NCBI GenBank assembly: GCA_964478355.1
Contig: CAYZIF010000003.1
Coordinates: 1-31,784, forward strand
Source of the DNA: an uncultured Candidatus Saccharibacteria bacterium
Lineage (GTDB): Bacteria; Patescibacteriota; Minisyncoccia; 2-02-FULL-40-12; GWA2-44-9
DNA length: 31,784 bases
Direction: 5' to 3'
Shown: positions 1 through 31,784 of the stretch, piece by piece
How positions within the stretch are numbered: position 1 is the stretch's first letter
Layout: each line of letters opens with the position of its first letter
The notes under the pieces: generated by a model
The model's input: the letters and a program-made list of their open reading frames with translations, nothing else
Told to the model about the DNA's origin: nothing
The model's database searches: none
Position numbers and translations under genes: made by a program

Positions 1-151
1 CTATCCTGAGCGAGAGGCCGTAGGCCGTGCATGAGGAGGGCTTGGGGAGGCAGGAACGAACAGTGAAGCGTTGTGAGTGACGCTGGAAGGGCGCGAGTGT
101 AGTCACGAGGCCCCTCCAGAAAACTTGTGTGGATAGGCACAGCGATCTCCG

Positions 152-160
152 TGATACAAT
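152..160 (+). promoter_or_regulatory. Extended -10 promoter element of the first glycosyltransferase
   Basis: TG-A-TACAAT at 152-160, 8 nt upstream of ATG 169; no good -35 seen. Confidence 0.5.
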
Positions 161-168
161 GAGAGGAC

Positions 169-1740
169 ATGAAGCGCACTGAACTCGTTGCATTTCTTCT
201 CGTGATGGCAATTGCAATTGCCATGCGACTCTATGGGCTCTCGTGGGCACCTCCCGGTTTGTATCCCGACGAAGCCATGAATGGCAATAATGCGCTAGCG
301 GCCAATCGAACAGGTGACTATCGCCTCTTCTATCCCGACAACAACGGTCGCGAGGGACTCTTCATCAATATCCAAGCGCTGTCGATTCAGGTATTTGGTA
401 ACACCCCCTACGCGCTCCGTGTTGTGTCAGCACTCATGGGTGTTCTGACGGTGCTGGGCACCTACTTGCTCACGCGACGCTTGTTCGATGATTGGCGCAT
501 TGCCGCGATTGCGGCGTTTTTCATGGCGGTAGGGTTTTGGCATGTGAATTTTTCGCGCATTGGTTTTCGCGCCATTATGGCCCCCATGCTAGCCGTGTGG
601 GGCTTCTATTATATGTATAAGGGTATTGAGACCAATCGCCTGTGGAACTGGGCCCTTGCAGGATTGTGGTTTGGGCTCGGATTTCATACCTATATTGCCT
701 ACCGAGTTATCCCTGGAGCTATCGCCTGCACACTTATCGCGCTCTGGCTTTCATTGCACGCGGCGTTTAGTCACGGCAAATACCTCCACGCACGTCAGCA
801 ACAACTGGGGGGCATCGCCCTCATGGTAGGCGTGCTCGTGCTCACTCTCCTTCCGATGGCGGCGTATTTTTACTCCAACCCACTGGATTTCACGGGACGC
901 ACCGCCAAAGTTGCAGTGTGGGCTGGCGAAAATCCTGTTGGTGACCTCGCGCTCAATACCGCCAAGACATTTGGCATGTTCTTTTTCAAGGGAGACAGCA
1001 ACTGGCGCCACAACATCGCAGGAGCGCCCGTACTCTTCTGGCCAGTGGCCGCATTCTTTGCCGTGGGACTACTCCATACAATCTATCGCTTCCTGCACTC
1101 ATGGCGCATGCGCGGTCATCCCGGCGTTGTGCAGACACTTCTCTTGTCGTGGTTCTTAGTGGGACTATTGCCCGCGCTTCTCTCTACCGAGGGTTCGCCT
1201 CACGCACTGCGCGCACTCTTAGTAGCTCCGGTGGTATACATCATGGCCGCCGTTGGCCTCCACTGGCTCTACGTTTCTATGGAGCGTTGGTATGGGCAAG
1301 GTGATCGTCGCAAAATTTGCTTGCCAACACGGCACCTTCCTGGAAGTCTGGGGCATCAAGTCTGCGTAGATCGAAGCGCCTTTGTCGTTTCTCTTGCAGT
1401 GCTCTCGATACTGGTCGCTGTTGGCATCGCAGAAACGAAACGCTACTTTGTGGATTGGGCGCAACACCCTGCAACTGCCGATGAGTTCACCTCACACTAC
1501 ACCAGCGCAGCACAGCGCCTGCTCTCGCTGCCACCCGCAACGCTCAAGTACGTAGTGGTGCGTAAAGGAGATGTTTTGGTCAACGGAGTACCCATGTCGA
1601 GTCAGACGGTTATGTTTTTGACAGACACATGGATGGCAGAGCAACAGCGTGAGAAAAATATTTACTACCTGACCCCTGAGCAATTCCAACGCAAAGAATA
1701 CCCCCGCGGTGCAGTTGTATTAGATTTAGACCCACAATAA
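169..1740 (+). CDS. GT-C fold membrane glycosyltransferase (PMT/ArnT-like, GT39/GT83-type)
   Basis: 523 aa polytopic protein. N-terminal TM is followed by PPGLYPDEAMNG (acidic DE pair in the first external loop), plus NGREGLF, WHVNFSRIGFR and RAL motifs typical of this superfamily. Confidence 0.8.
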   Translation: MKRTELVAFLLVMAIAIAMRLYGLSWAPPGLYPDEAMNGNNALAANRTGDYRLFYPDNNGREGLFINIQALSIQVFGNTPYALRVVSALMGVLTVLGTYLLTRRLFDDWRIAAIAAFFMAVGFWHVNFSRIGFRAIMAPMLAVWGFYYMYKGIETNRLWNWALAGLWFGLGFHTYIAYRVIPGAIACTLIALWLSLHAAFSHGKYLHARQQQLGGIALMVGVLVLTLLPMAAYFYSNPLDFTGRTAKVAVWAGENPVGDLALNTAKTFGMFFFKGDSNWRHNIAGAPVLFWPVAAFFAVGLLHTIYRFLHSWRMRGHPGVVQTLLLSWFLVGLLPALLSTEGSPHALRALLVAPVVYIMAAVGLHWLYVSMERWYGQGDRRKICLPTRHLPGSLGHQVCVDRSAFVVSLAVLSILVAVGIAETKRYFVDWAQHPATADEFTSHYTSAAQRLLSLPPATLKYVVVRKGDVLVNGVPMSSQTVMFLTDTWMAEQQREKNIYYLTPEQFQRKEYPRGAVVLDLDPQ

Positions 1741-1742
1741 TA

Positions 1743-3533
1743 ATGAAATTACCCCAGCGCGTAGAGCTGATTAGTATCGCAGTCGTAGCAATCGCTTCCG
1801 TATTGGCATTCGTAAGCTCAATCAATGATGCCCCTATAGTTGATGAGGTGCCACACATTGGTGCTGGATACTCCTATCTTGCCAAGCAGGATATGCGCCT
1901 GAACCCCGAGCATCCTCCGCTCATCAAAGACTTGGCGGGTATAGCGCTCATGCCGCTGCTGGGATTCTCAAATCCCGCATTTGCAACCAAGCCATGGACC
2001 ACTGACGTGAATGGCCAGTGGCAATTCGGGCGCTCGATTATCTTTGACTCGGCGGCAAATCCCGACCTCATCAAGCTCATCTCGCGTGTTCCGATGCTGT
2101 TGGTGTTTATATTTGCCTGTTGGCTTATGTGGCGCTGGGCCCGTGAGCGCTACGGAGACACTTCTGCGCTCATCGCTACGATTCTATTTGCATTCTCACC
2201 CACGATACTCGCTCATGGAAGATTCGTTACCACTGACATGGGAGCGGCGGCTGGTATTCTTGCGGCAACGTATTGTTTCATTGCGCTCCTGCGCAAACCA
2301 ACCATGCGCGCATTTCTTTTTGCCGCACTGGCACTAGGCTTGGCATTGCTGGCAAAATTCAACACCGTACTCCTCGGGCCATTCTTTATTCTCGTAGCCA
2401 TTCTGTATGGGCTCGATGGTGCGTGGAACAGTAAGAAGGCATGGCTTCGCGCTGGTCGTATGTTTGTTCTCACAGCACTAGTTGGCATCACCGCATTCGT
2501 GGGTGTCGTTGTGCCCTTCTATGCTTTTCATACCTACAACTATCCTCCTGCTCGCCAGCTCGCTGATACCCAAGAGATTCTCGGAAGCTACCCGCCCTCT
2601 ATCCTCAAGACCCTCGTGCTCTGGTCAGCCGACAAGCCTGTCGCACGCGCCGCAGGACAATGGGCGCTCGGCCTGGCCATGGTGCAACAGCGCAGTGCCG
2701 GCGGCAACACCATTTTCTACATGGGTCGCGTCGTTACCGCGGGTGGCCCTGGATATTTCCCGACGGTGTACTTCCTCAAAGAACCTCTGGCGTGGTGGAT
2801 CCTCTTCTCGATGGCGCTGACTGCACTGGCATTTCATCACCGACGTCGCCCCAAAGAACACAAGCGCGGACACTTCTTCACCGACAATTTCGAAGAGTGG
2901 GTGTGGGTGCTGTGGCTCATCATCTATTGGACTATCAGCATACAGAGCACTCTCAACATCGGCGTACGTCATCTCTTGCCTATTTATCCGTTCACCATCT
3001 TGCTGGTGTCCGGACGTATTGGTGTGCTTATCGAATGGCTTCGCGCTCACGACCGTGCGCGACTCCAGTGGTTCTCACTTGCTATCGCGGGCCTCTTGGG
3101 CTGGTACACCTTCGAATCGGTTCGCGTCTGGCCTTCGTACTTGAGCTACTTCAATCAAATCGCAGGAGGACCTTCCGGAGGTCATCGGTTCGTCGCCGAT
3201 AGCAATCTCGACTGGGGCCAAGACATCAAGCGTCTGGGGCAGTGGCTTGAGCGCAATAACATTCAACGACTTTCCATTGATTACTTTGGCTGGTCAGATC
3301 CAACGCACTACCTCGGTCCTCGCTATGTCTACACCACGGGAAGCTACTGGAAGGATGCGCAAGATTTCATAAAAAATAATAAATCCGATGGGTGGATTGC
3401 CATCTCCGCTACATTCTTCCAAGAGGCTACGAATCGCGCCGAACCCGGCAAGAGTACCTATCGCTGGTTGATGGACTACGAACCAACAATTGTTATTGGA
3501 AACTCTATCTTCGTCTGGCACGTCACAAAATAA
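1743..3533 (+). CDS. GT-C fold membrane glycosyltransferase (PMT/ArnT-like)
   Basis: 596 aa polytopic protein with IVDEVPH, LNPEHPPLIK, HGRFVTTD, LLAKF, IGVRHLLP and DSNLDWGQD motifs; starts 2 nt after the upstream stop. Confidence 0.8.
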   Translation: MKLPQRVELISIAVVAIASVLAFVSSINDAPIVDEVPHIGAGYSYLAKQDMRLNPEHPPLIKDLAGIALMPLLGFSNPAFATKPWTTDVNGQWQFGRSIIFDSAANPDLIKLISRVPMLLVFIFACWLMWRWARERYGDTSALIATILFAFSPTILAHGRFVTTDMGAAAGILAATYCFIALLRKPTMRAFLFAALALGLALLAKFNTVLLGPFFILVAILYGLDGAWNSKKAWLRAGRMFVLTALVGITAFVGVVVPFYAFHTYNYPPARQLADTQEILGSYPPSILKTLVLWSADKPVARAAGQWALGLAMVQQRSAGGNTIFYMGRVVTAGGPGYFPTVYFLKEPLAWWILFSMALTALAFHHRRRPKEHKRGHFFTDNFEEWVWVLWLIIYWTISIQSTLNIGVRHLLPIYPFTILLVSGRIGVLIEWLRAHDRARLQWFSLAIAGLLGWYTFESVRVWPSYLSYFNQIAGGPSGGHRFVADSNLDWGQDIKRLGQWLERNNIQRLSIDYFGWSDPTHYLGPRYVYTTGSYWKDAQDFIKNNKSDGWIAISATFFQEATNRAEPGKSTYRWLMDYEPTIVIGNSIFVWHVTK

Positions 3534-3557
3534 AACCGCCCGCAGTGTGCGGACGGT
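3532..3557 (-). terminator. Intrinsic terminator for the convergent minus-strand ORF
   Basis: Minus strand ACCGTCCGCA-CAC-TGCGGGCGGT (10 bp, one G-U) followed by TTT then A. Confidence 0.6.
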
Positions 3558-3564
3558 ACGAGTG

Positions 3565-4095
3565 CTATTCAACGAACGTGACAATCGGACAGACTCTCTC
3601 TTTGGCTGCACGAAGTCGTCCGCTGACGAGCTGATAGATGGAGCTCTTTTTGAGACTTTGGCTCATGTGGTCATTATCAGTAGCACTTGAGAAAAGAAGG
3701 ACTCCTACAAGAATCATCCCAGGAATCACTGCAAGCTTGAATATTTCCAGCAGGAGTGGCCATTTGGCCCACAGCACCCAAGCAACAATCAGCCACCACG
3801 GTTGCAACCGCCACCCTCGCAATGTTGGCCATTTTTTGATGGGAACGAAGCTTTTTCCATAGCTTTCGGATTCTTGAGTAGTTGCGATTCTGTGACTTAA
3901 CAGGAGCCCCACCGCAGAAGCGAGGGTTAAGAGAACCACGCCGACTATCACTCCAATCGGCCATTTAATAAGGAGGCCGAACAGAAACCGCCAGAAAAGT
4001 GGACAAATTGATGTATGAGTTGGAACTCGTGGACCCGTGCCGAGCGGGTTATCATAGGCGACATACGCCACAAAACTATTTTTCTTGAGTTGCAT
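3565..4095 (-). CDS. Hypothetical Trp-rich membrane protein (about 176 aa)
   Basis: Two long hydrophobic regions. The likely start is ATG 4095, preceded by GGAGG at 6 nt; the ORF track starts at TTG 4101. It has its own promoter and terminator. Confidence 0.75.
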   Translation of the reverse strand: MQLKKNSFVAYVAYDNPLGTGPRVPTHTSICPLFWRFLFGLLIKWPIGVIVGVVLLTLASAVGLLLSHRIATTQESESYGKSFVPIKKWPTLRGWRLQPWWLIVAWVLWAKWPLLLEIFKLAVIPGMILVGVLLFSSATDNDHMSQSLKKSSIYQLVSGRLRAAKERVCPIVTFVE

Positions 4096-4124
4096 TGGCA
4101 ACCTCCGCTGTAAAAGAGTATATT

Positions 4125-4153
4125 TTTATACCACAGTTTATAGTATCATGCAA
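4125..4153 (-). promoter_or_regulatory. sigma70-type promoter of the 3565-4095 ORF
   Basis: Minus strand TTGCAT (4153-4148), 17 nt, TATAAA (4130-4125), with TG at the extended -10 position. Confidence 0.6.
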
Positions 4154-4160
4154 TATCTTC

Positions 4161-4193
4161 ACAAAATAAAAGACCTAGAGGTTATCTAGGTCT
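4161..4193 (-). terminator. Strong intrinsic terminator ending the putative ncRNA
   Basis: Perfect 9 bp stem AGACCTAGA-TAACC-TCTAGGTCT followed by TTTATTTTG on the minus strand. Confidence 0.8.
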
Positions 4194-4832
4194 AAGGGTC
4201 CGGAGAGGTGCAAGGAAACGAGAATTCCCTACCCCCTCTCCAGATACGACATGCTACCATCAATCAGTGTGCTTCCCGATGCGGCCGAGGGGAGCGATTC
4301 GCGGTCACACAGTCTCTCGCAATAACCGTGTGCAGGATCCAAGATTCCCACTGGGATTTTGTGTCGCCGTGGCGCCGACACCTCATTGTTCAGCTTGAAC
4401 CCTTACACAAACTCGTACGTACTGCGTATGAACTTATGTAAGGGCCCGGGCGTAGTCGCTGTGACTTGTCGATCGTCACTGGCGGCCTCGCCCGGGCATG
4501 GCATTCTACTTGGGTTTGTTCGGTTAATTTATGTCTGCGCGGTTACCCGATGTGTCGGGTTCCAGAGCTTCCCACGTGTGTGGGTTTGGATCGCCGCAGC
4601 GCGATTGTCCGAGCCTGAGCCCTGGAATCAGCCAATAATCGAGAAACTACCGCTATGCTTTCGCTGCGAGAGCTGTCCTGTCTTCTTCTAGCGCCCCAAA
4701 TGAGTTATTTCATGGGCTGAATGCTGACTTCGATGTCACGGGCCTAGGCCCGAAACGAGAGGATTATTGGCTAATTCCAAGGCTTTTTGCAAAACCCTGG
4801 GTATAGAAAGAACATAAGGTATTGAGCCTTAT
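4165..4832 (-). ncRNA. Putative large (about 670 nt) structured ncRNA of unassigned class
   Basis: Bounded by a near-consensus promoter and a terminator, with no minus-strand ORF of 60 aa or more in the track. It has a 23 bp helix (4762-4784 with 4618-4640), many hairpins, and GNRA loops (GAAA, GCGA) on the minus strand. Confidence 0.7.
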
Positions 4833-4838
4833 AGGAGA

Positions 4839-4867
4839 AGTATAGCAAATTGGTGCTCATTTGTCAA
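4839..4867 (-). promoter_or_regulatory. Near-consensus sigma70 promoter driving the putative ncRNA
   Basis: TTGACA (4867-4862), 17 nt spacer ending TGC, TATACT (4844-4839); predicted start A at about 4832. Confidence 0.8.
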
Positions 4868-4875
4868 TACCTCGC

Positions 4876-5670
4876 CTATTTGTAGTATACCCGCCCAGGA
4901 GTTCGTGCATCGATATATTGGGGTTTCCACGTACTATCGATGGCTCTATCGGCAATAAGGACCGCGAGCGTATCGAGCTGGTCGCCAATATCACCGAGCG
5001 CATCGAGAATCACGTCATACCCCGTACTCACGCGTATCCAGAGATCACCGGGGGCGGTATTGGGAAGCGTCACCATAATAGGACGAAGCCCCATATCCGG
5101 CAGTGCGCCCACTACTGTGATGAGACTGGCAAAAATCCTATCATCCCACGAATCAGCAGGGCGCTCATCTTGCACATAGAGTAAGAGTGGCCCTTTTGAA
5201 GGCACCGCACTTCCCCAGCGAGCGCCTGAAACGTCAAAGTACTGGCACTCGGATTGGAAACACCACGTTCCCATAGGTACCCGCTCACGAGCTGCCACGG
5301 TAAGCGTGTGGGGATAATTTTTGGCGACGTGGACTCCCTCAATATTCTTGAATGTAGTGCGCAATAACTGAGCAACGCCTTCTTCGTTGAGAAGAAGCAT
5401 GTTGCGTGCAGGACGCAGAAAGCCGAGGGTCTTTTTCCCGAGCACATCTTCAACCGCCAAACGAAGTTGGGTATTTACGTTTTCGGATGCGCCACTCACC
5501 TGAATATCGGTTACCGCAAAAGACGCTGACGCAAATAAAAGCCATGTCAGACCTCCTAACACTATGGCAACGACGCTGGTATACCCGACAGCACGAGCGA
5601 TAGATGCACGCTGATGCGCGCGAGCAATAGGGTCAGGCCCCGGTGTTCGATTACGGATAGTGACCGACAT
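4876..5670 (-). CDS. ftsQ: Cell division protein FtsQ/DivIB-like
   Basis: Short cytoplasmic N-terminus, one TM, a POTRA-like segment (FAVTDIQVSG...KNYPHTLTVAARER) and the C-terminal YIDARTPGRVYYK signature. Confidence 0.7.
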   Translation of the reverse strand: MSVTIRNRTPGPDPIARAHQRASIARAVGYTSVVAIVLGGLTWLLFASASFAVTDIQVSGASENVNTQLRLAVEDVLGKKTLGFLRPARNMLLLNEEGVAQLLRTTFKNIEGVHVAKNYPHTLTVAARERVPMGTWCFQSECQYFDVSGARWGSAVPSKGPLLLYVQDERPADSWDDRIFASLITVVGALPDMGLRPIMVTLPNTAPGDLWIRVSTGYDVILDALGDIGDQLDTLAVLIADRAIDSTWKPQYIDARTPGRVYYK

Positions 5671-5675
5671 TGGCG

Positions 5676-6986
5676 TTAACCCTCAATCACATCAACACCG
5701 CCCATGTAGGGACGAAGAGCGTCAGGGACCTCAACAGATCCATCTTCATTCTGATAGTTCTCAAGAATTGCAATGATGATGCGCCCCAATGCAAACGCGG
5801 TACCGTTGAGCATGTGCGTGAACGCTGTAGACTTCTCGCCCGTGCGGTATCGTGCCTTAAGAGCACGCGCCTGATAATCAGTGGTGTTACTGGTCGAACT
5901 GGTTTCTCGATACTCATTCTGGCCTGGCATCCATGTTTCGATATCAAACGTACTCGCAGATGCCGCACCAATATCTCCTGTACTCAATCGCATCACACGA
6001 TAGTGCAAACCCAGCCCCTGCATGAGCGCCTCTTCAGCGGCAAGGATGAGACGGTGCTCGTGGGGGGAATTTTCAGGTGTTGTGACCGTAAACATTTCGA
6101 GCTTATCGAATTGATGCACGCGAAGAATGCCTCGTGTGTCTTTACCTGCGGCGCCTGATTCTCGTCGGAAGCAGGTACTGTATCCCACGTAGCGAAGTGG
6201 TAATTCTTCGGGAGCAGTAATGGTGTCGTAGTGCATGGGTCCAATGGACTGCTCTGACGTTCCCACGAGGTACAATCCATCTTTGTCCAACCAATAGCTC
6301 TCATCGCCTCCTGGAGGCACTCCAGCGCGTTCAGAGAAGCCCATCGCCTTCATCATCTCGGGCTTAATCATAACGGGAGGAATAACTGCCTTAAACGGAG
6401 TTGGCGCAATAGGAAGATTTGCTTTTTCAATCAACTCGGCGACAAACCCCTTACTGGTGAGCCGCGAGATTGCATATTGCACCAGCGCGAATTGCAAGAG
6501 CGCGGCACCGCCTTTGAGGTAGCCGAAACGACTTCCGCTCACAACGGCAGCCATTTCAGTATCGATAAGGCCTCGTGCTGGAGCAAAATCCATGTAGTGT
6601 CTAGGTGTGAAATCAAATTTCCGAGGTTCGCCAAAGCGAGCAACCTCTACATTCTGCTCGTCGCTGGCACCTACGGGCGTGTCTTCGAGGGGAATGTTAG
6701 GCAACGGCGCAACAGCATCGAGTACGCGCTGACCCAGTTCATCGACATGCGTGCGAAGCACCGCAATCTTTTCTTTGAGCGCTTTAAGCTCGCTGATACG
6801 TTCGGGCTCCATTGGACCTTTGCTGGCACTGTTTTGCTGCGCCTGTGCTTCTTCGAGCTCTTGGAGTGCTGCGCGATGCTCTTGATCGAGCTTTACGATA
6901 GCTTCCACATCAACCTCAAGCCCTCGCGACTTCATGGCTCGAGCTACTGCGTCTGCATCGGTTCGAAAAAGTTTGATATCGAGCAT
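5676..6986 (-). CDS. serS: Serine--tRNA ligase
   Basis: MLDIKLFR start, N-terminal coiled coil, GTSEQ, motif 2 FRRESGAAGKDTRGILRVHQFDK, motif 3 HMLNGTAFALGR. Confidence 0.97.
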   Translation of the reverse strand: MLDIKLFRTDADAVARAMKSRGLEVDVEAIVKLDQEHRAALQELEEAQAQQNSASKGPMEPERISELKALKEKIAVLRTHVDELGQRVLDAVAPLPNIPLEDTPVGASDEQNVEVARFGEPRKFDFTPRHYMDFAPARGLIDTEMAAVVSGSRFGYLKGGAALLQFALVQYAISRLTSKGFVAELIEKANLPIAPTPFKAVIPPVMIKPEMMKAMGFSERAGVPPGGDESYWLDKDGLYLVGTSEQSIGPMHYDTITAPEELPLRYVGYSTCFRRESGAAGKDTRGILRVHQFDKLEMFTVTTPENSPHEHRLILAAEEALMQGLGLHYRVMRLSTGDIGAASASTFDIETWMPGQNEYRETSSTSNTTDYQARALKARYRTGEKSTAFTHMLNGTAFALGRIIIAILENYQNEDGSVEVPDALRPYMGGVDVIEG

Positions 6987-6989
6987 GGG

Positions 6990-8447
6990 TTATTCTTTAG
7001 GACGAATAATAGGGAAGAACGTGGTCTCACGAATAGGTCGGTCCAGTAAGAATGCGAAGAGTCGCTCGGAATACGAAAATCCCGCCGTAGGAGGCATCGC
7101 CTGCTCGAGCACTTCAACGTAATCTTCGTCCATGCGCTGAGCTTCTTTATCACCCGCCTCGCCTAATGCTGCCTGCTCTTGGAATCGGGCGCGCTGATCG
7201 AGTGGATCGTTGAGCTCAGAGAATCCCTTACCCAGCTCGCTCCCACAAGCGAGGATTTGGAAACGCTCCACGCGTTTTGGATCGTGAGGGTAACGCTTTG
7301 CGAGTGGCTCAATATCGACGGGTGGCAACACAAGGAAGCTTGGCTCGATAAGCTCGGGTCGAACATTCTTCTTAAATACAATATCGATGAGACGCCCACG
7401 ACCCACGTGTTGCTTGGTATCAATGCCCTGACTCTGGGCATACTTCTTGAGATCGTCTTCGCTGGCAGTGGCCAAATCGAGCCCTGTATATTTCTGGAAT
7501 ACTTCGTAGTAATCAATGCGTCTCCAGGGCATACCCCAATCGATAGTTTGTCCGCGATAGGTATGGGTGAGTCCGCCGAGAGTCGCCTGCACCGTGTGGC
7601 GCACCAGACGTTCAACAAGTTCCATGAGTTGCTCGTAGTCGGTGTACGCCCAGTACATTTCCATGGTTGTGTAGTCCTGCAGGTGCTCGCGATCGATACC
7701 TTCATTGCGGAATACACGACCAATTTCAAATATCTTCTCAAATCCTCCCGTAATAAGACGCTTGAGATTCAACTCGGGCGCAATGCGCATATACAAATCG
7801 ATATCCAATGCATTCATATGCGTTTTAAAGGGTTCTGCATCTGCACCACCGGGGATGAGTTCGAGAATAGGAGTTTCTACCTCAAGCCCTCCTTGCTCAA
7901 TAAGGAACTCTCGCGTTGCACGCCAGAACTGGGCTTTCTTTTGGAACACTTCACGCTCTTCAGGGCGCATGATGAAATCCACTGACCGATGCCGTAGACG
8001 CTCTTCGGCATCTTCGAGGCCGTGCCACTTCTCGGGCAACGGGCGAATCGACTTGGACAACATGCGCCAAGAATCTACCTGCAACGTACGCTCATTGCGC
8101 TTGGTCAAAAACAGAAGACCCGATGCTTCGATAACATCTCCGGCATCGATAACGGATACAAAAAAGTCGTAATCAGCACCATCCATCGCGTCTCGCTTGA
8201 AGAGGAACTGAAGCACCCCCGAACCATCATCGATATCCAAAAAGGTAAGTCCCCCGTGCCCACGTTGCGCCATAACGCGCCCAGTGATACTCACTGCTTT
8301 CTGAGCCGTTACCAGCGCGTCAAAATCATTAAGCACATTTCCAATTCGATGCGTACGACGCGAGTCTGAAGGATATGGATTTACCCCCGCTTCGCGGAGT
8401 TTCTCCAACTTCTTAATGCGATCATTTCGAAAATCTTCTAACGACAT
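6990..8447 (-). CDS. lysS: Lysine--tRNA ligase, class II
   Basis: OB-fold anticodon domain (GRVMAQRGHGGLTFLDI), GGADAEPF, YMRIAPEL, FRNEGID. Start re-assigned to ATG 8447 (MSLEDFRNDR), because the track's ATG 8495 lies inside the greA terminator. Confidence 0.95.
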   Translation of the reverse strand: MSLEDFRNDRIKKLEKLREAGVNPYPSDSRRTHRIGNVLNDFDALVTAQKAVSITGRVMAQRGHGGLTFLDIDDGSGVLQFLFKRDAMDGADYDFFVSVIDAGDVIEASGLLFLTKRNERTLQVDSWRMLSKSIRPLPEKWHGLEDAEERLRHRSVDFIMRPEEREVFQKKAQFWRATREFLIEQGGLEVETPILELIPGGADAEPFKTHMNALDIDLYMRIAPELNLKRLITGGFEKIFEIGRVFRNEGIDREHLQDYTTMEMYWAYTDYEQLMELVERLVRHTVQATLGGLTHTYRGQTIDWGMPWRRIDYYEVFQKYTGLDLATASEDDLKKYAQSQGIDTKQHVGRGRLIDIVFKKNVRPELIEPSFLVLPPVDIEPLAKRYPHDPKRVERFQILACGSELGKGFSELNDPLDQRARFQEQAALGEAGDKEAQRMDEDYVEVLEQAMPPTAGFSYSERLFAFLLDRPIRETTFFPIIRPKE

Positions 8448-8474
8448 AGTGCGGGAATCATACCAAACGCCATC

Positions 8475-8514
8475 CAGAATGAAAACATCCCCCATCGAGG
8501 CGGGGGATGTTTTC
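8475..8514 (-). terminator. Intrinsic terminator downstream of greA
   Basis: 13 bp perfect inverted repeat GAAAACATCCCCC / GGGGGATGTTTTC (8481-8493 / 8502-8514), U-rich at the 3' side on the minus strand. Confidence 0.75.
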
Positions 8515-8525
8515 GAGTGCTAAGG

Positions 8526-8984
8526 TTATTTTACCTCAAGAACGTGATATTCAACCTGCCCCTTTGGAGTTGCAACCTTCAGCTTCTCTCCCTTCTTACG
8601 ACCCAGAAATGCCGAACCGAGGGGAGATTCGTTACTAATCTTGCCATTGAGAGGATCCGCTTCGGATGCGCCCACAATCATAAACTCACGGTCTTCCCCA
8701 CCGCTTGATACTCGGATGCGAGAGCCAACGCTGACCATACCCCCTGCGGCTGGCTTGGAGATGATAACGGCGTTGTCGATGATAGCCTTGAGCTCCTCAA
8801 TACGGCCCTCGTTGAGGGATTGAGATTCTTTCGCTTCCGCGTATTCAGCGTTCTCAGAGAGGTCTCCCTGCTCCTTTGCTTCTTTAATGCGCGCGCCAAT
8901 ATCAATACGGAGTTGACCGGTACGAAATGTGTATTCTTCTTTGATTTTTTCGAGGCCTTCCTTGCTAAAATATTGTTCGCCCAT
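8526..8984 (-). CDS. greA: Transcription elongation factor GreA
   Basis: AKEQGDLSENAEYAEAKE coiled-coil tip and C-terminal GKISNESPLGSAFLGRKKGE. Confidence 0.97.
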   Translation of the reverse strand: MGEQYFSKEGLEKIKEEYTFRTGQLRIDIGARIKEAKEQGDLSENAEYAEAKESQSLNEGRIEELKAIIDNAVIISKPAAGGMVSVGSRIRVSSGGEDREFMIVGASEADPLNGKISNESPLGSAFLGRKKGEKLKVATPKGQVEYHVLEVK

Positions 8985-9052
8985 GGTTCTAAGTGATAAT
9001 AATGAGGGCCACTATAGCACATGGATATCCACAGTGCAATCGCTGGGTGGGG

Positions 9053-11020
9053 TTACTCCTGCCCGCTGGGTGACGCTAGAGGAGCGATTGACGAGCTCGG
9101 AACGGGTGTTCGAGTGGCAACGACGCGTGTTGTATCGAAGTACCAGCCGAGGAAATTACGGGCGGCGCGAAGAGCATATCCTTGGTTCGAGGAAGAACCC
9201 TCGATGAGTATTGTGAGCACAATTTGAGGGTTGTCCGCGGGTGCATATACGGTAACCAGCGAGTTGATGCGACGGCCTTTAATGACTTCTGCGGTTCCTG
9301 TTTTAGCAGCAGCCGATACCGGCAAATCTTGGAATATCTTACCCGTACCTTCGGTCACCGTGTGTCGCATAGCCACTTGCATCGCACGCAGAACAGTACT
9401 AGAAAATGGTAGTACTCCGAGACGCACAGGTTCATTGACAGCAAGCGTCCCCCGCTGCTGGTCAACGATACGGCTGGCAATACGCGGCTGCCACAGGGTG
9501 CCATCGTTTGCGATAGCTGCAACGTAGGAGTTAATCCAGAGTGGCGTCACCAAAAGATCGCCCTGACCGATGGAGATGTTGTAGGTGTCCCCTTGATACC
9601 ATGGTTCCTTATACGTCTGGTACTTCCAATCGGGCGTGGGAACAAAGCCCTCCTCCTCACCTGGAATATCGATACCTAAGAGCGTGTCGACAAAACCTGC
9701 CTTAAAATAATCCGTAAGTTTTTCAGCGCCCAATCCATCAAATGATCCGTAGCCACCTCCAACCGTGAAGAAGTAAATGTTACATGAGTCGGCGATGGCG
9801 CGATTGAGGTCAAAAGCACCCGTGTCAGGCCGCCAATTCTTAAAAACATAAGGGTCGCTTGGATCCGTGGGATTTGGGATTGAAATACTAATACAATCAT
9901 GCGTCACAATCTGATTAGGGCGCATGATGTTTTCTTCAAGAGCGGCCATACCCACGAATGGCTTGATGGTAGATCCTGGATTATATTTTCCGCCGATGGC
10001 GCGATTAAACAATGGGCGACTCTCGCTTTCAAAAAGCTCTGTATAATCTTCACGAGAGAGCCGCCCCCCGCTAAAAACGTTGTTGTCGTAGAAAGGAAAA
10101 CTCACCATACCAAGCACCGAACCATCACGAGGGTCCTGTGCTACCGCCGCGGCCTCCGAAAGTCCCGCTTCTTGGAGGATTTTGTATATGGCATTAAAAA
10201 GCTGTTTCTGAACGGCGGCATCAACTGACAGTACGAGATTACCGCCAGCAGTCGCGTTCTGACTCGTAGGCTGTAGTGTTGCGTCAAACACCATACTGCC
10301 ATGCTCGCCACGCAAAATTTTCTCGTACTGTGACTCAATTCCTAATCGGCCAATCGTATCTGATGGCAAGTAGTACGGGTCGGTCGCCATATCTTGCTTG
10401 CTCACCTTCCCCACGTATCCGAGTAGTTGAGAGAATTGTACGCCATCGGCGTACTGTCGCTTAGTGTTGGTGATAACCGAAAATCCAGGTGGCATCACCC
10501 CCGCCAACGCCAACACCTGTGCACGCGGCACATCAGTTGCCGCAAAAAATACGGCGCCCTTACGAACCCCGTCTTCAATTTCAAGCGCCAACTCCTCGAC
10601 AGGTCGATTGAGTGCAGCTGCGAGTTGTGGAATACCGCGGAGCGCCCCCGTAGCTTCACGCTCCACCTGTCGAGAGATAACGAGCACATCAAAGCTGGGA
10701 ACATTCTGAACTAAGGGAATGCCCGTGCGGTCCATGATAATTCCACGCGGTGGCGGTACGGTTACATTCACGGTGCGATTATGAAAACTTAAGAGCGAGA
10801 AAAAGTCATACCGAAACATGGTAAGACGCGCGACCGAACCCAGTAATATGAGGCCTAGCACAAATGCCACGCCGTAGAATACTCGAAAGGTAGCGTCGGC
10901 GACGGGAACCTCTACCGTAGAGTGAGCGCTTCCCGAGTCGACGAGCGTCTCTTCAGGCGCCACCCATTCATCACGATCTGGGTTGACGCGGTATTCTTTT
11001 CGTTTGAAAAAATTCCTCAT
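9053..11020 (-). CDS. mrdA: Penicillin-binding protein 2 (class B transpeptidase)
   Basis: PPRGIIMDR dimerisation domain, SxxK (PGSTIK), SxN (SCN) and KTG (AKTGTAE); located in the mre operon. Confidence 0.93.
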   Translation of the reverse strand: MRNFFKRKEYRVNPDRDEWVAPEETLVDSGSAHSTVEVPVADATFRVFYGVAFVLGLILLGSVARLTMFRYDFFSLLSFHNRTVNVTVPPPRGIIMDRTGIPLVQNVPSFDVLVISRQVEREATGALRGIPQLAAALNRPVEELALEIEDGVRKGAVFFAATDVPRAQVLALAGVMPPGFSVITNTKRQYADGVQFSQLLGYVGKVSKQDMATDPYYLPSDTIGRLGIESQYEKILRGEHGSMVFDATLQPTSQNATAGGNLVLSVDAAVQKQLFNAIYKILQEAGLSEAAAVAQDPRDGSVLGMVSFPFYDNNVFSGGRLSREDYTELFESESRPLFNRAIGGKYNPGSTIKPFVGMAALEENIMRPNQIVTHDCISISIPNPTDPSDPYVFKNWRPDTGAFDLNRAIADSCNIYFFTVGGGYGSFDGLGAEKLTDYFKAGFVDTLLGIDIPGEEEGFVPTPDWKYQTYKEPWYQGDTYNISIGQGDLLVTPLWINSYVAAIANDGTLWQPRIASRIVDQQRGTLAVNEPVRLGVLPFSSTVLRAMQVAMRHTVTEGTGKIFQDLPVSAAAKTGTAEVIKGRRINSLVTVYAPADNPQIVLTILIEGSSSNQGYALRAARNFLGWYFDTTRVVATRTPVPSSSIAPLASPSGQE

Positions 11021-11556
11021 GATCCAAACAGTATCGCACGTCTAAAAGGGATAGTCATACGTCGCGCCGCAACGAGCACGATAGCTGAAAAGAAGAAAAG
11101 TGCCAGAGCAAATGAAGTATCTAGGAGCGATTGAATTCGTAATTGAATCATACCTGAATCATACAGCACAGCTCCGATGAGAACGCTTGTAAGCATGGCG
11201 CTCCAGGAGAATATCCACGAGAGAAGCGTTGCCTGAAAACCCTCTCCCAGTGTCCAGTCATCACGCTGGGACCACGGCGTCATCGAGATAAATCGCTGCA
11301 TCCCCGTAAACACGTAAGCCGCCAATAAATATGCCAGAGAAAGAACGGCTGGAGGAAATCCGTAGAGCAGCTCAACACCAAAAAGTACAAAAAAGCCGGC
11401 GTAGATTACGCCAGGGCGAAGCCCATGATAAATAACGAGAGCAACAACTACGGCAAGGAGCCAAAACGAACCTCGCGGGTCAACCAAGGGAGCTAAAAGA
11501 GCTCCTACGCACACGCTCACAAGAACTCCCAGAGCGGTAAATGATGAGACCGTCAT
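11017..11556 (-). CDS. mreD: Rod shape-determining protein MreD-like
   Basis: 179 aa highly hydrophobic protein overlapping mreC and mrdA by 4 nt each; assigned mainly by position. Confidence 0.6.
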   Translation of the reverse strand: MTVSSFTALGVLVSVCVGALLAPLVDPRGSFWLLAVVVALVIYHGLRPGVIYAGFFVLFGVELLYGFPPAVLSLAYLLAAYVFTGMQRFISMTPWSQRDDWTLGEGFQATLLSWIFSWSAMLTSVLIGAVLYDSGMIQLRIQSLLDTSFALALFFFSAIVLVAARRMTIPFRRAILFGS

Positions 11557-12341
11557 GGATGAATTACGAGCACCGACCCGCGAATGCCCGAGCTAATGGC
11601 AGAAGTAAGGCGCACGAGCTGAAAGAGTGTGGTTGCGTCACGGTCAACTGAACGGACAGTCCCGATAATCAATCCTGCTGGATATCGGTCGTCGCCACTC
11701 GTGACTACGGTGGCACCCTCACTCACCATTTCATCTTTTTGAATAAGATCGAGCATAATCTTTCCACCACGCTCTGAGCGAATGAGTCCGGATATTTCCG
11801 TAGTGAGTACACGGGCAGTTATTTCGAGTGCCGCATCTCCAAGAACGCGAACCACGGAGTGCTGCGCGAACACCTGTTCGATAATTCCTATAAATTCTTC
11901 GTGTGCAGTAATCACCACGTCGCCGATTGCGACTCCCTCATCGCTTCCTCGATTAAGGATTGCCTGCTGCACTCCCCCGCTGCGCGTGTAGGAGAAGATA
12001 TTGGCTTTCATGGGCTCGCGCGGCAAACGCTCCCGAATCTTGGCTGCATCGCGATAAAATTGCATCTGAAGCCTCAGCTCTTCTTGATTGACGAGCGCTG
12101 CAGTAGCATCACGATACTTATCTTCAAGCTCCCGCATTCGTTGAGATATATCACCCGTACCAAAAATCAACGATGCCGTTATTCGAATTCTAGACGCAAC
12201 ATCAGTAAGAGGAGCAATCGCAGCTCCTGTGCTATCGGCGACCCACGAAAACGCGCGTCCCTGAAATATGACGACGCCGAGCACGATGCAAACAACCGTA
12301 ACTGCAAGAGTTGTAAGACGTGGTGAATTCAGACGAGACAT
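11553..12341 (-). CDS. mreC: Rod shape-determining protein MreC
   Basis: One TM, a coiled coil, then ILNRGSDEGVAIGD and VVTSGDDRYPAGLIIGTV. Confidence 0.9.
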   Translation of the reverse strand: MSRLNSPRLTTLAVTVVCIVLGVVIFQGRAFSWVADSTGAAIAPLTDVASRIRITASLIFGTGDISQRMRELEDKYRDATAALVNQEELRLQMQFYRDAAKIRERLPREPMKANIFSYTRSGGVQQAILNRGSDEGVAIGDVVITAHEEFIGIIEQVFAQHSVVRVLGDAALEITARVLTTEISGLIRSERGGKIMLDLIQKDEMVSEGATVVTSGDDRYPAGLIIGTVRSVDRDATTLFQLVRLTSAISSGIRGSVLVIHP

Positions 12342-12347
12342 AAGATG

Positions 12348-13400
12348 CTATGAGCGATACGCGTCCTCCTGACGCGCTAGCAGAACTGAACGAAGCTGTT
12401 CTAAGTTCTCCAGCACCATGCCGCACCCGCGAACCACCGCGGTAAGAGGGTCGGCAACGGCCTGCACCAATAGTTTTGTTTCTTTTGCAATCAATGTATC
12501 CAAACCACGAATCAATGCGCCACCGCCTGCAATGGCAATCGGGCGATTGAGTAAATCTGCTGTCAATTCTGGAGGTGTTTCTTCGATGGCATTGCGAACT
12601 GCTCGAACAATCATTTTGATGGACCGACTCATTGCCCCGCGAATTTCTTGTGAGGTAATACTAATCTCTCGAGGCAACCCCGAGATAAGATCGCGGCCGC
12701 GCACAGGAAGTTCGAGCTCTTCTTCAAGCGCCCATGCTGAACCAAGTGATAGTTTCACATTTTCACCCGTTGCTTCACCGATGAGAAGATTTTTTTCCTC
12801 ACGAAGATACCGAATAATATCTTCGGTTAGCTTATCTCCCGCTACACGCAACGAACGTGATGAAATAAGGCCGCCCATGGAGATAACGGCGACTTCTGTC
12901 GTACCTCCACCGATATCAACAATAACATTGGGTACCGCCTCTTGAATGGGCAATCGAGCACCCAGAGCGGCGGCCATAGGCTCTTCAATGAGGTAGACCT
13001 CGCGAGCACCAGCGTTATAGGTAGCGTCCTGAACTGCGCGGCGCTCCACTTCAGTCACTCCCGAAGGAATGCCGATAACCACGCGAGGACGGGGCATAAT
13101 CGACCACGTGCCCGCATGCACGCGATCGATGAAGTACTTGAGCATTTGTTCGGTCACTTCAAAGTCGGAAACAACTCCATTCACCAATGGGCGCATAACT
13201 GAAATATGTCCAGGTGTGCGACCAATCATGCGGCGTGCTTCAGTTCCGATAGCTAAAATTTTGCCCGTCTTTTGATTGAGCGCAACGATACTCGGCTCAT
13301 TGATAACAATGCCCTTGTCGCGCACATAGACGAGGGTGTTGGCGGTACCCAAATCAATGCCGATATCTTTTGACCACATACCGAAGAGGTTTTTGAACAT
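12348..13400 (-). CDS. mreB: Rod shape-determining protein MreB
   Basis: IGIDLGTANT, IEEPMAAALGA, DIGGGTTEV, GGGALIRGLD. Start re-assigned to ATG 13400 (MFKNLFG); the extension to 13622 overlaps a divergent gene. Confidence 0.96.
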   Translation of the reverse strand: MFKNLFGMWSKDIGIDLGTANTLVYVRDKGIVINEPSIVALNQKTGKILAIGTEARRMIGRTPGHISVMRPLVNGVVSDFEVTEQMLKYFIDRVHAGTWSIMPRPRVVIGIPSGVTEVERRAVQDATYNAGAREVYLIEEPMAAALGARLPIQEAVPNVIVDIGGGTTEVAVISMGGLISSRSLRVAGDKLTEDIIRYLREEKNLLIGEATGENVKLSLGSAWALEEELELPVRGRDLISGLPREISITSQEIRGAMSRSIKMIVRAVRNAIEETPPELTADLLNRPIAIAGGGALIRGLDTLIAKETKLLVQAVADPLTAVVRGCGMVLENLEQLRSVLLARQEDAYRS

Positions 13401-13506
13401 AGGATTCTCAGTGACACTGTACCCTAGCAGAAAGAGCGTGTCATCAGAAGTTGACGCATGATATAAAAGATGATATTTAAGATGCTTGCAATGAGGGGAG
13501 GGCTCT

Positions 13507-13974
13507 TTGACATCACCAACACCGGAAACACAAGACCCCGTTGCGGGAGTCGATGGTAGATTCTCCGAAGCGATGCTTACGAAGGAAGTGGCCATCGTCA
13601 TGGCATTCGTGGCCGGCGGCACACTGTTCGGCCTACTCGCTGGAGCTCTAGTGCCAAAGATTCTAGGCTGTTATGCGCTCATTCCAATCTGTATCAGGTA
13701 CCTTCGCTATCGATTCAAACAAGAGAAAAGCGACACAGCGCATGAACAGTCAGTATCGCGAAGACTACCTTCTATTTGCGCAATCGGCGCACTCATAGCC
13801 GTTCTCGGTGAACCAGAGATGCTCCCATTCATCCTTCTTCCAGTTCTCTTGCTGGTCATCGGGGTGGGACATTTTGGTAATAAAGGACAGCGAGTCCACA
13901 TGGCACTCATCCTTGCCATCCAATGGTTTGCAACCTACATACTCGTGGTAGTCCCTTCCGCAATCGCGCCTTAG
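13507..13974 (+). CDS. Hypothetical membrane protein (about 155 aa, about 4 TM)
   Basis: Fills the mreB-proS gap, has GGAGGG a few nt before TTG 13507, and is followed by a + strand terminator; the exact start is uncertain. Confidence 0.6.
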   Translation: MTSPTPETQDPVAGVDGRFSEAMLTKEVAIVMAFVAGGTLFGLLAGALVPKILGCYALIPICIRYLRYRFKQEKSDTAHEQSVSRRLPSICAIGALIAVLGEPEMLPFILLPVLLLVIGVGHFGNKGQRVHMALILAIQWFATYILVVVPSAIAP

Positions 13975-13982
13975 AACACCGC

Positions 13983-14010
13983 AACACCCCGAATACTCGG
14001 GGTGTTTTTT
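13983..14010 (+). terminator. Intrinsic terminator (possibly bidirectional)
   Basis: AACACCCCGA-ATAC-TCGGGGTGTT followed by TTTT on the + strand, between convergent genes. Confidence 0.75.
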
Positions 14011-14024
14011 TAGAAAAGGTAGAG

Positions 14025-15257
14025 CTATCCCGTAATAAGCGCTACCAGTTCCGACTCATCGACAAGACGAAATTCTTTTTCGGAACGAAGTTTGAACTCA
14101 ACCTTACCTTCGGGTGTTTTTCCTCCAATGGAGATACGGACGGGACAACCGATGAGGTCAGCGTCGGCAAACTTCTCGCCTGCGGTCTTTTCGGCTCGGT
14201 CATCAAACAGCACTTCAACGCCTTGTGCGACCAGTCGCTCGTAGAGAGCTTCACTGCGTGCATCAGCGCGAAGCGCCAGAAGATGCACCTGAAAAGGCGC
14301 GATACTCTTTGGCCAAATAATACCGGCTTCATCGTAGTTGAGCTCGACCACAGTTCCTAGAACACGGCCTGGCCCGATGCCATAGCTTGCCATGATAACG
14401 GGGTGCCGAGCTCCATTCTCATCGGCAAACTGCAATCCAAATGCTTCAGAGAATTTCGTGCCCAGTTTAAAAATATTCCCCACTTCAATTGCTGAACCCT
14501 TGTGGATTGCGGCTCCATCATCGGTAGCACCTCCTTCGGTGATTCCCATTTCGGAGGCGACATCAGCATTCCATGCGCGACCATCATCGGTGTAGTAGAT
14601 GGTATCTTCTCCAACGTCAGCAACAACCTGATATTCGTCAGAAAATTTTGAGAAAAGCCCACCCGATGCTTTAGTTCTCAGTGCTGGCAAGCCAACACGA
14701 GCAAATACATTGGCGTACGCCTGTGCAACGCGCTCATAGTATTCATCGAGCGATGCTTGCGATGCGTGAAACGAATATAAATCTTTCATCAAGAATTCGC
14801 GGCCGCGTAGAATTCCTGATTTTGCACGCGGTTCATTGCGAAATTTTGTCTGTATCTGGTACACCGCCTTGGGGAGATCGCGGTACGAACTAATGTGATG
14901 GCGTGCCACTGACGTCAAAGGCTCTTCGTGCGTCCAACCAAGTCCCACATCCGAGCCTCGTGAGTCTTTGAACTGATACATCACCTCTTTGGCAGTATCC
15001 CAACGGCCCGTGGCCGTCCATGTTTCCTTGTCTTGCAGTACCGTCATCGTAAGCTCTTGAGCCCCTGTTGCATTCATTTCTTCTCGAATAATACGGTTGA
15101 TGCGCTCGAGCACTCGCTGACCTAAGGGAAGGTATGCATACACTCCGGCCATGATTTTGTGAACAAATCCCCCGCGGATGAGCAACTTTGCATTCACCGC
15201 CGTTTCGTCGGCGGGAGCATCTTTGAGCGTTCTGGTGAATAATTGGGATTGGCGCAT
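14025..15257 (-). CDS. proS: Proline--tRNA ligase (short bacterial type, no INS editing domain)
   Basis: MRQSQLF start, GWTHEEP, QIQTKFRNEPRAKSGILRGREFLMKDLYSF, MASYGIGPGR, C-terminal anticodon domain; only 410 aa. Confidence 0.95.
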   Translation of the reverse strand: MRQSQLFTRTLKDAPADETAVNAKLLIRGGFVHKIMAGVYAYLPLGQRVLERINRIIREEMNATGAQELTMTVLQDKETWTATGRWDTAKEVMYQFKDSRGSDVGLGWTHEEPLTSVARHHISSYRDLPKAVYQIQTKFRNEPRAKSGILRGREFLMKDLYSFHASQASLDEYYERVAQAYANVFARVGLPALRTKASGGLFSKFSDEYQVVADVGEDTIYYTDDGRAWNADVASEMGITEGGATDDGAAIHKGSAIEVGNIFKLGTKFSEAFGLQFADENGARHPVIMASYGIGPGRVLGTVVELNYDEAGIIWPKSIAPFQVHLLALRADARSEALYERLVAQGVEVLFDDRAEKTAGEKFADADLIGCPVRISIGGKTPEGKVEFKLRSEKEFRLVDESELVALITG

Positions 15258-15258
15258 G

Positions 15259-16347
15259 TTAGAAGAACTTTACTATATCTTTGATGGTTACCGCAACCAT
15301 CAACAGCAGGAGGAATATAAAGCCCAGCGCATGGATTGCTCGCTCCGTGGATTCTCGCAGTGCACGGCCTCGAATGCGTTGAGCAATAATCATAACTGCG
15401 CGCCCGCCATCAAGAGCCGGAAATGGCATCACATTGAGCACCGCAAGGTTCACAGAAATCATCGCCATGAATTGGAGCAAGTAGGTAAAGCCAATTTGAG
15501 CTGCCTGACCTGTGAGAGCTGCGATTCCAATGGGTCCGGAAATATCGGCGCCAAGCTTACCCGTCGTAAACAACGAAGTAAGTAGACCCCAGTATCCTTG
15601 GAGCGTGGCTCGGAACAGGTGCCACGAATCTACAACCCCCAGCCAGATACTCTGATACCAAGGGTGCCGAATCACGCCCGTCAGAGCAAGCGAAATACCA
15701 ATCGGTCCCTGCCCTGGAGCGAGTGTTTCACGAAGACGAATAGGGACATCAACGAATTCATTGCCACGACGGATAACAATGATCACCTCGTCGCCTTGAT
15801 GTTGGAAAGCAAACTCCTGAACCTCTTCTGAGGTTGTCACTGTCACCAGCTCACCCGAACTCGTAGTGCGAAATCCGTAAATTTCATCCAAAGCTCGTAG
15901 CTGTGCAGTTTCGGCGGGGCTCCCCGGAGATACTTGAAGAATCTGAATTTTTTTATCGGTAGCTCGAGCGGTAATGGCTTCATCGAATAATCCAACTCGC
16001 AATCCACCGAAATTGGATATCATTAACAGAACGGCTGCGAGAACCATATTCATAGCAACACCGGCAAACACCACCGCCAGCTGGCTCCAAAAACCCGCGT
16101 GACCAAAACTTCCCGGAGCGTTGCGTTGCTCTCCCTCTTCTCCAAAAATGCGAACGAATCCTCCAAATAGAATCAGATTGATGCTGTAGATAGTTCCGTT
16201 GTACCGAAAACTCCAAAGCCGCGGTGGAAATCCCAAGCCAAACTCTTCTACCTTCATACCAGTGCGCTTGGCAACAATAAAATGCCCCGCTTCATGTACC
16301 AGCACCAGTACCGAGAGTACTGCAATAAATATGATGAACGTAAGCAT
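15259..16347 (-). CDS. rseP: RIP metalloprotease RseP (site-2 protease, M50)
   Basis: HEAGH zinc motif, central PDZ-like region, ISGPIGI, NLAVLNVMPFPALDGG. Start re-assigned to ATG 16347. Confidence 0.93.
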   Translation of the reverse strand: MLTFIIFIAVLSVLVLVHEAGHFIVAKRTGMKVEEFGLGFPPRLWSFRYNGTIYSINLILFGGFVRIFGEEGEQRNAPGSFGHAGFWSQLAVVFAGVAMNMVLAAVLLMISNFGGLRVGLFDEAITARATDKKIQILQVSPGSPAETAQLRALDEIYGFRTTSSGELVTVTTSEEVQEFAFQHQGDEVIIVIRRGNEFVDVPIRLRETLAPGQGPIGISLALTGVIRHPWYQSIWLGVVDSWHLFRATLQGYWGLLTSLFTTGKLGADISGPIGIAALTGQAAQIGFTYLLQFMAMISVNLAVLNVMPFPALDGGRAVMIIAQRIRGRALRESTERAIHALGFIFLLLLMVAVTIKDIVKFF

Positions 16348-16348
16348 G

Positions 16349-16906
16349 CTACACACTCATGAGTTCGGTCTCTTTCTTTTTTGAAATTTCTTCGAGTTTT
16401 CCGTTGTACTCGTCAACGAGCTTCTGAAGTTGATCTTTAGCACGGTGCACGTCGTCTTCGCGGGCGGTTTTTTCTTTGACAGCATTCTGAACTTTCTTGA
16501 GAATGTCCTCGCGAATATGGCGAACACGGATGCGAGCCTCTTCGGTCTTAGTACCTAAGAGCTTGATGTACTCAAGTCGTCGCTCTTGGGTAAGCGAGGG
16601 AACGGTGAGTCGAACCGTGGTGCCATCCACAACGGGCGCAAGTTGAAGGGATGACTCACGAATCGCCTTTTCGATAAGAGAAAGCGCTCCTTTATCCCAC
16701 GGCTGAATAGCGATACTGCGAGGATCGGGCGTACTAATTGCGGCAATCTCCTTAATGCGCAGTGGAGTACCCATGTAGTCCACCATAATGTCGGAAACCA
16801 TGTCGGGATTTGCACGACCAGTGCGAATCGACGTTGCTTCGCCATGCAACCACTCGATAACAGCGTCGAGGTCTTTTCTTCGTTCTTTAATGAGTTGCTC
16901 AACCAT
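16349..16906 (-). CDS. frr: Ribosome recycling factor
   Basis: IRTGRANP, IQPWDK, PSLTQERR, ARIRVRHIR; 185 aa. Confidence 0.97.
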   Translation of the reverse strand: MVEQLIKERRKDLDAVIEWLHGEATSIRTGRANPDMVSDIMVDYMGTPLRIKEIAAISTPDPRSIAIQPWDKGALSLIEKAIRESSLQLAPVVDGTTVRLTVPSLTQERRLEYIKLLGTKTEEARIRVRHIREDILKKVQNAVKEKTAREDDVHRAKDQLQKLVDEYNGKLEEISKKKETELMSV

Positions 16907-16921
16907 AGTAGAGGGATACTA

Positions 16922-17794
16922 TCACGAAATAACTTGAGTTTCCAGCATAAAACGATCCAGAGCAAGACGTTGGTTATACTTTGACTCTTGGAGAGCGCAT
17001 GATAACTCTAAGAGCCCTCGAGCCACGCCAGCGAGACGAGGTTCGCCGGTGAGATTTGCATGGGCCCACAACAACCACCACGAAACAACATCGCTGAGCG
17101 CATCATCATCAACCAGCGCTTTGGTGAGTGCGATTCGCTCGGCAACGCCCATGCTCAATATCTTTTTGAATTGCTCAAGCGAGCGCGCCACCTCATCGAG
17201 TCGCTTGTCTTGCACATATGCATACGCAAGACCCGGTCGCCCTTGAGCAACGACGGCGAGGAGCTTCTTCTGGGGAGGCGTTAGTGATAATTTAGCGAGC
17301 GCTTCATCCATGTGCGCATCCGCTATCGGCGCAAATCGTAATTCCTGACATCGCGACGCAATAGTTGGTAGCAACGAACCTGAAAATGCACTCATGAGGA
17401 AAAAGTAGAGATACTCTGGCGGTTCTTCGAGCACTTTGAGCAGCGTGTTAGCTGCTGCATCGCTAAGTCGATCGGCAGCATCAATGAGCACCACCTTTGC
17501 GGTGCCATACAACGGTCGCTGGTATGCCCACACCTTCATATCACGGATACTCTCTGCAGAAATATCAGTTGGTTTCCCCGTCTCCTTGCTCACCCCTGGT
17601 GCAAGCATCATCGCATCGGGGCTTTGCGCAACCACGGCGCCTCCCAAGAGCGCGGAAGCAATATCGACGGCAAATGTCTTCTTACCTACACCCTCGGGCC
17701 CCACAAGCAGCAGAGCGCGCGACAATGTTCCTTGCGCTAGCAATTGTTCTATATGATGCTTCTGCTGCTCATGTCCGACGACACTCCAGTTCAT
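16922..17794 (-). CDS. holB: DNA polymerase III subunit delta'
   Basis: LLVGPEGVGK, KVVLIDAADRLSDAAANTLLKVLEEPP, TIASRCQ; short clamp-loader subunit. Confidence 0.85.
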   Translation of the reverse strand: MNWSVVGHEQQKHHIEQLLAQGTLSRALLLVGPEGVGKKTFAVDIASALLGGAVVAQSPDAMMLAPGVSKETGKPTDISAESIRDMKVWAYQRPLYGTAKVVLIDAADRLSDAAANTLLKVLEEPPEYLYFFLMSAFSGSLLPTIASRCQELRFAPIADAHMDEALAKLSLTPPQKKLLAVVAQGRPGLAYAYVQDKRLDEVARSLEQFKKILSMGVAERIALTKALVDDDALSDVVSWWLLWAHANLTGEPRLAGVARGLLELSCALQESKYNQRLALDRFMLETQVIS

Positions 17795-17892
17795 ACGAAG
17801 AATCTACCACGCACTCTCAGGCTCCACCAGTACTGACTCGCAACGGCTATGCCCTCGTCTTAGCCGTTGGCATAAGTACAGCACTACGATTA

Positions 17893-19017
17893 CTAGCTTT
17901 GCAATATCGCCTGCGCGATGCGTTGTGCAGCATCGGGTTTTGCAAACTGACGAATACGCGATGAGGCATCGGCGTACGTGGCGGGATCGAGAAGTCTATT
18001 GATTTGAAGCATGAGTACCTGTGCGCTGACATTGGCTCCATCCATAACAACGGCCCCGAGCCGACCTAGTTCTGCGGCATTAACCAGTTGATGGTCGTTG
18101 GCAGAACCTGGCAAGGGAACAATAATCATAGGCTTTCCCAAAAACGAAAGCTCAGTCAGCATTCCCGCGGAAGCGCGCGTCACCGCGATGTCAGCAGCGC
18201 CATAGGCGGTGGCAAGCTGTCCTTGGTCCAGAAACGGATAAACACGATACTGCGCAGCAATGAGTGGAGCGTAGGAGTCTTTGCCTTCCTGCATAAAGAG
18301 TTCAACGGCTTTCTTAACTTCATCAAAATTTCGCTCACCCGTTTGATGAATTACCTGAAAGCCTTTCTGGACGAGTTGTACAAGTGCATTGAGAACTAAA
18401 TCGTTGAGTTGCTTGGCACCCAACGAACTTCCGGTAATAAAAATAGTTTTCTTGGATGCATCGAGCTTGAGCGCCCCATGAGCCATGGCTCGATCCACGC
18501 AACACAACTCAGCGCGAAATGGGTTACCCACCAAGAGCGTTGGCCTGCCGAGATCTGAAAAATATTTGTCTGCACTTGCAAACGACGTGAACACCAAAAC
18601 GCTTTTTTTGGCGAGCATGCGGTTGGCCAACCCCGGAACAGAATCCGATTCATGTAGGTACACTGGAATACGGTAGAGGCGGGCCACCCAAACTGGAAAT
18701 GCGCAGGTGTATCCCCCTTTTGCAAACACCGCGTCAGGCATGTACAGCAGTAACTTCCACAGAGACTGCACCAGTGCGATAGGAATCTTGAACATATCGA
18801 ATAGATTACCCGCACTGGTGTAGCGTCGCAGCTTCGGAGCGATGATTGTAGTAAAGGGAATACCTGCTTCTTCTGCGGCGCGGCGAACCATAGAACCATC
18901 CCCCATCATATACACCTCTACGTCACTCGATTGCGCCTTCAGAGCTCGCGCAACAGCAACCAGAGGGTATATGTGCCCTCCAGTACCTCCGCCCACAAGG
19001 AGTACGCGCATCGTCAT
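17893..19017 (-). CDS. murG: Undecaprenyl-PP-MurNAc-pentapeptide GlcNAc transferase
   Basis: GGGTGGHIYP, KGGY, HESDSVPGLANR, GNP, GSSLGA, HQLVNA. Confidence 0.93.
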   Translation of the reverse strand: MTMRVLLVGGGTGGHIYPLVAVARALKAQSSDVEVYMMGDGSMVRRAAEEAGIPFTTIIAPKLRRYTSAGNLFDMFKIPIALVQSLWKLLLYMPDAVFAKGGYTCAFPVWVARLYRIPVYLHESDSVPGLANRMLAKKSVLVFTSFASADKYFSDLGRPTLLVGNPFRAELCCVDRAMAHGALKLDASKKTIFITGSSLGAKQLNDLVLNALVQLVQKGFQVIHQTGERNFDEVKKAVELFMQEGKDSYAPLIAAQYRVYPFLDQGQLATAYGAADIAVTRASAGMLTELSFLGKPMIIVPLPGSANDHQLVNAAELGRLGAVVMDGANVSAQVLMLQINRLLDPATYADASSRIRQFAKPDAAQRIAQAILQS

Positions 19018-19631
19018 GGCTTATCGGGTTGGGATTTAACAGCACCTCGACTCACCGATGATCGGAGGTCGTGATAGATGCGAATCTGCATACAAGCTCC
19101 TAGGAATGCGAAGACTCCGCCAAGTAAGAAGGCAACATGAAATCCGTAACGAGTCACAACCACTCCAGAAAGCGCCGCCGCGCTGGCACCACTGATTCCA
19201 ATGGCAACTGATTCCATAGACCACTCCACATTCTCACGCATCTTATCGATGTGTCGCGTGAAGATTGCATACCACGGAGGAACGGCCAAGGCAGTGCCGA
19301 CTCCGAACCACGCCTGAATAAGGTACACATGCCACGCTTCGGAGGCAAAAAGATACATGAATGGAGTTGAAGCTACGATGAAGCTCCCCGTAACCATGCT
19401 GTAGTAATCGTCGAATTCGCCATGATTTCGATCGAGCCATCGCGCCACCGGTATCTGAAGACACGCTTTAACAATCTGTGCTATGGCAGCCGCAAAGCCG
19501 ACTACTTCCACGGAGCCGTTTTGTATCTGACCCGTAACGAACACAGCGAACACGGGAGCGAACACTGAAAAACCCGCGTTGATAAGAAAATCGCTGGTAA
19601 TAAGAACCCGAATCGTATGGCTAATACGCAT
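19014..19631 (-). CDS. Half-size (about 6 TM) MFS-like transporter
   Basis: 205 aa with about 6 hydrophobic helices and an MFS motif-A-like ARWLDRNHG after TM2; the stop overlaps the murG start. Confidence 0.7.
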   Translation of the reverse strand: MRISHTIRVLITSDFLINAGFSVFAPVFAVFVTGQIQNGSVEVVGFAAAIAQIVKACLQIPVARWLDRNHGEFDDYYSMVTGSFIVASTPFMYLFASEAWHVYLIQAWFGVGTALAVPPWYAIFTRHIDKMRENVEWSMESVAIGISGASAAALSGVVVTRYGFHVAFLLGGVFAFLGACMQIRIYHDLRSSVSRGAVKSQPDKP

Positions 19632-19648
19632 AGTCTCAGTATACCAGA

Positions 19649-19668
19649 AGACCGCCGTGAGGCGGTCT
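19649..19668 (-). terminator. Hairpin after the S8 protease gene (probable terminator)
   Basis: 8 bp perfect stem AGACCGCC / GGCGGTCT with a 4 nt loop; the U-tract is weak. Confidence 0.45.
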
Positions 19669-19686
19669 ATGAACTGTGTATGACTG

Positions 19687-20868
19687 CTACTTCGCTATGA
19701 TTGTGGGGACACCCCAACCGGTCGCATTGTCATCACCCTTGACGCCCACATCACGAGAGAGCTCACGAAGCAAGGCACGAGTTGCCTGAGCGGGATGTTT
19801 TGCGGTGTGTTGCCACATCACAGCGGCAAGACCAGCAACATGGGGAACGGCCATGGAAGTTCCCGAGAGAATTGCATATCCTCCCTCGCGGAATGTAGAT
19901 TCGATATTCACACCAGGTGCCGCAAACTCTACATCTCCATTCTCTAATAAGTATGCCTTGGTTGTCTCATTGATGCCTCGGGATGAAAATTCCGCAGGCT
20001 CACCAACATCATCAACAGCCGCAACGGAAAGCACCGAAGGTTCGCGTGCAGGCCAGTCAAGACTGTCCTCGTAAGGACCATCATTGCCAGCAGGAGCGAC
20101 CACCATAACACCATGCTCAGCAGCATACGCAAGAGCATCATTAATGAACGAGCTCTGTGCTTCACCACCCATGCCCAAAACGATAATCTGCACCCCCGCT
20201 TCAACGGCATGTTGGATAGCAATGGCAATATCGTCGGAGAGACACGTTCCCGCAGAACCACATACTCGATAAGCTGAAATGCTCGCTTGAGGAGCGAAGC
20301 CGTACATTCCCGTTAAGTCGGGACCACCATCAGCAACAAGCACGCCAGCCATGTGCGTGCCGTGTCCATTCTGATCAGCGCATGTGCCATCAATAAAACC
20401 TTCCGTGGCATCGGCAAGATCAAAGCATCCAAATACTCGTTCGGAAAGATCGGGGTGCGCCTGCTCGATGCCGGTATCAAGAAGTGCAATGTGCACGCCC
20501 TTGCCACCCTTGGTGGATTGCAAATCTGACTCGCCTAACATTTCTTGAATACTCCACGAGACTCCCTGAGTTGGCGTGGTCTGGGGAGTTGGCGAGACCG
20601 ATTCGACTGCGTCAGCGAGAATATAAAACTTTTTTACTAAAATTGGCTTTAAGCCGGCAAGGCGAGCGATGCGAAGCTGAATATCGCTCAAGTCTGCGGT
20701 AAAGCCATCGGAGAAAACATGACGGGCATCCATTGCACTACGCCAAAACGAGCGATTGGTCGCCATATAGTATCGGGCACTGGGAGCACTCGAGGCCGCC
20801 AAAGCAGTGGTCGGAGCGAGTACCAGCAAGCAAAATGCAAGGAAAAACGCGGTGGTCTTTGAAGTCAT
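19687..20868 (-). CDS. Secreted subtilisin-like serine protease (S8)
   Basis: Signal peptide, short prodomain, triad D (LLDTG), H (GHGTHMAG), S (SGTSMAVPHVAG) and oxyanion N (AGNDG). Confidence 0.92.
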   Translation of the reverse strand: MTSKTTAFFLAFCLLVLAPTTALAASSAPSARYYMATNRSFWRSAMDARHVFSDGFTADLSDIQLRIARLAGLKPILVKKFYILADAVESVSPTPQTTPTQGVSWSIQEMLGESDLQSTKGGKGVHIALLDTGIEQAHPDLSERVFGCFDLADATEGFIDGTCADQNGHGTHMAGVLVADGGPDLTGMYGFAPQASISAYRVCGSAGTCLSDDIAIAIQHAVEAGVQIIVLGMGGEAQSSFINDALAYAAEHGVMVVAPAGNDGPYEDSLDWPAREPSVLSVAAVDDVGEPAEFSSRGINETTKAYLLENGDVEFAAPGVNIESTFREGGYAILSGTSMAVPHVAGLAAVMWQHTAKHPAQATRALLRELSRDVGVKGDDNATGWGVPTIIAK

Positions 20869-20920
20869 GGCCTAGGCACAGGATACCATATCCACACCCT
20901 TAGAACAACTGCCCTGTGTA

Positions 20921-21547
20921 TTACGCATCGGACGGTTTTTGAGGGCCACAGTCAAATTTTTTGAGCACTTGAATGTCTTCAAGAAGGACATGCTTGATGG
21001 GTGGATTATAGACCGCAACAGCAGGGTGATAGAGAGGCACTATCGTGATGGGTCCATAGGAGGCAGTAGCGTCAAAGACCCTCCCGTGCATAGCACTTAT
21101 GGGCATAAGCTGGTCCTGGAGGCCATAAAGGTTCATGACATACCCCATGGCGTAGCGGCCCAGTGGTACCACTATGCTGGGCTGAAGTATCGCCAATTGC
21201 CTATCAAGAAACGGTCCATAGATAGTAATCTCCTCGGGCAACGGATCGCGATTAAAAGGCGGCCTATCTTTTACGATGTTAGTGATATAGATATCATCAC
21301 GGGCAATATCTATGGATGCGAGCAATTCATTGAGCACTTTTCCTGCCGCCCCGATAAAAGGACGCCCCGACGCAGCCTCGTGTCGCCCTGGCGCTTCTCC
21401 AATGAGCACAACGCGGGCCCAGTGACTCCCCTCACCGAGTACAGGATGCGCATTGGTAGCAATGCGCTGCTCATAGAGCGGCGATTGTGTGAGCGCTAAA
21501 ACCTCATCTCGAATTTCTCGGAGTTGCTCAGTGCGATCAATTGCCAT
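20921..21547 (-). CDS. Uracil-DNA glycosylase, family 4-like
   Basis: IGEAPGRHE, GRPFIGAAG, YITNIVK.RPP, PLYHPA. Start re-assigned to ATG 21547 (MAIDRTEQL). Confidence 0.88.
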   Translation of the reverse strand: MAIDRTEQLREIRDEVLALTQSPLYEQRIATNAHPVLGEGSHWARVVLIGEAPGRHEAASGRPFIGAAGKVLNELLASIDIARDDIYITNIVKDRPPFNRDPLPEEITIYGPFLDRQLAILQPSIVVPLGRYAMGYVMNLYGLQDQLMPISAMHGRVFDATASYGPITIVPLYHPAVAVYNPPIKHVLLEDIQVLKKFDCGPQKPSDA

Positions 21548-21563
21548 AGGTTCTATCCTACCG

Positions 21564-22889
21564 TCATGCCTTGCCAGCCGCAAGCGCAAGCATCGCCCAC
21601 CAGATAATTTTTCCCTGCTGCAACGTCCAATAGAAATGATCGAGCGAGCCAATCGCCAGCATTGCTACCACGATAGCGCACAATCCCATACGAAGCATCG
21701 GCTGGTGACGATGCGCGTCCCACATTATGCGTACAATAAGACCAAGCCACAACAGCCACGCAGTGAGACCCAAGACCCCAATCTCGGAGTATGCCATCAA
21801 ATAAATGTTATGGGCGGGTTGTGTTAAAAATGACGGCAACGTTCGATCGTATAGCGCAAGCCACGATGTAAAATTGCCAATTCCCACTCCAGTCCAATTC
21901 ACTGAAAGTAAACTTCGCACACCCGATGAGATTGCTTCATCGTTATACTTTACCCGCAAACGCACCGCTTCATCTGAAGATGAGATCGTCATACGAGCAA
22001 CTACGGTCGGCCAGAGAAGTGCACAAAATCCAATCGTTACCACGAGAGCGGTTAGGGTAAGCGCTCGAAGTCGCTGGCGTATCTCTTGTATATTCTCCCA
22101 TCGCACACTTGAGCGCGACCACCACACAATCGCCATGCACACCGCCCATGAGGCTGCCCATACGGCGATGATGGTACGAGAGAATGTAAGATACTGCCCC
22201 AGGAGAAGGAGTGCGAAGGCGCCATGCCACACCAGAGCGTGAACGCCGCGTTGCGCTCCGCGCCGAATCCAGAGCCATACAAAAAGCCAGAGCGCAATCA
22301 TCGTGTATGCCGCCAATACATTCGGATGAGGTAGCGAGCCATATGCGCGCAGTATCTTCTGTCCCGCCATGTCATAGAACACAGCCACTCCACGCATATC
22401 GGTGCGTAGCAGCGTTTCTCCAATCCATCGTATGCCCACGTCATGCTGCAGTATAAATTGACTCAATCCTAAGAACGCTTGCGCGAGGACGCCCAGTATA
22501 AAAGCCAGAGCACTCATATCGCCATCAAACGTGCGCCACGCATGGTAGCGAAGATATAAGAAGAACAGCATGTATTGGAAAAATCGAAGTGCCGCAATAC
22601 CACCCAGTGTCAGCTCTCGTGCGTTCGCCAGCGAGAGGACAACAAAGATACCTAGAGCGCCAAAGAGTACCCCGTGCGGCGTGGTAATGCGAAATGACTC
22701 TTTCGAGAGCCTCGGGAGCACCAACAAAAATAAGAGCGCCATAGCCACATCGCTCACGTAGAGCGTTGCTGCTCGCCACTCAATAAAAATAGGATCAGCC
22801 TGCCACACGATGATACGTGTCTGCCATGCCACGCTCAAAAGAAACGCGTACCACACCCAGCGCTCGAAACGAGCAATCATTGTAGTCAT
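21564..22889 (-). CDS. O-antigen ligase / Wzy_C family membrane protein
   Basis: Polytopic protein with RAYGSLPHPNVLA, TFSR and PAHNIYLMAYSEIGVLG. Confidence 0.8.
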   Translation of the reverse strand: MTTMIARFERWVWYAFLLSVAWQTRIIVWQADPIFIEWRAATLYVSDVAMALLFLLVLPRLSKESFRITTPHGVLFGALGIFVVLSLANARELTLGGIAALRFFQYMLFFLYLRYHAWRTFDGDMSALAFILGVLAQAFLGLSQFILQHDVGIRWIGETLLRTDMRGVAVFYDMAGQKILRAYGSLPHPNVLAAYTMIALWLFVWLWIRRGAQRGVHALVWHGAFALLLLGQYLTFSRTIIAVWAASWAVCMAIVWWSRSSVRWENIQEIRQRLRALTLTALVVTIGFCALLWPTVVARMTISSSDEAVRLRVKYNDEAISSGVRSLLSVNWTGVGIGNFTSWLALYDRTLPSFLTQPAHNIYLMAYSEIGVLGLTAWLLWLGLIVRIMWDAHRHQPMLRMGLCAIVVAMLAIGSLDHFYWTLQQGKIIWWAMLALAAGKA

Positions 22890-24034
22890 CTTAGGAGAAG
22901 CTCAGCAACAACTCCGCAAGTAAAAAATAGTGCTAAAGCAATCACGAAGAGGGTTGACACTGGCGTGCTCACTTCGGGTTCACGCGTGCGATGGCGGCGC
23001 GCTCGTACGTATGCGATGAGAAGAAGCACACACTGCACTCCAAGGGCAACGGCACCAACTAAACCAATAATATCGATGAAGTTTCTCAATCCAGCAATGA
23101 AGAATAGGAGCGGTGGCGTCACGACAAAGAACCATGCAATCGAGGGACGCTGGCGATAATCAACGTGTAATGTTTCAAAGAGTGCCGTTCCGAGGATAAT
23201 GTACGAAGTAGTTATTGTAAGAATACCGAGAATAGAACCTAGGACGATCATGGGAGTGCCCAGAAAACTATAAAGCCCAGCAAGCGCCGATGGAGACGTT
23301 GCATCTCCGCTAACTCCTACGACAACAAATGCGAACAACATATAGAGCAACGCCGTGAAGAGAATGGCACCAATAATCGCGGGGCGCATCAGGCGTTCAC
23401 GACCCGATAAGAGCTGGCGCTGAAGCGGGAGAGCTGACAAGCCCGCAAAGGCAAAGAGAAGGACTCCGTAGGGCAGGTACCAATATTCGGGTGTCGAACC
23501 TACAAAATTCTCAAACCGAACTGAAGAAGCACCCAGCACAACGATGGACAGTACTGCAATGGTGTAGAGCGTAATGAGAATGACCTCGATTTTGGCAATG
23601 GTCTTTACGCGGAGAAACCAGAATAACGCTCCGATGAGTGCAAAACAAACGCTGTAGAGCTGCGGATCAATCGTGAGAAAGTGTGAAAGGGTGTTATGTA
23701 AAAACTCTCCAGCTACGATGATGTACGCCAAAAGAGCGCCGTACATAGAAATGAGGTACGCGACCGTCGACAGCCAACGCGCTCGGGGTCCGAGCCATAC
23801 GTTCACATATCCGGAGACCTGATGCACGCCCGGCGTTGAGAGTATGAGTTCCGCAAAGAGTATGTCAAAAAAAGCAACAATACCCATCAGCAGCACGAGC
23901 CACAGAGTCCCCACCCAAAATCCTGCTTTTGCGAATGCAAAAGGAATTCCATAGATTCCAGCTCCGATCATCGTCCCAACGAGTACGGCGGCAGCGTGAT
24001 AGAATTTTTCATCCTGCAGAAAAGGGAAACGCAT
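22886..24034 (-). CDS. Amino acid permease (APC superfamily, aromatic/HAAAP-like)
   Basis: GTMIGAGIYGIPFAF in TM1 and YGVLLFAFAG in TM6; about 11 TM. Confidence 0.82.
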   Translation of the reverse strand: MRFPFLQDEKFYHAAAVLVGTMIGAGIYGIPFAFAKAGFWVGTLWLVLLMGIVAFFDILFAELILSTPGVHQVSGYVNVWLGPRARWLSTVAYLISMYGALLAYIIVAGEFLHNTLSHFLTIDPQLYSVCFALIGALFWFLRVKTIAKIEVILITLYTIAVLSIVVLGASSVRFENFVGSTPEYWYLPYGVLLFAFAGLSALPLQRQLLSGRERLMRPAIIGAILFTALLYMLFAFVVVGVSGDATSPSALAGLYSFLGTPMIVLGSILGILTITTSYIILGTALFETLHVDYRQRPSIAWFFVVTPPLLFFIAGLRNFIDIIGLVGAVALGVQCVLLLIAYVRARRHRTREPEVSTPVSTLFVIALALFFTCGVVAELLLR

Positions 24035-24066
24035 ACCCGCATTGTACCCCTCACCCTCTCACACTG

Positions 24067-24093
24067 CAAAAGCGGCGTTGAGCGCCGCTTTTG
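24067..24093 (-). terminator. Intrinsic terminator after lon
   Basis: CAAAAGCGGCG / CGCCGCTTTTG 11 bp inverted repeat starting 2 nt after the lon stop. Confidence 0.75.
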
Positions 24094-24095
24094 TA

Positions 24096-26453
24096 TTATC
24101 TCTTCTTTGCTCCTGAACGTTTCCGGAGTGCAATCGCGATGACCTCATCAACATGCGATACGAAATGGAACTTCAACTTCTTCTTCACTTCTGTAGGCAT
24201 ATCAGTCATGTCTCGCTTATTTTCGATGGGCACAATAACTTCTTTCATCCCTGCACGAAGAGCCGCGAGAGTTTTTTCTTTTAATCCACCAATCTCCATC
24301 ACCTTCCCACGCAGAGTCACCTCACCTGTCATAGCGATTTCTCGACGCACCGGCCAGCCCATAAACATCGAAACGAGTGCGGTGGTCAGTGCAATACCCG
24401 CAGAAGGACCGTCCTTCTTCACTGCGCCACTAGGAATATGGATGTGCAGATCTTCTTTGGACATATCGTACTCAACCCCATGGCGAGATGCCCATGCCCG
24501 AGCAAATGAAAGCGCAGCTTGCGCACTCTCGCGCATCACCTCTCCAAGTTGTCCCGTGAGGATAAGCTTGCCTTTTCCTGGCATACGACTGACTTCAATA
24601 GGAAATACCTCTCCTCCGACCGGCGTCCACGCCAACCCGGTAGCGACACCGATTTGATCACTGGTTTCACCCTGTTGATGTGCGTATCGCTCGACACCTA
24701 GTAAATCAGAGAGCTCGCTTGCGACAACTGAAGATTTCTTGGATCGCTTCCCCTCCACGATGGCACGAGTTACTTTTCGAATCACGGTATTTAAGAGTCG
24801 TGAAAGCTCACGAACGCCTGCTTCTCGCGTCCAATCTCGAATCAACTTCAAGAGCACGGAATCGGCGATACGAACCTCTTCTTTCTTGAGCCCGTGATCA
24901 CCAAGTGCCTTACCCCACAAAAATCCTTTCGCGATTTCAAGTTTCTCGGTTTCGGTGTATCCCGGAAAATCAATAATCTCTAAACGATCGCGAAGTGCCG
25001 CTGGAATTGTCTCCAGCGAATTCGCGGTTGCAATAAACAAGACATCGGACAAATCCAATGGCATCTCAAGATAGTGATCCGAGAAAGCGTTATTCTGCTG
25101 AGGATCAAGCGCCTCAAGAAGAGCAGAACTTGGGTCGCCACGAAAATCCATTCCAAGTTTGTCGATTTCGTCGAGCAAGAACACAGGGTTACGAACCTTT
25201 GCAGTGTGAATCCCCTGCACAATTCTACCCGGCATAGCACCAACATAGGTGCGACGATGGCCTCGAATTTCTGCTTCGTCCCGAATGCCTCCCAAAGAAA
25301 CGCGCGCAAACTTACGCCCTAATGCACGAGCAATACTCTGTCCAATACTCGTCTTTCCAGTTCCCGGTGGTCCGTAGAAACAAAGAATAGGACCCCTCAA
25401 TTTGCCAACCTGTTTTTGAACTGCGAGGTATTCGAGAATACGGTCTTTTACTTTTTCGAGACCAGCATGATCTTCATCAAGTATTTTCTTTGCCTGCTTT
25501 AAGTCGATTTTATCTTTTGTGGTTGCATTCCATGGCAATTCAACCAGCCAATCTAAATACGTACGAATATAGGAAACCTCTGGACTCATCGGTGGCATCT
25601 TGGTGAGACGTCCATACTCCTTGAGCGCTTTTTCGCGCACGGCATGCGGCATATCTGCTGACTCAATCTTCTTTTTGATACCATCGAGCTCTTCACGATC
25701 CTCATCAACTCCCAATTCTTTCTCAATACTCTTGAGCTGTTCACGCAAAAAGAACTCTTTTTGCATACGACCGATTTTGCGCTTTGTTTCTCGTGCTAAA
25801 TCTTTTTCCGCTTCGAGTACCTCCATCTCGCGCGAGAGGTAGATGTTCAATTGGCGGAGCGCATCGCCATGGCCTCGCATTTCCAAAATGTCTTGCTGCT
25901 GCTGTGTATCAAGATTCAAATTGGCAGCAACCAATCCCACAATCTGTTCTGCATCGCGCAACTGTGTCATCAGGTAGACAACCTCGGGTAAAATTGCAGG
26001 AAACGAACGAACATCTGCTACATGCTTGAATTGCTCCAAAACACGGCGTAACAGAGCTGCGTTCTCAGGACTCTCCATCGAATCCACGGATGTAATTTTT
26101 TGAGCACGAACCTGAAGGTACGGCGAAAATCCAACATACTGAGTGATGCGAGCTCGGCCGAGACCCTCTACATCAACCTTTGCCGATCCATCAGGGAGTC
26201 GAACAACGGAAATAATGCGACCGATAGTACCTACTGAAAAGAGATCATTTTCTCCAATATCGTCTTCGACATTTTTCTGGGTAACGAAAAGAACCAATCG
26301 ATCTGTGGCCAACGCGGCCTCCATAGCCAGAACAGACTTGGCGCGTTGAACAATCAGTGGGATGACCACCTTGGGAAATAGGACGGTGTTCTTCAACGCA
26401 ATCAACGGCAACTGGTCACTCCCCGTTGATGTAGTGGTTCGAAGTTCGCTCAT
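24096..26453 (-). CDS. lon: ATP-dependent Lon protease
   Basis: N-domain, Walker A GPPGTGKTS, LLDEIDK, catalytic Ser (KDGPSAG) and Lys (GGLKEK). Confidence 0.97.
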   Translation of the reverse strand: MSELRTTTSTGSDQLPLIALKNTVLFPKVVIPLIVQRAKSVLAMEAALATDRLVLFVTQKNVEDDIGENDLFSVGTIGRIISVVRLPDGSAKVDVEGLGRARITQYVGFSPYLQVRAQKITSVDSMESPENAALLRRVLEQFKHVADVRSFPAILPEVVYLMTQLRDAEQIVGLVAANLNLDTQQQQDILEMRGHGDALRQLNIYLSREMEVLEAEKDLARETKRKIGRMQKEFFLREQLKSIEKELGVDEDREELDGIKKKIESADMPHAVREKALKEYGRLTKMPPMSPEVSYIRTYLDWLVELPWNATTKDKIDLKQAKKILDEDHAGLEKVKDRILEYLAVQKQVGKLRGPILCFYGPPGTGKTSIGQSIARALGRKFARVSLGGIRDEAEIRGHRRTYVGAMPGRIVQGIHTAKVRNPVFLLDEIDKLGMDFRGDPSSALLEALDPQQNNAFSDHYLEMPLDLSDVLFIATANSLETIPAALRDRLEIIDFPGYTETEKLEIAKGFLWGKALGDHGLKKEEVRIADSVLLKLIRDWTREAGVRELSRLLNTVIRKVTRAIVEGKRSKKSSVVASELSDLLGVERYAHQQGETSDQIGVATGLAWTPVGGEVFPIEVSRMPGKGKLILTGQLGEVMRESAQAALSFARAWASRHGVEYDMSKEDLHIHIPSGAVKKDGPSAGIALTTALVSMFMGWPVRREIAMTGEVTLRGKVMEIGGLKEKTLAALRAGMKEVIVPIENKRDMTDMPTEVKKKLKFHFVSHVDEVIAIALRKRSGAKKR

Positions 26454-26462
26454 AGTATAGAG

Positions 26463-26491
26463 AGGATATCAAATATTGGCACTCAATGCAA
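26463..26491 (-). promoter_or_regulatory. lon promoter
   Basis: TTGCAT (26491-26486), 17 nt, TATCCT (26468-26463), with TG at the extended position. Confidence 0.6.
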
Positions 26492-26502
26492 GTGAGTGCC
26501 AG
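26476..26502. promoter_or_regulatory. CIRCE element (HrcA operator)
   Basis: TTGGCACTC-N9-GAGTGCCAG versus consensus TTAGCACTC-N9-GAGTGCTAA; it surrounds the lon -35 box. Confidence 0.75.
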
Positions 26503-26521
26503 TCTTGAATTTCGCTAGTTT

Positions 26522-27889
26522 CTAGAGCTCAAACGACTGCCCGAGCTCGGGAATTACCATATTCACTCGCAGCTCACTGGTGGCTCGGGCAGCAAGAGCC
26601 TGCGCTGATGCAAGCTCCCCCTGAACAACGAAGCACTGCTTCAGAACTCCGCCTTGGTTGGCTTGTCGAATGTACTCCAGTAATCCGTTTTGATCCGCGT
26701 GCGCTGAATACGCGCCAATAGTGTGGACGTGGCAATGCACAGGAATGTGCTGCCCGAAGATAGATACTGTTTTCTCACCGTCCAAAATTCGGCGACCCAG
26801 CGACCCCTGTACCTGATATCCAATAAACAGAATTGAACTTCGACTATCCGAAAGATATCGCAATTCGTGATGTAAGATACGCCCGCCCTGACTCATACCC
26901 GAACCTGCGATAATAATTTTGGGAGCAGGAGCGTCATTAATATGCTTTGAAGCCATAACATCAGGCGTAAGAGTAAGCCAAGGGAATTGGAAAATCCCTC
27001 GATTGTCTTTCAAGATTTCTCGAGCGCTGTCATTGAAGTAGGTAGAAAACCGACCGTACTCTTTCGTGATATTGATTGCCAATGGACTATCGAGAAAAAC
27101 GGGAACTTTGGGAAGATTTCCTGCCTCAAAGAGTGTATCCAGCTCAAGAAGGAGTTCTTGCGTACGCTCAACAGCAAATGAAGGAATCATGAGGACACCC
27201 TTTCGAGTAACTGTCTCTTCGATGACCTCGAGGAGACGCGTTCGTCGTTCGGAGCGTGCTTCATGAATGCGACTTCCGTATGCTGATTCAACAAGTGTGT
27301 AATCAACGCCTCGCACATAATCGATATCTTGGAGAAGAATCGAAGGTTGATTGCCGATATCACCAGGGAATGCAATTCGCTTCTCAACGCCTTCATCATT
27401 GACGATGAATTCCCATGTTGTTGAACCAAGCACATGGCCCGAGTCATGTCCTATCACTGTTACGTTCGGATTGAGTTTGAGGCGTTGCCGATACGAGACC
27501 CCTCGAAAGAGCGCGAGCGCGCCCTCCATATCTTTTTTATCGTAGAGCGGAGGAAAGCTAAAATTCTTCGCCTCTGAAACGACCTTATCAAGAGTGTCGG
27601 GTAACGCTACTGAGATAATCGCAGACGTCGGCTCGCTCGCATAAATGATTCCACGAAAGCCATCTCGATAAAGCTTTGGCACTCGTCCCATGTGATCAAC
27701 GTGACTATGCGTTATAAAAAGATAATCAATGGTAGCAGGATCATATCCGAACGCCTTAAAATTCATCTCGTCGTTATATCGAGAGCCTTGAATCATCCCG
27801 CAGTCGACAAGAATACGAAGCCCGCCGGCTTCCAGCAAGTAATTTGCACCTGTTACGTGCGCCGCTCCACCATAAAACGTCAATCGCAT
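26522..27889 (-). CDS. MBL-fold beta-CASP nuclease (YSH1/TTHA0252-like)
   Basis: LVDCG, THSHVDH, GHVLGS, GDIG, VESAYG, YSAHAD. Start re-assigned to ATG 27889 (MRLTFYGGA). Confidence 0.9.
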   Translation of the reverse strand: MRLTFYGGAAHVTGANYLLEAGGLRILVDCGMIQGSRYNDEMNFKAFGYDPATIDYLFITHSHVDHMGRVPKLYRDGFRGIIYASEPTSAIISVALPDTLDKVVSEAKNFSFPPLYDKKDMEGALALFRGVSYRQRLKLNPNVTVIGHDSGHVLGSTTWEFIVNDEGVEKRIAFPGDIGNQPSILLQDIDYVRGVDYTLVESAYGSRIHEARSERRTRLLEVIEETVTRKGVLMIPSFAVERTQELLLELDTLFEAGNLPKVPVFLDSPLAINITKEYGRFSTYFNDSAREILKDNRGIFQFPWLTLTPDVMASKHINDAPAPKIIIAGSGMSQGGRILHHELRYLSDSRSSILFIGYQVQGSLGRRILDGEKTVSIFGQHIPVHCHVHTIGAYSAHADQNGLLEYIRQANQGGVLKQCFVVQGELASAQALAARATSELRVNMVIPELGQSFEL

Positions 27890-27903
27890 ACGTCTAGTAT
27901 ACA

Positions 27904-28737
27904 CTAGATACCTAAAAGAATCGCCGTCAGATATCCGAGAATTGCTGAGAGTGCAATGGGAGGCAATGCGGCCATGGGAGCAGATTCTTGTTGGCGCGCA
28001 AAAAGTCGCTGCATGATCAAAACTCCCACCAATGAAAAGAGTGCCACCATGAGAGCAGCTGCGGTGGATTGACTCACCGCAGAAGTTGCCAAGATAAGAG
28101 GGAGGCCGATATCACCCGAACCCAGCATCATCACCGAGCGAGATTGTAGCGCGATGTCGCGCCGAGCAAAAAATCCTGTAAGTGTCGCGGGGATAAGAAA
28201 ACCAAATATCGCTCCTGACTCAACCATTCTCCCCGCAAGCGCAATCATATGACGCGTTCGATATACAGAAATAACATCATACACCGAAAGTACCGCCAAG
28301 AGCCCACAAGCTATCAGTGGCGTTATAGATAGCCCAAGAATCCCGGCGATGCCTGCGATGCCAAGCATAATGGCGCCATCATGAATAATAACGAGGGGTA
28401 GGAGCCGAAGAAGCACGACCACCGCAACAGCTGCTACGATGCTCTCGGTGGTCGATAGCCATGCTGAAAATATAAACTGCGCACCCGCGAGCAGCGCCAG
28501 CGAAAGGAGTATCGAGAGCGACGCTCGTGCCGCGCGCACAAACCGAATCATGACAAATGTAAAAAGAACAAAAACTGAGAAAAAAATAATTCCGTTCTCG
28601 AGGGTAATCTCCACGGGGCGCACTAATCCCAACTGCTGAGGCTGAGCAATATGCAACGAGGTGGCTATCAGCGCAAGAGCGCTCGTCGCCGCGTACATGA
28701 CTCCACAAAAATAAAAAATACGTGACGTCGGTTTCAT
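27904..28737 (-). CDS. Presenilin/signal-peptide-peptidase-like GxGD intramembrane aspartyl protease (A22)
   Basis: About 9 TM, with YD (SVYDVISV), GxGD (LGSGDIG) and a PAL-like motif (PMAALPP) in the correct order. Confidence 0.8.
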   Translation of the reverse strand: MKPTSRIFYFCGVMYAATSALALIATSLHIAQPQQLGLVRPVEITLENGIIFFSVFVLFTFVMIRFVRAARASLSILLSLALLAGAQFIFSAWLSTTESIVAAVAVVVLLRLLPLVIIHDGAIMLGIAGIAGILGLSITPLIACGLLAVLSVYDVISVYRTRHMIALAGRMVESGAIFGFLIPATLTGFFARRDIALQSRSVMMLGSGDIGLPLILATSAVSQSTAAALMVALFSLVGVLIMQRLFARQQESAPMAALPPIALSAILGYLTAILLGI

Positions 28738-29195
28738 TCTCGTACAATAATAACTCCGGACTCATTTGCATCCGAAGGATTGTAGTATCCATATACTCCA
28801 GCTTGAGAAAATGTATACGAAAAATAACTATCTGGCTGAATCGCTCCAACACTATCAAAGACGGGAATTTTTTCGCCAGGACGCAACTGCGCAATAACTC
28901 TCATAGGAAGCGGACTATCATTTTTCCATCGTACCGTATCCCCCGCGTGTACGCGAAGATTGGTGGGACTAAATACTCCGAATCGATAGCTAATAGCATA
29001 GACGCGAGCCTCGCGCTCTGTGGAGGTAGTAGGGGTTGGCGTGGGGACGCCTTCTTGAGGAACTCGCGAACCCAGTAGCGCAACCGCAATGCCCATGAGA
29101 ATCATCATGAGTAGAATAACGGGCCATAAATGAGGCCTTCCTAATGGCTCCTCAGGTCCCGTGCGTCGTGATGCCAAAATAACTTCTGTATCCAT
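28734..29195 (-). CDS. Membrane-anchored cupredoxin-fold protein
   Basis: N-terminal TM and Pro/Thr linker, then FSPTNLRVHAGDTVRWKN, YFSYTFSQAGVYGY and GVIIV; the copper ligands are absent. Confidence 0.7.
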   Translation of the reverse strand: MDTEVILASRRTGPEEPLGRPHLWPVILLMMILMGIAVALLGSRVPQEGVPTPTPTTSTEREARVYAISYRFGVFSPTNLRVHAGDTVRWKNDSPLPMRVIAQLRPGEKIPVFDSVGAIQPDSYFSYTFSQAGVYGYYNPSDANESGVIIVRE

Positions 29196-29240
29196 ACCGT
29201 GTGAGTCGATTGTATACCAATGCTCCGTTTATCGCTACGG

Positions 29241-29270
29241 AAAGAAAAACCCCGACCTTAGTGGATCGGG
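29241..29270 (-). terminator. Intrinsic terminator overlapping the HNH-like gene stop
   Basis: Minus strand CCCGATCC-ACTAA-GGTCGGG then GTTTTTCTTT. Confidence 0.6.
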
Positions 29271-29881
29271 ATAGATGCTACGCTCTTACGAATGCTCCGA
29301 ATAGTGCCTCGGAGAATCCTTGGGTAGGCGCGAGTTGGCAGAACTCGAAAGAGTTGTCGAAATGCCCACGCGCGATCTGCATCATGACTCACGTCGTGAA
29401 TAACTTTCATGAGAAGCGGCGTCGCATACACACGAGCAGAACAATCCGCGTCTCGCCCGAACACCATGAAGAGCATCATGTAACGCATGAGGCGTTGCGC
29501 GTTCTTGAGACTGGTGTCCCCGAAACACGTCACCCAGCAAGCGCGAAGAATTTCGATGTCTTGCGGTGTGTGAACATCGATGTGCTCAGATGCTTTGCAG
29601 TGCGCAAGAGGATGAATGCACCAATCTCGCACGATGAGGTGAGATGGATTCTCGAACAACTGGAGATGGACATCGGCAAGCAGTGGCCACACTTCTCGAA
29701 CGGTCATGATGCAAAAAAGTCGATGCCACGCCGCGTGCGCCAATTCATTCCATGGGAAGAGATTGCATTCAACATCGGCTCCGTGACGACTCGTAGGCAC
29801 CATGTGATGCATACGAGCATTCGGGAACATCTCTTTGTAAGGTCCGCGTGCGATTGCATACTCTGACTTGTTACGCTTCAC
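29258..29881 (-). CDS. Hypothetical protein with an N-terminal HNH (beta-beta-alpha-Me)-like motif
   Basis: HHMVPTSRHG...NLFPW...AHAAWH. The likely start is GTG 29881 after AAGGAGGT; the track's start at 29938 lies inside the thyX terminator. Confidence 0.65.
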   Translation of the reverse strand: MKRNKSEYAIARGPYKEMFPNARMHHMVPTSRHGADVECNLFPWNELAHAAWHRLFCIMTVREVWPLLADVHLQLFENPSHLIVRDWCIHPLAHCKASEHIDVHTPQDIEILRACWVTCFGDTSLKNAQRLMRYMMLFMVFGRDADCSARVYATPLLMKVIHDVSHDADRAWAFRQLFRVLPTRAYPRILRGTIRSIRKSVASIPIH

Positions 29882-29919
29882 AGCACCTCCTTGGAGAGAA
29901 CTGTGGCCGAACGTACCAT

Positions 29920-29950
29920 GAAAAAACCACCCGAGCAAGCTTGGGTGGTT
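29920..29950 (-). terminator. Intrinsic terminator after thyX
   Basis: AACCACCCAAGC-TT-GCTCGGGTGGTT followed by TTTT on the minus strand. Confidence 0.75.
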
Positions 29951-29958
29951 CAGCGGAC

Positions 29959-30834
29959 TTAGACTTTTCGAGACGAAGTAGTCACCTCATCTGTGCCGTC
30001 TAAGAGACGAACAACGGCGTAGTCATCGAACAGTAGAGGCGCAACCTGTCGAAGGCACTCGAAGATTCGCATTCCGAGCGATCGAATTGCAACATCCGCA
30101 TGGCCACTCGCACGCATCTCGCAAAAGTGTCGCCACCCACGAACATTAGCGGTAACAATAATTGGCGCTTCGGTTTCATTGGGGAGACAGGAGCGTGCAG
30201 CTTGATTGACCTTTTTTCGTGCATCTCGTTTCGTCTCTGCGCTCATGATCCCAGCCGCTTCACCGTGCTGGAGAAGTAGGAGTCTCTCAGCTCGGCTATT
30301 GTAACGCGCCGCCGACTGCTCGATCCAATCGATGAAGTCTAGGTGAAGATCAGTGTCATTCTGATATTCTGCTCGCTCAACGAATCGCAGCACCCTTCCA
30401 TCAACGTATCGCTGGCTCACCTGAGAAAATCCAAACCCTGCACGATGCCGAACGAGTTCGTGAGTGACACTCCGATCGATACCGTAGCAAAGGAAAGAAA
30501 AAGAGGCATGCTCGAGCACTGAACCGTGTCCCGAAGTTTTGATATTCCTGAAATACCCCGCTGCATCCTTATTCCAAGAACGCAACGAGCCAAAACTCAA
30601 ATAGCAGAGCTGCCCTGCGAGTTTCGTTAGGTGTTCCGAGGCGGCAAGCTCCCCAGGATCTGCGAGGTATTGCTTGAAGCCAAGCGAATCCTCAAACCCA
30701 TCGAGGAATCCCTGAACCTGCTCTGCGTTGAACGCTGTCTGCGCGATGAGAACGACTCCTGGCTTCTTGAGATACATCTCTCCACGCGGAGATCGATACA
30801 CCTCGCTATGAACGGCTGGCCATTGTAATTGCAT
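29959..30834 (-). CDS. thyX: FAD-dependent thymidylate synthase
   Basis: GHGSVLEH, DRSVTHELVRHR, FSQVSQRYV, ARSCLP, NVRGWRHFCEMR. Confidence 0.95.
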   Translation of the reverse strand: MQLQWPAVHSEVYRSPRGEMYLKKPGVVLIAQTAFNAEQVQGFLDGFEDSLGFKQYLADPGELAASEHLTKLAGQLCYLSFGSLRSWNKDAAGYFRNIKTSGHGSVLEHASFSFLCYGIDRSVTHELVRHRAGFGFSQVSQRYVDGRVLRFVERAEYQNDTDLHLDFIDWIEQSAARYNSRAERLLLLQHGEAAGIMSAETKRDARKKVNQAARSCLPNETEAPIIVTANVRGWRHFCEMRASGHADVAIRSLGMRIFECLRQVAPLLFDDYAVVRLLDGTDEVTTSSRKV

Positions 30835-30895
30835 ATTTCACCTCGAAAAGAACTAGAGGTTGCTATTGTAGCGAACATAGCAAAAATGGAAAGAC

Positions 30896-31784
30896 CTAGA
30901 GAGAACCGGAGAGGTCGGCTAATTCTTTGCGGACAATATCAGCATCAGACCATGCAATCTTCTTGTCTCCCGCAACTGCCATCGAGGTCTCGCTCCCTTT
31001 TCCGGTGATGACGATGATATCTCCTTCGGTGGCACTTGTAATGGCGGCGTGAATCGCAGTAGCGCGATCGAGCATGCGGTGCGTTTTTTCCTGCGCCACG
31101 TCAGGAATACCTCGCACCACTTCATCGATAATCTTCAGAGGATCTTCGTTGTAAGGGTCTTCGTTGGTCACATAAATCTCATCACAGAACTCACCGGCCA
31201 ACGCTCCAAATGCCGGACGCTTCCACGTATCGCGTCCGCCACCTGCCGCTCCGAGAACTCCGATGAGTCGTTTGGCATGAGGGCGAAGTGTTTCATATAC
31301 TGCACGCAGTGAATCTGGTGTATGCGCATAATCGACGACAACACCAAATGGATTTTTCTGAATCCACTGCAAACGCCCCGAAATCTCCCGAACGCTTTCA
31401 AGAATCGGTCGTGCCGTCGGAAGATCGACACCATAGAGTGCCGCGACCGACAATGCTGCAAGAGCGTTGTACACATTGAAACGCCCCCCGAGATGGAGAT
31501 TAAATCGAGTGCCATAAATATCAAATGAGGAGTGATCTTTGGAGATTTCAATCTGACTCGCTCGCAATTCTCCTCCCTCAATTCCAAAGAAGAGCTTCTT
31601 AATAGCCGAGAAGGAAGCAAAGTATTCCGTGGCAGCATCATCGGCGTTCAGTACGTGCAGATGCTTCGTAGCGGCAAAGAGCACACCCTTAGCATGCTGG
31701 TAAGCTTCAAAACTCCCATGCGCCTCGAGATGCTCGGGGTGAAGATTGGTGAATACCGCACAATCAAACGTGATCCCCAAGTGT
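30896..31784 (-). CDS. murE: Mur ligase, MurE-like (5'-truncated by the window edge)
   Basis: FTNLHPEHL, VLNADD, GRFNVYNALAA, GRLQ, VVDYAHTPDSL, GGGRD..KR, ITGKGSE. Confidence 0.85.
   Translation of the reverse strand, partial: HLGITFDCAVFTNLHPEHLEAHGSFEAYQHAKGVLFAATKHLHVLNADDAATEYFASFSAIKKLFFGIEGGELRASQIEISKDHSSFDIYGTRFNLHLGGRFNVYNALAALSVAALYGVDLPTARPILESVREISGRLQWIQKNPFGVVVDYAHTPDSLRAVYETLRPHAKRLIGVLGAAGGGRDTWKRPAFGALAGEFCDEIYVTNEDPYNEDPLKIIDEVVRGIPDVAQEKTHRMLDRATAIHAAITSATEGDIIVITGKGSETSMAVAGDKKIAWSDADIVRKELADLSGSL

Follow-up and report, generated by a model that had tools for sequence, protein, structure and literature searches.

A predicted, lineage-restricted structured RNA gene of Candidatus Yanofskybacteria with a conserved core and an exchangeable hairpin tail

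What is encoded by the gap at positions 4102-4875 of the stretch of DNA analyzed here (the window, 31,784 nucleotides), which represents contig 3 of a 680 kb genome assembled in 93 contigs and estimated to be 87% complete? The gap is flanked by two minus-strand ORFs, one of 264 residues (4876-5670) and one of 176/178 residues (3565-4101), and contains no sense-strand ORF longer than 50 aa between 4875 and 4102. The latter result agrees with an earlier, sequence-only reading of this DNA, which had found no ORF in the region and had proposed that it produces a novel, large structured non-coding RNA of ~670 nt, with comparison to Rfam and a search for relatives and covariation as suitable checks. 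The signals that bound the proposed transcript, and the gene upstream of it, are as follows:

4839-4867, minus strand: promoter, with the -35 element TTGACA at 4867-4862, a 17-nt spacer and the extended -10 element TGcTATACT at 4847-4839 (11/12 matches)
4161-4193, minus strand: intrinsic terminator, located by pattern scan, with a 9-bp stem (4193-4171), a 5-nt loop and a U-tract
4876-5670, minus strand: upstream neighbor, lying outside the RNA, a 264-aa FtsQ/DivIB-like protein with a weak POTRA_1 (FtsQ-type) match (E = 0.002)

Both signals had been described previously and both were recovered. The promoter, which had been considered the best in the window, was again the top promoter-like site in a pattern scan of 3400-5800, with the upstream TG present (4867-4839), and the scan for terminators returned the stem at 4193-4171 followed by a run of T residues. 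This promoter would place the start of transcription at ~4832. The same arrangement is found in relatives: a promoter of the form TTGACA / TGnTATA(C/A)T with 10-12 of 12 matches stands at an equal distance from the conserved part of the RNA in 24 of 26 homologous loci, with a spacer of 16-18 nt, mostly 17, and all homologs end in an equivalent terminator, at a variable distance. Among public sequencing runs no RNA run was matched, the sole match being a 104-nt DNA-like contig from the core of a relative. As judged from its DNA, the RNA is an independent minus-strand transcription unit of ~670 nt, bounded by a promoter and a terminator of its own; we infer the ends of the transcript, its abundance and any processing from the same signals. 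The 176-aa ORF located 3′ of the terminator was observed by eye to have an extended -10 element and a Shine-Dalgarno sequence of its own.

The genes that surround the RNA do not suggest a partner for it. The C-terminal motif YIDLRxxGRVYYK is common to the upstream ORF of many homologous loci, including the FtsQ-like protein of the window, and the gene upstream of the core is often FtsQ-like. However, in other genera MurB, DnaJ or other proteins are encoded at this position, and the FtsQ-like neighbor is therefore merely local synteny; a functional tie between the RNA and the 264-aa protein was dropped for the same reason. The use of the FtsQ-like protein as a query for related loci produced no match. 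The downstream gene is usually a PMT_2 glycosyltransferase, and in most loci the downstream gene is convergent, which leaves no cis target for regulation. Across the loci compared there is no fixed protein-gene partner either upstream or downstream. A riboswitch or cis-regulatory leader was ruled out, as most loci do not have a downstream gene on the same strand.

To define how widely the RNA is distributed, its relatives were sought by several routes. In BLAST searches of relatives, matches were confined to the first ~265 nt of the query, which comprise the promoter and the 5′ domain, with 90-93% identity in three genomes of the same genus and 68-75% in four more. Two models were then used: R1, a covariance model covering the 5′ domain (built from A1), and R2, which is broader and sequence-only (built from A5). 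With R1, 27 of the 62 genomes from the GTDB family to which the window belongs (Candidatus Yanofskybacteria) each yielded one copy, and R2 detected the core, also as a single copy, in 49 of 61 genomes of this family, representing 20 of the 23 genera sampled. Two sister families (17 genomes) gave no R2 match, and in a third sister family there were two marginal matches, one of which is a true homolog cut by the end of its contig. Two genomes of the same genus as the window had no match; in one of these the contig stops 70 nt past the upstream gene. A strict two-block pattern run over ~185,000 species genomes identified 11 Yanofskybacteria/Patescibacteria MAGs and one chance site in Vibrio, and a genus-type pattern run over a metagenome collection added three sequences. 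The homologous loci carry the labels Candidatus Yanofskybacteria, Paceibacterota or Patescibacteria MAGs. By the searches run, the RNA family appears restricted to Candidatus Yanofskybacteria (class Paceibacteria, CPR) plus one genome of a sister family.

No catalogued RNA family accounts for the locus. In Rfam 15 there were no matches to the whole window by cmscan at gathering scores, so the novelty claimed by the sequence-only reading stands; at E<=10 the region 4050-4950 gave merely four chance-level matches to unrelated families, and 20 homologous loci gave none. The earlier statement that the RNA shows no hallmarks of RNase P RNA, tmRNA or SRP RNA is also upheld. RNase P RNA and tmRNA were ruled out by finding the genome's own copies elsewhere, on contig 13 (117.6 bits) and contig 7 (105.5 bits), respectively. 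For SRP RNA, models RF00169 and RF01854 (helix 8 motif) had no match in the genome or in five near-complete relatives. None of 81 genomes of the class had a match to PF02978, the Ffh M domain, no true match to PF00448 was found in 61 genomes of the order, and a check for the SRP54-type GTPase motif in the genome itself was negative. SRP RNA was ruled out on the basis of the absent model match and a lineage without Ffh/FtsY; the absence of the SRP components Ffh and FtsY has already been published for Parcubacteria (PMC4508563). The junction architecture of the core and its loop-E-like motif prompted us to consider 5S rRNA, which was ruled out as canonical 5S is located elsewhere in four relatives. 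Canonical 6S RNA was likewise ruled out: RF00013 has no match in the genome (E<=1), canonical 6S was not found in two other genomes of the family within a class-wide sample, and the RNA forms a stalk with a multi-hairpin junction and not a rod with a central bubble.

The sequence-only reading had compared the RNA to the large ornate bacterial RNAs OLE, ROOL and GOLLD. There is a resemblance in kind to OLE (RF01071), ROOL (RF03087), GOLLD (RF01998) and raiA, in that the RNA is stand-alone and several hundred nt long with many covarying helices, has GNRA and loop-E-type modules, occurs in one lineage only and is an orphan in function. The size therefore fits the comparison, but none of the covariance models of OLE, ROOL, GOLLD, raiA and HEARO matches this locus, even at E<=10. 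The several-hundred-nt architecture conserved as one, which is a trait of these RNAs, is absent: only the 5′ ~220 nt are conserved, the variable tail is missing in some relatives, and the RNA is built on a near-perfect stalk of 22-29 bp, unlike OLE, ROOL, GOLLD and raiA. A search of a literature library returned no paper on non-coding RNAs of the Yanofskybacteria lineage. Taken together, and as far as sequence comparison reaches, the RNA can securely be described as the predicted product of a new, lineage-restricted structured non-coding RNA gene that belongs to no catalogued family.

When the whole gap was aligned between relatives, the 5′ ~220 nt were almost unchanged, and the sequence 3′ of them could barely be aligned. 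On this evidence the conserved functional unit is the 5′ ~220 nt (4832-4614), one third of the 670 nt. The earlier proposal of a novel structured RNA of ~670 nt thus stands as to a stand-alone minus-strand gene without an Rfam match, but not as to the conserved extent. In the core, three hairpins, P3, P4, and P5, meet at a junction that is closed by the P2 stalk, and the elements of the core are:

4814-4832, minus strand: P1, a 5′ hairpin AUAAGG/CCUUAU, genus-specific, with 5 pairs, 3 of them compensatory, 100% paired
4801-4813, minus strand: conserved single strand GUUCUUUCUAUAC, with the family consensus AGUUCUUUACAUA, from alignments
4777-4800, minus strand: segments A (4800-4791) and B (4787-4777), which can form a 10-bp A-B hairpin, mutually exclusive with the outer 8 bp of P2
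4762-4784, minus strand: 5′ strand of the P2 stalk with invariant AGCCA; 24 pairs, 8 compensatory
4736-4755, minus strand: P3, a hairpin CGGGCC/GGCCCG; 7 pairs, 3 compensatory
4680-4728, minus strand: P4, the most conserved hairpin, with GUC/GAC, an internal loop, UUC/GAA, GCCC/GGGC and an apical loop containing UGAAAU
4643-4678, minus strand: P5, a variable hairpin, here GNRA-capped (GAAA at 4662-4659), from the fold and alignments
4618-4640, minus strand: 3′ strand of the P2 stalk with invariant UUGGCU, its last 8 nt being segment C (4625-4618), from the alignment and the stalk survey

Folding of 4165-4832 gave -263.8 kcal/mol for the minus strand and -255.3 kcal/mol for the plus strand (z = -5.9 and -4.8, respectively, vs dinucleotide shuffles). 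The minus strand was assigned because of the U-G pairs in P2 and P3, and the argument for strand sense that the sequence-only reading had drawn from G-U pairs holds, as the U-G pairs of its 23-bp helix fit the minus strand only. That helix (4784-4762 with 4640-4618) is P2 itself; all 29 homologs examined keep it as a stalk with few unpaired bases and a length of 22-29 bp (median 25), and its AGCCA/UGGCU is invariant throughout the family. Most of the other stems that had been listed, namely those at 4752-4739, near 4660 (the GAAA tetraloop), and at 4584/4571, 4560/4545, 4497/4444, 4444/4400, 4381/4361, and 4241/4202, are present in the minimum free energy (MFE) fold, and the pairing of several is kept in relatives by compensatory changes. 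The earlier description is accurate, as nearly every helix that it listed is present in the MFE fold and Rfam 15 has no match. The exception is the end-closing helix, 4798-4792 with 4201-4195, which had been offered as a possible enclosure of the RNA: it is present in the MFE fold of the window sequence alone, but is without comparative support. It uses segment A, thereby rivaling two conserved pairings of that segment, including A-B, and no counterpart was seen when the sequences of three relatives (G011, G001, and G004) were inspected by eye.

The comparative support for the core is considerable. Among 11 distinct genus-type sequences aligned to the model, 94.9% of pair cells are standard and 16 of the 48 pairs have changed on both sides. 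In controls, 0 of 500 column shuffles matched the observed value, and when pairing partners were slid by 1-3 columns only 34-52% were paired. P1 is confined to the genus; in other genera the RNA begins just 5′ of the next element, and what seems to be "P1" there is the -10 box. In P4 the outer pairs are invariant and two inner pairs have compensatory changes in 5 of 11 sequences. Its internal loop, AGCA (4725-4722) / GAA (4685-4683), is AGUA/GAA in three relatives, and we take either form to be the sarcin-ricin (loop E) type consensus. In other genera, the hairpin equivalent to P4 has a 4-nt bulge on its 3′ side and a conserved loop, CCAGGCAUUCAAGUAAGAUA, which represents the wider family motif, and by inspection of the alignments its stems also covary. 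The core is 90-94% identical in close relatives whose neighboring FtsQ-like protein has 54-62% amino-acid identity. Two side observations were made on the core: one metagenomic relative has an inserted hairpin at the site of P3, and on paper the conserved 5′ single strand could pair with the P4 loop or with a 3′ strand, one side of such a pairing being invariant.

Segment B can pair either with A, as the 10-bp hairpin, or with C, as the outer 8 bp of P2. In 21 sequences, the A:B duplex was more stable for cognate than for non-cognate segments (-14.6 vs -10.1 kcal/mol), as was B:C (-20.6 vs -13.3 kcal/mol), and therefore A, B, and C covary together. However, four genera are without the competition between A-B and B-C and have instead a self-contained hairpin abutting P2, and for this reason the competition cannot be essential to the family. 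These observations lead us to suspect that A-B is a transient co-transcriptional hairpin that would be displaced by C, rather than one state of an obligatory two-state sensor. There is a parallel in the folding pathway of the E. coli SRP RNA, in which a 5′ hairpin is displaced once the 3′ strand has been made: in both, the 3′ arm of the 5′ hairpin would be captured by a distal 3′ segment to give a long terminal helix. The parallel is limited to folding, as the core, unlike the E. coli RNA, has no SRP model match and comes from a lineage without Ffh/FtsY.

The remainder of the RNA, as far as the terminator, has a different character:

4194-4617, minus strand: GC-rich hairpin modules that make up a variable tail (z = -4.8 with the terminator removed)
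4584-4571, 4560-4545, 4497-4444 (Ha), 4444-4400 (Hb), 4381-4361 (Hc), and 4243-4200 (Hd), minus strand: tail modules, from the fold and relatives

Across relatives the tail ranges from ~0 to 600 nt and the total RNA from ~205 to ~800 nt. The distance from the promoter to the first strong terminator is 222-425 nt in several loci, 410-670 nt in most of the genus and ~800 nt at the maximum, found elsewhere. Two genomes of the same genus as the window (G008 and G006) have almost no tail, the terminator of a ~205-nt RNA lying directly 3′ of the core; in these genomes the convergent gene starts ~35 nt past the terminator. When terminators were removed, 9 of 10 tails were more structured than dinucleotide shuffles (z = -1.6 to -7.5), and the remaining one, from G010, was no more structured than shuffles (z = +0.3). 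The GC content of the tail is 0.55, that of the genome 0.505 and that of the core 0.47. The rate at which tails change is illustrated by G001 and G004, in which the adjacent gene is 93.9% identical without gaps and the cores are 97% identical, whereas the tails share only ~79% identity, have ~100 gap positions between them and differ by whole hairpins found in just one of the two genomes. Ha to Hd nevertheless recur with their order kept and their sequences differing in G011, G001 and/or G004, and compensatory changes were found at four pairs of the Hb stem and 6 of the 16 pairs of Hd (four sequences each). A repeat or mobile element was ruled out, as there is no second copy of the tail in the genome. 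Coding potential was also rejected: recurrent peptide-like strings in relatives fall in several frames, and therefore reflect nucleotide conservation and not a gene. As these comparisons describe it, the tail is a lineage-specific set of exchangeable GC-rich hairpins in which the specific sequence appears unconstrained and folding is retained. Its structure probably stabilizes the 3′ end and/or shields the convergent downstream gene from read-through.

The reading that we favor, with moderate confidence in it as a whole, is that the locus is an uncatalogued Yanofskybacteria non-coding RNA gene whose product has a trans-acting, protein-bound core and an exchangeable hairpin tail. A near-consensus, extended -10 sigma-70 promoter would drive a ~670 nt transcript to the intrinsic terminator, and the functional unit would be the 5′ core, composed of the single-stranded 5′ segment, the P2 stalk and the junction of P3, P4, and P5. 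The outer stalk would arise during transcription, as segment C displaces the transient 5′ A-B hairpin formed earlier. Bound by protein, the core would then work in trans in a housekeeping or regulatory role, being neither a cis-leader nor a long-seed antisense RNA. The last of these is argued against by the absence of an excess of complementary sites: 9-11-mers complementary to five conserved segments occur in the genome at approximately chance frequency. That the core is a trans-acting RNA recognized by a protein is our best guess from its anatomy. It is suggested by a core far better conserved than the neighboring protein, the invariant loops, the loop-E-type module, and the near-universal, single-copy presence of the RNA behind a consensus promoter. 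The long P2 duplex is a candidate site for RNase III or for a dsRNA-binding protein, because its length of ~25 bp is conserved and the genome has an RNase III gene (a 235-aa ORF on contig 18, judged from its NERLEFLGDA signature).

The same duplex gives rise to an alternative that we consider unlikely, in which the transcript is a precursor and RNase III would process the 25-bp stalk in the manner of the stalks on either side of rRNAs. The cut would free an RNA of ~150 nt composed of the inner stalk and P3-P5, and the 5′ leader and tail would be discarded spacers. The likeness to rRNA precursor stalks is real in that a near-perfect intramolecular duplex of at least 20 bp (at least 22 bp in the homologs), formed from the flanks of a structured RNA, is found together with an RNase III gene in the genome. 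It ends at the enclosed RNA, which is no rRNA and has no Rfam rRNA match. Cleavage in the stalk would be staggered. A near-perfect duplex of 22-29 bp in 29 of 29 sequences is far beyond what a closing helix needs; in addition, the tail is free to vary in length and content down to ~0 nt, as a spacer would be, and after cleavage the outer stalk could give way to the A-B hairpin. Conversely, the invariance of AGCCA/UGGCU in the stalk suggests recognition in the mature RNA, and the tails are more structured than expected for discarded spacer. The precursor reading overlaps in part with the favored one.

A second alternative, quite unlikely in our estimation, is that of the sequence-only reading taken at face value: a single ornate RNA of ~670 nt resembling OLE, ROOL or GOLLD, in which the tail is an integral folded domain and multimers might form. 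Its size and the strong folding of both halves are consistent with such an RNA, as is the maintenance of the order of Ha-Hd with compensatory changes in four species; in GOLLD, too, one half is conserved and the other varies. Neither the models of OLE, ROOL and GOLLD, which find no match even at E<=10, nor the unsupported end-closing helix agree with it, and an integral domain would be difficult to reconcile with the absence of the tail in relatives of the same genus and the swapping of modules between near-identical genomes.

It is also improbable that the RNA is a two-state switch or ligand sensor in which A-B and B-C toggle the conformation of the core on a signal. The covariation of A, B, and C in most genera, the highly conserved junction loops, which could make a pocket, and the terminator located directly 3′ of the core in the short forms would all be expected of a switch, but in four genera an independent hairpin replaces A-B and most loci have no downstream gene on the same strand to control. 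Furthermore, a one-way co-transcriptional rearrangement is favored by the stability of the 23-25 bp stalk, which far exceeds that of the 10-bp hairpin.

We regard it as very doubtful that the core alone is functional and the tail simply run-on transcription through a convergent intergenic gap to the first available terminator. A tail that changes at least as fast as the adjacent gene and has many indels, that varies from 0 to 600 nt and that in one relative is unstructured might be read in this way. However, 9 of 10 tails beat their shuffles, with z values down to -7.5, the tail is enriched in GC relative to the genome (0.55 vs 0.505), its hairpins are kept through compensatory changes, and 450 nt of junk would be unusual for a streamlined genome of 0.7 Mb.

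Lastly, a functional analog of 6S RNA (RF00013), an abundant RNA that would sequester the RNA polymerase holoenzyme, is highly improbable: the RNA is like 6S in being near-universal in the family, single-copy and housekeeping-type, with a very strong promoter, a ~200 nt core and a long terminal helix, in a genome in which, as in two others sampled from the family, canonical 6S was not found, but it has a stalk and three-hairpin junction in place of a rod with a central bubble, its conserved loop sequences are atypical of 6S, and the true 6S RNAs of other Paceibacteria, identified by RF00013 in 6 of 101 genomes, are rods of 140-170 nt that look quite different.

The favored reading of a trans-acting core with an exchangeable tail also corrects the picture of a single ornate RNA of 670 nt, as the conserved unit is one third of that length; the sequence-only reading was right in kind, and overstated in size and in likeness to the ornate RNAs. 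The Yanofskybacteria, one candidate phylum-level group, are ultra-small bacteria of the CPR, which accounts for a large share of bacterial diversity, and to our knowledge almost nothing is known of the non-coding RNAs of CPR bacteria. That the locus represents a new RNA family is well supported, at the level of sequence comparison, by covariation, by the conserved consensus promoter and by its near-universal, single-copy presence in this lineage. In streamlined genomes such as these, of ~0.7 Mb, the retention of 0.2-0.8 kb of DNA that encodes no protein should come at a cost. The layout is unusual, in that it combines an extremely conserved core, borne by a 25-bp stalk, with a tail that outpaces the neighboring genes in change and still folds. 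It is conceivable, although we think it unlikely, that the RNA belongs to a new class of lineage-wide housekeeping RNP, with a core of ~150-200 nt bound by a CPR-specific protein and a tail under diversifying selection. If so, the tail would differ between co-occurring strains, for instance through interplay with host or phage, and such variation between strains could explain the frequent assembly breaks at this gene.

No 6S-like RNA (RF00013) was identified in the genome from which the window derives, nor in the two other sampled genomes of its family. At four loci from other families of Paceibacteria (L093-L096) we found canonical rod-shaped 6S-like RNAs of 140-170 nt (RF00013, 24-52 bits), which have strong promoters and, in three of the four inspected loci, lie downstream of an Ndk-like ORF (motif ...KTLV..KPDG).

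The SRP pathway, sought as its GTPase, M domain and RNA, was likewise not found in the window's own genome (G000) and its relatives. In G000 neither an Ffh/FtsY-type GTPase nor an SRP54 M domain nor an SRP RNA was found; PF00448 gave no true match in 61 genomes from the order, and PF02978 was found in none of 81 genomes from the class (0/81). The absence of SRP in Parcubacteria has already been published (Nelson and Stegen, 2015; PMC4508563).

Two hairpins in the conserved 5′ core of the minus-strand RNA gene drew our attention. The alignment shows P3 (window 4736-4755) to be a perfect palindrome in several species, with a self-complementary loop of CUAG or CAUG; as judged from this sequence, the RNA could in principle dimerize via the palindromic P3, a feature that is not kept in the relatives G009 and G003. 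The second hairpin, formed by segments A (4800-4791) and B (4787-4777), has the loop CACCUCC in the alignments of six relatives (G005, G009, G003, G010, G008, and G006), and this sequence is the same as that of the anti-Shine-Dalgarno end of 16S rRNA. The window's own A-B loop lacks CACCUCC and has GCA in its place.

One further ORF lies beside the RNA gene:

3565-4101, minus strand: ORF of 176/178 aa, flanked by the terminator of the RNA and by the convergent PMT_2 glycosyltransferase gene

This ORF had no Pfam match and, from its sequence, is preceded by a GGAGG Shine-Dalgarno and an extended -10-like box of its own. The corresponding position is without a gene in most relatives of the same genus.

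In many metagenome-assembled genomes the RNA gene is situated at or beside a contig end, as in these relatives:

G002, contig C40: at the end
G091, contig C6: at the end
G009, contig C5: 135
G069, contig C41: 5
G073, contig C75

Variation of the RNA tail between strains may break metagenome assemblies at this gene.
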